A DNA stretch of 37,282 nt. Origin: a virus (taxonomy: Duplodnaviria > Heunggongvirae > Uroviricota > Caudoviricetes). The notes below the pieces were generated by a model. That model was not told the origin of the DNA. It made no database searches and saw only the letters and a program-made list of their open reading frames with translations. The position numbers were made by a program, and so were the translations under genes. Shown here one piece after another: positions 1 to 37,282 of this stretch (positions are counted from its first letter, which is position 1; every line of letters begins with the position of its first letter). Location of the stretch: the IMG/VR virus record IMGVR_UViG_2778261667_000009; one strand, written 5' to 3'.

Positions 1-297
1 TTAACGGATCAACAGCCAGACCAGCAGACACGCCACCATCGGCACAGCAAAATCCATCAGGCTTGCCACATCCCATACACGTGGATCAAAACCGCCCCAC
101 CACGGCATGTTGCTACGTTTCCCTTTCCCAAACTTTTCTATCCAGCGATATTCTGCCTGGGTGTGTTCACGCGCAATGAAGAACGTACAACCAGCTATCG
201 CTCCGTAAGCCCAGTATCCTGTTATTATTCCGACGAAACATTGCACAATTATTGATGCAATAGCATGGATAAAAGGAGAATAGTCAATCTTATTCAT
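1..297 (-). CDS. Small hypothetical membrane protein (98 aa), translationally coupled to the tailspike
   Basis: Complete ORF with stop at 1-3; its ATG overlaps the tailspike stop (ATGA). Two hydrophobic segments and a Trp-rich loop. No family recognised. Confidence 0.4.
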   Translation of the reverse strand: MNKIDYSPFIHAIASIIVQCFVGIITGYWAYGAIAGCTFFIAREHTQAEYRWIEKFGKGKRSNMPWWGGFDPRVWDVASLMDFAVPMVACLLVWLLIR

Positions 298-3053
298 CAG
301 AATGGCACCGTTTCAATAATCACACAGGGGCGCATTACATCCCCCATGCGGTTCTCAAGATACAGATAACCAGCACCATTTGGTGGCATAAATGATACGG
401 TGAATTTACCATCTGATCCCGTTGTACCAGTTAAGACAGATGAACTAAGTTCCACGTTAATTTTGTTAGACGACTGTTGTGGTGCAAAGTCTTTATCCGA
501 CGATACTCCAAGCAACATCCCAACCGCCCTATAATTTCTGTCTCGTTCATGGTCGAATAAAGAAACTATAGCCATTTTGGTTTTTGTCGAAATAGGTATG
601 CGCAGTGCCTGATCGTCGTTCAGGGTGGCAAAGAACTTATTGTCTCCCAGCCTGACAAACTCACCAGGGTTTATGATTTGCGCCGTGCGCAGGTCATACA
701 TACTGAACTGATTAGCTGCGCCACCGTCAAGATAGAATCGGTTTCCACCCTGATCGGAGATGTTTTTAAGAACCTTGGTCCCCTCACAGCGAATAAATGA
801 GAACTCATCATTCCCTGTATCCTGAGAGGATACGTAAACTACATTTCCGCCAATGATCAGGTTTTCTAATGTCAGCGCGTCACCGGCCCCGGACGCAATA
901 ATCCCAGCCAGCGTGACCTTTTTACCTATTGAGTTTTTCAGAGTGACTGGCAAGGTGCGAATATAGCCGTCATCTGCTCCACAGAACAATTCCAGCAACC
1001 CAATTGCTCGATAATAGGGTCTGGTGTCTGTGCTGTAACTATCTGCATAGTTGTACCCAATCTCGGTAAACGTGTCGTCATACACGAGGCCGTCTATTGT
1101 CAGCCCTCCTCCGTAGGTAAGGCGAGCGCAGCAGCGCGCCACATAACCGTGCACACGACAATCTTTGAGTGTTTCTCGCAAACCACGGAACGCGTATGGC
1201 AGCCAGCAATCAACGACTAAGCAATTTGTATAGTTGGAGCCGTATGCCGCTCCATGTGACCCCATACCCGAATTTTGGGTTTTGCCTACAGGCCAGAAAG
1301 CAGTTCCGGTATAGTCAACGCCTCCACCAGAGACGACGCTATTCACAACTTGCGTCTCCCAACTAATCATCTGCGCACCGATAATATCGATACCGCGACG
1401 GCAGCGATATGTCTTAACATTTTCAACCATGGCACCGAAACACTGGTTGATGCTAATTCCGTATCCTGTCCCATTCCAAGTATCATAACCTCGGTTTGCA
1501 TCCATCGCGGTAACATCGCGGAGCACAGGAAGGTATGATCCTCGTACACGCAGACAGGTGTCAGAAAAACCACTAACAGTTATACCCTCTATCAATGTAT
1601 CGGTAGAATACAATACATCCAGCCCTCTGAATCCAACGTCACCGGCCTTAGCATTGCTAGTGAGCTCGCGTGAAATAACAAACGCTCCTGTCATTTTAAA
1701 CGTAATAGGTTTGGATATGGTAACTACAGTCGCCCATTCCATCTTGAACTGATCTCCAGCAGCTGGAATGTTATTGAAAGCAGACTGACGACCACCGATT
1801 GTCAACAAGTTTCCGCTATAATGCGAAATGTATCTGGATTGACCAGCATTAGCGCCAGTTGTGAACGTAATACGGACATTTGCATTTTCGCGGGTCAATG
1901 TTATACCTGAAACTGTAAATGAAGCGCCGCTAGTTGCCGCTGTAACGGTTCCATATTGTATGTTTGACGCCGGAGCGGCATACCGCAACGTGTTGCACAG
2001 GCCAACACGCTTTGTAGCGTGATTTACAGATGAGACTTTGCAAACCTGCCCCTCTATATCCTGTCCACGATTATCTGTCTGAATTAGCCTGGATGTCTGG
2101 AAGCAAACGAGATCCCCGACTTCAATATCAGCAGTATCGGATAGGGTAACAACACCAGCATTTCTGGCAGCATCAACTACGAGGTTAACTTGTTTTAAAA
2201 ATACCCCTCGTATACGAATAGCGTAATCCGCGTCATAATTAGTAGCGTCAGGTGTGACTTTAGTGCTAACAAGGTGTACCCGCCCGTTCGCAATCCATTC
2301 AGTTACAGCTTGGCTATCTTGGGATCGCTTGACATGAATTGACGTATAATTATACACACCTTGTTCAAACACCAGTCTGCGCCCCTCATCTACTGCTACC
2401 TGAGACGCTGCCTGAATCGGGATTGTGTAGTCAGAGATTCCATCTCCCTGTTCACAGAACCACAACAATAAAATATCGCCATCATATTCCCGCTTCCATC
2501 GCCTACCGATAGCGTCGACCAATACAGTACCTCCATTATCATCAGTGGTTGAGTCGGTATCGTCACGCACGAATATGCCATCTCCACCATCGTTAATTAC
2601 AGAGCGTCCATAGCACTGGATTTTAATTCCTGCGCCAGAGTACGAACGGATGTCGTCGTAATTTCCCGCACCTATAAGCGACGCCCCACCAACCCCAGCT
2701 AATTCCATACTGAACTGATCAGGGTCATATTTAAGAACATTAGGAAAATAGAACTGCTGCGTGCCATATGCATCATATACAGCCATAGAATGGCCTTGCA
2801 CAGTTACAAACTTGGCAATCTGTCCGTTATATACCGGATATCCGGCAGCGTTAATGATGATTGGTTGAGATACAGGAACGTGAGAACCGTCTTCATTCTC
2901 CACATAAACCTGAATCTGGTTTTCTGGATTTACCGGGTCAGTGTCAATTTTACCGATATAAATTTTGCCATTGGCAACTGCTTTAAAAGAGCGCGCCATA
3001 GTGAAGAGTTGCGATGGCATACTCACTACAACATTGGCTGTAATGTCTGTCAT
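297..3053 (-). CDS. Tailspike protein (P22 gp9-like head-binding N-terminus, divergent receptor-binding body)
   Basis: First ~110 aa ([13 protein letters not shown]...KYDPDQF) closely match the P22 tailspike head-binding domain as I remember it. The remaining ~800 aa are Gly/Thr/Asn-rich and beta-helix-like, unlike P22 gp9. Confidence 0.85.
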
Positions 3054-3121
3054 TTAATTTGCTCCAGATACAGAAAATCGCTGCAGCGTTGCCGCAGTGA
3101 TGCATTATTAATCAAACAAAG

Positions 3122-3136
3122 AGACCGCCGTGGTCT
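3122..3136. promoter_or_regulatory. Putative Mnt-type operator palindrome (AGACC-N5-GGTCT) between tailspike and mnt
   Basis: Inverted repeat AGACCGCCGTGGTCT in the 146-bp divergent gap, reminiscent of the P22 Omnt dyad. Confidence 0.3.
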
Positions 3137-3199
3137 TATTGAGGATGTAACCATCAGATAATAAGATGCCGATCCACTCACAAAAGCGAGGCATCAAGA

Positions 3200-3451
3200 A
3201 TGGGAAGAGATGACCCGCAATTTAATCTGCGGCTACCTTACGAATTAAAGGAAAAAATAAAACAGCGAGCCAAATCCAATGGCCGCTCTCTTAATTCAGA
3301 ATTAGTTCAGATAGTGACTGACGCTGTATCAAAGCCATCCAAAATTTCAGGCTATCGAGACGATGCGGAACGCATCGCTGATGAGCAGTCCGAACTTGTT
3401 AAGAAGATGGTGTTTGATACGCTGAAGGATTTGTACAAAAAACCCACCTGA
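3200..3451 (+). CDS. mnt: Mnt repressor (ribbon-helix-helix, Arc/Mnt family)
   Basis: 83 aa, MGRDDPQFNLRLPYELKEKIKQRAKSNGRSLNSELVQIV...KKMVFDTLKDLYKKPT, near-identical in pattern to P22 Mnt. Confidence 0.85.
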   Translation: MGRDDPQFNLRLPYELKEKIKQRAKSNGRSLNSELVQIVTDAVSKPSKISGYRDDAERIADEQSELVKKMVFDTLKDLYKKPT

Positions 3452-3467
3452 CGGTGGGTTAATTTTT
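3443..3467. terminator. Bidirectional intrinsic terminator at mnt 3' end
   Basis: Hairpin CCCACC-tgac-GGTGGG followed by TTAATTTTT on plus and preceded by an A-run (T-run on minus). Confidence 0.55.
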
Positions 3468-3550
3468 GCATTTACCTGGGCCATATTGACTACTTATAAA
3501 ATGAGATCAATATTTAATCGCCCAATAACGGGTGTATGTTGAGGTATATC

Positions 3551-3730
3551 ATGGCGAAAAAACCAGGTGAAAACACAGGAAAAAACGGCGGAATATACCA
3601 AGAAGTTGGCCCACGCGGCGGTAAGAAAGACAATTTTGCCACCGTCAAGGACAACGAAAGGCTTCCGCCAACAACAAAGCCAGGTCATGGCTGGGTATTG
3701 GATAAGCGAACTCCAGACAGCAAAAAGTAA
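3551..3730 (+). CDS. Small Gly/Lys-rich hypothetical protein (59 aa), possibly YjzC-like
   Basis: ATG at 3551 with GAGG 7 nt upstream. Sequence MAKKPGENTGKNGGIYQEVGPRGG...; family assignment is from memory only. Confidence 0.4.
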   Translation: MAKKPGENTGKNGGIYQEVGPRGGKKDNFATVKDNERLPPTTKPGHGWVLDKRTPDSKK

Positions 3731-3743
3731 TAATCAAGCCTGG

Positions 3744-4109
3744 TCACTCCGGCTTTTTGATATGTCGCTCGCAGAACTCAACAAGCCTGCTCATTAAATA
3801 GCAGTAAGTCTCGTTGGCTCTTCCTGGTTCAACATCAACACCGACCCTTGAGCAGATATCGAATGCCATGTGAGCGCACTCATGGGCAATAGTAGATAGT
3901 TTGCCATTGAACACGCCTATCACATGCAAAACACCATTCTCGCTGCTCATTGTATGAGACGCTCCGTTGGCATCCGAGTCCTGCACGTCCACGCCAAGTT
4001 TTTGATGCAGGCGTTGCCATTCTGGAAAGTCTCTACAAAACACAATTGTACCGCTCTCAAAGAGCGGAACGAGCATCTTTGGTACGTTTCCAATGTTAAC
4101 TTTTTTCAT
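3744..4109 (-). CDS. Small HExxH protein, probable standalone ImmA/IrrE (M78)-like metallopeptidase
   Basis: 121 aa from ATG 4109 (AGGA upstream). Motif [14 protein letters not shown] resembles the M78 'FTlaHElgH' zinc-binding motif. Confidence 0.45.
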
Positions 4110-4130
4110 GGTATCCTGCACAAAACTAAG

Positions 4131-4634
4131 GAGGTTGGTGTGTCTGATTCTATGAGTTACGCTGTGCTAGTTGCCGCAACTCTATTTCTGGGGATAGGGT
4201 TGCAGATTGCGTGGTTCTTTTTTTCTAGTTTTATTAAACGTAAAAGAATTGAATCAAGGATATCTGAGATTTCTATTGCTATAGGGAAAAATGCTGAAAA
4301 TCCAGAGAATGAGGCCTGCGCACTGAATTACCTTAAAGAAAAGTTTTCCCCTGAAAAATTTGAAAACAGAATTACTGATGCTCTTGGATTGGTAATATCA
4401 GTAATTCATATGCCACTAAGTTTGCTGATAACAGTGTGGTACTTCGCCATGATCGCCGGAAGAATATTTGGTTTCATGAATATAGAGCCTGTAGTTCTTT
4501 GGGTTCCAATGATACTGCAATTGTTGTTAAGCGTTGCTATCTTTATTTTTTCTGTTTTTATAAAAATTATCTTTGGAAGATACCCAGGAGAAGCGAAGGG
4601 ATTTAATAAAGAATTCATAAAAACTATAAAATAA
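4131..4634 (+). CDS. Polytopic membrane protein, positional analogue of P22 SieA (superinfection exclusion)
   Basis: GTG start 5 nt after AAGGAGG. An N-terminal TM helix, ~50-aa soluble segment and 2-3 C-terminal TM helices. AT-rich by eye. Sits between gene 16 and mnt as sieA does in P22; homology not established. Confidence 0.45.
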
Positions 4635-4656
4635 ATGCCGTCCTTGGCTTACAGTG

Positions 4657-6498
4657 CTACTGCCGGGTAGCTTCGTTAACTAAGAGCGGGCGCACGGCAG
4701 TAGCCGCCTGATTTAGCGCTCTTTCATAAGCTGGCGTTCCAGCTTTAGTGTTTGCCAGACGTAAGAGCGCATTCCTTGCTGCTTTGGACTCATACAAGCG
4801 CATCATTGCACCGAAACCAGCCTCAAGCCCCATTGATACGCCAAGAGTCGCAGTTGCGCCAATCGTCCTTATCCTGTTGGCTTGTGATTGCCCAGTCTGA
4901 GTTACTATATTTGCGGTGTCTGACCTTGCTGTTTGCTGTAGAACTTCATGAAGAGCATCAAGCTCTTTCATGTGCTTTCCAGAAAAAATAGTGTTGTAAA
5001 TTTCACCGCCTGACTGAGATTTCAGCTTATTAACTTCAGTGATGAACTTGGCTGGAGAGTCACCGGCCTTTTCCGCTATTTTGCTGACGTAAGCAGCACG
5101 CATAGCATCTTTCCCTTTATCATCCAGTGCGCTCCAGATTCGTTTCACGTCAGATGGTTTTCTGCTTAATACAACGGTATTTATAAGTTCAGGACTGGCT
5201 TCACTGCTTGCCTTGTTGAGCTTGTTAGCAATGTTTTTATTAAGCACCTTATTATAAACGTTTGCATAATCGGAATTTGCTTTAAGGTATTTTGCTGCGT
5301 CTGATGCACCGAGGTTTTTAGCAACTGCGTTACGAAGGTCTTTTGACATTGCATTCTCTACCATATTGGTAGCTGCTTTTGCCTGGTTGGGGAAGACCAT
5401 AGCATCTCCCTGTACATTAGATCTAAATGCTGTTCTGTGCTGACGCAAGAGATCAAACGTAACATCCAAATCAGTTGCAGGGTTTGCTAATTCTTCACGT
5501 AGGTTACGCAAGGATGTAAGCAGGCTTTGATTGGCAGACGTTCCAAGTCGTTCCTGTCTTGCGATCGCTGTATTCAGAGCATTCATGGTATTTGTGGTAT
5601 CAACTGCAGCATTACCCATTTTATTGGTGACGTCATTGATAACAGCGCCAGCGGCATCCTTCCGTCTCCTTAGCGTGGTGGTCAGAGATTTCACCACATC
5701 ATCCGGGTTGTACTCACCAAAACGGTCAAAATAATTACTTACCAACTTACTACGCGTTGCATATTGCTCTGCCCTTTTACTGCCAGTTCCAAGAATGGCC
5801 CCCTCAGCACCCTGAGTAAGGCCACGAGTGAAAGCATTTTTCGGTGGGATGACATCAGATGTCATTGGTGTCACACCCATTGATTCTGAGGTGGCAATTT
5901 TTTTCGCCACTTCTGGCGCAATATCGCCTTTTATAGCCGTTATTCCGCGGCCTATTCCCTTTGCTGCTGCGGAAAGAACCCCCTGAGCGGCAAGGTTAAC
6001 TCCGGCATTTTTAGCTGCATTTTGTGCGAAATCGCCTTTCTGGTTTGCGGCTTCTGCCAGTGATCCAATAGCCATGCTTCCTGCCGTTCCAACTCCTGGA
6101 ACTAAATACCCGCCAATTGTTTCTCCAGCTTGAGCGTAGGGGTCTGTCGGTCGATCGACTGGACGATAGACATCATCCAATACTTTTGGCCCACCAAGCC
6201 CCTGACTGATTGCATTAATCAGACTTGCGCCACCCTGCAATACGTCAAATGGTATGTTTACCAGACCACGACCAGCCTGCTCTGCAATTTGTCCTGCACT
6301 TTGACCACCTGTGAGCCAATCGCCAGCTTGTTGCATCAATGATGGTTCTTCACGTGCTGGTTCATTATTGGCCTGATTAACTGTTTGTTGCTGAACAGCC
6401 TGACCAGCAAAATACTCATCAATGGCGGTGCCAATATCTTCGGTGCTCGTGCCATCAGGAAAGGTAAATGTCTTACCGTTTGCAGTTACTTTCATCAT
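4657..6498 (-). CDS. Ejection (E) protein, P22 gp16-like
   Basis: 613 aa, Ala/Gly/Gln-rich; size and position after gp20 match P22 gene 16. Confidence 0.75.
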
Positions 6499-7910
6499 TC
6501 CACCGTAAATTGAATGCCTGATTTTGAGGTATATGATCCAACCTGATTCCGTGGTTCTCCTGAAGGTGTCGAATCTTGTGCTGGCGCTGCGTCAGTATTC
6601 AATGACATATACCGCTTAACGGCACTCCCCAATGATTCACCTTTTTTAACATCCAACCCCAATATCTGACCGCCATTACGCGATTGTCCAGGGTTGCCAT
6701 TCGCGCTCATCCACTCAGCTTTAAACTCATTAAACTGCGCGTTTCGTCGCTCAAGGTTTGCCATTGCATCAAGCCATCTTGCAACCGTCTCAGGGTTATC
6801 CATGTCAGTTGGCGCACCCTGTCGAACGATCTCAACGTCTTTATCCGTTGCTGGGCCGGGAGGTAGGAATTTAAGAACCTGACTGTTAACAAGGGCATTT
6901 TGGCGAATGCGCAAATCACGCAATGTCGTATCGCTTCCGGTAAGTTTTGCGAACATGTTCTGTGCGTTACCGAACAAACCTGTCGTTGGTTTTTCTGCTC
7001 TGAACTGTTGAGCAAGCGCACTCATGGAATTGGCTGAGTTTGATGATGCTGTGGCATTGTTTACAGCTGTCTCGATGCCTTTTTCCATGTTTACTGACAG
7101 CTTAGGTGCTTCGCTAATCAACTGCTGAGCCTTTTCCTGCGCTTGCTGCATCTTAAACCCGAACTCTTGCTGATCCAGAGCCAAGCGTTGTGCTGCGATA
7201 TTGTGCCCAGTCATTGCTGACTGATAGGAAAGGTTTTGCCCTCTCGCCTGAAGTGCTTCACCAGCCTGATTGCTGCGGATTGTCTCTGCCAGCCTGCCTC
7301 GGTCAATCTCACGACCAGCCATCTTGTCCTGAACAGCAAACGCCTTTTCTGGCCCAAGTGCACCGAGAGACATAGTAGTCAGCATGTGTGATAGCTGCTC
7401 TGGATTCTGAATACCTGTCTGAATCATCCAGTCAGCATTCGCCCCCACGCGATTTAACCTGTCCTTGTTATCAGTAATGAATTTACTGTAGGCTTCCGGT
7501 CCCTGAGAAAGAGCGACGTTAGCCCTCATGGCTAAATCGCCCATATCGTTGCGTTGCTGCTCATTAAGACCGGAAAACGCCTGTTGTGCCTGTGCAACAA
7601 ACGCTGGATTTTCCTGGGCAAACTTAAATAGTCCCGATGGATCACCAGAAGCCCATGCATCAGCGTGAACCTTATTGAACGCACTAATAGCTTTCTGTTG
7701 CTGTTCCTGCTTATAAATATCAGCAACTCCAGCCAGACCACGTAACGCGGTCAGACCAACGTTATTTGCACCTGATCGAGCCAGTTCATTGTTTTCGCGG
7801 ATCAGACCAAGCGTTGCGTTAATGTCGCTTGCCTTTGGCGCATTCTCATTTTGCGCACCGATGCCAGCAAGAAACCCACCAGAATTAATACCCTGTTGCC
7901 ACGTAGCCAT
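6495..7910 (-). CDS. Ejection protein, P22 gp20-like
   Basis: 471 aa, same length and position as P22 gp20; start overlaps the upstream gene. Confidence 0.75.
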
Positions 7911-7920
7911 TGATTAACCC

Positions 7921-8610
7921 TTAAAACAGTGAACCAAGCAGACCAAGACCAGCACCAATACCAGCACCCCACGGAGTTGATAGCTCGAGAGCACTGGCTA
8001 TGCCACCCCCCAAAAGCGCACCGGATGCAGCACCACTAACACCCTGCTGCAATGCTGACGGTCGGTTGGCGTTTGCCGCCGCCAGCGCCGCGCTTTGCTG
8101 TGAAATCTGACTCATGTTGTTGGCATATGTTTGCCCGGCGTTTGCCTGACCTTGCAGCGCGCCAAGACCAATATTTGCCAGATTCTGGTAGTTGTTCATT
8201 TGTCCAGATAGCCATTGCTGACCAAGCGTTGGTGCGATTGTTGCTAACTGATTACTGGTTGCGGTGGAACCTAATCCACCTGTTGCTTCCGCTGCCGCCA
8301 GACTCTGATAGCGCGCCTGACTTGCAAGGTCTTTGTACTGCTGAGAGTTGTAATACTGGTTAAGCGCCTGACCTTGCCCCTCCAGAGACGATAAGTTCTC
8401 GAGGCTGCCGACATACTTCTCAGCCAGAGGAGTAAACGGTTTCAGGTTGTTCATGATGGTGTTGAACTGCTGATTTTGCAGGTCTGCGGCATACTTCTGA
8501 GCTTCTGCTGCATACTTTGCGCTTTTATCGGAGCCACCTTTCCCGCCTTTTTCAGGGCAATAAGGTTCCTCGCCGCGCAGTTTTCTGCCCAGCTTAAATG
8601 CATATAACAT
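7921..8610 (-). CDS. Ejection protein, P22 gp7-like
   Basis: 229 aa, Gln/Ala/Gly-rich, in the P22 gene 7 position. Confidence 0.7.
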   Translation of the reverse strand: MLYAFKLGRKLRGEEPYCPEKGGKGGSDKSAKYAAEAQKYAADLQNQQFNTIMNNLKPFTPLAEKYVGSLENLSSLEGQGQALNQYYNSQQYKDLASQARYQSLAAAEATGGLGSTATSNQLATIAPTLGQQWLSGQMNNYQNLANIGLGALQGQANAGQTYANNMSQISQQSAALAAANANRPSALQQGVSGAASGALLGGGIASALELSTPWGAGIGAGLGLLGSLF

Positions 8611-8612
8611 GG

Positions 8613-9068
8613 CTATCTCCCGTGATTCAGGAAGTCGATTAGTTCTTCGCGTGTTGCGCTGTAAAAAGTCACGTCATCCACGCCTTTGAAGTATTTCTTG
8701 ATGGTTCCTACACGCTTAAGGCCAATCATTGCGCAGTACATCTGCCCGTGGCGGAATTTGCGTGCAGCGAACGATGTGACGCACTGAACGGTGGTGTTAG
8801 TCAGAATGTATCGCCAGAAAGCCAGCCCGATTTCCTTGCTGAATCCGCGAACCTCTGGCAGGTACATGGCGTGGCAATCGAATGTCAGAGGCTGAATCTC
8901 CTGATAGTAAACAATGCCGCCAAACTGACCGTGCACGTTAACCTCAAAGTAACGGCATTCAGGCTTGTAGTCGTATCCATCACCGTTGTTGCTCCCGGCA
9001 ATAATGTCAGGGTGATTTCCGACTGCTTCTATCAGGTCGATGTTTCGCGTTGGTTTGAATGTAATCAT
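8613..9068 (-). CDS. Virion protein, P22 gp14-like
   Basis: 151 aa, between tail needle and gp7 as in P22. Confidence 0.6.
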   Translation of the reverse strand: MITFKPTRNIDLIEAVGNHPDIIAGSNNGDGYDYKPECRYFEVNVHGQFGGIVYYQEIQPLTFDCHAMYLPEVRGFSKEIGLAFWRYILTNTTVQCVTSFAARKFRHGQMYCAMIGLKRVGTIKKYFKGVDDVTFYSATREELIDFLNHGR

Positions 9069-9769
9069 CAGTCAATCAGCCCATGTAATCTAAGTGCTGT
9101 TTCAAGCGCCAGAATACGCTGCCGCGCCTGCTGCAAACCTGTAGCGAGAGCTGCGACTTCGGATTGTGTGTACGTAGTGCCGACCGTGTATGACTGGTTA
9201 GCGTTGAATGAGCCAAGAAGTGGCGTACCTGTGGCTGCAGTCCATCCGGTATTTCTTGCTCCAACAACCTGAATTCCATCAACTGAATATGATGTTTTTA
9301 CATCCAGCGGTGACGCAAGAGACTGCAATTTGGTTACGGTTTTCGATACGTAATCACTCTTAATGTCAGATACATCGCTTTCTACGCCATCCAGTCTTTG
9401 GTCAACAGTGACCAGATGCGCCTGAATATCGATAACCTCATCCAGCAAGTAATCAACATCGCTACGCAGTACGACTATCTTCCCTTCGGCGGTTGTTAAC
9501 CTGACCTCAAGGAGATTTATCGCTTTTGTGTTTGCGGTGATTCTTGAATTGTGATCTGCCAGTTCGACGTCCTGTTCATCGTTTTTCACCTGAGCATCGT
9601 AAGCGCCCTGACCAGCCTGATTTGCCTTCCCGGCAATTGCGCCAACATCAGCCCCCTGATTAATGACATACAGCAGGTAAGACTGGCTGAATATATTGCG
9701 TGGAAGGATTGATGTATCGAGTCGTGTAGCCTGAATTGTTACCGGCTCATTGAGATTCGAATCAGCCAT
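9068..9769 (-). CDS. Tail needle protein, P22 gp26-like
   Basis: 233 aa; N-terminus [25 protein letters not shown] and C-terminus [21 protein letters not shown]...HGLID match P22 gp26. Confidence 0.8.
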
Positions 9770-11187
9770 TACTCAATCCTTATCTGGCAACCAGACAGAG
9801 TGACAGGTGACTTCGTTATAACGCGCAATTTGAAGCCGACATTTTTCCTGATGCGCCCTACTCGCTTCCACAAAACACGCTTGTCGTAAACGAACGGTTC
9901 ATTCTGCTCAATCATCTGCTCACGACCGTAATTGATGCCGTCAGTGGTTGCAGAGAGAAAAAGGCGGTCAGCATACTGCGCAACGCCAGTGGATGATTCC
10001 ACCTCCAGATCGAAGCATCTGGCGTTATCCGCTTTGAACAGTGGAGTAAACAGCAGGTGTTCCTGTTGAAGTCCATACTGACTGCTGATATCGAACTGCA
10101 ATTTTCCGGTCACCGATTCCAGCTTATCTCCGCACGTTATCTGATTGCCTTCATAAATGAAGTCGATAGCGCGGTACACATCGTCATACAGGCCTGTTTT
10201 CAGTACACACCATTGCGGACCATTGGCGCTTGAAGATGCGTCGTACACGAGAACATGGCGCGGAAGGTGGATAATCAGCAACTCATGAGCATCAAACCGC
10301 AACGATTCCATCACGCCATCAGCCAGTTCATCAGCAGTGTAGGAGCGGAGGATTTTCTCAATGCTCGCGCTGGCGATTGGTGACACCTGACCGGAGCCGA
10401 TGATGTATACAGACGGCGCACCTGTTGCCGGATTGCTGATGAACGCATACGAATCAGCAAACGGCGTTTTGCAGTAGGTTCCGGCAATCCCTTTCTGCAC
10501 CATCAGTGATGGCTGTGCGACATACAAAGCGGCACCAACGGTGGTTGCACCAGTCAGGGAGAAATATTCAATCGTCGATGAACCAAAGCAGACGATGAAG
10601 TCTCGCCATGTACCTATGCCGATGATGCCGTCCGGCTGCGATTCTGCGCGATATTGTGCGCTGTAACGGTCAGGATGCGATTCGTCTTCAAGGTCAGTGA
10701 TAAACCATGAATCCGTGCCGTCTTTTGACCACGCATAACGCCCACGTAAGCGTGTAATGTCGCGGACTGAACCTAACTCATACTGAGTGAATCCGCTGTC
10801 TGTAGGCCAGTTTGAGACGGTTTTAACCGTGCCATCATAACGATACTCTACCAGTTGACCATTAACGCCTACCGTCTGTGATGTCCGACCATGCGCCATT
10901 GATACGCGACCACTTCCGGCAACATCACCGACTTCACTTTCGCCTTTGTACAGCTTGCCACCACACACGCGATAAACAGCACTCTGCGCCATGTTGTACT
11001 CGACGCCGCGAGATACACCGTTCACATCAGATCGTTTGGCAATGCCCGGGAATGAGCGAAGATATCCGCTGCTGTTCAGGATTTCTTTGGGTGTAGCCAG
11101 CATATTCACTGGCAGATAGTCGATATAGTCGGCGTTTCGAAAGTCTTTGCCGACACCTTTCATAAGCGGAAGTTGCTGAATCGGCAT
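9769..11187 (-). CDS. Tail/portal-plug protein, P22 gp10-like
   Basis: 472 aa, same length as P22 gp10 and in the same position. Confidence 0.75.
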
Positions 11188-11196
11188 TTATTCACC

Positions 11197-11658
11197 TCAC
11201 GTACTCGGATCATCTTTCTCGATGTAAAACCGATTCCACGTAAACGCGCTTTTGTTACCACTACCGCGAGGCATGTCATTTCGCCGCTCAAGTGGTGGTA
11301 TTTTGGTTAAAGCGATGCAGATTGTCTGATATGCACTGTCAGCAGCGGTAAGGAGAGCGTCTGACGGCTGAATGACGTTATCCATGCACACCTGCACAGC
11401 GAGCTTCAAAGCGACGCCATCATTTGCCCATGCAGGGATACCTGAATCATCGTCAGGTAACGGCATGATGCCGTTTTCTGTATCAGCAAACTGATATCCA
11501 AGCTCGATACCTTTAGCCTGCCATGCTGCCATCATGTCTTCGAGGTCATTAATGGCATCTTCAATTGCCTGAGGGTCAGCATCTGTCAACGTGGCATTGG
11601 AATACAGCCCGGCTTTTCGTAAAGCCTTAAGAACGAGATCACCCTTCGTTTTCGCCAT
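11197..11658 (-). CDS. Head completion/tail adaptor protein, P22 gp4-like
   Basis: 153 aa; N-terminus MAKTKGDLVLKALRKAGL...TLTD resembles P22 gp4. Confidence 0.75.
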   Translation of the reverse strand: MAKTKGDLVLKALRKAGLYSNATLTDADPQAIEDAINDLEDMMAAWQAKGIELGYQFADTENGIMPLPDDDSGIPAWANDGVALKLAVQVCMDNVIQPSDALLTAADSAYQTICIALTKIPPLERRNDMPRGSGNKSAFTWNRFYIEKDDPST

Positions 11659-11827
11659 CTTCTTCCGCCTTAGCCACTTTATGCTTCGTTGCGGTTTCTT
11701 CAGGAGTTTTTACCCAGCCTTTTTTCAGGTGAGATTTAACTTCTTCGTCATCAACAATGATGTAATCGACAGCAAACTGACCACAGGTGATCATGTTGCC
11801 AGGCTTATAGAGCATTGTTCGTGCCAT
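11639..11827 (-). CDS. Small hypothetical protein between coat and gp4
   Basis: 62-aa ORF from internal ATG (MARTMLYKPG...) with acidic C-terminus; no family recognised. Confidence 0.3.
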   Translation of the reverse strand: MARTMLYKPGNMITCGQFAVDYIIVDDEEVKSHLKKGWVKTPEETATKHKVAKAEEDGENEG

Positions 11828-11868
11828 TGTCTTCTCCCAATAAAAATGGGGCCGTAGCCCCACCTAAA

Positions 11869-13122
11869 TTACTGCCCGGCAATAACGATGCCCGTATATT
11901 CAGGAACAAGTACAGAGCAACCGTACAGAGTGGTGAAACGAGCAGTGGTTACGCCTTTGATGTGGTCGAAGGCGTAAGACATGATCAGCGTAGCGCCCTG
12001 CTCGGTGGTTGCTGTCATTACCTGTGGCCCCTGACCAGTCGGGAATGCCAGTTTGCCGTACATCAGTTCAACAGAACCATCAGCCCAGAACAGGTTAGCC
12101 GGTGCTGCGTTCTTGTTGAGAATGGTGATTGCTGCTGATTCTGCCGGTTTGGCATCGACGTTTGCATATGGACGACTCGCAACATCAGTATTTTCAACAG
12201 GGAGAATCTTTGGAGAAATTGTTACGGTAGTTCCGCTAACAGCCAGAACACGGAATACCTGCGGTTGACCGGTGGTATCTTTTGTGATCTGGTGTACGGA
12301 ATTCACACCGGCAATGGTGAACGCATCACCAACCTGCAAGCCAGATGCAGATACCGTAATAGTCCCCTGTCGGTTATCAACTGGCATACCATTTGAATCT
12401 TTCGCTTCAACCTTGTGTTCAGGTTGGCCTGATACTGTCAAGGATTCAGTGCTTCCTTTCGGTAATCGACCAGAAATATCGGTCTTGTAGCTATCAAAGG
12501 AAGCAACCGGAGGGATCTGCGCTTTTTCGTATGCTGTCAGGGTTGCGCCCTGAGCATAGGCACGGTGACCAAGCTCGCCAGCAAGGTCTTTGTAGTTGAA
12601 GGGGTTCCAGAAAGAGCGACGGTTGATACCCTGCGGTACACCTATCGCCGTCATGGTGGCATCAATACCTGCCGCACAGTTCCACAAATCACGGCCCTGT
12701 GTACCTGTGGTTGAGTCAGCCATCGTGATCACGTTAGTAGCACGCTGCGTAACCATGGAAATCAGGTCAGAGTCAATCTGTGCAGCAAGGCGCATACCTG
12801 CGGCTCGACCAGCTTCAGTTTTATGTTCCGGGTCACGCATTTCACGCGCATCCAGAGTGTACAGAATGTTTTTCGGCTCCTTGAACACAGAAGGAACAAG
12901 GCGCTGAACCAGTGCTGTTGGCGTTTTGCTGCTGAGATCGAGGCCTTCCTCAATGTTCATGTGGTAATGCTGCGGACGATACAGAACATCACCTGCTCGC
13001 TGCATTGCGGTATCACCGGGACGGAATTTTTTAGCGTTACGGGAAACTACGCAGGCGGCCTCAAAGCCTTCAACGTAGTTTTCGAACATGATTTCAAGGT
13101 CTTTTGCTAATTGGTTAGCCAT
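11869..13122 (-). CDS. Major capsid (coat) protein, P22 gp5-family (Sf6/CUS-3-like variant)
   Basis: 417 aa, after scaffold and before gp4; shares patches with P22 coat (e.g. NLFWADGSVEL vs NVFWADDAIRI). Confidence 0.8.
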   Translation of the reverse strand: MANQLAKDLEIMFENYVEGFEAACVVSRNAKKFRPGDTAMQRAGDVLYRPQHYHMNIEEGLDLSSKTPTALVQRLVPSVFKEPKNILYTLDAREMRDPEHKTEAGRAAGMRLAAQIDSDLISMVTQRATNVITMADSTTGTQGRDLWNCAAGIDATMTAIGVPQGINRRSFWNPFNYKDLAGELGHRAYAQGATLTAYEKAQIPPVASFDSYKTDISGRLPKGSTESLTVSGQPEHKVEAKDSNGMPVDNRQGTITVSASGLQVGDAFTIAGVNSVHQITKDTTGQPQVFRVLAVSGTTVTISPKILPVENTDVASRPYANVDAKPAESAAITILNKNAAPANLFWADGSVELMYGKLAFPTGQGPQVMTATTEQGATLIMSYAFDHIKGVTTARFTTLYGCSVLVPEYTGIVIAGQ

Positions 13123-13140
13123 GCTTAATGCTCCGATAGG

Positions 13141-14034
13141 TTATTTTTTTGCCTTTTTAGCGGCGAAATACGGCGTCCAGTCACCAGTTTCCAGCGCCCT
13201 GGCTTTCAATTTGTCGAGGTTGTTGATTACTGCGCCGTTGCTCCCCTTAACTGTCGGGGTTGTGGCTGCCGTGGTTTTTGCTTTTGGCATGATTCTGGCT
13301 TTCGATTCGATACGTTCCAGCAGACGACCAATTGCTACGGGGTTGGTAGCTTCTGCCAGTTGCTTGCGCAGTTCAGCGTTGCGACCTAGTGCCAGAACAA
13401 CGATTTCCGGCTTCTCTGACTCAAACAGGATCGCGTTTTGTGTCTCGATGGGGATTTCCTCGAGTACGGCCTGCTCAGCTTCCTGATAGCCAGGAACTTT
13501 GAGAGCCTTAACACGTTGCTGATATTTGGATAATCGCTCTTGATAGGCAGCCTGAAGCTCCTGCTCCTTCTGCTTGCGAGCCATCTCCTGTTGCTGGTAC
13601 TTGCCGTTATCCTCTGCCCACTTAGCCATGCGTTGCTGGTAGATTTCTTCATCGAAACCGATGTCCTCATCGTCCAGTTTTGGCATTCGCGGTGGTTGAG
13701 TGATTACCGGCTGCTGCTCGACGGGTTTCTGAGACTGACGCATCAGCTCTTTCAGCTCGCGGTCTTTCTCTTTAATCGTCTTGCGCAGGTGTTTTACCAG
13801 TCCATGCTCTGCGCCATCTTCGCTGGTTGGCGAATCCAGCTTTTCGTCACCAAAGTAGAATTCCTGTTCTGATTCGTCGTCATCAGTTTCAGTAGCTTCC
13901 TCTGCATCATTGCCGGAGGACTCACTGCCATCTTCTGTTTCGACTTCTTCAGCCAGTTCGACATCATCAGGAATCTGCTCTGACGCGTCGGTTTCGATTT
14001 CAACTTCTGGTGTGTTTTCTGCCATCTGGTCCAT
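13141..14034 (-). CDS. Scaffolding protein, P22 gp8-like
   Basis: 297 aa, highly acidic N-terminus, coiled-coil-like Gln/Glu/Lys-rich middle, basic C-terminus, between portal and coat. Confidence 0.75.
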   Translation of the reverse strand: MDQMAENTPEVEIETDASEQIPDDVELAEEVETEDGSESSGNDAEEATETDDDESEQEFYFGDEKLDSPTSEDGAEHGLVKHLRKTIKEKDRELKELMRQSQKPVEQQPVITQPPRMPKLDDEDIGFDEEIYQQRMAKWAEDNGKYQQQEMARKQKEQELQAAYQERLSKYQQRVKALKVPGYQEAEQAVLEEIPIETQNAILFESEKPEIVVLALGRNAELRKQLAEATNPVAIGRLLERIESKARIMPKAKTTAATTPTVKGSNGAVINNLDKLKARALETGDWTPYFAAKKAKK

Positions 14035-14139
14035 TTGTTACCCCTGTTTACTCGATGTTCAGCCCATCGGAAGGCAATAGGGTGCCAGGCCTCATAAAGA
14101 CAGCCATTGCACGTTATGGGTTAATTACTGCTGTGGTTG

Positions 14140-16323
14140 TTACTGAGTTGATTTTTGCAGGATGCTGCTGATGTCCATGCGCTGCGCATGGCCCTGTGCC
14201 TGACTTTTCAGGACAAGCTCTGCATCAGCACGGGCATTATCTCCTTGCTGTTGCTGGAACTGTCCGAGCAGTTTCAGAGCCTCGCGGATATCAGATTTCT
14301 GCTGACTATCGGCAGATGCGAGTATTTTCACAACATTTGCCGCTGCAACCTGAGCATCAGTCTGTGCCTGGAATGCTTTAACCTGAATGGCTGCCTGTTC
14401 GTTCTGCGCTTTCTGCAATTCAGCCTGACCAGCAAGAAGCTGACCTTGCGCTGCAACCATAGCCGGATCTGGCTGACTGGCCTGTTGTTGTTTCGCCTGT
14501 TCAACCATCTGCTGTTCTTCAGGCGTTCTCGGCTTGATAACGCCAGACAGAAGCAACTGATTGCGGTTGTATTCTTTCAGGTCGTCCATCCCTTCGCCGT
14601 CCATATTGTCGAGAATCATCGACGATACAAGGTCGTGCTTCGGCGTTCCTGGTGGGATAAGTGCCAGCATGGAAAGTAACGACTTAACCGTTGCATCACG
14701 GCGAGTAGCGAACGACTGACCGACATCGACAGTCACTTCATAGTTACCCTGCGAAAGGTCGTTAAGCGCGATAACCTGCCCTGTCTGACGGTCAACCACT
14801 TCACCAGTCATCAGCGCCACGTCATCGCTGCCGTCCTCATTAACGATACGCATCGGCGTATCACTGCCATAGACCTCACGCGCCATAGAAAGCCACACAA
14901 CGCCAGCGCGGCGCATGGATTTAGCCATGTTGTCCATGTAGATATAGGACTGCGTGTCCATCCGGTTAAAAATGCTATCAACGGTATCGGTGGCGACGTT
15001 GCTCGGCATGTTCTCAAGCTGCGACGCACCTGTAATTTGCTGAATAGCCGTTCCGGTGTACTGCAATAGCCCGGCAAGAGCTGGAGGCATTTGTGTCGGA
15101 GGTGTCCAGCCAGCAACCTGAGCCTCTGAAATGACCGTTCCGTTTTTGTCCTTCTTGCTGGTCATGGGAAGAACTGCAGGTCTTTTCTTATTCCTCTCTG
15201 CCCAGTGATTCATTAATGGACCGGGAATGAAATCAACATCCACGATAGGAATGCCATCACCGCCAGCCTGAGTAGCGTTATCTGCAATCATGGAAACCAT
15301 CAGGTTCTCAAGACGCTGTGCATCCATCGCTTTTGCAGCGTGGCCTTCGATTCGCTCCTGATTATCAACAAATGAGCGACGCCCATATACCGGGATGAGA
15401 GGAATATGTTCACCCGGAATACGCTTCGGTTCTTCCAGCCATTCAGCGCCAGACAGAAGACCGCAATAAACGCGGCGCTTCTTCACCGTTCGCTCGCCAA
15501 TCAGTTCGAATGCACCATCGGTCAGCTCGTCGACAATATCTTTGATTTGCTCTTCATCATAGATTGCCGTTTCTCCGCTAACAGGGTTGCGCCACGCCGT
15601 GAGCTTCACCTTCTCTATGCGAACTTCGTAGTAGCGTCCAACATAGATGGCATCGGGCGTTGACCAGTCATATTGAGTGCCAGTGTCATCACGAGAAAGG
15701 CTTGCCGCGATGGAATCAGGGTATTCAGCCTCGAACGCTTTAGGCGTCATGGAGAACATTTCCATAGCCCACATAGCATCAGAGCGGTCATATTGCTTGC
15801 TGTCCTGATCGAAGAAGACGCATGTCGCTGGGTCGTAAACAGGAAGAAGACTGATGCGTCGCTGCTCGTTACTCGGATCCATTTCATCTTCGTAATCGGC
15901 ACACATGCGGAAACAACCGAATCCGCCCGTTACAGCATCATCAAATGCGTTATCACACGCTTCGCCACCGGATGTTTCCTGATAGTCAGCGCGGAATTTG
16001 CCGTTCATCTTTTCGGCTAACGCTTCCGATGCCTTATCGTCCTTCGGCCTGAATTTAACGCTTATGCGATTCTGTCGATACTCGCCAATGATGCGATCAC
16101 ATTCACGGGCAATCTTATTCAGTTCAAAGCGCGGGTAATGCTCAAACCTGCCTTCATCAAATGAGTAACCAGCGTTTGTGCTGCCTTCCCACTGTGCGCC
16201 GGACACCCGTACGAAACGTTGAGCCTCAATAATCTGCTCACGCATATCCTGCGTTGCTGACCAGGCATTATCAAAGTTGCACAGCACCTTGCGATGCCAG
16301 TCAGTCATCTTTTTTTCTGCCAT
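14140..16323 (-). CDS. Portal protein, P22 gp1-like
   Basis: 727 aa (P22 portal is ~725 aa), with a Gln/Ala-rich C-terminal barrel-like tail, after TerL. Confidence 0.85.
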   Translation of the reverse strand: MAEKKMTDWHRKVLCNFDNAWSATQDMREQIIEAQRFVRVSGAQWEGSTNAGYSFDEGRFEHYPRFELNKIARECDRIIGEYRQNRISVKFRPKDDKASEALAEKMNGKFRADYQETSGGEACDNAFDDAVTGGFGCFRMCADYEDEMDPSNEQRRISLLPVYDPATCVFFDQDSKQYDRSDAMWAMEMFSMTPKAFEAEYPDSIAASLSRDDTGTQYDWSTPDAIYVGRYYEVRIEKVKLTAWRNPVSGETAIYDEEQIKDIVDELTDGAFELIGERTVKKRRVYCGLLSGAEWLEEPKRIPGEHIPLIPVYGRRSFVDNQERIEGHAAKAMDAQRLENLMVSMIADNATQAGGDGIPIVDVDFIPGPLMNHWAERNKKRPAVLPMTSKKDKNGTVISEAQVAGWTPPTQMPPALAGLLQYTGTAIQQITGASQLENMPSNVATDTVDSIFNRMDTQSYIYMDNMAKSMRRAGVVWLSMAREVYGSDTPMRIVNEDGSDDVALMTGEVVDRQTGQVIALNDLSQGNYEVTVDVGQSFATRRDATVKSLLSMLALIPPGTPKHDLVSSMILDNMDGEGMDDLKEYNRNQLLLSGVIKPRTPEEQQMVEQAKQQQASQPDPAMVAAQGQLLAGQAELQKAQNEQAAIQVKAFQAQTDAQVAAANVVKILASADSQQKSDIREALKLLGQFQQQQGDNARADAELVLKSQAQGHAQRMDISSILQKSTQ

Positions 16324-16324
16324 A

Positions 16325-17740
16325 TCAACCTACACCACAAGGAATTGAGTAACTGGAATAGTCGGTTTGCGCAGCCGACTCCGGGCAATGCATACACATC
16401 ATCAGCGCATCAGCCAGGTTAGGAGATGGAATACCGAGCTTCTGCTTCATTTCGACCTTAGTCATAAGCTCCAGCTTCCCGTTGTTATTGAATTTGCGCT
16501 GAATCTGCGTCAGTTCTGCAAACAGCTTCTCCAGCATCTTCTCGCCTATCGCTTCTTTGTCGAAACTCAGCATGTCGTCGGGGTCTGCATACTCACCGTG
16601 GGCAACCGCCCGATATGTCAGATACAGCCTGTCAGCCAGCGCGTAATAGAATTGCGCTCGCTTATTGCGGAATACATCGCCAATAGTGCGAACGTTGTCG
16701 CCCTGTACGACTTCATCAGCCCATGCTCCGGCCTGATACGGAGCATCTTCATCGAATGGCGATTCGCTGCCCTTGAACATCGTGGCGGTGATTTTCTTGC
16801 CGGAGAACGCTTCCGTTGTCTGTCTGCGTAGCCCGGCACCAACACCATCACCATCCCACAGGTAATGGTCAGCACCGTCTTCAATCGCCAGCGAAGTTGC
16901 CCAGTCAGCACCTTCATTGATGTCCATCAGCAGACCTTCGGCAATGCGCTTAACAACCGAACCGTGACGCGATGCATAACCTTTAGCATCCGGCCCTGTA
17001 TCTGACGGGTCATGCGCAGAGACAACAGCGCCTTTCGCTTTCCATCCGAGTTTCTTGTGCGCATCGGTTGCGGCTTCAAGCCATTCACGTTTGATGATTG
17101 CCATATCACTTGCGCTTACTGGCTCACCAAGCCAGATGTGACGATACAGTGTCGGGTTTCTGCGTTTACACTCTTCCATCTCCAGACGGAGAACTTCAGG
17201 AAAGTGCGGGTTGTCGGTGTAGTTCACCGTCAGCAGACAAATATCATCAGGAGGATTTACGACGAATCGCTGATAGGTATCGTCGAGGATGTTCTTCGGG
17301 TTAAAGCTCACCCATATTTCAGAGAACGGCTTACGGATGGTTGGTATCAGGATATCCCATGATTCCTTCGTTACCGCCTCCGCTTCTTCCACCCAGCAGA
17401 TATCAATACCTTCGAGCGATTTAATCTTCGTCGGGTTGTTTTTGATGCCGTAGAACATGAATTCAGCATTCGTTCCGAGATGACGAATCATTGAACGCTG
17501 AATTTCAAACTCAGCCGAATACCCTTCACGCTCGATGGTATCTTCAAGCAACCGGATTACCGAATCGCTGATACTGTTTTGCAGTTCACGAGCGCAGAGA
17601 ATACGCACAGGCTGCCGACGCGCCGCTTCAACAAGCAGCCTCGCAATTGCCCATGACTTACCGCTACCTCGACCGCCTTTGGCAACTTTGTAGCGATGCG
17701 CCTCAATGAACGGTTCAAAGATAGGATTAATCGAGGTCAT
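16325..17740 (-). CDS. Terminase large subunit
   Basis: 471 aa; Walker A-like VAKGGRGSGKSW near the N-terminus and a nuclease-like C-terminal half; Sf6-type size. Confidence 0.85.
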   Translation of the reverse strand: MTSINPIFEPFIEAHRYKVAKGGRGSGKSWAIARLLVEAARRQPVRILCARELQNSISDSVIRLLEDTIEREGYSAEFEIQRSMIRHLGTNAEFMFYGIKNNPTKIKSLEGIDICWVEEAEAVTKESWDILIPTIRKPFSEIWVSFNPKNILDDTYQRFVVNPPDDICLLTVNYTDNPHFPEVLRLEMEECKRRNPTLYRHIWLGEPVSASDMAIIKREWLEAATDAHKKLGWKAKGAVVSAHDPSDTGPDAKGYASRHGSVVKRIAEGLLMDINEGADWATSLAIEDGADHYLWDGDGVGAGLRRQTTEAFSGKKITATMFKGSESPFDEDAPYQAGAWADEVVQGDNVRTIGDVFRNKRAQFYYALADRLYLTYRAVAHGEYADPDDMLSFDKEAIGEKMLEKLFAELTQIQRKFNNNGKLELMTKVEMKQKLGIPSPNLADALMMCMHCPESAAQTDYSSYSIPCGVG

Positions 17741-18177
17741 TTTCCGAATAGAGTGCTCATCGGTGATGTTTCAATCTGAATTGCGCCGCCGTCTTTGCCT
17801 GTTAGCTCGTGATCAACCTTGTCGCGCCATTTATCCTTCTGTCGGTTCTTAAGCCAGAAGATGGCAGCGGTTGTATCAGGCGGGTAATGCTTCTCAAGCG
17901 GAGTTTCGACAATTCTGTTTTCAATAACACGAATATCGATATCTGGAGCCACGAAGCCCATAGCGCGTTGATAAAGACGATCACTAACTTCTGCATCAGC
18001 GACGGCCTTACCCTTTTTTATGGACTCCGAAAACTTAGGATAATCAAGCTTCCACTTGTTAATAGTTGACTCACTGACTTCAAAGAAATCAGCAAGTTCT
18101 GCATCGGTGTAGCCCAGCAAGCACAGTTTGCGTGCCTGTTCGGCATACGCCTCTTGATACTTTGTTGGGCGCGCCAT
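17737..18177 (-). CDS. Terminase small subunit (HTH-containing)
   Basis: 146 aa with N-terminal HTH-like GYTDAELADFFEVSESTINKW; stop overlaps the TerL start. Confidence 0.6.
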   Translation of the reverse strand: MARPTKYQEAYAEQARKLCLLGYTDAELADFFEVSESTINKWKLDYPKFSESIKKGKAVADAEVSDRLYQRAMGFVAPDIDIRVIENRIVETPLEKHYPPDTTAAIFWLKNRQKDKWRDKVDHELTGKDGGAIQIETSPMSTLFGK

Positions 18178-18179
18178 GT

Positions 18180-18422
18180 TTATGCTCCGGTGGTGAACAG
18201 GTCTAACGCTTCCTTCGATTTACGCACCGCTTCGATAGTGCGGGTCGTGATATCTGAATTAGCGCCGCCTGACTGGAAGTGAATTTTGAATAGCTCAAGC
18301 TTCAGCTCGTCAGTGCCAATGAACTGAAATGCTTCCTCTGCGGCTGCGTTCTGGTTCATGACCAGTTTGTAAATCTCTAGCTGGAATTTCTGTTCTTCAG
18401 TCATGGGAATAATCTCTGCCAT
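18180..18422 (-). CDS. Hypothetical protein
   Basis: 80-aa ORF packed between upstream ORF and TerS; no family recognised. Confidence 0.35.
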   Translation of the reverse strand: MAEIIPMTEEQKFQLEIYKLVMNQNAAAEEAFQFIGTDELKLELFKIHFQSGGANSDITTRTIEAVRKSKEALDLFTTGA

Positions 18423-18521
18423 TGTTGGCTCCGTTTATCCGTTAAAAGGGATATCAGTTAAGTTATCCCGTGTAGGGTATAAGCCATTATCAAGCCCACC
18501 AGTAGATGGGCTTTGTAATGG

Positions 18522-18779
18522 CTACTTCGCTTTTGCTTCCGCTCGCTTACGCCGGCGCTCTTCTTTCCTCTCGGCTTTTGCCATGTCCATGAATGCCTGC
18601 ATGATCGAGTTCCGCATCATGTAGCTAACAAAGTGATGATTGACACAGCCGTTGAGGCGCAGCTGCTCGCCAAACTCATCCACCGAGGCCAATGCTTCCA
18701 TCATGCCCTTCTCGCCTTTCATGAACTCTGAGAAGTCGCGCCCCGCTCTGGAGGCGCATTCAATGACACGATCACTCAT
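18522..18779 (-). CDS. Hypothetical protein with basic C-terminal tail
   Basis: 85 aa, ends ...AKAERKEERRRKRAEAKAK; start overlaps the stop of the KilA-N-like gene. Confidence 0.35.
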   Translation of the reverse strand: MSDRVIECASRAGRDFSEFMKGEKGMMEALASVDEFGEQLRLNGCVNHHFVSYMMRNSIMQAFMDMAKAERKEERRRKRAEAKAK

Positions 18780-19273
18780 CCCGGAAGCCCGGGGATCGTT
18801 ATCTGCAGCTGGTTAGCCAGGGAGTTAATCTCAGCGACCAACACTGGCTTCGTATAGCGCCATGCCGCCAGCCCTTGTCCACAGAAGCTCGCCATATCTT
18901 TTTTCTGATCAAACTCATGACACTTCATATTGAGCTGCGCACTTAAGCTGTTACGATGCTGAAGTTCTCCGGTGAAGTAGTCATCCAGGACTTTATAGGC
19001 TGCATATTTAAATCCGGGGTTTAGCCATGCTGCATAATCATAAGCAACAAACTTCCCGCCATATGTTCCACCGTGTACACCGCGCTCAGTAAAAACCACA
19101 GATTCGTGGTTTTTCTCCAGCTCGGCTAAGAACTCTTTGGTCTGCTTGTTTCGCAGGTAGTGGTACGGAGATTCAGATTCACTTTTACCACTGGCTTTCC
19201 ACATATCAGTGAGGCAGATCATGCCATCTTCACCGATACGAATTGGTTGATTGAAGAGGGTTAATGATTTCAT
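18776..19273 (-). CDS. KilA-N domain-containing protein
   Basis: 165 aa; the pattern IRIGEDGMICLTDMWKASGK...GGTYGGKFVAYDYAAWLNPGFKYAAYKVL resembles the KilA-N/Bro-N DNA-binding fold. Confidence 0.55.
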   Translation of the reverse strand: MKSLTLFNQPIRIGEDGMICLTDMWKASGKSESESPYHYLRNKQTKEFLAELEKNHESVVFTERGVHGGTYGGKFVAYDYAAWLNPGFKYAAYKVLDDYFTGELQHRNSLSAQLNMKCHEFDQKKDMASFCGQGLAAWRYTKPVLVAEINSLANQLQITIPGLPG

Positions 19274-19419
19274 AGCGTGTACCTACTCTTTGAAATGAAC
19301 CTTTGCCGCACAGGAAACCAGCCCACCGAGGCTCGCCAGCACTAACTGGTATCCTCAAAGGCCCATTCCAAAGGGGCAGGTTCGGTGTAAAAAACATGCG
19401 TTGCGGTACGCATTTATTG

Positions 19420-19443
19420 CAAAAAGCCCCGCATCGCGAGGCT
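19420..19443 (-). terminator. Intrinsic terminator downstream of Rz
   Basis: Minus-strand hairpin AGCCTCGCG-atg-CGGGGCT followed by TTTTT, about 30 nt after the Rz stop. Confidence 0.45.
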
Positions 19444-19474
19444 CATTAAATTGACTTTGTGATTTGCAAAAAAA

Positions 19475-19912
19475 TTATTTCAGGCATTGCGTCCTGATGT
19501 ACTCCTGCAGGTAGTTAACCTGCGCGGTTATCCTGTCGATTCCACTTCTGAGACGGTAATAATTGAGTTCAGCATCTGCTGTAAGTCTTGGGCTTTCTCC
19601 ATCGCCCATGCTGCTGGCTCCGGTCGTTGACTTTGCACAGGTGGCGGCGACTTGCAGGCGCTTACGACCAGCAGAAACATCATCACGGAGACTTTCGATA
19701 GTCGCGTTAGCATCAGCAAGCTCCTTTGTATATCTGGCATCGAGTTCAGCTACATTACGTTGACGTTTCTGCATGTCAGCGATAATGGATGCGGCCTTAT
19801 CGCGCTGTTCTTTGTAGACGATGGCGTTATCACGGTAATGATTAACAGCCCATGACAGGCAGGCGATGATACAAATAACCAGAGCGGAGATAATCGCAGT
19901 TACTCTGCTCAT
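19475..19912 (-). CDS. Rz: Spanin, inner-membrane subunit (Rz)
   Basis: 145 aa with N-terminal TM helix and coiled-coil periplasmic domain; lambda Rz-like. Confidence 0.8.
19528..19710 (-). CDS. Rz1: Spanin, outer-membrane lipoprotein subunit (Rz1), embedded in Rz
   Basis: +1 frame ORF inside Rz with a lipobox (LLVVSAC) and Pro-rich mature region ([16 protein letters not shown]). Confidence 0.65.
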
Positions 19913-20385
19913 ACCTCAATCTCACTGACCGTTCCGCCTGCTTCTTTGAATTTTGCAATCAGGCTGTCAACTTTATGCTCGAACTGACCATAACCAGCGC
20001 CCGGCAGTGAAGCCCATATATTACTGCAACGATCGATAGCCTGACGGATATCACCGCGATCAATCATCGGTAAAGCGCCACGCTCCTTAATCTGCTGCAG
20101 TGCAACAGCGTCCTGGCTTTTCGGAGAGAAGTCTTTCAGGCCAAGCTGCTTGCGGTAGGCATCCCACCAACGGGAAAGAAGCTGGTAACGTCCAGCTGCG
20201 GTTGATTTAAGTTGCGGGTTTAGCGTGACAAGTTTGCGAGGATGATCGGAGTAATCCGTGAATAGCTCACCACCTACAATAACGTCGTAGCCGTGATTGC
20301 GGGTTGGCTGTCTGCTGTTATCCGTTCCTTCTGACCACGCCAACATATCGAGGAAAGCTTTACGCTGAGGATTAAGATTTTGCAT
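19909..20385 (-). CDS. R: Endolysin, lambda R-type lytic transglycosylase
   Basis: 158 aa, [17 protein letters not shown]...[22 protein letters not shown]..., near-identical to lambda R as I remember it. Confidence 0.9.
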
Positions 20386-20689
20386 TTTTCACCCCTGTCA
20401 GTCGTTCCCAGAAGTACGTCAGTGCAACCGAACCCATCGCACCACTAATCCCCGCCGTCGCGAGAATCATGTAAATGCTGAATCCACTTTCGATACTGAT
20501 CAGGCCACCAATAACACCGGTGAATCCCGATACCACTATCTGAGCCAGAGCATTTATCCAGCTCCACGTTGCTTTACTCTGCTTCACATCTATCAGGTAG
20601 CGGACCAGACCGCCCCAACCTGCGATGATCAGCAAAACGAGCCAGAACGCTCCGGCAAGGCTCTCTTTTTCGTGCATATGAATAGCCAA
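20372..20689 (-). CDS. Holin (class I-like, three TM helices, dual-start motif)
   Basis: 105 aa; MAIHMHEK has two Mets separated by a Lys-containing spacer, followed by 3 predicted TM helices and a charged C-terminus; immediately upstream of the endolysin. Confidence 0.65.
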   Translation of the reverse strand: MAIHMHEKESLAGAFWLVLLIIAGWGGLVRYLIDVKQSKATWSWINALAQIVVSGFTGVIGGLISIESGFSIYMILATAGISGAMGSVALTYFWERLTGVKNAKS

Positions 20690-20790
20690 TGTTTCGCCGC
20701 CGACAAAAGGCCGGGACGTTAAATGTCAGAAATTAGGCTCACGGGGTAATTTAACGACAAAGCACGGAGTTGATGCTCCCCGCAAGCCTG

Positions 20791-20816
20791 GAATAAAAAA
20801 GCCAGCATGTAGCTGG
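20791..20816 (-). terminator. tR'-like intrinsic terminator of the late leader (6S-like RNA)
   Basis: Minus-strand hairpin GCCAGC-TACAT-GCTGGC followed by TTTTTTATT, ~190 nt downstream of the candidate late promoter. Confidence 0.55.
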
Positions 20817-20889
20817 CAACAGAGGGTTAAGCAATATCAACTCAACAGCTGAAGACACCCTGGCTGGGGTAGGTTGGAAGGTTACTCAC

Positions 20890-20931
20890 CGTCCAGAAAC
20901 AGAAAAGCCCAAGGCTTTAAACCTCGGGCTT
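20890..20931 (-). terminator. Promoter-proximal hairpin/terminator-like element in the late leader
   Basis: Minus-strand 10-bp stem AAGCCCGAGG/CCTTGGGCTT with one G-U pair, loop TTTAAAG, followed by TTCTGTTTCTGG. Confidence 0.35.
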
Positions 20932-20979
20932 GAATTTGGATTACTGCCAGTGCGTACACCATTGACAGAATATCAGATT

Positions 20980-21015
20980 TACATGAAATATATGCCTTTT
21001 AATCCAGTTTTGCAA
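20980..21015 (-). promoter_or_regulatory. Candidate late promoter PR' (-35 TTGCAA, 17-nt spacer, -10 TATATT)
   Basis: Minus-strand sigma70-like hexamers overlapping the Q stop; the predicted start gives a ~190-nt leader ending at the 20791-20816 terminator. Confidence 0.4.
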
Positions 21016-21688
21016 TACTTTGCTGTGAAAATGTCGCCTTTTGCTTTGAACGTGTTTTCGTTAAAAGCAATAAAGCTTGGCTATCAAGCTGTAGAAAAAT
21101 GTGCTTCATTGCAACCCAGCGTTCAGTAAATGTCTCAGACCAGTTTTTTGATGTCACTCCCACCAGTAATGCCAGCTCCTGGTATTCATAGGTCTTACGC
21201 CCTGCCAGCTCGTTCTTCACATCCTGTGCCGCCAGCCAGATCAACTTCTTTAAGCGTTCCAGTGTCTTACTGGCAATTTTTCTTGTACCTAACAGCGCCT
21301 TAAACTCGCTCCATGCCCACTGCGTTATGGCAACCTGATGCTCCCAGCGAATATTTTCACTGTAACTCCACAGCAACCACGCTTTCTGATGTTCATCGAG
21401 AGACAAAATCGCACGCCGCCACGAAGAGGTTGAAAACTCGACCAAACTGACCAGGGCGACAGATGAACCTTTTGCGTACGACTGTTTACCGGAAATCGGC
21501 GGATTATCCAGCGTAATCATCTTGCCAGTTACCACATCCAGAATGCGCGGCTTCTTTCGTTTGTATGTACCAGTATCAAATTGTGCATGCTCCAGCCAGG
21601 CTTCAAACTGGCCTTTCGTTGCTCCGCTCAAATCAGCGGTAGCCACCATGAGTTGCTCGCGGACATACTGTAAATATTGGGTATTCAT
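20999..21688 (-). CDS. Late-gene antiterminator, Q-like (large variant)
   Basis: 229 aa, directly upstream of the late promoter/6S-like leader and holin, and downstream of ylcG/rusA as quuD is in DLP12. Family inferred mainly from position. Confidence 0.55.
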   Translation of the reverse strand: MNTQYLQYVREQLMVATADLSGATKGQFEAWLEHAQFDTGTYKRKKPRILDVVTGKMITLDNPPISGKQSYAKGSSVALVSLVEFSTSSWRRAILSLDEHQKAWLLWSYSENIRWEHQVAITQWAWSEFKALLGTRKIASKTLERLKKLIWLAAQDVKNELAGRKTYEYQELALLVGVTSKNWSETFTERWVAMKHIFLQLDSQALLLLTKTRSKQKATFSQQSIAKLD

Positions 21689-21807
21689 GCGGCAGCTCCT
21701 TTCAGTGTTTTGGCGTAATTCCTCAGTATTCGGTAATCGGTCAAAACAGAACCGGGGAAACGATATAAGCGCAGGCGCATCCAGCAGTGGCGAAGAAGCT
21801 CTGCCAT
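21685..21807 (-). CDS. ylcG: YlcG-like small protein
   Basis: 40-aa ORF MAELLRHCWMRLRLYRFPGSVLTDYRILRNYAKTLKGAAA, resembling E. coli DLP12 YlcG; stop overlaps the Q start. Not in the supplied ORF track (under 60 aa). Confidence 0.5.
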   Translation of the reverse strand: MAELLRHCWMRLRLYRFPGSVLTDYRILRNYAKTLKGAAA

Positions 21808-21821
21808 ATAAAACTCAAACA

Positions 21822-22184
21822 TCATTCATCTCCCTGTTCAGTGATGGTCAGTTCCAGCTTTCCACCTTTGACAACCGGCATCTTCACAACGCGGTAATCA
21901 ACGACCTGAGCATCATCCAACCAGAAACCTGCTTTGGTGAGTGCGTCAAAAGCGGCCTTTTGTAGATTATCCAGGTCACGGCGACGGCGATCCGGCATGT
22001 GACACTCAATGCGGATTTTCACAGGAATAGCCAGGCCGATATCCAGCATTGCGTTTTTAATGATTCGGGCGACGTTTTCGCGGTATGCCTGCCCCTCTGC
22101 GCTGATGTGCGTGCGCCCGCGATTATGGCGGTAATAGCGATTATTGCCCGGCGGCCAGGGTAATGTGATATTGTAGGTATTCAC
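21822..22184 (-). CDS. rusA: Holliday junction resolvase RusA
   Basis: 120 aa, [51 protein letters not shown]...; near-identical to E. coli RusA as remembered. Confidence 0.9.
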
Positions 22185-22471
22185 GCCTTAATTACCCCCT
22201 CTTTCAGCCAGATAACCTGCGTTCTCGCCATACCTTCCAGCGCGCATTCTTTTGCATACTCAGCATCGACAAAATGTGTGCGGCGGTCGATTTCGTCGTG
22301 GCAGGCAGAACATGCAATGGTGGCAATCAGGTCTGGCGGTTTGATACCGGTACCGCACAATCCAGCCAGCCGGATATGTGCCAGTACAGACGTTTCAGGA
22401 TTGCCATTACATATGCCAGGGATTCTTACCTGGCATTCCCGACCACGCGCTGCTTTTCTCAAATCAGCCAT
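22181..22471 (-). CDS. ybcO: YbcO-like protein (DUF1364, putative nuclease)
   Basis: 96 aa from internal ATG ([35 protein letters not shown]...), matching DLP12 YbcO; the track's longer N-terminus is probably an upstream extension. Confidence 0.75.
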
Positions 22472-22634
22472 GATTCCTCCTTGCTGCCAGTCGCAACCAT
22501 TTTTTATCAACCAGGCTGGCGGTATATCCGAGCAGTGTTGGTATTTCGGATGGTTTCAGCTCAGGCTTACGCTTACGACGATTTGGTACTTTGTAGATGT
22601 GTCCGTTCATGACACGAATAAGCGGTGTAGCCAT
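22464..22634 (-). CDS. ninE: NinE-like small protein
   Basis: 56-aa [49 protein letters not shown]..., start overlaps the ybcN stop (TAATG); basic, in the ninE position. Not in the supplied ORF track. Confidence 0.5.
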   Translation of the reverse strand: MATPLIRVMNGHIYKVPNRRKRKPELKPSEIPTLLGYTASLVDKKWLRLAARRNHG

Positions 22635-23089
22635 TACGCCTCCTGCTTATCACGCAGCAGCTGGAACTCGCAGCTCTGCGGAATAGTCAGGTGGCAGCCA
22701 ATATTCATCGCCCAGGCTTCAACCTTACACAGGAAGACATACATCTCTCCGGTATCGAGGTCGGAGGTATGGCGTAACGACTGAATAGTGGTGATTTCAC
22801 CGGTTATGACATCAACCAGTTCTTTGGTTTCATAACCGAGGTATGTGTGTTTGAGAGCATCTTTTACCCATGCTGCAGTAGCGAACGATTTCCCCCTGCT
22901 TATGAGGTATTCACTGATTTCGCTGTACCACATGTGGCTAAGTGCATTCTGGGAAAGACTGCGTCTCTCGCGCCACGGTTTAAGCACCATGCGAAAGCAT
23001 TTTCCGTCCTCCAGATAAGGCTGGATCTGCTGGCCGATAGCGGTGAAGTTCCCGCGATGTAATTTGATGCCGTCTTGTGGGAGGTTCAC
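22634..23089 (-). CDS. ybcN: NinB/YbcN-family protein
   Basis: 151 aa, same length as DLP12 YbcN, with the NinB-like SQNALSHMW pattern; GGAGGTG RBS upstream. Confidence 0.75.
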
Positions 23090-23212
23090 GCTTCACCTCC
23101 GCAGAGGTCAAACGTTGGATACAAAGAACCACAGGTGCATTTCTGCATCTGTGAAGGGAGAAGAGAGTTTAGATTGTATGTGCGCATAAACGTCCCCGTT
23201 TAGCGCAGAAGT

Positions 23213-23245
23213 CACCGGAGTTGTTCAGGCTCCGGTGTTTTTATT
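23213..23245 (+). terminator. Orphan plus-strand intrinsic terminator (possible end of a small RNA)
   Basis: Perfect 8-bp stem CACCGGAG/CTCCGGTG, 9-nt loop, followed by TTTTTATT; no plus-strand gene upstream. Confidence 0.4.
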
Positions 23246-23671
23246 GTGACAGCTTGATAATTAAAAATCAATAAGCCTTCAAAGGACATAAACAAGCTAA
23301 TAGCTTCTACTTTAGTTTATACGATATTACCTTAAGAGAATTAACATAATCAACGAAACCACTCATATATTTATCTAAGATTCCTTTATTACACAGAACA
23401 TATTACGACATAATTCCAATATACATTTTTTGTAAAATAACTGCAGAGATACCTAGCGCTATGCTGTTAACTTGCAGTAATATTCAACATATCAATCTTT
23501 TATGGGAGCTTAAACCACTTCTTATTTTTTCATCTAAGTAATATATTGCAAATGCATATACCTGGATAATCAGAACAAGAGATTCCAATCACCATAACTT
23601 CACATTAAAAAAATATTAATGTACACTTAATTATGTGTGCATACTTTAACAATACATAATACATTTTATTT

Positions 23672-24202
23672 TTACGATACATGGATTTTAAAAGCTGTAA
23701 AAGACCACTTCCTCAGAAGTGGCTTGCAGACTGCCCCTATAAGCAAGCGACTGTCATATTCTGCGTTCGACTCTAGCAACTCCGGTAACTGTTCGTGTGC
23801 TTGCTCCATCTTTTCCTGATGTCTAACATACCGCCTGATAATTTTTTCGGTCGTGCCTACTATATCGACAAAGTAACCTCGTGAACCCAAATTGTTTCCC
23901 CATAACTTCGTCCTGATATGCGGGAATAGATTGTAGAGCCTGATTTCGCTGCAACCTTTTAGGTTTTCTCATCAGAGTAGATATTGAGATTTATGACGGC
24001 ACGATTACTACAAAATGCAATGATCTGGCTGTACACTTAAATCCGGAACCTCGCAATCTTTTATTCCACGCAGAATACAAATGGTTCTGTACAGCTCCTT
24101 GTCCAATTTATCTCTCAGAATCCTAAAGCGGTACTTTGGCGCCCAGACTGTGTGATATTTGCAACGCCAATATACATATGATGAACTTCTGTAAAACCCC
24201 AT
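23672..24202 (-). pseudogene. tnpA: IS200/IS605-family transposase (TnpA, HuH/Y1) pseudogene, frameshifted
   Basis: N-terminal piece (24008-24202) carries W-x-CKYH-x-V-x-APKYR and a truncated HuH (PDHCIL then stop); C-terminal piece (23672-23890, other frame) carries RGYFVDIVG...YVRHQEKMEQ, matching the IS200 TnpA C-terminus. Confidence 0.6.
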
Positions 24203-24319
24203 GTCAGTTTTTCTCCTTTTACTTGTGGTGAGTAAGCAGAGATATTCAGATATGGGAATTCTTCAGGTTATAGCCTTACAGGAGCAATCACCAGCCCCCT
24301 TTGCGGTGGTTTAGAGATA

Positions 24320-24385
24320 ACAATTAAATATTAACCATAAAAATTATACCGCAAGATATAATTTTTATGGTTAATATTTAATTGT
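24320..24385. repeat. 29-bp perfect inverted repeat (hairpin) with 8-nt loop, probable IS200-type subterminal hairpin
   Basis: ACAATTAAATATTAACCATAAAAATTATA / ccgcaaga / TATAATTTTTATGGTTAATATTTAATTGT; arms are exact reverse complements, ~120 bp upstream of the tnpA remnant start. Confidence 0.8.
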
Positions 24386-24616
24386 ATTCCACATAGTGCT
24401 TACTAATCAACCAAAAACACAACATACTGAACACTTCGCTTAACTCCACCTATTGCCGTAGATGCATTAATTGAAGTAGAATATTTTCCAGGAGATGTAA
24501 TCTCAGATAAAAGTAAATTACGCACATTGACTCTTAAATAGGTTTATTTCTAAAAATAAAACTCCATATATTTATTCTTAACATAAAACCAGAAAGATGC
24601 ATAACAGGATGAAGCC

Positions 24617-24982
24617 ATGGATAAAAAATACACAGATAAATTAGAAGCTTGCGAGTACTTGCAAAATGTTGACATTTGGCTTGATAATGGAAATGTTGAC
24701 ATGTTTAAAGTATCAGATATTTTAAACAATCTGTTGAAATTAGGTGATTTTGAGAAATTTGACCATACACTTTCACTTTTAAAAGCTGAAAGCTTTGCAG
24801 AGAAAATAAAGTTTCGTCTTTCACGAGTTGAAAGTCAACGGGATAGTATATTACACGTTATCAGAGAAGGTGATAAGAATAAAAACCTTAGAAAAATAAT
24901 ACTAAAATCATATGACACAAAAAAAAACAGAAATAAAATCACTATTCAATATATTCTCCAGAGAAAGCGGGCTATATTTTAG
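24617..24982 (+). CDS. N-terminal fragment of a split glycosyltransferase-like gene
   Basis: 121-aa ORF with AGGA RBS; runs through the A9 tract at 24919-24927 and stops 55 nt later. Deleting one A fuses it in frame to the downstream ORF. Confidence 0.4.
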   Translation: MDKKYTDKLEACEYLQNVDIWLDNGNVDMFKVSDILNNLLKLGDFEKFDHTLSLLKAESFAEKIKFRLSRVESQRDSILHVIREGDKNKNLRKIILKSYDTKKNRNKITIQYILQRKRAIF

Positions 24983-25937
24983 GAATAACCATGGAAATCA
25001 CTACAGTTATTTTGAAGATGATTTCTTAGATTACAGCAATGCTGTAAAAAACACACTTAGAGACAAAGGTTTTGCGAAAAAACTTTTACAGCACAATCAA
25101 GAAAAATTTAGAATTCTCGATGATGCGATAGTTCATACTTTCAATCATAATTTCTATGCCATTTCAGATAAAAATGGTTATTACGACTCAACAAATGCAG
25201 CCCGTCTGGCAAAACTTAGCCATGTTAATTATATTAATAACGACAATGAAATAAGATATATTGATAAGGCTATTTTTTTGCCCATAGACCATGCATGCAA
25301 TAACTATTATCATGCTCTTAGTGAATGTTTCGGAGGATTGAAATTTATAACAGAATTACCTGATGACATTCCTATAGTCTTTACGGAAGACAGATTTAAT
25401 GTATTGGATTTTATTGCATCGCGCCTATGTATAGACCGCAAACGTTTTATTTCTATACAAACACTTGCTAATACTCGAATTAAAAAGGCACTACAATTAT
25501 ATCCATATAGTTTTAACTGGAGTGAAGATATTTTTCATTTTTTTAAAAAAATATCATACCCACAAACAACAGACTCTAAAATATATATTTCAAGGAGAAA
25601 GTCAAGCCGTGGCCCATTAAATGAATTTGAAGTTGAAAATGAGCTTAAAGAATTAGGTTTTGATATACTATACGCTGAAGACCTTGACTTTGCGCAACAG
25701 GTTTCAATTTTCTCAAATGCAAGCATCCTTATTGGCCCTCATGGCGCAGGCCTCACCAACATTCTTTTTATGCCTAAGAATAGCACCCTTATCGAAATAT
25801 TTAACAGTGAATATATCCAACCTGATTTCTATCTAAGATCTCGCCATAATAACATGAAATATGCATGTACCATTCAATTTAATAATACCTTCAATATCGA
25901 AGAGATAAAAGAAATCATAGAAAGGTGTCAAGAATAA
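24912..25937 (+). CDS. Glycosyltransferase, GT61/DUF563-like (C-terminal portion of the split gene)
   Basis: 341 aa; C-terminal region ...SRRKSSRGPLNEFEVENELKELGFDILYAEDLDFAQQVSIFSNASILIGPHGAGLTNILFMPKNSTLIEIF matches the DUF563/GT61 signature as remembered. No SD before its ATG; strongly AT-rich by eye. Confidence 0.5.
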   Translation: MTQKKTEIKSLFNIFSRESGLYFRNNHGNHYSYFEDDFLDYSNAVKNTLRDKGFAKKLLQHNQEKFRILDDAIVHTFNHNFYAISDKNGYYDSTNAARLAKLSHVNYINNDNEIRYIDKAIFLPIDHACNNYYHALSECFGGLKFITELPDDIPIVFTEDRFNVLDFIASRLCIDRKRFISIQTLANTRIKKALQLYPYSFNWSEDIFHFFKKISYPQTTDSKIYISRRKSSRGPLNEFEVENELKELGFDILYAEDLDFAQQVSIFSNASILIGPHGAGLTNILFMPKNSTLIEIFNSEYIQPDFYLRSRHNNMKYACTIQFNNTFNIEEIKEIIERCQE

Positions 25938-26577
25938 GTTCTCAATACTCTTTTCATTAGAGCTTGTATATTAGCCAGTTACATTAAATCAATGAAATTT
26001 ATACCATCTAACAAAAAAGTTGGGTGGTATACCTCAACAACTTGATTTATAAATAAATTTAACAAAAAACCAGCATTAACTTAACGGTAATATCTCTAAG
26101 TGAATAATTTATCATATATGTTTCTCTCCTTTGATATATCCATAGCCAGCGTAGCTGTTCATTGCTCTCATTACTAATTTTCTCAGGTTTCTCATCGTGC
26201 CCCTCCACACACTAAAGGGTATGACCTGTTCGGCTGATGGATTCCTCAACTTACTTACACTTGTAGAGTACATAAACCTAGAGCTAAAGAGCAGATCTCA
26301 TAACTGTATCAATACTCTCCATCAGTTTAAAAAAACTCCCCACCACGAATAATATTATCATCGAAAAGTCATTATATCTTGTGTTCCTAAGCATGTGCCG
26401 TATATATCTTCAAGAAAGCCGCAGCATAACTCATCAAGCACTGCCAAATCCGGTCTCATTTGACGTAAATTTAATCACACATTATACTTTTCCCCACAGT
26501 TTTATTAATTGTTACAGCATCTAATCTCATGCTCTTAAACTACCATTTACCGTCACGACCCGTTTCATCGCGGCACT

Positions 26578-26748
26578 CTACCGACACTCCTCAAAAATCA
26601 GGTTCGTGCTCACCTTTTCTTCCTGTGCCATTTTAGCCGCAGCCTGATTTATACTGGTTACTGTTGCGCCTGTTACCGCAGCAACGTCCTGCGCACAGAA
26701 GTTCTTATGAGTCCCCAGGTAATGAATAATTGCCTCTTTGACCGTCAT
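26578..26748 (-). pseudogene. ren: ren remnant (internal deletion and premature stop)
   Basis: 56-aa ORF MTVKEAIIHYLGTHKNFCAQDVAAVTGATVTSINQAAAKMAQEEKVSTNLIFEECR matches lambda Ren at both ends but lacks ~25 central residues and stops early; Ren-like codons continue after the stop. ATG overlaps the P stop (ATGA). Confidence 0.55.
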
Positions 26749-27446
26749 ACCCTTGCTCCTTTCAGCCCAAACTTAGCTTTGATTTCTGCGATCTTCGCCA
26801 GAGCCTGTGCACGATTTAGAGGTCTACCGCCCATGACAGGGATTTGTTTTACTGGTTCAGGTATAGCCTCACCACGGTTAATTCGCGCTGTCATACAGGA
26901 CAGTTCATCGGCAGCCTTGCGCCGTAATTCCGCATCAGTAAGCGCATTGGCCCGCATGTTCTGGTACAGGTTGGTAACCAGCCAGTAGTGCGCGTTTGAT
27001 TTCCACGGATAAGACTCTGCATCTGGATACAGGCCACGCTTCCGACAATACTCATAGACCATATCAACCAGCTCGCTGACGTTTGGCAGCCCGACGTTAA
27101 CGGATGCTTCTTCCCGGCACCAGGCGACAAACTGCCCGGGTGATGGCAGGAATGGTCGATTCTGCCGACGGGCTACGCGCATTCCAGCGTTAACCTGTTC
27201 CATCGTGGTGATCCCATTTTCCCGGAAAGCCAGAACCCACTGGCGGCGGATTTCGTTCAGTTCATTCTGGTCCCGGTTAGCCAGGCTCGCCGAGAAAGTT
27301 GCCAGTAACTGGCTGAACACACCATTGATAATCTGCGCTACCTGCTGTACCTGCGGCTTTTCGTCGTACTGTTCCGGCATGTTATTGGCGATCCGGCGCA
27401 TCTGCTCACGGTCAAAATTAACCATCTGTGCGGCGATGTTTTTCAT
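26745..27446 (-). CDS. P: Replication protein P (DnaB helicase loader)
   Basis: 233 aa, essentially identical to lambda P as remembered (MKNIAAQMVNFDREQMRRIANNMPEQYDEKPQVQQVAQ...). Confidence 0.9.
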   Translation of the reverse strand: MKNIAAQMVNFDREQMRRIANNMPEQYDEKPQVQQVAQIINGVFSQLLATFSASLANRDQNELNEIRRQWVLAFRENGITTMEQVNAGMRVARRQNRPFLPSPGQFVAWCREEASVNVGLPNVSELVDMVYEYCRKRGLYPDAESYPWKSNAHYWLVTNLYQNMRANALTDAELRRKAADELSCMTARINRGEAIPEPVKQIPVMGGRPLNRAQALAKIAEIKAKFGLKGARV

Positions 27447-28462
27447 AGCTCCACCCCGTAAATCCAGTCAGTGTTCGTCAGGTCGAGTTTTGGTTTTCCG
27501 GCTGTCACGCCTGCCTGTTGCTTGTTTCGGTTGATTTCGAGCTGGGTCCACTTGTCGCGGAGTTTGGCCGGACTTAGCACGTTACCGGACCAGAAGTTGT
27601 CCTGGCATGCCCAGCGGAACAGCACGCACATGTCGCGGTGGTTACGTCCGTCACGTTCACGCATCAGGCGGATATCGTTAGCCCACCCTGCAAAATTCGG
27701 TTTTCTGGCTGATGGCGCGATGGTCTTCACCATGTCAAACATCCACTCTGCGGCGGTCAGGTCTTCTGCTGTCCCCCACTTGCTGCCGCTCTGAATTGCA
27801 GCATCTGGTTTCACCACAGGAAGATCGTTTTCTGGTTGGTCAGAGGATTCGCCAGAATTCTCGGACGAAAAAGATTTTATATTGTCTTTTGTTAGTTTGT
27901 CTTTTGTGTTTACCTTATTCGGGTAAACGCCTTTACCTGATTTGGGTAAACTTTTCTTACCTGATTCAGGTAAATTTACCTCTTTCAGGTAAACTTTATT
28001 TTTCTTACCTGATTCGGGTAATGTTGACCATTCACTGACCACATTATTAATACCGATATTCCGCCCGCTCTGAATCAAAATCCCACGCTTTACCAGAACA
28101 CTTTTTGCAGCAGAACACTTGTGCGGCAATATCCCGGTCAATTCGGACAGTTGCTCGTTGCTCACCCAATCCAGTTTTTTATTAAAGCCATATGTTTTGC
28201 GCATGACAGCCAGGAAGACCAGAAGCTGGTGCTGTGTTAATCCGGCCAGCATCACAGCTTCCAGCAACTCATTTGCAATGCGCGTATAACCATCATCGAG
28301 ATCTGCCACGCGCGGCTCCTTTTGTGCCGCATCCGGCACTGGAAAATTGAATATCTCAGCAGTGTTTGCCATAATTCCTCCCGCAATGAGTGTGTTACGA
28401 TTTGCACCTGAAAGTCGGTTCTGTTCCAGCAGACCGGCTTTCGCCATTTCTGAACCTGTCAT
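27443..28462 (-). CDS. O: Replication initiator O-like protein
   Basis: 339 aa; N-terminal region (ADLDDGYTRIANELLEA...LLVFLAVMRKTYGFNK) resembles lambda O; iteron array lies within the gene; stop overlaps the P start. Confidence 0.8.
   Translation of the reverse strand: MTGSEMAKAGLLEQNRLSGANRNTLIAGGIMANTAEIFNFPVPDAAQKEPRVADLDDGYTRIANELLEAVMLAGLTQHQLLVFLAVMRKTYGFNKKLDWVSNEQLSELTGILPHKCSAAKSVLVKRGILIQSGRNIGINNVVSEWSTLPESGKKNKVYLKEVNLPESGKKSLPKSGKGVYPNKVNTKDKLTKDNIKSFSSENSGESSDQPENDLPVVKPDAAIQSGSKWGTAEDLTAAEWMFDMVKTIAPSARKPNFAGWANDIRLMRERDGRNHRDMCVLFRWACQDNFWSGNVLSPAKLRDKWTQLEINRNKQQAGVTAGKPKLDLTNTDWIYGVEL
27860..28021. repeat. Replication origin: five 17-bp dyad iterons (TTACC-N6-GGTAA, one G-to-A variant per right arm in two copies) plus adjacent AT-rich tract
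   Basis: Iterons at 27910-27926, 27933-27949, 27957-27973, 27976-27992 and 28005-28021, with an AT-rich stretch at ~27860-27909 on the O-downstream side, as in lambda ori. Confidence 0.65.
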
Positions 28463-29004
28463 ATCGCCCCCAGCATGGTAGTAACCATCGCCATCAATGG
28501 ACCAGCCAGATCTGGGTCCACACGAAACATCGACACAATACCTTCACTAATTTCCTTCAGTTTCTGGTGGCGTGGTGCGTTGAGAATGACAGCCTGTTTT
28601 GCCTCACTGAGTTCCTTTTCCATTTCAGCCAACCTAGCCATGAAGCTATCCTGCTCAACCAGGTAACCGCGATATTCCAGCGGTAGTACCGCCAGAATTG
28701 CCGGGGTCAGTTCACGCACGTTATTTCGGTATTTTTCAGAATCGAATTTGTTATCGAGGAAGCGGAACAGCTTCTGGCGTGCACGGCTGACATCATCAGG
28801 GAAATCGATGGTGCCGCCGCCCTGCTCCCGATACTCATTCACAATGAGTGCGGCAACAACATCCTGATTATCTGCAGCCGACCAGGCGCGGACGGCATCA
28901 CGGATTTTTTCGTGGCCTGGAGCTTGTTTTGTTTGAGAACGATTTATCACCGCAGTCGGGCTAAATCCGCTAGTCTGTTGGTATGTAAGTGGTTGCATAG
29001 TCAT
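28459..29004 (-). CDS. YdaT-family (CII-position) protein
   Basis: 181 aa; EYREQGGG...TPAILAVLPLEYR resembles Rac prophage YdaT; sits between cro-like gene and O. Confidence 0.55.
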   Translation of the reverse strand: MTMQPLTYQQTSGFSPTAVINRSQTKQAPGHEKIRDAVRAWSAADNQDVVAALIVNEYREQGGGTIDFPDDVSRARQKLFRFLDNKFDSEKYRNNVRELTPAILAVLPLEYRGYLVEQDSFMARLAEMEKELSEAKQAVILNAPRHQKLKEISEGIVSMFRVDPDLAGPLMAMVTTMLGAI

Positions 29005-29028
29005 TGCCTTATCAGTTAACGCCGCAGT

Positions 29029-29256
29029 TTAGGCGGCAGAATTACTCGCGTTAAACAATGGTGCGAGGTCGGGACGAATATCTGCTGGTTTAATCTTTCC
29101 ACCAGTGGCTGAGACAATTTTCATTACATAGCGGGCATCAATTCCGCCACCGTGTAGCCAACGCCAAACAGTGGGTTGGGCTACACCGCATAGATCTGCC
29201 AGTCGTTTTTGACTACCTGTAATACTGATTGCGAGTTGAATGGTTTGATTTGTCAT
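29029..29256 (-). CDS. Cro-like HTH regulator (YdaS/Cro family)
   Basis: 75 aa from ATG 29256 (AGGA upstream); HTH LADLCGVAQPTVWRWL; divergent from cI. Confidence 0.6.
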   Translation of the reverse strand: MTNQTIQLAISITGSQKRLADLCGVAQPTVWRWLHGGGIDARYVMKIVSATGGKIKPADIRPDLAPLFNASNSAA

Positions 29257-29366
29257 TATCAATTCCTATTGGTATTGCAATGAACAAATAATAGCAATGC
29301 GTATTAATCATAACAATAGCAAAACGTGTTTTGACCATCAATACGCAAGCGTATAAATTAAAACTT
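29257..29366. promoter_or_regulatory. OR/PR/PRM region: repeated ATAGCAAT/ATTGCAAT operator motifs with divergent promoters
   Basis: Minus-strand PR-like -35 TTGTTA (29316-29311), 17-nt spacer, -10 TATTAT (29293-29288). Plus-strand PRM-like -35 TTGACC (29331-29336) and -10 TATAAAT (29352-29358) ending ~8 nt before the cI ATG. Three AATAGCAAT-type motifs overlap these. Confidence 0.45.
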
Positions 29367-30059
29367 ATGAAAAAAGAAACTCTTGCTGATCGCTTAAACC
29401 TAGCGATGGAACAATCTGGAATGTCTCAAGGCGCTCTTGCAAAGGCGTCTGGCGTAGCTCAACCCACAATCTGGAGACTGACAAGCGGCAACGCGCGCGG
29501 CTCAACAAAAATTGTTGAAATAGCTAATGCATTGGGTGTTCGAACAGAGTGGCTCTCATCAGGCATAGGCCCGATGAGAAATGACGGTCAACAATTAGGG
29601 AAGCCTACTGCCAACCATCCCAAATACTTCAAGATTGACGTTCTTGATATAGAAGTGAGTGCCGGGCCGGGAGTCATCAACCGTGAGTTTGTAGAAGTTC
29701 TACGCTCGGTTGAGTACTCATTTGACGATGCTCGTCACATGTTCGATGGCAGGAAGGCAGAAAATATCCGCATCATTAACGTACGCGGTGACAGCATGTC
29801 AGGAACGATCGAACCAGGTGATCTTCTGTTCGTTGATATCACTGTTAAATCTTTCGACGGTGATGGTATCTATGCGTTTCTGTATGACGACACCGCCCAT
29901 GTAAAGCGCCTGCAAATGATGAAGGATAAGCTGCTGGTTATCTCTGATAACAAGAGCTACTCACCGTGGGACCCGATCGAGAAAGACGAGATGAACCGCG
30001 TGTTCATCTTCGGGAAAGTCATCGGGAGCATGCCGCAGACATATAGAAAGCATGGGTAG
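29367..30059 (+). CDS. cI: CI-type prophage repressor (HTH plus S24 LexA-like autopeptidase domain)
   Basis: 230 aa from ATG 29367 (track's longer form uses TTG); N-terminal HTH (MSQGALAKASGVAQPTIWRL), C-terminal GDSM and Lys-containing S24-like domain. Confidence 0.8.
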   Translation: MKKETLADRLNLAMEQSGMSQGALAKASGVAQPTIWRLTSGNARGSTKIVEIANALGVRTEWLSSGIGPMRNDGQQLGKPTANHPKYFKIDVLDIEVSAGPGVINREFVEVLRSVEYSFDDARHMFDGRKAENIRIINVRGDSMSGTIEPGDLLFVDITVKSFDGDGIYAFLYDDTAHVKRLQMMKDKLLVISDNKSYSPWDPIEKDEMNRVFIFGKVIGSMPQTYRKHG

Positions 30060-30188
30060 AAATCAGAACAAAATTATGCACTTCGCTTTTCAGCTTACTG
30101 TAGTAAGGCAATAAATTAGGCTTGACGTTAGCTATCAGGTGCACAACAATAATTGTTGAATAATAGGTTTTTTTAACTAGGTGATAAC

Positions 30189-31328
30189 ATGGCAGCGGTT
30201 GAATTTCAATTGTCTAGGAAGATGATTGATTGGATAGCAAATTCTCAAGGAGTTTCTATCGAAACTCTTGCTGACCAAGTCATGCCCAAAAAGATTAATA
30301 AATTTCTTAACGGAGTGGTAAGTAAATCCGCAGCAGAAAAACTGGCAAAAATTGGAGGAATCCCTTTCGGTTTTTTATTTCTTGAAACGCCACCAACTCC
30401 AGCCAAACCCAAGATCCCTGACTTAAGGCAAGCTATAAATAGCCGTGAGTTAGGAAAAGATTTTTTTGATGTTTACTATGATATAGAATATAAACTTGAG
30501 TGGTACAAAGACTATTTAAGAGAAAATGGTAATGATGATCCACTCGATTTTATTGGTAAATTTAAATTTAATAGAAAATTAAATTATAAGGTTGTTGCTA
30601 CAGACATAGCAAACACAATACATTTTGATATACAAAAAGAGATAAAAAATGTCACTTTTGAGAGCTATTTTTCTAAAGTGGCAAAACTAATAGAAGACAC
30701 TGGCGTATTAGTTTTCAAGAATGGTGTTGTGGGTAATAATAATAAAAGAAAACTTGACACGCGAGAGTTTCGTGGTTTCTGTATATCTGATAGCGTTGCT
30801 CCGATCATTTTTGTAAATAGCTCGGACGCGTTATCTGCGCAGGTATTTACATTATTTCATGAGGTGGCTCATCTTTGGCTTGGAGTCGATGGAGTCTCTG
30901 GGTGGGACACAGAAAAAAACATAGAATCTTTTTGTAATAAAGTTGCTGCTGAAATCTTAATGCCTGATAATCTCTTCAAATCTTTCTGGCTTAATGCATC
31001 CAGCGATAATAATTATTATCGAGTAAAAGAGGTTTCTAAGTTATTTAAGGTTAGTGATTTCGCTTGTGCAATCAAAGCGTTACAATTAGATTTGATAGAA
31101 AGAAACACTTTGGAGATAATTAAAGATCAAGCTTACAATAAGCCCAAAAAAGAATCTAATGGTGGTTCTTTCTTTAACACATTACCTGTTCGTAACAGTC
31201 CAAAACTTACGAATATAATAATTTCCAAAGCAATGTCTCAACAATTACCATTAAGGGAAGCAGGCGTACTGCTAAATGTAAAAGCAGATACAGTTGTTGA
31301 ATTTTATAAAAAACGAGAATCTCTATGA
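30189..31328 (+). CDS. HTH-fused ImmA/IrrE-family (M78, COG2856-like) metallopeptidase-like protein
   Basis: 379 aa; N-terminal HTH-like segment, central RGFCISDSVAPIIFVNSSD...VFTLFHEVAHLWLG matching the M78 HExxH signature, plus ~120-aa C-terminal extension. AGGTGA RBS; AT-rich by eye. Confidence 0.55.
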   Translation: MAAVEFQLSRKMIDWIANSQGVSIETLADQVMPKKINKFLNGVVSKSAAEKLAKIGGIPFGFLFLETPPTPAKPKIPDLRQAINSRELGKDFFDVYYDIEYKLEWYKDYLRENGNDDPLDFIGKFKFNRKLNYKVVATDIANTIHFDIQKEIKNVTFESYFSKVAKLIEDTGVLVFKNGVVGNNNKRKLDTREFRGFCISDSVAPIIFVNSSDALSAQVFTLFHEVAHLWLGVDGVSGWDTEKNIESFCNKVAAEILMPDNLFKSFWLNASSDNNYYRVKEVSKLFKVSDFACAIKALQLDLIERNTLEIIKDQAYNKPKKESNGGSFFNTLPVRNSPKLTNIIISKAMSQQLPLREAGVLLNVKADTVVEFYKKRESL

Positions 31329-31837
31329 TTCATAATGGAAAATTCTTAATTGATAGTAATGTCTTCATAGAGGCAAAAAACTTTGCATATAACTTCAATT
31401 ATTGCAAAATATTTTGGGATTTTCTTCTCGCTTTACACATGAATGGTCTGATTTATAGCATTAATGCTGTAAAAAAAGAACTATGTGCAAAAGATGATCC
31501 ATTGTGTAAATGGATTAAAGAAGAGTTACCATCATCATTCTTCGAAGATGAGCATAGTTCAATAGAAAATTATGCAAAGTTAATAAATTGGTCAACTAAA
31601 TTAGATGTTACCGAAAAGGCAAAGTTTGACTTTGCAAGCCATGAAAAAGCAGATGCTTTTTTAATAGCCCATGCGATGACACATGGATATACTATTATTA
31701 CCCATGAGAAACCATCCGGTGGCAAACCTAAAAAAAGAATAATGATCCCGGATGCTGCTGCTTCTCACGGCGTTAAGACATTAACACTATATGAATTTCT
31801 TCCAAGATACGCTAGTCATAATTTTTCTTTGAAATAA
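31325..31837 (+). CDS. PIN-like (DUF4411-like) putative nuclease, partner of the upstream peptidase
   Basis: 170 aa; N-terminus KFLIDSNVFIEAKN is PIN-like with a first acidic residue; start overlaps the upstream stop (ATGA). Family assignment from memory. Confidence 0.5.
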   Translation: MIHNGKFLIDSNVFIEAKNFAYNFNYCKIFWDFLLALHMNGLIYSINAVKKELCAKDDPLCKWIKEELPSSFFEDEHSSIENYAKLINWSTKLDVTEKAKFDFASHEKADAFLIAHAMTHGYTIITHEKPSGGKPKKRIMIPDAAASHGVKTLTLYEFLPRYASHNFSLK

Positions 31838-31845
31838 AACGTCCC

Positions 31846-31873
31846 GGCCACCGTGCCGGGTTTTCTTTTGTCC
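31846..31873 (+). terminator. Intrinsic terminator ending the cI-peptidase-PIN operon
   Basis: Hairpin CCCGGC-cacc/gt-GCCGGG followed by TTTTCTTTTG, 9 nt after the PIN-like gene stop. Confidence 0.6.
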
Positions 31874-31994
31874 CCTCCCCTCATCACACAAACCGTTCGA
31901 AAAACCACCACAACCTCCCTTCAGTTATCGCTATGCGATGCAAGTCACAAAATTAATTCTTTTTGCTATCAAACAGTTAATATCAAAACACATC

Positions 31995-32050
31995 AATCAA
32001 TAGCAATAAGTATTGATACCACCAATAGCAATAGCTATTATTACCATGTC
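31995..32050 (+). promoter_or_regulatory. OL/PL: -35 TTGATA (32013-32018), 17-nt spacer, -10 TATTAT (32036-32041), with ATAGCAAT operator motifs
   Basis: Near-consensus sigma70 promoter pointing into the gam-bet-exo operon; overlaps 16-bp dyad AATAGC-aata-GCTATT and an upstream AATAGCAAT copy, the same motif as at OR. Confidence 0.5.
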
Positions 32051-32147
32051 GCAACAACACAACGATACGGCAACCACCTGATTCACCGTTGCGATGACCG
32101 CTTAGATCCGCAGCTTGAATTTCAGCAGGCTCCGGGGAGTGCGAGGG

Positions 32148-32525
32148 GTGAAGCGGACGCGTGAACGTCGGTGTGACCAGCTGAAATCAACTCAACACTT
32201 CATACCTCAGTCGCTTCAACGAGGCGGCTTAGTTATGACAACCGGCGGCCATCCACCGCCTGAATACGCGCAGAAGTCTCTATATGTTCAGCAGCCCAGC
32301 TTACGGGCAGGAGTTTTTATGGTTCATCAACATTACGGAACGCAGACCGTTAATCGCGGTGCGGTCATGCCAGGAATGCTGGTCAAACACAAAGATGGTA
32401 CCTGGACTGCATCAGCTAATTTACGCGGACGGCTTTATCTGCATCGCGGCATCGAGCGCACTTATACCCGTGACTTGCTCGTGGAAATTTTTCTCGACGG
32501 ACGCGGCAACGGCCTGAATCACTAA
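32148..32525 (+). CDS. Hypothetical basic protein in the N/kil position (start uncertain: GTG 32148 or ATG 32236)
   Basis: From GTG 32148 (GGGAG 9 nt upstream) the N-terminus MKRTRERRCDQ is arginine-rich like an N-protein RNA-binding motif; from ATG 32236 (GAGG upstream) it is 96 aa. Only ORF between PL and gam. Confidence 0.3.
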   Translation: MKRTRERRCDQLKSTQHFIPQSLQRGGLVMTTGGHPPPEYAQKSLYVQQPSLRAGVFMVHQHYGTQTVNRGAVMPGMLVKHKDGTWTASANLRGRLYLHRGIERTYTRDLLVEIFLDGRGNGLNH

Positions 32526-32600
32526 CCCCCTTTCCTGTTTTCCTAATCAGCCTGGCATTTCCCGGGCAATAGTTTCACAGCCATTTTCAGGAGTTCAGCC

Positions 32601-32897
32601 ATGAACGCTTATTACATTCAGGATCGTCTTGAGGCTCAGAGCTGGGCGCGTCACTACCAGCAGATCGCCCGTGAAGAGAAAGAGGCAGAACTGGCAGACG
32701 ACATGGAAAAAGGCCTGCCCCAGCACCTGTTTGAATCGCTATGCATCGATCATTTGCAACGCCACGGGGCCAGCAAAAAAGCCATTACCCGTGCGTTTGA
32801 TGACGATGTTGAGTTTCAGGAGCGCATGGCAGAACACATCCGGTACATGGTTGAAACCATTGCTCACCACCAGGTTGATATTGATTCAGAGGTATAA
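32601..32897 (+). CDS. gam: Gam (RecBCD inhibitor), short GamS form
   Basis: 98 aa, [56 protein letters not shown]..., essentially lambda GamS. The upstream frame resembles the lambda GamL extension but contains a stop. Confidence 0.9.
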
Positions 32898-32902
32898 AAC
32901 GA

Positions 32903-33688
32903 ATGAGTACAGCACTCGCAACGCTGGCAGGGAAGCTGGCTGAACGTGTCGGCATGGATTCTGTCGACCCACAGGAACTGATCACCACTCTTCGCCAGAC
33001 GGCATTTAAAGGTGATGCCAGCGATGCGCAGTTCATCGCATTGCTGATCGTCGCCAACCAATACGGTCTTAATCCGTGGACGAAAGAAATTTACGCCTTT
33101 CCTGATAAGCAGAACGGCATCGTTCCGGTGGTGGGCGTTGATGGCTGGTCCCGCATCATCAACGAAAACCAGCAGTTTGACGGCATGGACTTTGAACAGG
33201 ACAACGAATCCTGCACATGCCGGATTTACCGCAAAGACCGCAATCATCCGATCTGCGTTACCGAGTGGATGGATGAATGCCGCCGCGAACCATTCAAAAC
33301 CCGCGAAGGCAGAGAAATCACGGGACCGTGGCAGTCGCATCCCAAACGGATGTTACGGCATAAAGCCATGATTCAGTGTGCCCGTCTGGCCTTCGGATTT
33401 GCTGGTATCTATGACAAGGATGAAGCCGAGCGCATTGTCGAAAATACCGCATACACTGCAGAACGTCAGCCGGAACGCGACATCACTCCGGTTAACGATG
33501 AAACCATGCAGGAGATTAACACTCTGCTGATTGCCCTGGACAAAACATGGGATGACGACTTATTGCCGCTCTGTTCCCAGATATTTCGCCGCGACATTCG
33601 CGCATCGTCAGAACTGACACAGGCCGAAGCAGTGAAAGCTCTTGGATTCCTGAAACAGAAAGCCACTGAGCAGAAGGTGGCAGCATGA
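32903..33688 (+). CDS. bet: Bet (Red-beta single-strand annealing protein)
   Basis: 261 aa, [68 protein letters not shown]..., matching lambda Bet. Confidence 0.95.
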
Positions 33689-34365
33689 CACCGGACATTA
33701 TCCTGCAGCGTACCGGGATCGACGTGAGAGCTGTCGAACAGGGAGATGATGCGTGGCACAAATTACGGCTCGGCGTCATCACAGCTTCAGAAGTTCATAA
33801 CGTAATAGCAAAACCCCGCTCCGGAAAAAAGTGGCCTGACATGAAAATGTCCTACTTCCACACCCTGCTGGCTGAGATTTGCACTGGTGTGGCTCCGGAA
33901 GTTAACGCTAAGGCGCTGTCCTGGGGAAAACAGTACGAGAACGACGCCAGAGCCCTGTTTGAGTTTACTTCCGGCGTGAATGTTACTGAATCCCCGATCA
34001 TCTATCGCGACGAAAGTATGCGCACCGCCTGCTCTCCCGATGGTTTATGCAGTGACGGCAACGGCCTTGAACTGAAATGCCCGTTTACCTCCCGGGATTT
34101 CATGAAATTCCGGCTCGGTGGTTTCGAGGCAATAAAATCGGCTTACATGGCCCAGGTGCAGTACAGCATGTGGGTGACGCGAAAAGATGCCTGGTACTTT
34201 GCCAACTATGACCCGCGCATGAAGCGTGAAGGCCTGCATTATGTCGTGATTGAGCGGAATGAAAAGTACATGGCGAGTTTTGACGAGATGGTGCCGGAGT
34301 TCATCGAAAAAATGGACGAGGCACTGGCTGAAATTGGTTTTGTATTTGGGGAGCAATGGCGATGA
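33685..34365 (+). CDS. exo: Exo (lambda exonuclease, Red-alpha)
   Basis: 226 aa, [64 protein letters not shown]..., matching lambda Exo; start overlaps the bet stop. Confidence 0.95.
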
Positions 34366-34544
34366 AGCATACTCACGATAATATCCGGGTAGGCGCGATC
34401 ACTTTCGTCTACTCCGTTACAAAGCGAGGCCGGGTATTTCCCGGCCTTTCTGTTATCAGAAATCCACTGAAAGCACAGCGGCTGGCTGAGGAGATAAATA
34501 ATAAACGGGGGGCTGTATGCACAAAGCATCTCCTGTTGAGTTAA
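34356..34544 (+). CDS. Small hypothetical protein (lambda b-region orf60a position)
   Basis: 62 aa; a second ATG at 34362 overlaps the exo stop (ATGA); GGGGAG upstream. Confidence 0.4.
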
Positions 34545-34708
34545 GAACGAGTATCGAGATGGCACATAGCCTCGCTCATATTGGAGTCAGGTTTGTGCCA
34601 ATACCAGCAGAAACAGACGAAGAATTTCATACGTTAGCCGCATCCCTTTCACAAAAGCTCGAAATGATGGCGGCGAAAGCAGAAGCAGATGAGAGAGACC
34701 AGGTATGA
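34517..34708 (+). CDS. Small hypothetical protein (lambda orf63 position)
   Basis: 63 aa with GGGGG RBS; acidic C-terminus. Confidence 0.4.
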   Translation: MHKASPVELRTSIEMAHSLAHIGVRFVPIPAETDEEFHTLAASLSQKLEMMAAKAEADERDQV

Positions 34709-34789
34709 CAACCACTGAATGCATTTTTCTGGCAGCGGGCTTCATATTCTGTGTGCTTATGCTTGCCGACATGGGACTTGTTCAATGAC
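34706..34789 (+). CDS. 27-aa hydrophobic micro-ORF (possible small membrane peptide)
   Basis: MTTTECIFLAAGFIFCVLMLADMGLVQ; ATG overlaps the upstream stop and its TGA overlaps the next ATG. Not in the ORF track (under 60 aa). Confidence 0.3.
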
Positions 34790-35000
34790 ACCTCAGCAAG
34801 AAAACGCCCTTCGCAGCATTGCCCGTCAGGCTAATGCTGAAATCAAAAAAACCAGACAGCAGTTTCCGGATAAAAACGTCGATGACATTTGCCGTAGCGT
34901 ACTGAAGAAGCACCGCGAAACGGTAACGCTGATGGGATTCACACCGACTCATTTAAGTCTGGCAATCGGTATGTTAAACGGCGCCTTTAAGGAACGGTGA
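34785..35000 (+). CDS. Small hypothetical protein
   Basis: 71 aa from ATG 34785 (MTPQQENALRSIARQANAEIKK...), coupled to the upstream micro-ORF; followed by a terminator. Confidence 0.4.
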   Translation: MTPQQENALRSIARQANAEIKKTRQQFPDKNVDDICRSVLKKHRETVTLMGFTPTHLSLAIGMLNGAFKER

Positions 35001-35020
35001 ACATGAAAAGCAAAATCATC

Positions 35021-35045
35021 AGGGAGCTACAGGCTCCTTTTTTAT
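35021..35045 (+). terminator. Intrinsic terminator
   Basis: Hairpin AGGGAGC-tacag-GCTCCTT followed by TTTTTTATT. Confidence 0.45.
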
Positions 35046-35095
35046 TGTTCGCATTCACCCTCAAGCGTATTAACCAACAATTCAGGGATTGAAAG

Positions 35096-35314
35096 ATGGC
35101 AGACATCATTGATTCAGCATCAGAAATCGAAGAATTACAGCGCAATACAGCAATAAAAATGCGTCGTCTGAACCACCAGACTATATCTGCCACTCATTGT
35201 TGTGAGTGTGGCGATCCCATAGATAAGCGAAGACGCCTGGCCGTTCAGGGTTGTCGGACTTGTGCAAGTTGCCAGGAGGAGATCGAACTTAAGAACAAAC
35301 AATGGGGATTGTGA
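35096..35314 (+). CDS. TraR/DksA-family C4 zinc-finger protein
   Basis: 72 aa with CxxC-N17-CxxC (CCECGDPIDKRRRLAVQGCRTCASCQ), typical of phage TraR-like proteins. Confidence 0.6.
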   Translation: MADIIDSASEIEELQRNTAIKMRRLNHQTISATHCCECGDPIDKRRRLAVQGCRTCASCQEEIELKNKQWGL

Positions 35315-35361
35315 TGACCTCAAAGGAGCAAATTTCAACATCGTCCAACTGAGGTGTAAAA

Positions 35362-35640
35362 ATGTTCAGAATCATTTTGCCTAACACCTGGTACGTCGAC
35401 CACCACGGCACTCCCTGCAAAATCCTGCGTTCTACCCACAACAAAGTTCACTACATCCGAAAAGGCAGAACATGTATCGCCAGCATGTTCCGCTTTAATC
35501 ATGACTTTGAACCTGTGAATAAAGCTGATGCAGATCGGATAGCTGAAGAGATCGAAACAGCAGAACACATTAAGAAGTTACGTTCCATGCGCTCAAAAAG
35601 CAGAAGTAGCAATGGAATCACACAGCCTCAAACCCAATGA
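35362..35640 (+). CDS. Hypothetical protein
   Basis: 92 aa with GGTG RBS; no family recognised. Confidence 0.4.
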   Translation: MFRIILPNTWYVDHHGTPCKILRSTHNKVHYIRKGRTCIASMFRFNHDFEPVNKADADRIAEEIETAEHIKKLRSMRSKSRSSNGITQPQTQ

Positions 35641-35686
35641 GGCATGTTAACCCCCACCCCCTTTCATTCCAGCACCGGAGAAAACA

Positions 35687-35932
35687 ATGAGCGAAGTTAA
35701 CTTAATTGTGCCCAATGACTGGGTGACAGAGCAAAAACTGATCGAAATTACAGGTTTACGCCCAGGAACCATTGAGAGAGCACGTAAACAATCCTGGCTT
35801 GTCGGTCGTGAATATCTCCATGTTGCACCTGACGGTATTCCAAAAGAAAACAGCGAATGCATGTATAACCGCAAGGCTATCGACCAATGGGTTGAAAGTA
35901 TGTCAAAAAAACAGCCTGGTGCGCGTCGATGA
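35687..35932 (+). CDS. xis: Putative excisionase / DNA-binding protein
   Basis: 81 aa immediately upstream of int, GGAG RBS. Assignment mostly positional. Confidence 0.45.
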   Translation: MSEVNLIVPNDWVTEQKLIEITGLRPGTIERARKQSWLVGREYLHVAPDGIPKENSECMYNRKAIDQWVESMSKKQPGARR

Positions 35933-35977
35933 AGAACCGTTTATGCTTAATGCGCTCTTGGGCGTCAGGAGGGAACA

Positions 35978-37282
35978 ATGGCTAAGACAGCATACCCAAC
36001 AGGCGTTGAGAACCATGGCGGATCACTCCGCATATGGTTCATGTATAAAGGCACACGAGTACGGGAAAGTCTCGGTGTGCCGGATACACCAAAAAACAGG
36101 AAAATAGCTGGCGAGCTACGAGCGTCTGTTTGTTTTTCCATTAAGACTGGTAATTTCGACTATGCCGCTCAGTTTCCAGACTCTCCCAACCTGAGAAAGT
36201 TTGGTGCGGAAAGTAAGGAAATTACCGTCGCAGACCTGGCTGAGAAATGGCTGGATCTGAAAAAGCTGGAAATCAGTACCAATGCGATGGGGCGTTACAA
36301 CTCCATTGTAAGAAATATGGTTCCCCGAATCGGAGGCAACAGACTTGCATCTGCTGTGACTCAGGAAGAGCTACTGTTCATACGAAAGGATTTGCTGACC
36401 GGATATCATGTTCTGAAACGAGGGCAAAAAACACCCATTAAGGGACGCTCCGTGCCAACAGTTAATAACTACATGAACACCATGGCGGGGATGTTTCAGT
36501 TCGCAGCCGACAGCGGATACATCAAAGAAAATCCGTTTGCAGCCATTTCGCAACTGAAGAGATCACGAACGGAACCTGATCCGTTAACCCGTGATGAGTT
36601 TGTCAGGTTGATTAACGCATTTAAGCATCAGCAATTAAAAAATATGTGGTCACTGGCTGTTTATACGGGAGTTCGCCACGGGGAGTTGGTTTCTCTGGCA
36701 TGGGAAGATATAGACCTGAAGGCAGGGACAATGACGATCAGAAGAAACCACACATTAACGAAAGAGTTCACTCTTCCTAAAACCGAAGCAGGAACAAACC
36801 GTGTTATCAACCTTATTCAACCAGCAATAGACGTGCTTAAGAATCAGGCTGAAATGACTCGGCTTGGTAAGCAATATCAGGTTGAAGTGAAACTTCGTGA
36901 ATATGGTCGAACTGAAATGCATCCGTGCACTTTTGTCTTCAATCCGCAAATCGTTACGCGTAATGGCCTTGCCGGGTACCATTATGCAGTTGGGTCGATT
37001 AATCAGTCATGGGAAACTGCAATGCGACGTGCGGGGATTCGCTACCGCAAAGCATATCAGTCCAGGCACACTTATGCATGTTGGTCTTTGACCGCTGGAG
37101 CTAACCCTAACTTCATCGCGAAGCAAATGGGACACTCTGATGCTCAGATGGTTTATCGCGTTTACGGGTCGTGGATGGCAGAAAACAATCAGGATCAGGT
37201 ATCCATTTTAAACCAGAAATTGAGTGAGTTTGCCCCATCCATGCCCCACGCTGTGGGATCGGATGTAATTAAACAAGCATAG
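35978..37282 (+). CDS. int: Site-specific tyrosine integrase
   Basis: 434 aa; C-terminal catalytic signature (RHTYA..., HSD...VYRVYG) typical of tyrosine recombinases; GGAGGGA RBS; stop at 37280-37282. Confidence 0.85.
   Translation: MAKTAYPTGVENHGGSLRIWFMYKGTRVRESLGVPDTPKNRKIAGELRASVCFSIKTGNFDYAAQFPDSPNLRKFGAESKEITVADLAEKWLDLKKLEISTNAMGRYNSIVRNMVPRIGGNRLASAVTQEELLFIRKDLLTGYHVLKRGQKTPIKGRSVPTVNNYMNTMAGMFQFAADSGYIKENPFAAISQLKRSRTEPDPLTRDEFVRLINAFKHQQLKNMWSLAVYTGVRHGELVSLAWEDIDLKAGTMTIRRNHTLTKEFTLPKTEAGTNRVINLIQPAIDVLKNQAEMTRLGKQYQVEVKLREYGRTEMHPCTFVFNPQIVTRNGLAGYHYAVGSINQSWETAMRRAGIRYRKAYQSRHTYACWSLTAGANPNFIAKQMGHSDAQMVYRVYGSWMAENNQDQVSILNQKLSEFAPSMPHAVGSDVIKQA

Follow-up and report, generated by a model that had tools for sequence, protein, structure and literature searches.

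Exchange of tailspike bodies on a P22-type head-binding domain is textbook phage biology, with Sf6, HK620, CUS-3 and epsilon34 as examples. Comparable spikes outside the P22 group include the lyase-type depolymerases of Klebsiella phages, such as the K1 lyase of NTUH-K2044-K1-1 (7W1C) and K64-1 S2-4, and the O-specific polysaccharide lyase tailspikes LKA1 gp49 and phi297 gp61 of Pseudomonas phages, which have a T7-like N-terminal anchor and a Pseudomonas O5 substrate. WceF of Pantoea stewartii (6TGF), by contrast, is encoded in an exopolysaccharide locus and is not a virion protein. Here we describe a tailspike gene at one end of a 37,282-nt stretch of DNA (the window), whose product shares with P22 gp9, Sf6 gp14, HK620 gp9 and the CUS-3 endosialidase the N-terminal 113 residues (76-93% identity), the gene position after immI (mnt/arc), the YDPDQF boundary and a swapped body, but differs from P22-like tailspikes in that its body is unrelated in sequence and ~250 aa longer than that of P22. 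With considerable confidence, we regard the protein as a functional modular tailspike with a depolymerase-type body that is exchanged as a cassette.

The window has the organization of a P22-like prophage that is apparently complete. Upstream of the tailspike lie genes for Mnt/Arc, a SieA homolog and the ejection proteins gp16, gp20 and gp7 (Pfam labels immediately upstream: P22_gp7, Inj_translocase, P22_gp16, SieA and Mnt/Arc), and further prophage genes encode tail, coat, scaffold, portal, terminase, lysis, Q, nin, replication and repressor functions and an integrase (35978-37282). An IS200-like element is inserted nearby in the prophage. The tailspike is 100% identical to WP_336603102.1, named 'phage tailspike protein' in RefSeq (unclassified Escherichia), and is present in identical form in three Escherichia sp. 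MOD1-EC assemblies; among the assemblies with the identical tailspike, only GCA_002965845.1 also carries the adjacent 98-aa ORF at 100% identity, and it is probably where the window comes from; the prophage most likely belongs to Escherichia sp. MOD1-EC6153. Prophages of E. coli and E. marmotae encode a further cluster, of 918-aa proteins whose bodies are 91% identical. A dead remnant in a defective prophage, as the frameshift in a GT61 gene of the same prophage (described below) and the nearby IS200-like element might suggest, is a highly unlikely reading of this tailspike, because its 918-codon ORF is intact, has a good ribosome-binding site and is fully conserved in the three assemblies, and because no P22-type structural, lysis, replication or integrase ORF is missing or truncated.

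The preliminary description of this DNA had recognized a P22 gp9-like N-terminus of ~110 aa in the 918-aa ORF, and Pfam profile comparison agreed, with PF09008 aligning residues 1-113 to model positions 1-113 of 113 (E 2e-67, 225 bits against a cut-off of 24). The domain is 93% identical to that of Sf6 gp14 (105/113) and 76% identical to that of P22 gp9 (88/116), and in a search of PDB sequences the matches to Sf6, P22 and HK620-type spikes were confined to tailspike residues 1-120. By this domain, together with its genomic position after the ejection-protein and immI genes, the protein is a P22-type head-binding tailspike. As in P22, Sf6 and HK620, the spike would be attached to the hub of the tail through residues 1-113, and by analogy with other tailspikes the spike is expected to be a trimer.

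Table 1 Features of the tailspike locus and of the GT61 gene in the window.
Feature	Coordinates	Strand	Basis or remark
Tailspike gene	297..3053	-	918 aa, stop codon 297-299 included; ORF list, PF09008, many PHROG tail-spike families
GGAG Shine-Dalgarno	3062..3065	-	8 nt 5' of the tailspike ATG; read from sequence
Head-binding (tail-attachment) domain, residues 1-113	2715..3053	-	PF09008
Linker and small N-terminal beta module, residues ~114-203 (approximate)	2445..2714	-	AF2; weak 5w5p/6tgf matches
Right-handed beta-helix with insertion domain, residues ~204-684; presumed catalytic/receptor-binding part	1002..2444	-	
Rider-like insertion domain signal, residues 289-346	2016..2189	-	PF24149 K1-lyase_Rider, weak, E 0.027
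Invariant polar strip N520, R521, R552, D556, Y581, H600, R623; candidate active site	1185..1496	-	Alignments
C-terminal beta-rich region, probably beta-sandwich, residues ~685-918	300..1001	-	AF2: all beta
98-aa three-helix membrane protein, phrog_1443	1..297	-	ORF list, PHROG profile, hydropathy, AF2
Exchanged cassette, tailspike codons ~115-918 and first ~25 codons of the 98-aa ORF	223..2709	-	blastn
3' conserved arm, C-terminal two-thirds of the 98-aa ORF	38..222	-	blastn
GT61 glycosyltransferase gene, frameshift-split at poly(A)9 24919-24927	24617..25937	+	PF04577

To map the limits of the exchanged segment, the window was aligned by blastn with two references whose tailspike bodies are unrelated to this one, an E. 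coli prophage (L001) and phage JEP4 (L009). From position 2710 upward, the window was 93% identical to L001 and 82% identical to JEP4, within a range of 82-96% identity to many P22-like phages of E. coli, Shigella and Salmonella, while positions 223-2709 were non-homologous and homology resumed at positions 38-222 with 90.8% identity to both references; a lambda-like phage (L008) was 90.6% identical over positions 10-222. On the tailspike side, the break falls right after the YDPDQF motif. These boundaries mark the two arms as the seemingly obvious sites of recombination, and the chimera probably formed by homologous recombination between the head-binding domain as the 5' arm and the conserved part of the 98-aa ORF as the 3' arm, with a ~2.5-kb body cassette exchanged between them. 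The core of the earlier proposal, a P22-type head-binding domain joined by horizontal exchange to an unrelated, longer beta-helix body, is upheld.

The body is rare. Residues ~115-918 had no counterpart in 50,697 phage records at the DNA or protein level (megablast, tblastn) and were absent from 5,426 complete E. coli genomes, 2,585 of which matched one or both flanks, so that these DNA searches reached the two flanking arms alone; a one-genome-per-species scan (GTDB) likewise contained no body relative. Within IMG/VR, the full-length body occurred only in the identical contig, other matches sharing just the N-terminal beta module, and a scan of JGI metagenomes added one further 918-aa relative. 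A word-indexed search of 5.8 billion proteins returned only 25 clusters of body relatives at 90% identity, and an HMM search run exhaustively over 1.84 billion representatives gave 114 proteins with E<=1e-30 and 805 with E<=1e-10, with roughly 60 of the proteins listed in this search covering most of the body length. Protein searches of this kind had been suggested in the preliminary description, and they placed homologs in Citrobacter, Phytobacter, Leclercia, E. coli and E. marmotae; the body did not prove to be that of a known tailspike from a characterised phage, although the identical protein is held in RefSeq. PF27114 (Phage_tail_beta) is a precomputed match for the identical protein and most homologs, and NCBIfam contained nothing for the tailspike. 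The body family is a rare, uncharacterised family of depolymerase type.

Bodies of this family, with 57-81% identity along the whole length, stand behind four other kinds of N-terminal region or behind none. The PF09008 form is found in P22-like prophages, whereas in siphovirus-type prophages of Citrobacter, Phytobacter and Leclercia the body follows PF18668 (Tail_spike_N) or N-terminal extensions without a Pfam match, as in a Leclercia siphovirus-type protein, in genes located after GpJ. PF12571 precedes the body in the P2-like baseplate cluster of a myovirus-type contig, and PF03906, a T7-type fibre N-terminus, was also found in front of it. Some homologs have almost no N-terminal extension, and one such adaptor-less homolog (P0014) lies directly after the endolysin on a 43.7-kb KP34-like podophage contig, the same place as is taken in phage NTUH-K2044-K1-1 by the K1 lyase (ORF34). 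In Phytobacter palmae, a 73%-identical copy of the body directly follows the KpsC/KpsS capsule genes, and its surroundings are free of phage genes. Within the body, the first ~100 residues constitute a separately exchangeable module, which has been replaced independently in homologs P0011-P0020.

As the preliminary description had proposed, residues 120-918 were modelled and compared with known depolymerase folds. The AlphaFold2 model (799 residues, built with 22 homologs) had a pLDDT of 89.6 and a pTM of 0.86 and consisted of a small N-terminal beta module, a capping helix, a right-handed beta-helix-like series of short strands with an insertion, and a beta-rich C-terminus, so that the beta-helix is predicted, for the monomer, with high confidence. 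The beta-helix had earlier been suggested from Gly/Asn/Thr repeats; it is seen in the predicted fold, not in sequence repeats, and the body is indeed Gly/Thr-rich (G 11.3%, T 8.3%), but Asn accounts for only 5.4% and there are no tandem repeats. The best structural matches belonged to the lyase-type tailspike group, which shares the insertion domain with the body, followed by the P560 depolymerase, a phage pectin-lyase-like protein and alginate epimerases and lyases. By this comparison, the modelled body appears closer to lyase-type spikes than to endorhamnosidase or endosialidase bodies. About 460-500 of the 799 modelled residues aligned to lyase tailspikes, and the unaligned part probably corresponds mostly to the C-terminal region, where PF20608 gave a sub-threshold match at residues 692-743.

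The likeness in fold is accompanied by very low sequence identity, amounting to 12-16% over ~500 aligned residues for the K1 lyase and K64-1 S2-4, with no significant profile match, and to 14% for LKA1 gp49 and phi297 gp61; relative to the K1 lyase group, the body has ~230 extra residues at its C-terminus. Beyond residue ~120, no solved tailspike matched by sequence, except for weak N-terminal matches to WceF (6tgf, over residues 7-219), the catalytic helix of which is non-homologous at the sequence level, and to the Acinetobacter AM24 tailspike (5w5p, over residues 131-220). A profile search of PDB sequences detected N-terminal modules only and no catalytic-helix homology to characterised depolymerases, and an hhalign comparison of the family profile with the K1 lyase was not significant (probability 0.7%). 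The insertion ('rider') domain of lyase-type tailspikes is present, PF24149 being recognized in 12 of the 23 sequences of the family, most strongly at E 3e-6. In its predicted fold the body is related to lyase-type tailspike depolymerases, and it would work like them; we treat it as a possible member of that group, because homology in the sequence of the catalytic helix was not found and the catalytic residues are candidates only.

In alignments of 23 and 6 sequences spanning 28-91% identity, N520, R521, R552, D556, Y581, H600, R623 and Y658 are the same in every sequence and are spaced at intervals of one rung, a pattern of conservation that makes the strip a candidate active site. The catalytic residues of the K1 lyase are Tyr311, His373 and Arg397 (PMC8822698), and the Arg/Tyr/His-rich composition of the strip appears compatible with this chemistry. 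Because the structural neighbours of the model are lyase-type tailspikes, we lean, by a little more than an even chance, towards lyase (beta-elimination) chemistry on an acidic glycan. A glycoside hydrolase, as in the tailspikes of P22, Sf6, HK620 and CBA120, is a distinctly less probable but serious alternative, given that the best structural matches are lyase-type tailspikes with an insertion domain in common with the body and that the invariant strip consists mostly of Arg, Tyr and His, as does the K1 lyase triad (PMC8822698). A body that merely binds its glycan would accord with catalytic residues that are candidates only, yet the polar strip on the helix face is strongly conserved across 28-91% identity, the close structural neighbours are all active enzymes and one homolog sits in the depolymerase slot of a KP34-like phage, which makes an absence of catalysis very unlikely. 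Most likely, the body both binds and cleaves a surface polysaccharide, through which the virion would reach the outer membrane.

Clues to the nature of this polysaccharide come from the neighbours of the body family. In a low-GC island of the prophage, the gene for a GT61 glycosyltransferase is split by a frameshift, and each half can be aligned with intact homologs of 440 aa. In the same nin-region slot, five E. coli assemblies have an otherwise near-identical allele with an A8 tract and an intact reading frame of 439 aa, the C-terminal 338 residues being 99.7% identical to those of the split gene. The gene was absent from the complete E. coli genomes and phage records searched, a search of IMG/VR found nothing, and PADLOC gave no match. 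In prophages of Citrobacter and Phytobacter, GT61 homologs with 71-73% identity adjoin, in convergent orientation, tailspikes that carry a body of this family; distant relatives of the enzyme are labelled capsular biosynthesis proteins. A 331-aa ORF after the homolog P0003 was also considered and rejected, as it is not a GT61. The assemblies listed with the intact GT61 and those listed with the 918-aa tailspike, all in fragmented contigs, have none in common. We tentatively consider GT61 a candidate receptor-modifying partner of the tailspike. Its split state fits a conversion gene that is switchable by slippage, and a mutation or a sequencing error would explain it equally well. With the Phytobacter copy in a kps-type locus and the candidate GT61 partner as indirect hints, which amount to a single non-phage context and annotation labels, the question of the receptor is finely balanced, a capsule being slightly favoured over O-antigen.

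The start codon (ATG) of the 98-aa ORF downstream of the tailspike has one base in common with the tailspike stop (…TTC TGATG AAT…), and the junction contains no terminator and no convincing promoter. The product of the ORF matches phrog_1443 over nearly the full profile (E 9e-50, residues 4-98 on positions 1-95 of 97) and has hydrophobic segments at residues ~8-42 and ~77-98, in agreement with an AlphaFold2 model (pLDDT 92.3) with helices at residues 7-26, 29-56 and 77-97. The loop motif REHTQAEYRWI…MPWWGGF is invariant among homologs. Pfam, NCBIfam and PADLOC gave no match for the protein, and its structural neighbours included none that were informative. The one-base overlap, the hydrophobic segments and the three-helix model bear out the preliminary description of a membrane protein in a translational coupling setting, but the accompanying statement that such a gene is unusual for this module was wrong. 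Homologs of phrog_1443 form 421 clusters with thousands of members (Escherichia, Shigella, Leclercia, Enterobacter and Aeromonas) and occur in 67 phage records; they follow tailspikes with unrelated bodies, as in Lederbergvirus JEP4 and E. coli argW prophages, as well as tail-fibre genes of lambda-like phages, and the stop/start overlap is conserved among them as TGATG, TAATG or ATGA.

In temperate enterobacterial phages of podo-, sipho- and myovirus type, the gene for the 98-aa protein is a common companion of receptor-binding protein genes, with which it would be co-translated. Its identity with Kapi1 hyp24, a protein tested for seroconversion, was considered and rejected, as hyp24 is a 34-aa ORF on the opposite strand. 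Several observations link the protein to this particular body: a homolog with the same one-base overlap follows the same body on the P2-like myovirus contig and in the 91%-identical E. coli relatives, a remnant follows it in a Leclercia prophage, and the first ~25 codons are exchanged along with the body. A dedicated partner of the body, for instance an assembly factor in a two-gene cassette, is nonetheless improbable, because proteins with 72-77% identity follow tail-fibre genes of lambda-like type and also unrelated bodies, as in JEP4 and E. coli CB7286, several body homologs lack the 98-aa protein, and a spike in the cytoplasm is unlikely to have a polytopic membrane protein as its chaperone. 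Our best guess for the 98-aa protein is an accessory or exclusion function at the membrane level rather than a role as a virion component.

A broader proposal joins these elements. The body and GT61 would constitute a matched pair that degrades and modifies the receptor and moves as a unit among Escherichia, Citrobacter and Phytobacter prophages of podo- and siphovirus type, with GT61 switched on and off by slippage in the poly(A) tract (A8 intact, A9 frameshifted). The 98-aa protein, coupled to receptor-binding genes in three phage morphotypes, would represent an undescribed class of accessory linked to receptor binding, acting for example in envelope exclusion. We offer this as a speculation that is more likely wrong than right.

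The chimera itself is unsurprising; what is new is a rare, uncharacterised family of depolymerase type for which there are a confident model, candidate active-site residues and mapped limits of the cassette. An enzyme with a new glycan specificity, of use in typing Escherichia, Citrobacter and related strains or in stripping their capsules, could come from this family, and the homopolymer frameshift in GT61, together with the conserved 98-aa protein, provides testable leads on how receptor recognition and receptor modification are paired in temperate phages.

Over window 300-2696, comparison with P0002, an E. coli tailspike homolog of 918 aa, revealed 98% identity across the initial 100 body residues, 74-89% in mid-body and 99-100% across the last 300 residues. 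This mosaic identity profile implies that recombination would have taken place not only at the borders of the tailspike body but also within it. Homologs of the body were also found in other settings. In Phytobacter palmae, a homolog lacking the phage adaptor domain is directly preceded by the capsule-synthesis genes KpsC/KpsS, with no phage genes in view around it, an arrangement resembling that of WceF, the tailspike-like enzyme of the stewartan locus. In a podophage contig, the gene of a second homolog directly follows the endolysin gene and occupies the slot of the K1 lyase ORF34 in phage NTUH-K2044-K1-1.

Table. Coordinates of the features compared within the window and at related loci
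Feature	Location	Strand	Remarks
Host flank past window position 1	L003:9053-10538		about 1.4 kb without a called gene
121-125-aa ORF	window 3744-4121	-	no family match; adjoins SieA homolog
SieA-family superinfection-exclusion homolog	window ~4140-4634	+	precomputed PF26849 on identical locus
IS200/IS605 tnpA-like stretch	window ~23690-24330		~86% identity to E. coli IS200/IS605 tnpA genes
GT61 glycosyltransferase gene	window 24617-25937	+	frameshifted; in low-GC island
Low-GC two-gene island	window 30189-31837	+	adjoins CI-like repressor (29331-30059)
Body homolog, 757 aa, adaptor-less	L007:10001-12274		43.7-kb metagenomic contig, KP34-like genome
Body homolog, 864 aa	L013:4001-6595		Phytobacter palmae GCA_039409775.1; 73%-identical body
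GT61 homolog	L014:6846-8168		Citrobacter freundii; siphovirus-type prophage
GT61 homolog	L033:23-1345		Phytobacter palmae; siphovirus-type prophage

In the small membrane protein encoded at window 1-297, the hydrophilic loop REHTQAEYRWI..FG.GKR.NMPWWGGF was strikingly invariant in the homolog alignment (A4), which spans Escherichia, Leclercia, Enterobacter and Aeromonas. Such conservation exceeds the needs of a membrane anchor and hints that the small protein may have a specific binding or catalytic role. At locus L003, the stretch without a called gene is bounded by the small ORF on one side and by host genes on the other (a PPC-domain protein, DUF1398, ZinT and yedF/yedE); a sister assembly carries an IS (DDE_Tnp_1) insertion within this stretch. 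In E. coli argW prophages the integrase adjoins the small ORF, whereas in the window prophage it lies at the opposite prophage end.

The SieA homolog and its neighbouring ORF are placed between mnt and the ejection-protein genes. The two-gene island beside the repressor probably represents a moron with a toxin-antitoxin or defence function. Its first gene encodes an M78 peptidase protein for which PADLOC gives matches to CapP and to RmrA, a component of the RosmerTA defence system, and its second, overlapping gene encodes a DUF4411 protein.

A low-GC island (GC 0.32-0.38) contains the tnpA-like stretch and, just downstream of it, the GT61 gene. The reading frame of this gene is shifted at an A9 run (window 24919-24927), leaving two overlapping ORFs of 121 aa and 341 aa, while the otherwise near-identical allele in the same slot of E. 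coli P22-like prophages has A8 and is unbroken at 439 aa; the difference could reflect slipped-strand on/off switching, mutation or sequencing error. In the Citrobacter and Phytobacter siphovirus-type prophages, GT61 homologs (71-73% identity) directly adjoin, in convergent orientation, tailspikes of the same body family as that of the window (61-65% identical), which suggests that the tailspike and the glycan-modifying enzyme form a functional pair.

Follow-up and report, generated by a model that had tools for sequence, protein, structure and literature searches.

A probable arc- and ant-less form of the P22-type accessory region, with SieA, an orphan Mnt and a zincin-like protein, HkcC

What is an Mnt repressor doing in a phage locus with neither arc nor ant, and what do the genes beside it encode? 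The locus in question, positions 3054-4634, was studied within a stretch of viral DNA of 37,282 nucleotides, which is called the window in the following. It had been described in advance as a remodelled immI-type locus, comprising an orphan mnt, a standalone M78-like peptidase and a membrane protein in the position of SieA; this description is referred to as the original prediction. Our analysis makes it very probable that the locus as a whole is a natural accessory region of the P22 type without arc and ant, containing SieA, a self-regulating Mnt, Orf59a and a zincin, HkcC. The locus is already known, and it is ordinary apart from the small zinc-protease-like gene hkcC. The features considered are given below by position, with the strand where one applies.

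297-3053, minus strand: tailspike gene, 918 aa; N-terminus matching PF09008 Head_binding (E 2e-67, residues 1-113), with matches to tail spike PHROGs
3122-3136: putative Mnt operator dyad AGACCGCCGTGGTCT (AGACCGC-C-GTGGTCT), in a position homologous to the P22 Mnt operator
3139-3167, plus strand: Pmnt homologue, TTGAGG-17 bp-TAAGAT, placed by the position of the annotated P22 mnt promoter and by a conserved alignment block
3200-3451, plus strand: mnt, 83-aa ribbon-helix-helix repressor (PF03869 Arc, E 1.5e-22; PF11423 Repressor_Mnt, E 2.3e-18)
3441-3460: terminator-like bidirectional hairpin over the mnt stop codon, with an 8-pair stem (5 G-C) and T-runs on both strands
3551-3730, plus strand: orf59a, small all-beta protein of 59 aa, putatively of the YjzC family (phrog_3202, E 7e-31; P22 Orf59a, 98.3%)
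3736-3758: hairpin between the convergent orf59a and hkcC, homologue of the P22 'mnt terminator' (L001 3884-3906, offset 148)
3744-4109, minus strand: hkcC, soluble protein of 121 aa with the zincin signature H76-E77-x-x-H80 ... E100 (phrog_1365, E 1.4e-39)
4079-4109, plus strand: putative PsieA, homologous with the P22 'sieA promoter' (L001 4227-4257), inside the first hkcC codons
4140-4634, plus strand: sieA, type A superinfection-exclusion inner-membrane protein, 164 aa (phrog_7745 'SieA-like', E 1.8e-108, 164/164 positions)
4657-6498, minus strand: gene 16 homologue, DNA ejection protein, 76% identical to P22 gp16; right border of the accessory region
30189-31328: true M78 protein (PF06114), adjoining cI

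From mid-mnt to gene 16 (3353-4700) the window was 96.7% identical to phage P22 at the DNA level. The encoded proteins were 100% (HkcC), 98.3% (Orf59a), 92% (SieA) and 74.7% (Mnt) identical to those of P22, and the P22 annotation gives mnt, orf59a, sieA, the mnt operator and the promoters in the identical order. The P22 genes of the region include sieA, hkcC and 59a (Villafane et al., 2008; PMC2629481). The locus is thus not newly remodelled, as had been proposed; the 3' half of mnt, orf59a, the 121-aa ORF and sieA are P22's own genes. Positions 3054-4634 would correspond to the accessory region between gene 16 and the tailspike gene of P22-like phages, known as the immI region or 'ant moron', here probably in a naturally occurring form that has neither arc nor sar nor ant and is made of four P22 gene orthologues. 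It adds one more variant to a stretch which, within the late operon of P22-like phages, has already been described as changing fastest. The differences from P22 were confined to the left end of the segment. For annotation, the 121-aa ORF becomes hkcC and the membrane protein becomes SieA; neither of them counts as a new candidate peptidase or exclusion protein.

The absence of arc and ant was borne out. In tblastn searches, mnt itself was the sole match of P22 Arc in the window, and P22 Ant gave no match (E <= 0.01) in the whole 37 kb; Rfam matches to sar-like or other RNAs were absent from 2900-4800. Phage L is without ant, arc and sieA and has kept a mnt homologue (PMC8022706), and mnt-only versions were described for ST64T and ST104 (Villafane et al., 2008; PMC2629481). 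The same junction of mnt and tailspike gene was found in phages Gally, vB_EcoP-720R6, ST160, SE1, L, ST64T and ST104. The state is also common in databases: ant-less loci with the mnt type of the window made up 25 of the 80 IMG/VR loci, the gene set being identical in 5, and seven complete E. coli genomes carry the whole segment at about 98% identity.

The gene at the right end had been predicted to encode an AT-rich polytopic membrane protein of 167 aa with a strong Shine-Dalgarno sequence and a GTG start. Most of this stood: the GC content is 34.9% against 46.6% in the window, the Shine-Dalgarno sequence TAAGGAGG lies at 4127-4134 before the GTG at 4140, and the protein has three TM-like hydrophobic segments; its length, however, is 164 aa from the GTG, as in the P22 sieA annotation. 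The position assigned to it was right as well, but the phrog_7745 match and the motif FxRYPxEAxxFNK at residues 145-157 identify it as SieA proper, not merely as a protein in the SieA position. This motif, a cytoplasmic one, is given as conserved in SieA by Leavitt et al. (2024; PMC10883804). Their criteria for SieA also include a gene position in P22-like prophages that is flanked by the homologues of genes 16 and 9, and the gene in the window lies between the gene 16 homologue and the tailspike gene. The spacer between hkcC and sieA is identical to that of P22. With 92% identity to P22 SieA over 164/164 aa, the protein would provide the exclusion function expected of the locus. Both P22 SieA and HS1 SieA were shown experimentally to block DNA entry of superinfecting P22-like phages (PMC10883804). 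By analogy with P22, SieA made from the prophage would reside in the inner membrane and block DNA delivery of incoming P22-like phages through interference with the gp20/gp16 conduit.

The oppositely oriented ORF of 121 aa was present as predicted, and its product was 100% identical to 'hkcC: unknown' of HK620 and to an unannotated ORF of P22. In the P22 reference genome this ORF lies under the features 'sieA promoter' and 'mnt terminator'. Its orientation is that of the late operon, from gene 16 toward the tailspike gene, and homologues in three distinct genomic settings also pointed the same way as the late genes. The phage family of HkcC comprised 526 representative clusters, and H76, E77, H80 and E100 were the sole invariant columns among 122 members with 23-74% identity. 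The AF2 model of HkcC (pLDDT 88.6) has strands at 11-13, 21-25, 49-56 and 59-66 and helices at 28-37, 71-88 and 100-116. The predicted order, strand-strand-helix-strand-strand-HExxH helix-Glu helix, corresponds to a sheet with a backing helix, an active-site helix and a third-ligand helix. Structural matches in BFVD reached a TM of 0.82, and the named ones were SprT-like or metalloprotease; those named SprT-like had E 1.6e-4 (TM 0.66) and 3.7e-4. By sequence, three of the 122 family members matched SprT-like PF10263 (best E 1e-4) and none matched M78, and HkcC of the window itself matched no Pfam family at E <= 1 and nothing relevant in NCBIfam or PADLOC. A profile of 21 HkcC sequences gave no match in the PDB; with a profile of 122 sequences the best matches were all metalloproteases, though weak (E >= 0.014). 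In the Foldseek comparison of the model with the PDB, the best zincin was SPRTN, at a non-significant E of 0.14. We found no functional study in the literature on hkcC, orf59a or phage SprT-like proteins.

The original prediction of two M78-type peptidases in the prophage was half right. The protein beside cI is a true M78 protein, whereas HkcC is zincin-like only, has no PF06114 match and fails every M78 test, so the claim of two such peptidases is wrong. Alignment of HkcC with the window's own M78 protein by hhalign was limited to 16 columns, the motif only, at 4% probability. The BFVD entries named 'IrrE protein' ranked 37 or lower (E 0.025 and 0.044; TM 0.40 and 0.20), with 36 better matches above them, including the SprT-like ones, and no similarity to the IrrE/ImmA fold was found in the PDB. 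No gene for a cognate HTH repressor or substrate is located beside hkcC, whose neighbours are orf59a (convergent) and sieA (divergent). From its motif, its orientation and the predicted fold, we take HkcC to be, most probably, a minimal zincin made during lytic growth that acts as a zinc-dependent hydrolase or peptidase; its relatives appear to be the SprT-like proteins and not M78/ImmA.

The 59-aa ORF noted beyond mnt is likewise present and is orf59a of P22. Its product reached PF14168 at E 0.0013 and 19.4 bits, against a gathering cut-off of 25; among its distant homologues PF14168 is present, and UniRef names them 'YjzC family protein'. Orf59a would thus belong to the YjzC family, and its AF2 model (pLDDT 86, three strands) is that of a folded all-beta protein. 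A promoter-like site, TTGACT-17 bp-AATATT, was located at 3486-3514 before the gene; together with the strong terminator-like hairpin after mnt it indicates that orf59a may be transcribed independently of Mnt. In the 3736-3758 hairpin one stem pair is lost relative to P22, with one substitution in the intergenic stretch of 13 bp.

At the left end, mnt is divergent from the tailspike gene, and the intergenic region (3054-3199) has the predicted length of exactly 146 bp. The predicted Mnt-operator-like dyad at 3122-3136 was the sole match in the 37-kb window to the pattern AGACCACNGTGGTCT with up to two mismatches, where 0.07 were expected by chance. In alignments it coincided with the annotated P22 mnt operator AGGTCCACCGTGGACCT, its positional homologue, and with a dyad that is perfect in Gally, L, ST160 and CUVET21. 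Its short arms escaped the inverted-repeat finder, which gave no result for 3040-3210, and the dyad was confirmed through pattern search and alignment. The perfect form in relatives is AGACCAC-N-GTGGTCT (AGACCACTGTGGTCT); in the window the left half-site departs from it by an A-to-G change that is rare, occurring in just one other locus among 32, and that could weaken Mnt binding. The dyad and the -35 hexamer form the best-conserved block of the intergenic alignment. A hairpin at 3081-3097 was considered as a terminator before the tailspike gene and was dropped, as it is not conserved in Gally, L and ST160.

The mnt gene is a mosaic with respect to P22, with a breakpoint at about 3353-3365: the N-terminal DNA-binding half has diverged (Gln6 instead of His6), whereas the C-terminal tetramerisation half is nearly identical. 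Across the 32 loci the operator type strictly covaried with the Mnt N-terminus at residue 6, Gln6 going with GACCAC half-sites and His6, as in P22, with GTCCAC. This covariation argues for continued selection on binding, and such matched specificity classes suggest that the 'orphan' Mnt is still selected for DNA binding. Classical work on residue 6 of Mnt and altered specificity, by Youderian et al. in 1983 and by Knight and Sauer in 1989, reportedly linked this residue to operator specificity, and the pairs Gln6/GACCAC and His6/GTCCAC are the natural counterpart of those mutants. The operator specificity of Mnt appears to have co-evolved with its dyad site.

The -35 hexamer of Pmnt abuts the operator exactly as in P22, where the promoter reads TTGAGA, 17 bp, TATCAT. 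The promoter scan did not list Pmnt because it agrees with the consensus in 8/12 positions, which is below the threshold. On the other side, the positional equivalent of Pant, TCGGCA-17 bp-TACATC, agrees in 7/12 and is without the conserved final T, and the scan gave no promoter-like site on the minus strand of the intergenic region. With the Pant equivalent apparently degenerate, a leftward promoter that Mnt could repress is not evident, and Pmnt would be left as the sole promoter within reach, so that Mnt most likely regulates its own small operon. In the mechanism we propose, an Mnt tetramer would bind the dyad beside the -35 of its own promoter and most likely control mnt and, by read-through, orf59a; for late transcripts entering the tailspike gene it would be at most a weak roadblock.

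Two other explanations of the orphan Mnt were weighed against this self-regulating repressor. A distance of only 68 bp separates the operator from the tailspike start codon downstream, and the operator is in the path of any leftward transcript. Villafane et al. mention the view that, in P22, late transcription entering the tailspike gene is affected by this region, with Mnt and Arc as possible participants (PMC2629481). These points would suit a remodelled immI switch, where Mnt is re-targeted to tailspike transcription and a second M78-type peptidase works in an ImmA-like way in a circuit of immunity or anti-repression; HkcC has the HExxH, and a short segment with the motif aligns with the window's own M78 protein. 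We consider such a switch very unlikely, given the degenerate hexamers of the Pant equivalent, the minus strand of the intergenic region without a promoter-like site, the failed M78 tests of HkcC and the lack of an HTH repressor adjoining its gene. Moreover, hkcC is 100% conserved in P22, with full immI, and in the immI-less HK620, and is therefore not tied to the loss of arc and ant. The authors of the phage L study raised a different possibility, that mnt and its operator are functionless relics after an arc-ant deletion which have not yet been lost, and the genetic work cited by them did not find a functional immI in L (PMC8022706). The half-site substitution in the window operator would agree with decay, as would the observation that Mnt of the Q6 type never adjoins ant in the sampled loci. 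However, the mnt ORF is intact in all loci, and the dyad arms and the -35 are best conserved although the intergenic region has an 11-bp indel and substitutions (relatives being about 81% identical overall). Since operator and Mnt N-terminus also covary as matched pairs, and Proteus and Pasteurellaceae have Arc/Mnt-like genes with their own dyads preceding orf59a homologues, we regard decay as unlikely and prefer the self-regulating Mnt. Trans-immunity, i.e., Mnt repressing Pant of incoming phages, was without support: in none of the sampled loci and phage records does this operator type occur together with arc/ant.

Tentatively, HkcC could be the first known representative of a widespread but so far unrecognised group of zinc metallohydrolases of about 120 aa (HExxH plus Glu, distantly SprT-like) in tailed phages, expressed late and acting on a specific host or phage protein; in the branch of P22 and HK620 it would travel with Orf59a and may act on it. 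In another reading, hkcC and orf59a would form a functional mobile two-gene cassette, e.g., with a late protease removing or processing a small prophage-made protein. The convergent pair with a gap of 13-30 nt is indeed kept in Klebsiella, Rosenbergiella, Xenorhabdus, Proteus and Pasteurellaceae, with HkcC 46-63% and Orf59a 64-80% identical to the window proteins, and two of the pairs are found within siphovirus tail operons unrelated to P22. Nevertheless, where hkcC homologues are more remote (about 40% identity), they are found between lysis and terminase genes and orf59a is missing, and orf59a homologues occur without hkcC beside holins, GmrSD/HEPN or HigBA; co-transfer alone can account for linkage over about 0.6 kb. 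We therefore judge a functional cassette to be improbable. An obligatory pairing was rejected, as each gene was found without the other. HkcC, as a predicted minimal zincin, is a good and cheap target for studying the role of such proteins in phages: P22 and HK620, in which it is 100% conserved, are both well developed as genetic systems.

Compared with known systems, HkcC has only the HExxH motif in common with Peptidase M78 (ImmA/IrrE, PF06114). With phage SprT-like proteins and minimal zincins it shares the small single domain and the HExxH on a long helix after a small sheet. It differs from the SprT-like proteins in the third invariant residue, a Glu 20 residues past the motif, which is the gluzincin pattern, and in reaching no Pfam model, PF10263 being reached by 3/122 relatives; the match to solved SPRTN is non-significant. 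SieA agrees with type A SieA of P22 in its length of 164 aa, GTG start, Shine-Dalgarno sequence, three hydrophobic segments and motif, and differs from it by 13 amino-acid changes and by a host that is E. coli and not Salmonella. The tailspike has a head-binding N-terminus of the P22 type, whereas its receptor-binding part is unrelated to P22 gp9.

With the P22 immI region (sieA, hkcC, orf59a, mnt, arc, sar and ant, between gene 16 and gene 9) the locus shares position, gene order and the geometry of operator and Pmnt. It differs in being without arc, sar and ant, in its apparently degenerate Pant equivalent and in the diverged N-terminal half of Mnt (Gln6) with a matching altered operator. 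In the mnt-only phages L, ST64T, ST104, SE1, ST160, Gally and vB_EcoP-720R6, mnt is directly divergent from the tailspike gene throughout, and they share with the window the operator type GACCAC-N-GTGGTC and the absence of arc/ant. The content of the remaining region is different: L and ST64T have orf62 at the site and are without sieA, orf59a and hkcC, ST160 and SE1 have hkcC with neither sieA nor orf59a annotated, and Gally has other genes between mnt and gene 16. The window thus presents the left end of the mnt-only phages joined to the right end of P22.

The locus between the tailspike gene and the gene 16 homologue had the following layout, the coordinates of the gap and of the ORFs from the tailspike to sieA being taken from the ORF list and the raw sequence.

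Gene layout of the locus and its neighbours
297-3053, minus strand, tailspike, 918 aa
3054-3199, intergenic gap, 146 bp
3200-3451, plus strand, mnt, 83 aa
3551-3730, plus strand, orf59a, encoding a 59-aa protein
3744-4109, minus strand, hkcC, encoding a 121-aa protein
4127-4134, Shine-Dalgarno TAAGGAGG of sieA
4140-4634, plus strand, sieA, membrane protein, GTG start
4657-6498, minus strand, P22 gene 16 homologue
6495-7910, minus strand, P22 gene 20 homologue
7921-8610, minus strand, P22 gene 7 homologue

All sequence features described for 3054-4634 in the original prediction were present in the ORF list and raw sequence. The GTG start and Shine-Dalgarno of sieA were found as described, but the protein is 164 aa long from the GTG, not 167; its gene is indeed AT-rich (GC 34.9% vs 46.6% in the window). 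The absence of arc and ant was borne out as well, since across the whole 37 kb P22 Ant gave zero matches and P22 Arc matched mnt alone. An Rfam search of 2900-4800 gave no RNA match.

At the level of sequence, the DNA comparison with P22 is the decisive result for the gene identities. Positions 3353-4700 are 96.7% identical to P22, and in translated comparison the 121-aa protein was 100% identical to the P22 ORF, Orf59a 98.3%, SieA 92.1%, and Mnt 74.7%. Mnt matched Pfam Arc and Repressor_Mnt. The similarity to P22 falls off within mnt at approximately 3353-3365, the N-terminal DNA-binding half being diverged and the C-terminal tetramerisation half near-identical; this mosaic breakpoint coincides with the boundary of the two halves. 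To its left the window resembles the E. coli phages Gally and vB_EcoP-720R6 (96-97% identity from tailspike start to mid-mnt), followed by ST160 and SE1 (81%), and L, ST64T, and ST104 (about 75%). In all seven phages mnt directly adjoins the tailspike gene, and for L, ST64T, and ST104 the arrangement without arc and ant is already published (PMC8022706, PMC2629481).

The putative Mnt operator is the dyad AGACCGCCGTGGTCT at 3122-3136; it alone in the window fits AGACCACNGTGGTCT when up to two mismatches are allowed (0.07 matches expected by chance). In the intergenic alignment, relatives carry the perfect dyad AGACCAC-N-GTGGTCT followed at once by TATTGAG, and the P22 dyad, AGGTCCAC-C-GTGGACCT, is likewise followed by ATTGAG; the P22 annotation names this dyad as Mnt operator and TTGAGA as the -35 of the mnt promoter, Pmnt.

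Pmnt versions
Window: -35 TTGAGG, spacer 17 bp, -10 TAAGAT
Phage L: -35 TTGTGG, spacer 17 bp, -10 TATGAT
P22: -35 TTGAGA, spacer 17 bp, -10 TATCAT

The position of Pmnt is conserved, because the three versions align at the same spacing. The opposing ant promoter of P22, Pant, reads TTGACA, 17 bp, TATATT, whereas the window counterpart reads TCGGCA, 17 bp, TACATC (7/12, without the final T). A promoter scan of the mnt-tailspike gap found no promoter on either strand.

Among the compared loci, Mnt proteins starting with MGRDDPQFNLRL were paired with xGACCAC-N-GTGGTCx (22 loci) and those starting with MARDDPHFNFRM with GGTCCAC-N-GTGGACC (10 loci), with zero exceptions. Gln6 thus goes with GACCAC and His6 with GTCCAC, and neighbouring residues covary too (3200-3235). 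Residue 6 is reportedly a specificity determinant of Mnt in the classical work of Youderian et al. (1983) and Knight and Sauer (1989). Given this, the strict covariation fits matched repressor-operator classes that would be kept by selection. The window operator carries an A-to-G change in its left half-site, otherwise seen in one locus only (L032). In our reading Mnt would be functional and bind the putative operator here. As Pant appears degenerate, its likely role would be control of its own promoter, possibly extending to orf59a, with the caveat that a terminator-like hairpin lies after mnt and a promoter-like site ahead of orf59a. In Proteus and one Pasteurellaceae genome, orf59a homologues are preceded by Arc/Mnt-like genes that have dyads of their own upstream, an arrangement which fits a repressor-orf59a unit. 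Less probably, Mnt may gate late transcripts running into the tailspike gene.

The 121-aa protein had been proposed as an M78-like peptidase. It matches PHROG 1365 (function uncharacterised) and is identical to an HK620 protein annotated "hkcC: unknown". The gene, a conserved ORF of 121 codons, is missing from the P22 reference annotations (BK000583 / NC_002371 13861-14223; 3892-4257 in our P22 reference locus, L001), whose "mnt terminator" and "sieA promoter" features cover its two ends. Villafane et al. (2008) count hkcC among the P22 genes here, together with sieA and 59a. A word-indexed search gave 32 relatives with identity down to 43%, while the full profile search gave 526 representative clusters (E <= 0.001), nearly all of 110-140 aa. 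In 122 members with 23-74% identity, the sole invariant columns were H76, E77, H80, and E100, the HExxH-plus-Glu pattern expected of a gluzincin. The AlphaFold2 model was confident (pLDDT 88.6); in it, two hairpins and one helix precede the HExxH helix, which is followed by a helix starting at E100. No solved structure matched significantly; the best weak matches were all metalloproteases (SPRTN, myroilysin, astacins). Among predicted viral structures there were 24 matches at E <= 0.001 (TM up to 0.82), mostly uncharacterised, the named ones being "SprT-like" and "Metalloprotease", while "IrrE" entries came no higher than rank 37 and did not exceed TM 0.40. Pfam assigned 3/122 members to SprT-like, 1/122 to DUF5700 (putative zinc peptidase), and 0/122 to M78, and hhalign against the M78 protein of the window aligned the motif alone (4% probability). 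Membership in M78 was rejected on these Pfam, hhalign, and IrrE results, and because of the invariants, model, and structure matches HkcC is predicted to be a small zincin-like protein instead.

The direction of hkcC in P22-like phages is that of genes 16, 20, 7, and the tailspike. Homologues share the direction of the tail genes in two prophages of siphovirus type and that of lysis and terminase genes in five genomes (Kluyvera, Citrobacter, Mixta, Atlantibacter). Judging from this orientation, hkcC is likely expressed late in lytic growth; a further reading, in which HkcC is the first known member of a family of mini-metalloproteases made late by phages, is less likely than not. A paralogous branch (38-42% identity) occurs in enterobacterial prophages and in the P22-like phages L, ST64T, epsilon34, and g341c (database matches H135-H144). 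In loci L012-L016 and L019 it lies between lysis genes and small terminase, always co-oriented and without orf59a.

Orf59a matches PHROG 3202 (function uncharacterised) and is well conserved, with 9 positions that are invariant across 46 sequences. An all-beta fold is predicted (pLDDT 86), and the family scan and homologues tentatively link it to the YjzC family. Its gene faces hkcC convergently across 13-30 nt in Klebsiella, Rosenbergiella, Xenorhabdus, Proteus, and Pasteurellaceae; either gene is also found where its partner is missing. Simple co-transfer may account for the pair, and a functional link between the two is a tentative possibility. In the gap between them, the hairpin at 3736-3758 (the "mnt terminator" of P22) has lost one stem pair through G to T at 3741.

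The prophage was expected to carry two M78-type peptidases. It has one, because only the protein beside cI carries the true domain.

Module adjacent to cI
29331-30059, cI-like repressor, Peptidase_S24 plus HTH
From 30189, after the repressor, Peptidase_M78 protein, 379 aa (PF06114, E 1.2e-13)
To 31837, after the M78 gene with stop and start overlapping, DUF4411 gene (E 1e-37)

The M78 protein resembles CapP (E 1e-14) and RmrA in PADLOC. Both genes (30189-31837) follow the repressor gene in the same orientation, and together they resemble a defence or toxin-antitoxin-type module of two genes that the prophage would express.

Further genes were observed outside these regions. Just downstream of the tailspike gene, a 98-aa ORF (1-297, minus strand) with two hydrophobic segments matches phrog_1443 (function uncharacterised, E 9e-50) and has no match in Pfam or PADLOC. 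In the region 24617-25937 (plus strand, among genes mostly on the minus strand), a 121-aa ORF without any family match stands ahead of the gene for a 341-aa protein of glycosyltransferase family 61 (E 2e-23); the region may represent an inserted surface-modification gene. With 918 aa, the tailspike is longer than P22 gp9, which has 667 aa (2,004 bp). Its resemblance to P22 is confined to the head-binding domain, the first 113 residues; the remainder is weakly similar to spikes of the colanic-acid-degrading and K1-lyase types, a sign of a different surface polysaccharide receptor.

For the membrane protein, the family scan gave a full-length match to PHROG 7745, "superinfection exclusion SieA-like" (E 1.8e-108). 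It has three hydrophobic segments, and residues 145-157 carry the known SieA motif at the position described in PMC10883804. P22 SieA on its own is enough to stop DNA injection, and the mutations that escape it lie in gp16 and gp20 (Leavitt et al., 2024, PMC10883804). The identity with the P22 protein, PHROG 7745, and the motif mark the membrane protein of the window as SieA. Neither proposed candidate is new: the peptidase candidate is the known gene hkcC, and the exclusion candidate is the known gene sieA. The full segment recurs, approximately 98% identical and with these four genes annotated, in 7 complete E. coli genomes. Among 80 IMG/VR loci, sampled as loci carrying hkcC, the mnt type of the window without ant occurred in 25 and an identical gene set in 5. 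The locus is the known accessory region of P22, in a common form without arc and ant.

Follow-up and report, generated by a model that had tools for sequence, protein, structure and literature searches.

An AT-rich cargo island holds the relic of an insertion sequence

The window (the whole stretch of DNA analysed, 37,282 nt) contains an AT-rich cargo island in which the relic of an insertion sequence, a palindrome and a GT61 glycosyltransferase gene lie together (Table 1). Homology to lambdoid phages and E. coli prophages ends at about 23240 and about 26620, and the GC content of the island is 32–38%, versus about 50% in the flanks. Relic and palindrome occur together in each of the 12 contigs that contain the island, and none of the 12 showed an IS-free allele (look-up of the 341-aa ORF, homologue search and P0001/P0002 look-ups). 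The predicted IS-free junction of the island reads ...GGTTAATATTTAAT/AGCTTTTAAAATCC (slashes mark junctions throughout). The reconstructed IS-free site of 780 nt gave no match in the E. coli complete genomes searched in distant mode, and the phage collection contained no match to the region. Citrobacter-type homologues with 70% identity occur in another context, with unrelated upstream regions that lack a palindrome; a tblastn search of the island detected no remnant of the 441-aa gene that adjoins GT61 in the Citrobacter-type prophages (L059–L061).

Table 1 Features of the cargo island and of the relic, in window coordinates
Feature	Position	Strand	Description
AT-rich cargo island	23241–26620	.	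Between ninB and ren/P, in a lambdoid prophage with a P22-type tailspike gene
IS200-group insertion sequence relic (IS200/IS605 family, tnpA-only)	23697–24322	-	626 bp, TGTTATCTC...GGTCTTTTAC
Right-end subterminal hairpin	23705–23722	-	CCACTTC-TGAG-GAAGTGG, then TCTTTTAC (23704–23697), the right end of the element
tnpA pseudogene (Y1/HUH transposase)	23768–24202	-	144 codons in intact relatives
ORF, N-terminal tnpA fragment	24202 to 24008	-	64 aa, MGFYRSS...QPDHCIL, then stop; Pfam Y1_Tnp PF01797, E = 1.4e-9
ORF	23890 to 23672	-	Carries ...GSRGYFVDIVG...
Eroded left-end subterminal hairpin	24291–24309	-	CCACCGCAAAGGGGGCTGG versus CCACCTCCTAGGGAGGTGG in active copies
Perfect palindrome	24320–24385	.	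Arms 24320–24348 and 24357–24385, 29 bp, 8-nt loop
GT61 glycosyltransferase gene	24617–25937	+	Frameshifted in the window, inside the cargo island

Identity and ends of the element

Intact IS200/IS605-family elements that are 84–87% identical to the relic region occur in 26 complete E. coli genomes and 582 plasmid records; RefSeq gives them only the label 'IS200/IS605 family transposase' (WP_038989254.1). These intact relatives are 629–631 bp long and encode a 144-aa TnpA; against the intact 629-bp E. coli copy, the relic shows 87% identity over 625 aligned nt. The N-terminal tnpA fragment scores 38.6 bits against Y1_Tnp (cut-off 23), the intact 87%-identical relative matches the same family with E = 6.8e-41, and the TnpA of the intact relative matches PDB entries 2EC2, 2F4F, 2XM3 and 2A6M (E = 1e-26 to 5e-20). 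The Pfam match and the identity to intact copies bear out the original prediction of an IS200-type element, the kind that has tnpA as its only gene, for a Y1/HUH transposase of the single-strand 'peel-and-paste' type.

The ends were defined by two E. coli empty sites, according to which the element in E. coli is TGTTATCC...GGTCTTTTAC (~630 bp). At the ompC-apbE site, the empty sequence of K-12 is ...CCCTTTTTTCAT/TGTTTTCAG and the filled sequence is ...TTTCAT/TGTTATCC...CTTTTAC/TGTTTTCAG. When TGTTATCC...TTTTAC was taken out, the resulting yehD-yehC junction gave a 100% match over 300 nt in a single piece, and in 4880 of 5426 genomes the match covered at least 80% of the junction sequence. At both empty sites, the intact relatives show no target-site duplication, and the left end starts at TGT. 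The left junction of the window copy is TAAT/, and homology to all related copies begins inside the IS-proximal arm of the palindrome (...TAAT/TGTTATC). With the left end mapped at TGT, all but 3 bp of the palindrome lie outside the element. The two empty sites fix the ends at 23697 and 24322, which replaces the span of 23672–24385 that had been proposed for the element.

The two ends of the relic, TGTTATC... and ...CTTTTAC, do not form terminal inverted repeats, and imperfect palindromes are located subterminally at both, the right one intact and the left one eroded yet recognisable. The left-end hairpin is small and GC-rich, occupies element nts 14–32, differs from the intact copy at 5 of 19 positions and is polymorphic between the two island alleles; its DNA folds no better than shuffled sequences (z = -0.4), versus z = -3.3 in the intact copy. 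The right-end hairpin has a 7-bp perfect stem, and the DNA fold of the enclosing 44-nt segment reaches z = -3.5. This stem was cut from 8 to 7 bp by a one-base deletion; relative to CCACCTCC/GGAGGTGG, one C-G pair has become T-A, with the pairing of the remaining stem preserved.

The tnpA gene is decayed but keeps its tyrosine motif

The lesions of the window tnpA were placed by codon-level alignment to L001 tnpA. A 1-bp deletion at codon 62 affects the second His of the HUH motif (DHVHLVV to DH-CIL, about 24020), a premature TAA lies at codon 71 (within 23985–24000), a 1-bp insertion follows at codon 79 (23969), and the native stop is lost by a TAG to TCG change (about 23770). Two ORF fragments together span tnpA, as had been noted; they were described as lying in different frames and are in fact in the same frame, with a 17-codon out-of-frame stretch between them. 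The motif SRGYFVD is kept and aligns to TRSYFVS of the IS200-type transposases 2EC2 and 2F4F, and RGYF is conserved in every intact relative. The suggestion that RGYF stands in place of the expected tyrosine motif is therefore mistaken, as SRGYFVD is the conserved catalytic-tyrosine motif itself. An active transposase has both an intact HUH motif and the tyrosine; in the window copy, the HUH motif is broken and the tyrosine motif is present.

The window tnpA has dN = 0.098, dS = 0.312 and dN/dS = 0.315, versus 0.009–0.03 in the intact relatives, and 39 of the 344 sites that are invariant across 15 relatives are changed. The coding region of tnpA is under relaxed selection, and the window copy is a non-functional IS200-group member by descent. 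Since the reading frame, one HUH histidine and the left-end hairpin have been lost, the element can no longer move, which upholds its earlier description as an immobile relic.

A perfect palindrome adjoins the left end

The palindrome is the exact inverted repeat that the original prediction described: its 29-nt arms are 100% complementary, with 0 of 29 pairs broken. Within the flanking DNA alone, it comprises 26 bp (24323–24348 and 24357–24382), and the outermost 3 bp of the proximal arm (24320–24322) are the first 3 nt of the element (TGT/ACA). Viewed on the minus strand, a 20-bp stem is followed by the T-rich tail TATTTAAT, which directly abuts the element. The composition is almost pure A/T, with 2–3 G-C pairs. 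The centroid RNA fold of 24320–24385 has -34.9 kcal/mol (z = -9.0) and the DNA fold -25 kcal/mol (z = -11 to -12.7), and none of 200 shuffled sequences folded as well. It is by far the longest inverted repeat of the window, the next best being imperfect pairs of 15–27 nt. The arm sequence occurs twice in the window, both times in the palindrome, and 0 of 100 shuffles gave a match.

The hairpin does not recur in the genome, viral and metagenome collections. A search with a 21-nt arm sequence gave 4 matches in genome_contigs (185,579 species genomes), 0 in viral_contigs (IMG/VR) and 11 loci in metagenome_contigs (JGI metagenomes), and all of these matches were single-arm chance matches, none of them palindromic. 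No further copy exists in the window with up to 3 mismatches allowed, and no direct repeat surrounds the palindrome in the reconstructed empty site. In Rfam, the hairpin resembled only plant and animal miRNA-precursor models below threshold (best 34.8 bits versus gathering scores of at least 100), and no IS200-related RNA matched. Perfect 29-bp repeats lying 8 nt apart do resemble the back-to-back terminal repeats of another tiny mobile element, collapsed as in a MITE or an excision footprint. However, the absence of a flanking direct repeat, of a second copy in the window or in the four collections searched, and of any family match beyond miRNA-hairpin noise makes this origin barely credible.

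The palindrome had been taken for the structured left end of the element itself, surviving the decay of the transposase. In canonical IS200, a bidirectional terminator hairpin occupies nts 12–34, within the left end (PMC4513863), and the palindrome touches the element and lies 118 bp upstream of the tnpA ATG at 24202, counted to its nearest edge, close to the original estimate of about 120 bp. On the other hand, the boundary set by the two empty sites admits just 3 bp of the palindrome into the element, and every relative is homologous from TGTTATC onwards. No related IS copy carries the palindrome, which the original prediction had itself named as grounds for refutation, and a separate hairpin at 24309–24291 is the one that corresponds to that of IS200. 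The boundary mapping contradicts the view that the palindrome is the left end of the element, which we consider very improbable; it is most likely a flanking landing site.

Relatives insert behind hairpins

Insertion sites were compared for relatives down to 63% amino-acid identity, comprising 10 independent chromosomal or plasmid sites (E. coli, Salmonella, E. albertii and E. fergusonii) and about 9 IMG/VR prophage sites. At each of these ~19 sites, a different hairpin with a T-run precedes the left end, mostly ending 7–9 nt away; the exceptions are L034, where the distance is 17 nt, and L029 and L042, where the hairpin is weak. The left flank ends in T-N-A/G-T at 10 of 10 independent enterobacterial sites and in TTAC instead at the IMG/VR site L031. 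The mean MFE of the 50-nt flanks is -15.9 kcal/mol on the left versus -6.0 kcal/mol on the right, and 9 of 10 left flanks fold with -13 kcal/mol or less, versus 12.6% of the 2665 TNRT sites in the window (binomial p ~7e-8). At the two E. coli empty sites, the hairpins pre-exist as terminators of host genes. Members of the clade, of which strain CUPF09 carries 9 copies, are usually co-oriented with the gene upstream and lie right behind its intrinsic terminator. Enrichment of terminator-like sequences directly upstream of insertion sequences has been reported, with IS200/IS605 showing the strongest effect (ISME J 2026, PMC13548323).

The window flank fits this rule, with the 20-bp stem, then TATTTAAT, then TGTTATC. 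The other target hairpins have GC-rich stems of 5–13 bp, several of which pair A- and T-tracts, whereas the window palindrome is 26–29 bp long and almost GC-free, and its tail is not a clean T-run. Since none of the related copies carries this palindrome (0 found) and nearly all of the ~19 sites have a different hairpin, the palindrome is most likely the landing site. As no IS-free copy of the island was found, its pre-existence rests on analogy with the other sites, from which we infer that the palindrome is older than the insertion.

Origin and upkeep of the palindrome

We think it probable that the now dead IS200-group copy landed behind a pre-existing palindrome, which has been kept perfect by correction, selection or both. 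In the proposed course of events, members of the clade would insert behind a T-rich run that follows a DNA hairpin and ends in T-N-A/G-T, with the left end coming to lie 7–9 nt downstream of the hairpin. The window copy would have landed likewise in an E. coli lambdoid prophage, behind the AT-rich palindrome of its ren-ninB cargo island. The element has since lost its transposase frame, one HUH histidine and its left-end hairpin, and the palindrome would have stayed perfect while the element gathered about 0.09 neutral substitutions per site. At ~0.09 substitutions per site, the probability that 58 nt remain unchanged is ~exp(-5.2), or ~0.005, assuming inactivation after insertion and equal mutation rates, and the chance of the arms reaching 3 bp into the element is about 1/64. 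A flawless palindrome next to ~9% neutral decay, with 3 outer bp that derive from the end of the element, speaks for selection or self-templated correction.

Quasipalindrome template-switch mutagenesis in E. coli (Ripley model) turns imperfect palindromes perfect, and a thyA hotspot of this process in E. coli was reportedly described by Lovett and colleagues. Such a template switch could copy the 3 end nucleotides of the element into the distal arm, a suggestion drawn from the perfection and the 3-bp extension only. The perfection may thus be due to this correction, to selection of the palindrome as a weak bidirectional terminator or insulator, or to both. The second island allele carries an identical palindrome (66/66); this identity was rejected as evidence of selection, since the alleles are 1–2% diverged and ~1 difference is expected in 66 nt, so that it is not significant.

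The same facts could also arise if the palindrome had formed after the insertion, by inverted duplication (snap-back or template switch) beside the left end, and had never been a target hairpin. The flawless state beside a heavily decayed element, the arm that takes in the first 3 nt of the element and the restriction of the palindrome to this locus agree with such an origin. However, this would be the lone hairpin-less insertion among about 20 sites, both island alleles share the palindrome unchanged, and the perfecting of an older imperfect palindrome explains the same facts with the targeting rule intact. We therefore regard an origin after insertion as unlikely.

A further explanation, which we hold to be possible though doubtful, is that selection maintains the palindrome as a working bidirectional intrinsic terminator or insulator of the island, placed between the divergent GT61 promoter and the early-right transcript of the phage (minus strand). 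Purifying selection alone would then account for its perfection, and insertion behind terminators would simply be harmless. The layout of an A-rich arm, a stem and a T-rich arm is that of bidirectional terminators, and several target hairpins are alike; a loose consensus terminator scan flagged the palindrome, on the minus strand only (20 pairs, 3 G-C, tail TATTTAAT). It lies between ren/P and ninB, where the minus-strand genes are co-oriented with the flagged strand and where phage lambda has its tR2 terminator, and both alleles conserve it. The anatomy is nevertheless poor for an intrinsic terminator, for which a GC-rich stem of 5–14 bp, a short loop and an uninterrupted U-tract immediately behind the stem are expected: the tail has 5 T in 8 with no T-run of 4 or more, the stem has only 2–3 G-C pairs, and A/T pairs form its base beside the tail. 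In addition, neither strand has a gene that ends shortly upstream of the palindrome, and selection leaves the 3-bp extension into the element unexplained. The original idea that the hairpin persists as a putative structural or terminator element, here as flanking DNA, is indirectly encouraged by its perfection.

Returning to insertion behind a pre-existing palindrome, we tentatively suggest that the clade may pick its sites by hairpin structure on single-stranded DNA and a short T-rich tail ending in TNAT, rather than by termination function or selection after the fact. Hairpin-templated repair could then have kept the palindrome perfect and transferred 3 nt from the end of the element to the distal arm, which would be a trace of quasipalindrome correction in nature.

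If structure is what is recognised, the window copy would be an informative outlier, with the canonical distance behind a 26-bp, nearly GC-free hairpin that makes a poor terminator.

Comparison with known systems

The element resembles IS200 of Salmonella and IS1541 of Yersinia, with a single small Y1/HUH tnpA in an element of ~0.6–0.7 kb. Further common traits are low activity, many relic copies, a structured 5' UTR before tnpA and a GC-rich left-end hairpin that lies within the first ~35 nt (PMC4513863). In contrast to IS200, which is 707 bp long, members of this clade have 629–631 bp (626 bp in the window) and a TnpA of 144 aa. The window copy further differs from IS200 as a pseudogene with no match to an IS200-associated RNA of Rfam, and its long AT-rich palindrome lies outside the element, whereas the terminator hairpin of IS200 lies inside.

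IS200/IS605 elements have no terminal inverted repeats or direct repeats and carry subterminal hairpins, with guide sequences 5' of the hairpin foot (PMC3333891). As in IS608 of H. pylori and ISDra2 of D. radiodurans, whose solved structures are matched by the TnpA of the intact relative (E = 5e-20 to 5e-21), subterminal hairpins are present at both ends, no target duplication is made, and insertion occurs 3' of a short oligonucleotide, T-N-A/G-T here and TTAC for IS608. The right end of the intact relatives has AAAG 5' of the hairpin foot and finishes in TTAC, which may correspond to the guide and cleavage-site pair of IS608 (PMC3333891). The right end of the window copy keeps TTAC and has CAAG in place of AAAG. 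Unlike IS608 and ISDra2, the clade has no tnpB, and its target is also tied to an upstream hairpin and T-run.

A parallel in target choice is offered by group IIC (class C) bacterial introns, mobile elements that home 3' of terminator-type stem-loops. These introns are retroelements with a ribozyme and a reverse transcriptase and have no sequence or mechanistic kinship with the present clade. Group IIC (class C) introns are mentioned in PMC7923331.

The ~19 sites follow the pattern of PMC13548323, in which a terminator-like hairpin and a T-tract lie just upstream in the same orientation. The pattern was found there by statistics and was interpreted as a way of damping the expression of the transposase. 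Beyond that study, our two empty sites show that the hairpins pre-exist as terminators of host genes, with the junction mapped to the base. The long AT-rich palindrome of the window is atypical of the terminator-like flanks described there.

Implications

Overall, the locus is a dead insertion sequence of a known kind in a prophage cargo island, and it is largely ordinary. For annotation, the relic belongs at 23697–24322, with the palindrome drawn outside it, and 'RGYF' should not be taken as loss of the catalytic tyrosine. The two empty sites give base-resolution support to a rule so far reported only statistically, that the enterobacterial IS200 clade lands 7–9 nt behind terminator-type hairpins at T-N-A/G-T. 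A place behind a terminator is a 'safe harbour' in which tnpA is also protected from read-through. Recognition of the hairpin as a structure, if it occurs, would be an extra target determinant for the IS608/ISDra2 model. With its flawless palindrome next to a decayed element, the locus is a small testable case of a hairpin that is either functional or self-correcting.

Identity and boundaries of the element

The minus-strand ORF 24202→24008 (MGFYRSS...QPDHCIL*) matches Pfam Y1_Tnp (E = 1.4e-9), and GSRGYFVDIVG is encoded in the minus-strand ORF 23890→23672. The DNA is 84–87% identical to intact elements annotated as "IS200/IS605 family transposase", which occur in 26 complete E. coli genomes and 582 plasmid records (Escherichia, Salmonella, Klebsiella, Shigella and others). 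The identification as an IS200-type tnpA relic was right. The cargo island of the prophage holds an inactive copy from an already known group of insertion sequences.

The ends were mapped by aligning the window copy with three E. coli copies and then inspecting 10 independent insertion sites. The sequence common to the copies runs from TGTTATCC(C)TAAACCACC... through ...GGTGGTCTTTTAC. Between ompC and apbE, IS-free K-12 reads ...GGGCCCTTTTTTCAT/TGTTTTCAGCG (slash, junction), and the filled site of strain CUPF09 reads ...TTTCAT/TGTTATCC...CTTTTAC/TGTTTTCAGCG. At yehD-yehC, exactly TGTTATCC...CTTTTAC was deleted in silico; the rebuilt junction had unbroken 300-nt matches of 100% identity in other genomes, and 4880 of 5426 genomes matched 80% or more of it. 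The two empty sites and the shared ends define an element of 629–631 bp, inserted after T-N-A/G-T without target duplication. With these ends, the element contributes just the outermost 3 bp of the palindrome (24320–24322, minus-strand TGT); the other 26 bp of the proximal arm, the loop and the entire distal arm are flanking DNA.

In the clade of the element, as represented by intact relatives (L001, L002, L010–L013, L027–L038), the right end carries a terminal TTAC and an AAAG just 5' of the hairpin foot, a pair corresponding to the guide/cleavage-site pair at the left end of IS608. At its left-end guide position this clade has TAAA, with target T-N-A-T; the right-end guide position of the window reads CAAG.

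Features of the relic, the palindrome and their surroundings
Feature	Position	Strand	Description
Element relic	24322→23697	minus	626 bp
tnpA lesion	codon 62, second His of HUH		1-bp deletion; DHVHLVV to DH-CIL
tnpA lesion	codon 71		TAA
tnpA lesion	codon 79		1-bp insertion, frame restored
tnpA lesion	native stop		lost, TAG to TCG
Left-end subterminal hairpin	24309–24291		
Right-end hairpin	23722–23705		perfect 7-bp stem retained
Palindrome arms	24320–24348 / 24357–24385		29 nt each, 8-nt spacing
AT-rich island	~23240–~26620		relic, palindrome, GT61 glycosyltransferase gene
GT61 gene (PF04577)	24617–25937	plus	poly-A run at 24911–24919
Terminator-like hairpin	23213–23247	plus	junction of phage backbone and island
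Inverted-repeat cluster	27932–27992		within replication O-like gene
Peptidase_M78/DUF4411 pair	30189–31837	plus	379 aa and 170 aa; 34–36% GC

Decay of the element

Called against the intact 144-codon tnpA, the window gene has four lesions. The family chemistry depends on HUH and on a single catalytic tyrosine carried by helix alpha-D (PMC3597680; PMC3333891). The original prediction that RGYF replaces the Tyr-containing motif was wrong: the conserved ...HFWSRGYF... reads ...NLGSRGYF... in the window, the tyrosine motif itself is intact and lines up with TRSYFVS in the IS200-type transposase structures 2EC2 and 2F4F, and RGYF is kept in all intact relatives. The dN/dS ratio of 0.315 between the window copy and its nearest intact copy, versus 0.009–0.03 among intact relatives, shows relaxed selection on the window tnpA. 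Of 344 sites invariant across 15 relatives, 39 are altered, and by a two-phase calculation from the dN/dS data, the neutral change accumulated after inactivation is roughly 0.09 substitutions per site. The left-end hairpin differs from CCACCTCCTAGGGAGGTGG at 5/19 positions, and its fold (z = −0.4, not above chance) compares with z = −3.3 in the intact copy. Judged from these sequence features, the predicted immobile relic is borne out.

Fragments of tnpA of ~190 bp (window 24054–24245) on ~100-kb chicken E. coli plasmids are 92% identical to the window copy, whereas the closest full-length element found reaches 86%. The variant from which the window element descends may therefore survive solely as fragments.

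The prophage island and its alleles

The window represents an E. coli prophage of lambdoid type in which a P22-type tailspike gene is also present. Lambdoid-phage homology ends at the two island borders (~23240 on the ninB side, ~26620 on the ren/P side), and the ren-ninB interval of other phages holds different cargo. Positions 18912–31937 (the 13,026 bp compared) are 100% identical to contig PTSF01000001.1 of GCA_002965845.1, and a Logan contig is 100% identical over 4,571 bp. A second island allele, 97.7% identical and present in at least 10 further E. coli contigs, shares the relic and its lesions, which dates the decay to before the allele split. Among the differences between the alleles are an indel of 30 bp at 23397 and, at 24300–24302 within the eroded left-end hairpin, a TTT→CCC change plus 3 nt. 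With so little divergence between the alleles, the 66/66 nt identity of the second-allele palindrome carries no statistical significance. A search for an IS-free allele among contigs carrying the island found none. In contig L050, IS1 and aceK replace the expected ren/P side.

Within the island, the "121-aa" and "341-aa" ORFs are parts of a single GT61 gene, interrupted where a poly-A run has 9 A, one too many; the intact 439-aa allele (P0001), with 8 A, is present in at least 24 E. coli contigs. Homologues (70% nucleotide, 73% protein identity) adjoin P22-type tailspike genes in Citrobacter-type prophages. The gene may be a slip-strand, phase-variable lysogenic-conversion (surface-sugar) gene. 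The Peptidase_M78/DUF4411 pair, adjoining a cI-like repressor, is a second low-GC cargo module of the prophage. The overlapping imperfect inverted repeats of the TTACCTGATTCAGGTAAA type at 27932–27992 are probably origin iterons.

The palindrome lies outside the element

The exact 29-bp inverted repeat was confirmed, with 100% complementary arms. It is by a wide margin the longest inverted repeat of the window and the sole perfect one of that size; no second arm copy was found elsewhere in the window with up to 3 mismatches allowed, and 0/100 shuffled controls gave any arm match. It folds far better than shuffled sequences, as RNA (z = −9.0) and as DNA (z = −11 to −12.7).

Its assignment to the element did not hold: the palindrome is found in none of the related copies, and this absence and the mapped boundary rule it out as the element's own structured left end. 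IS200 has a bidirectional terminator hairpin within its left end, at nts 12–34 (PMC4513863), whose counterpart here is a small GC-rich hairpin at element nts 14–32, not the AT-rich palindrome. A search for recurrence, made with a 21-nt arm in 185,579 species (one genome each), IMG/VR and JGI metagenomes, returned single-arm chance matches only, none of them palindromic. The reconstructed IS-free site had no match in E. coli complete genomes in distant mode.

Hairpins precede the left ends of related copies

A hairpin lies before the left end at all 10 enterobacterial sites and about 9 prophage sites (protein identity down to 63%), each different from that of the window. In most, the stem is GC-rich, a T-run comes after it, and the distance to the junction is 7–9 nt; the hairpin of L034 is 17 nt away, and those of L029 and L042 are weak. 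The hairpin is usually the terminator of a co-oriented upstream gene (ompC, reiD, yehD, yfeX or trhN), and one further copy sits downstream of an integrase gene. Mean fold energies are −15.9 kcal/mol for left flanks and −6.0 for right flanks; 9/10 left flanks reach −13 kcal/mol or lower, versus 12.6% of 2665 control TNRT sites (binomial p ~7e-8). The two empty sites show that such hairpins are already in the host before insertion. A 2026 survey reported the same association statistically: terminator-like sequences are enriched directly upstream of insertion sequences, with the strongest excess for IS200/IS605 (PMC13548323).

On the minus strand, the window has a 20-bp stem (TTAACC...GGTTAA), a T-rich tail TATTTAAT and then TGTTATC, an arrangement that conforms to this hairpin-then-left-end rule. 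The palindrome is flanking DNA, most likely the feature that drew the insertion to this site, or one next to which the insertion could persist.

At the junction of phage backbone and island, a GC-rich terminator-like hairpin CACCGGAGTTGTTCAGGCTCCGGTG is followed by TTTTTATTGT. Its "hairpin + TTTTTAT/TGT" signature matches IS target sites, but on the opposite strand, and no IS200 left-end resemblance follows it.

The flawless pairing of the palindrome

None of the 29 pairs is broken, beside ~9% neutral decay and a left-end hairpin that lost 5/19 positions. If the palindrome had drifted at the element's rate, the probability of 58 unchanged bases would be ~0.005. It also reaches exactly 3 bp into the element end (ACA...TGT), with a chance of ~1/64. 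Selection for a functional hairpin would explain the flawless pairing. In a loose intrinsic-terminator scan, the palindrome passes on the minus strand only, with 2–3 G-C pairs and no clean U-run, a predicted structure that makes a poor intrinsic terminator; neither strand of the window has a gene end immediately before it. The other candidate, self-templated correction of a quasipalindrome by template switching, would explain both the pairing and the 3-bp extension. Such correction is well known in E. coli. The interest of the finding rests on the hairpin-targeting rule at base resolution and on this oddly perfect palindrome.

Follow-up and report, generated by a model that had tools for sequence, protein, structure and literature searches.

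The closest characterized relative of the locus described here is a distant one, VapBC52 (Rv2514c/Rv2515c) of Mycobacterium tuberculosis, in which the tRNase toxin VapC52 is held in a 1:2 antitoxin:toxin complex (PDB 9VZY/9VZZ; Singh et al., Nucleic Acids Res, June 2026, PMC13273310). Single-stranded DNA (ssDNA) induces VapB52 to cut off its own N-terminal domain, the cut being at an 'FR' motif, and an H216A/H220A mutant no longer cleaves (PMC13273310). When overexpressed alone, VapC52 protects against phage D29, whereas VapB52 and VapC52 together give no protection; the documented roles of the system are in copper tolerance and virulence (PMC13273310). Proteases of the COG2856/DUF955 type fused to a helix-turn-helix (HTH) domain and encoded upstream of DUF4411 genes had already been predicted to form toxin-antitoxin (TA) systems (Makarova 2009, PMC2701414; Matelska 2017, PMC5499597), and the resulting three-component COG2856(Xre)-PIN/DUF4411.1 systems are abundant in phages and prophages (PMC2701414; PMC5499597). 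A further relevant system is RosmerTA (RmrT/RmrA; Millman 2022; Ernits 2023, PMC10440598), a validated phage defense with swappable toxins, whose family is also phage encoded, as in Gordonia phage Kita (PMC10440598).

We analyzed a 37,282-nucleotide stretch of caudoviricete DNA (IMG/VR record IMGVR_UViG_2778261667_000009; here, the window) in which two adjacent genes, A and B, lie downstream of a cI-type repressor gene. The reading that we favor, without regarding it as settled, is that they form a VapBC52-type two-gene type II TA module, carried as a prophage moron in the repressor-downstream slot and acting as an abortive-infection or exclusion device. The module is real, probably defensive, and not a new kind of system, as the pairing itself had been predicted (2009 and 2017) before its characterization in 2026.

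Gene products and their relation to VapBC52

Gene A (positions 30189 to 31328, plus strand; 379 amino acids [aa]) begins 4 nt after a Shine-Dalgarno sequence, AGGTGA (30179 to 30184), and its end overlaps the start of gene B (31325 to 31837, plus strand; 170 aa) by an ATGA stop/start (31325 to 31328) that is expected to couple their translation. The GC content is 0.30 to 0.36 across 30200 to 31800, compared with ∼0.48 to 0.53 in the flanks. Of 5426 complete Escherichia coli genomes, 33 carry the module at an identity of at least 99.6%, and both proteins have full-length homologues across Proteobacteria; this conservation indicates that A and B are real genes and not chance open reading frames (ORFs). 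RefSeq already annotates the module, in generic terms.

A matches the Peptidase_M78 profile (1.2e-13 in a hidden Markov model [HMM] search), and its model is closest in fold to CapP and IrrE/PprI. The model places an XRE-like five-helix domain at the N terminus (approximately residues 1 to 66), where the matches are XRE-type HTH proteins, and a four-helix bundle at the C terminus (approximately residues 328 to 379). Between them, the M78 core carries the predicted zinc site H224-E225-x-x-H228 (nucleotides 30858 to 30872, plus strand) together with E246, residues 220 to 232 being FTLFHEVAHLWLG, and this peptidase site is invariant in 178 relatives. Sequence and model thus both describe A as a three-domain protein, with an XRE-like N-terminal domain, an IrrE/CapP-like zinc peptidase core and a helical C-terminal domain, whose catalytic site is intact.

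B, which starts with MIHNGKFLIDSNVFIEAKN, matches Pfam DUF4411 at 1.1e-37 (HMM) and PHROG 11126 at 2e-67. All 117 relatives conserve its acidic tetrad (D10, E52, D110, and E128), and the top Foldseek matches of its AlphaFold2 model (pLDDT, 87.5) are all VapC toxins, which together describe a predicted PIN-fold nuclease with an intact tetrad. The initial annotation had read the locus as two AT-rich genes overlapping by ATGA, the first with an HTH-like N-terminal region, and had anticipated M78 and DUF4411/PIN matches in profile searches and folds; the coordinates, base composition, profiles and models all agree with it.

The module has the gene order of VapBC52, with a large antitoxin gene upstream and a DUF4411 PIN toxin gene downstream. 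Family profiles matched the chains of 9VZY, which contains three A-type and six B-type chains, at 2.9e-22 for A and 1.2e-13 for B (VapC52, 9vzy_D), while single-sequence E values were 8e-7 and 6e-6; identity is only ∼25 to 30% over the aligned cores. VapB52 and A agree in their three-domain layout and in their structural neighbors: CapP, IrrE/PprI, and PrpR resemble the core, and C.Csp231I and BswR resemble the N-terminal domain. The HEXXH-plus-Glu zinc site and the PIN acidic residues are common to both systems, and in both antitoxins the zinc-site Glu is followed by Cys-Asn. The cleavage motif of VapB52, D-F-R, aligns with D78-L79-R80 of A (nucleotides 30420 to 30428, plus strand) at the junction of the N-terminal domain and the core. 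Here the window protein has L instead of F; among the 178 relatives D78 and R80 are invariant, and the residue between them varies (L, 128 relatives; F, 32; R, 10; M, 8). The module therefore combines the features that define the VapBC52 type: a DUF4411 PIN toxin with its tetrad, a three-domain antitoxin (∼380 to 415 aa), a junction motif, and an antitoxin gene that is upstream and coupled.

Two differences stand beside these likenesses. The VapBC52 locus is chromosomal in M. tuberculosis, whereas the module lies in an enterobacterial prophage of the lambdoid type, in a slot for lysogen-expressed genes. Furthermore, the 'cysteine switch' of VapB52, C229, a loop Cys that sits on the zinc in the autoinhibited state, aligns with Ser237 of A. 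Ser is the residue in 92% of relatives (164 of 178; the others have Asp [8], Thr [4], Val [1], or Cys [1]), so activation may proceed differently here, perhaps also in response to another trigger. The absence of the switch bears on regulation and not on the architecture that defines the family.

The architecture of the predicted COG2856(Xre)-PIN/DUF4411.1 systems is exactly that of the module, although the 2009 and 2017 papers are computational only and envisaged a separate Xre repressor or antitoxin as the substrate; the characterized homologue, VapB52, cleaves itself instead. The same distinction applies to the initial annotation, which proposed a sensor protease coupled to a nuclease effector: the coupling is as shown experimentally for VapBC52 (PMC13273310), but the cognate repressor that it had named as the usual substrate of such peptidases gives way, in VapB52, to self-cleavage.

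Several other known systems resemble the module in part. The antitoxin of RosmerTA, like A, joins an HTH to an ImmA-type peptidase, but the characterized RmrT toxins are membrane-depolarizing proteins and B is of the PIN type. We rejected this identity because A matched the RmrA models of PADLOC weakly (17 to 30 bits; E values of 6e-8 to 8e-4) and B had no match among the PADLOC models, RmrT included. PD-lambda-2 (a HigB-like toxin, an Xre-peptidase, and a P4-antitoxin-like protein) was also rejected, as the match of A to PD-Lambda-2_B was weak (8.5e-4) and the module has neither a HigB-like gene nor a third gene. In CapH/CapP of CBASS (Lau 2022; PDB 7T5T), CapP has a GAF domain that A is missing, and the output is transcriptional derepression, whereas that of the module would, by analogy, be the release of a bound toxin; no CBASS operon, CD-NTase, CBASS effector gene, or separate CapH was found among the neighbors, which excludes a CapH/CapP-regulated CBASS. 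An ImmR/ImmA pair does not fit, since the adjacent repressor carries Peptidase_S24 and since A, itself an HTH protein, shows linkage to B and not to a repressor. Neither does canonical VapBC, in which the VapB antitoxin is small (8 to 13 kDa; AbrB, RHH, or PHD), compared with 379 aa and an M78 domain in A.

The repressor-downstream slot

The repressor gene upstream of the module (HTH_3 plus Peptidase_S24; 29331 to 30059, plus strand) has its stop at 30059, and its start in the RefSeq annotation is an ATG equivalent to window position 29367 (230 aa) rather than the TTG at 29331. On the other side, the module is closed after the B stop codon by a bidirectional intrinsic terminator, a G+C-rich hairpin (CCCGGCCACCGTGCCGGG) with a T-tract (31843 to 31870). 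A megablast search with positions 30060 to 31880 recovered from deposited phage genomes only a 36-bp segment at this terminator, shared with lambda-like phages, and the module itself was absent from them; as the segment alone is common to lambda-like phages, a mosaic junction is suggested there. Beyond the terminator, a motif scan identified a promoter-like sequence, TTGATA-17-TATTAT, in AATAGCAATA operator repeats (31998 to 32041, plus strand). Repeats of AATAGCAA(T/A) surround the promoter-like site itself (32013 to 32041) and also fill the region between cI and cro, where the operator motif occurs in four copies (29261 to 29324). These shared repeats identify the site as OL/PL. The module thus has cI as its neighbor on one side and OL/PL and kil-gam-bet-exo on the other, which is where the initial annotation had placed it, between cI and a terminator ahead of PL.

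The identical repressor protein, WP_000712396.1, has different cargo behind it in other strains. Elsewhere in E. coli, the same cI is followed by Panacea with a partner, by SIR2 (PDC-S25/ThsA-like), by a Ser/Thr kinase (PD-T4-6/mad6-like), by PDC-M11, by PDC-M63, by HipA with DUF3037 (PDC-M66), or by nothing; HipA with DUF3037 has been validated as defense (DS-6/HipAD; PMC13092281). The slot between cI and PL is a cargo hotspot, as the initial annotation had stated, and in E. coli it holds known or candidate defense cargo or is empty. The lambda rexA-rexB genes and BstA (PMC8585504) have the same position, from cI to OL/PL and co-oriented with cI. With rexA-rexB and other such cargo the module has in common a presumed lysogen-expressed exclusion role, while in sequence and mechanism they are unrelated to it.

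A consensus scan placed a candidate promoter of the module itself, TTGACG-17-AACAAT (9 of 12 matches), at 30122 to 30150 on the plus strand. With no plus-strand terminator between the cI stop codon and A, transcripts from PRM could also read through into the module. The −10 hexamer of the candidate promoter is overlapped by a perfect palindrome, CAACAAT-A-ATTGTTG (CAACAATAATTGTTG; 30144 to 30158), a candidate operator for the HTH of A. Palindromes were present at positions −80 to −17 upstream of A homologues in 21 of 68 regions, compared with 11.5 ± 2.9 in shuffles and with 7 of 68 and 3 of 66 regions in control windows; a perfect palindrome is missing in many lineages. As a sign of autoregulation by the HTH of A, this enrichment is suggestive only.

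Proposed mechanism and the question of the trigger

By analogy with VapBC52, one molecule of A would bind a dimer of B and keep it inactive, with the N-terminal domain of A on the outer surface of the dimer and the C-terminal domain occluding the active site. The HTH of A probably represses the module promoter through the palindrome at 30144 to 30158. The peptidase would be activated by a signal of infection or stress, which in VapB52 is ssDNA, and the activated A would cut itself at the D-[L/F]-R motif between the N-terminal domain and the core. The complex would then dissociate, and free B would cleave tRNAs or other RNA and stop translation. Scans of the whole window gave no tRNA or Rfam match, so no tRNA decoys or targets are encoded by the prophage. 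Position and neighbors suggest that the module is expressed in the lysogen, from PRM read-through and/or its own promoter, and that it may exclude superinfecting phages as rexAB does in lambda.

An argument against this scheme is one of self-immunity: if ssDNA were the trigger, induction of the prophage and its Red recombination functions would activate the module as well. Possibly, although we hold this only tentatively, the proteobacterial and prophage clade with Ser in place of the switch Cys senses a signal other than bulk ssDNA, e.g., a specific protein of a superinfecting phage or an intermediate of its replication. Sensing of a specific phage signal would explain why the ssDNA made by the prophage itself (Red exo/bet and rolling-circle replication) does not trigger its own toxin. 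Such a clade would represent a variant of the self-cleaving protease-antitoxin mechanism that discriminates self from nonself and is readily tractable in E. coli.

With this locus, a protease-gated PIN toxin system of the VapBC52 type is found in the classic slot for lysogen-expressed genes of a lambdoid E. coli prophage, where many known or candidate defense systems are exchanged behind one identical repressor. E. coli thereby offers a genetically easy host for a question raised in M. tuberculosis, namely, whether the intact module aborts phage infection at native expression and which signal it senses. The question of the trigger is made sharper by the absence of the cysteine switch and by the ssDNA that the prophage itself produces; otherwise, the module is an expected kind of prophage cargo.

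Linkage, decayed copies and alternative roles

A DUF4411 gene lies directly 3′ of the A homologue in 78 of 80 IMG/VR viral loci. In 77 of the 80, the two genes are separated by −38 to +3 nt, and in the 78th (L012) B is broken. Among relatives down to ∼32% identity, A and B are almost never separated; in one locus a YafO toxin replaces B. The surroundings of the pair are more varied: an S24-type repressor lies directly upstream in 22 of 52 nonredundant viral loci (∼40%), and other prophage positions are near Q/lysis, tail fiber, or methylase genes. In Herbaspirillum the pair is inside an island with Abi_alpha, and in Actinobacillus it stands alone amid housekeeping genes. The A-B pair is an autonomous, tightly linked module.

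Such behavior, that of a selfish mobile two-gene unit, would also be expected if the module served mainly in addiction or stabilization or as a general stress-responsive TA system, maintaining the prophage or itself by arresting or killing cells that lose it, or slowing growth after DNA damage, with no meaningful antiphage role. We consider this the less probable account, albeit one to be taken seriously. The failure of intact VapBC52 to protect against D29 and its roles in copper tolerance and virulence (PMC13273310) are in line with it, as are two forms of decay. One is a variant of B with a nonsense codon at E52. The other is an IS1 insertion inside A, with B intact, in two E. coli genomes, which indicates that the loss of full-length A is survivable; this could reflect a polar effect on B, residual neutralization by a C-terminal fragment (205 aa in ATCC 43886, where IS1 interrupts A), or weak toxicity. 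However, sister prophages hold known or candidate defense in the same slot, including the validated HipA with DUF3037, and RosmerTA and PD-lambda-2, whose antitoxins have the same architecture as A, are validated defense systems. The strictly conserved protease site, moreover, points to active sensing and not to passive antitoxin decay. Addiction and defense are compatible with each other.

A could instead be an ImmA-type anti-repressor protease that cleaves a resident or incoming XRE-type repressor for induction, with B as an accessory, but we regard this as improbable. ImmA, IrrE, and CapP each cleave a separate XRE-family repressor, A is directly 3′ of a repressor gene as immA is after immR, and a Klebsiella Rac-like prophage has, in the corresponding slot, a pair with 53% identity behind a repressor that lacks the S24 autoprotease domain. 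The repressor in the window, however, has its own S24 autocleavage domain, and A has its own HTH and a conserved D-[L/F]-R motif corresponding to the self-cleavage site of VapB52. The linkage counts above tie A to B and not to a repressor, and the pair also occurs outside prophages.

It is very improbable that the module is a passenger, inert or decaying and currently functionless in its prophage: it is rare and always found with one cI allele, suggesting that it was acquired once, and disrupted copies occur, but IS1 is missing from 31 of the 33 E. coli copies with full coverage, both ORFs are full length with all catalytic residues present, the Shine-Dalgarno sequence, coupling overlap, and terminator are kept, and the homologues are conserved over long evolutionary distances.

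Gene content and regulatory sites of the module

Both open reading frames that the initial annotation placed between cI and PL were recovered. Gene A (30189 to 31328, plus strand) encodes a 379-amino-acid (aa) protein containing FTLFHEVAHLWLG, and gene B (31325 to 31837, plus strand) encodes a 170-aa protein with the N terminus MIHNGKFLIDSNVFIEAKN; the end of A and the start of B share ATGA. The pair is AT rich, as had been judged by eye, with a GC content of 0.30 to 0.36 across A and B versus about 0.5 in both flanks. Upstream, the repressor gene cI (HTH_3 and Peptidase_S24 domains) ends at 30059 and is transcribed divergently from a YdaS-like gene in the cro position (29029 to 29262, minus strand) and a YdaT-like gene in the cII position (28459 to 29004, minus strand). 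The proposed terminator between the pair and PL is a G+C-rich hairpin with a T tract (31843 to 31870), immediately 3′ of the B stop codon. About 130 bp beyond this hairpin, a promoter-like site (32013 to 32041) is embedded in AATAGCAA(T/A) repeats, and as the cI-cro interval carries the same repeats (four at 29261 to 29324, with three at the PL-like promoter, 31998 to 32039), we assign this region to OL/PL. These operator-like repeats probably represent OR and OL for this immunity type. Beyond OL/PL follow kil-, gam-, bet-, and exo-like genes; flanked by these on one side and by cI on the other, A and B therefore occupy the position of rexA-rexB in lambda, as originally suggested. No N-like antiterminator gene separates OL/PL from the first early-left gene (31880 to 32525), and the early-left operon appears to begin at a 68-aa kil-like open reading frame (32319 to 32525), continuing with gam, bet, and exo.

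The spacer between cI and A (129 bp) has no plus-strand terminator. It contains a promoter-like site (30122 to 30150; TTGACG-17-AACAAT) whose −10 element is overlapped by the perfect palindrome CAACAATAATTGTTG (30144 to 30158), followed by the Shine-Dalgarno sequence AGGTGA ahead of A. Palindromes occurred at −80 to −17 upstream of A genes in 21 of 68 regions, compared with 11.5 ± 2.9 in shuffled sequences and with 7 of 68 and 3 of 66 control windows. This enrichment fits HTH-mediated autoregulation without proving it.

Linkage and mobility of the pair

Scanning IMG/VR yielded 80 loci with A relatives (100% down to 32% identity), and a DUF4411 gene lies directly downstream on the same strand in 78 of them. 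The two genes overlap or are spaced by −38 to +3 nt in 77 of these 78. In the other, L012 (IMGVR_UViG_2908572912_000001, 6287 to 6292), A is intact and B has a GAA-to-TAA change exactly at the codon for the catalytic Glu52, making this a natural copy with an inactivated toxin. One of the 80 loci is truncated where its contig ends. In L075 (IMGVR_UViG_2588253799_000002, 4905 to 6905), a YafO-family toxin (Pfam, 2e-8) replaces DUF4411 after a 264-nt gap and the A homologue keeps an intact HELTH motif, an instance of toxin swapping in which the antitoxin scaffold is retained.

A and B form a linked and mobile unit. An S24-type repressor lies directly upstream of A in 22 of 52 nonredundant IMG/VR loci, and some of the remainder are near Q/lysis, tail-fiber, or methylase genes. 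A 53%-identical pair follows a RacR-like repressor in a Klebsiella Rac-like prophage. In Actinobacillus equuli the pair stands alone amid housekeeping genes, and in Herbaspirillum it belongs to an island with an Abi_alpha gene. In E. coli strains ATCC 43886 (NZ_CP024256.1, locus 1630 to 4055) and E2528-C1, IS1 splits A at about codon 188, leaving a 188-aa N-terminal and a 205-aa C-terminal open reading frame (the latter with the peptidase core and C-terminal domain). The adjacent B is intact (169 of 170 residues identical), so a lineage with an intact toxin and a disrupted antitoxin is viable.

Relation to VapBC52 and proposed function

The expected family assignments were borne out by Pfam for both A (Peptidase_M78, 1.2e-13) and B (DUF4411, 1.1e-37). 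A also matches PHROG 2439 (3e-76), PADLOC capP (1e-14), and, weakly, RmrA models (about 1e-7); B matches PHROG 11126 (2e-67) and none of the PADLOC models. AlphaFold2 models built from separate alignments for A and B (42 homologues in each) had pLDDT values of 88.9 (A) and 87.5 (B), and the best structural matches of B were all VapC PIN toxins (3H87, 6A7V, 9H6A, and 3ZVK), in line with the predicted PIN fold. Among 178 unique A relatives, H224, E225, H228, E246, and C249-N250 are invariant, as are D78 and R80; D10, E52, D110, and E128 are invariant among 117 unique B relatives.

The novelty of the module is limited, as the family has long been predicted and one member was characterized in 2026. 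The association of HTH-COG2856 with PIN proteins was predicted as a three-component toxin-antitoxin system in 2009, when its abundance in prophages was already remarked on (PMC2701414), and in 2017 precisely this gene arrangement was reported for the DUF4411.1 subfamily (PMC5499597). NetFlax later connected PIN-like toxins and RosmerTA defense systems with the ImmA antitoxin hub (PMC10440598). In a PDB profile search, a single entry, 9VZY, brought together homologues of both A (E = 2.9e-22, residues 10 to 334) and B (E = 1.2e-13), with three A-type and six B-type chains. This is Mycobacterium tuberculosis VapBC52, Rv2514c/Rv2515c (Singh et al., NAR, June 2026; PMC13273310), a 1:2 antitoxin-toxin complex in which VapC52 is a tRNase cutting anticodon or variable loops. 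The XRE-like N-terminal domain of VapB52 binds the toxin dimer on its outer face, the VapB52 core is an IrrE/CapP-like peptidase, and the four-helix C-terminal domain of the antitoxin occludes the toxin active site. Single-stranded DNA triggers self-cleavage of the N-terminal domain, proposedly at a conserved FR motif at its junction with the core; the H216A/H220A active-site mutant shows no cleavage, and the zinc-coordinating Cys229 acts as a "cysteine switch." VapC52 protected against phage only when overexpressed alone, and coexpression with VapB52 gave no protection against D29 (PMC13273310).

The two systems share their architecture and structural neighbors, the zinc site with Cys-Asn after the Glu ligand, and the PIN tetrad, and D78-L79-R80 of A aligns with D-F-R of VapB52. 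However, the cysteine-switch position is Ser237 in A (164 of the 178 relatives have Ser and 1 has Cys), and the pair is prophage cargo rather than a chromosomal M. tuberculosis locus. Based on these comparisons, we regard A-B as a new member of the VapBC52-type family whose protease may be gated differently.

The two-gene HTH-M78 and PIN-like module was confirmed, and its reading as a sensor protease coupled to a nuclease, expressed in the lysogen to abort or exclude infection, is supported in outline. Judging from 9VZY, A would hold the B dimer with its PIN site blocked, and the palindrome suggests that the HTH domain of A represses the module's own promoter; the layout points to lysogen expression by PRM read-through, this promoter, or both. 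A signal produced by infection could switch on the strictly conserved peptidase, A would then cut itself at D-[L/F]-R, and the freed B may cleave tRNA or other RNA, so that the cell is arrested and the infection aborted. We consider this scheme as a whole reasonably probable and the toxin-antitoxin identity of the pair highly probable, with the balance tipping slightly toward phage defense as its main role. If the trigger were single-stranded DNA, the prophage's own induction would fire the system too. A toxin-antitoxin pair serving purely in addiction or stress seems unlikely. That A is an ImmA-type antirepressor of the prophage switch is very doubtful, since cI has an S24 domain of its own and the linkage of A is to B, not to a repressor. 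An inert passenger is the least credible reading. The pair offers an E. coli model for whether intact A-B defends against phage and for what it senses.

The cI-kil interval as a cargo slot

The exact module is present in 33 of 5,426 complete E. coli genomes, always on the chromosome and with the same cI and kil. Many further complete E. coli genomes match both flanks and not the middle. The slot occupants in E. coli loci L093 to L098, L009, and L010 are a SIR2 protein (PDC-S25, 1e-234; ThsA-like), a hypothetical protein with a Ser/Thr kinase (mad6/PD-T4-6-like), a hypothetical protein with an ASCH protein (PDC-M11A/B), DUF6932 with a hypothetical protein (PDC-M63A/B), a HipA kinase with DUF3037 (PDC-M66A/B), a Panacea-domain protein with a partner (assigned by Pfam SocA_Panacea alone), and a DUF7946 protein (DUF7946/DUF7947) with no PADLOC or Pfam match; the slot can also be empty. 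HipA with DUF3037 is the experimentally validated defense system DS-6/HipAD (PMC13092281). An identical repressor protein (WP_000712396.1) is followed by A-B, PDC-M11, or DUF7946 in three different strains. The cI-kil slot is a compact cargo hotspot, open to systematic mining.

The terminator segment (31842 to 31877) is the sole part of the finding common to deposited lambda-like phage genomes (97 to 100% identity), and the right-hand recombination junction of the slot seems to lie there. To the left of the replication genes is another AT-rich insert (24617 to 25937), in which a 121-aa open reading frame with no Pfam match overlaps the gene for a 341-aa Glycosyltransferase-61 protein (2e-23). 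At this position, the otherwise near-identical PM06121 prophage carries a recombinase, a small open reading frame, and emrE instead.
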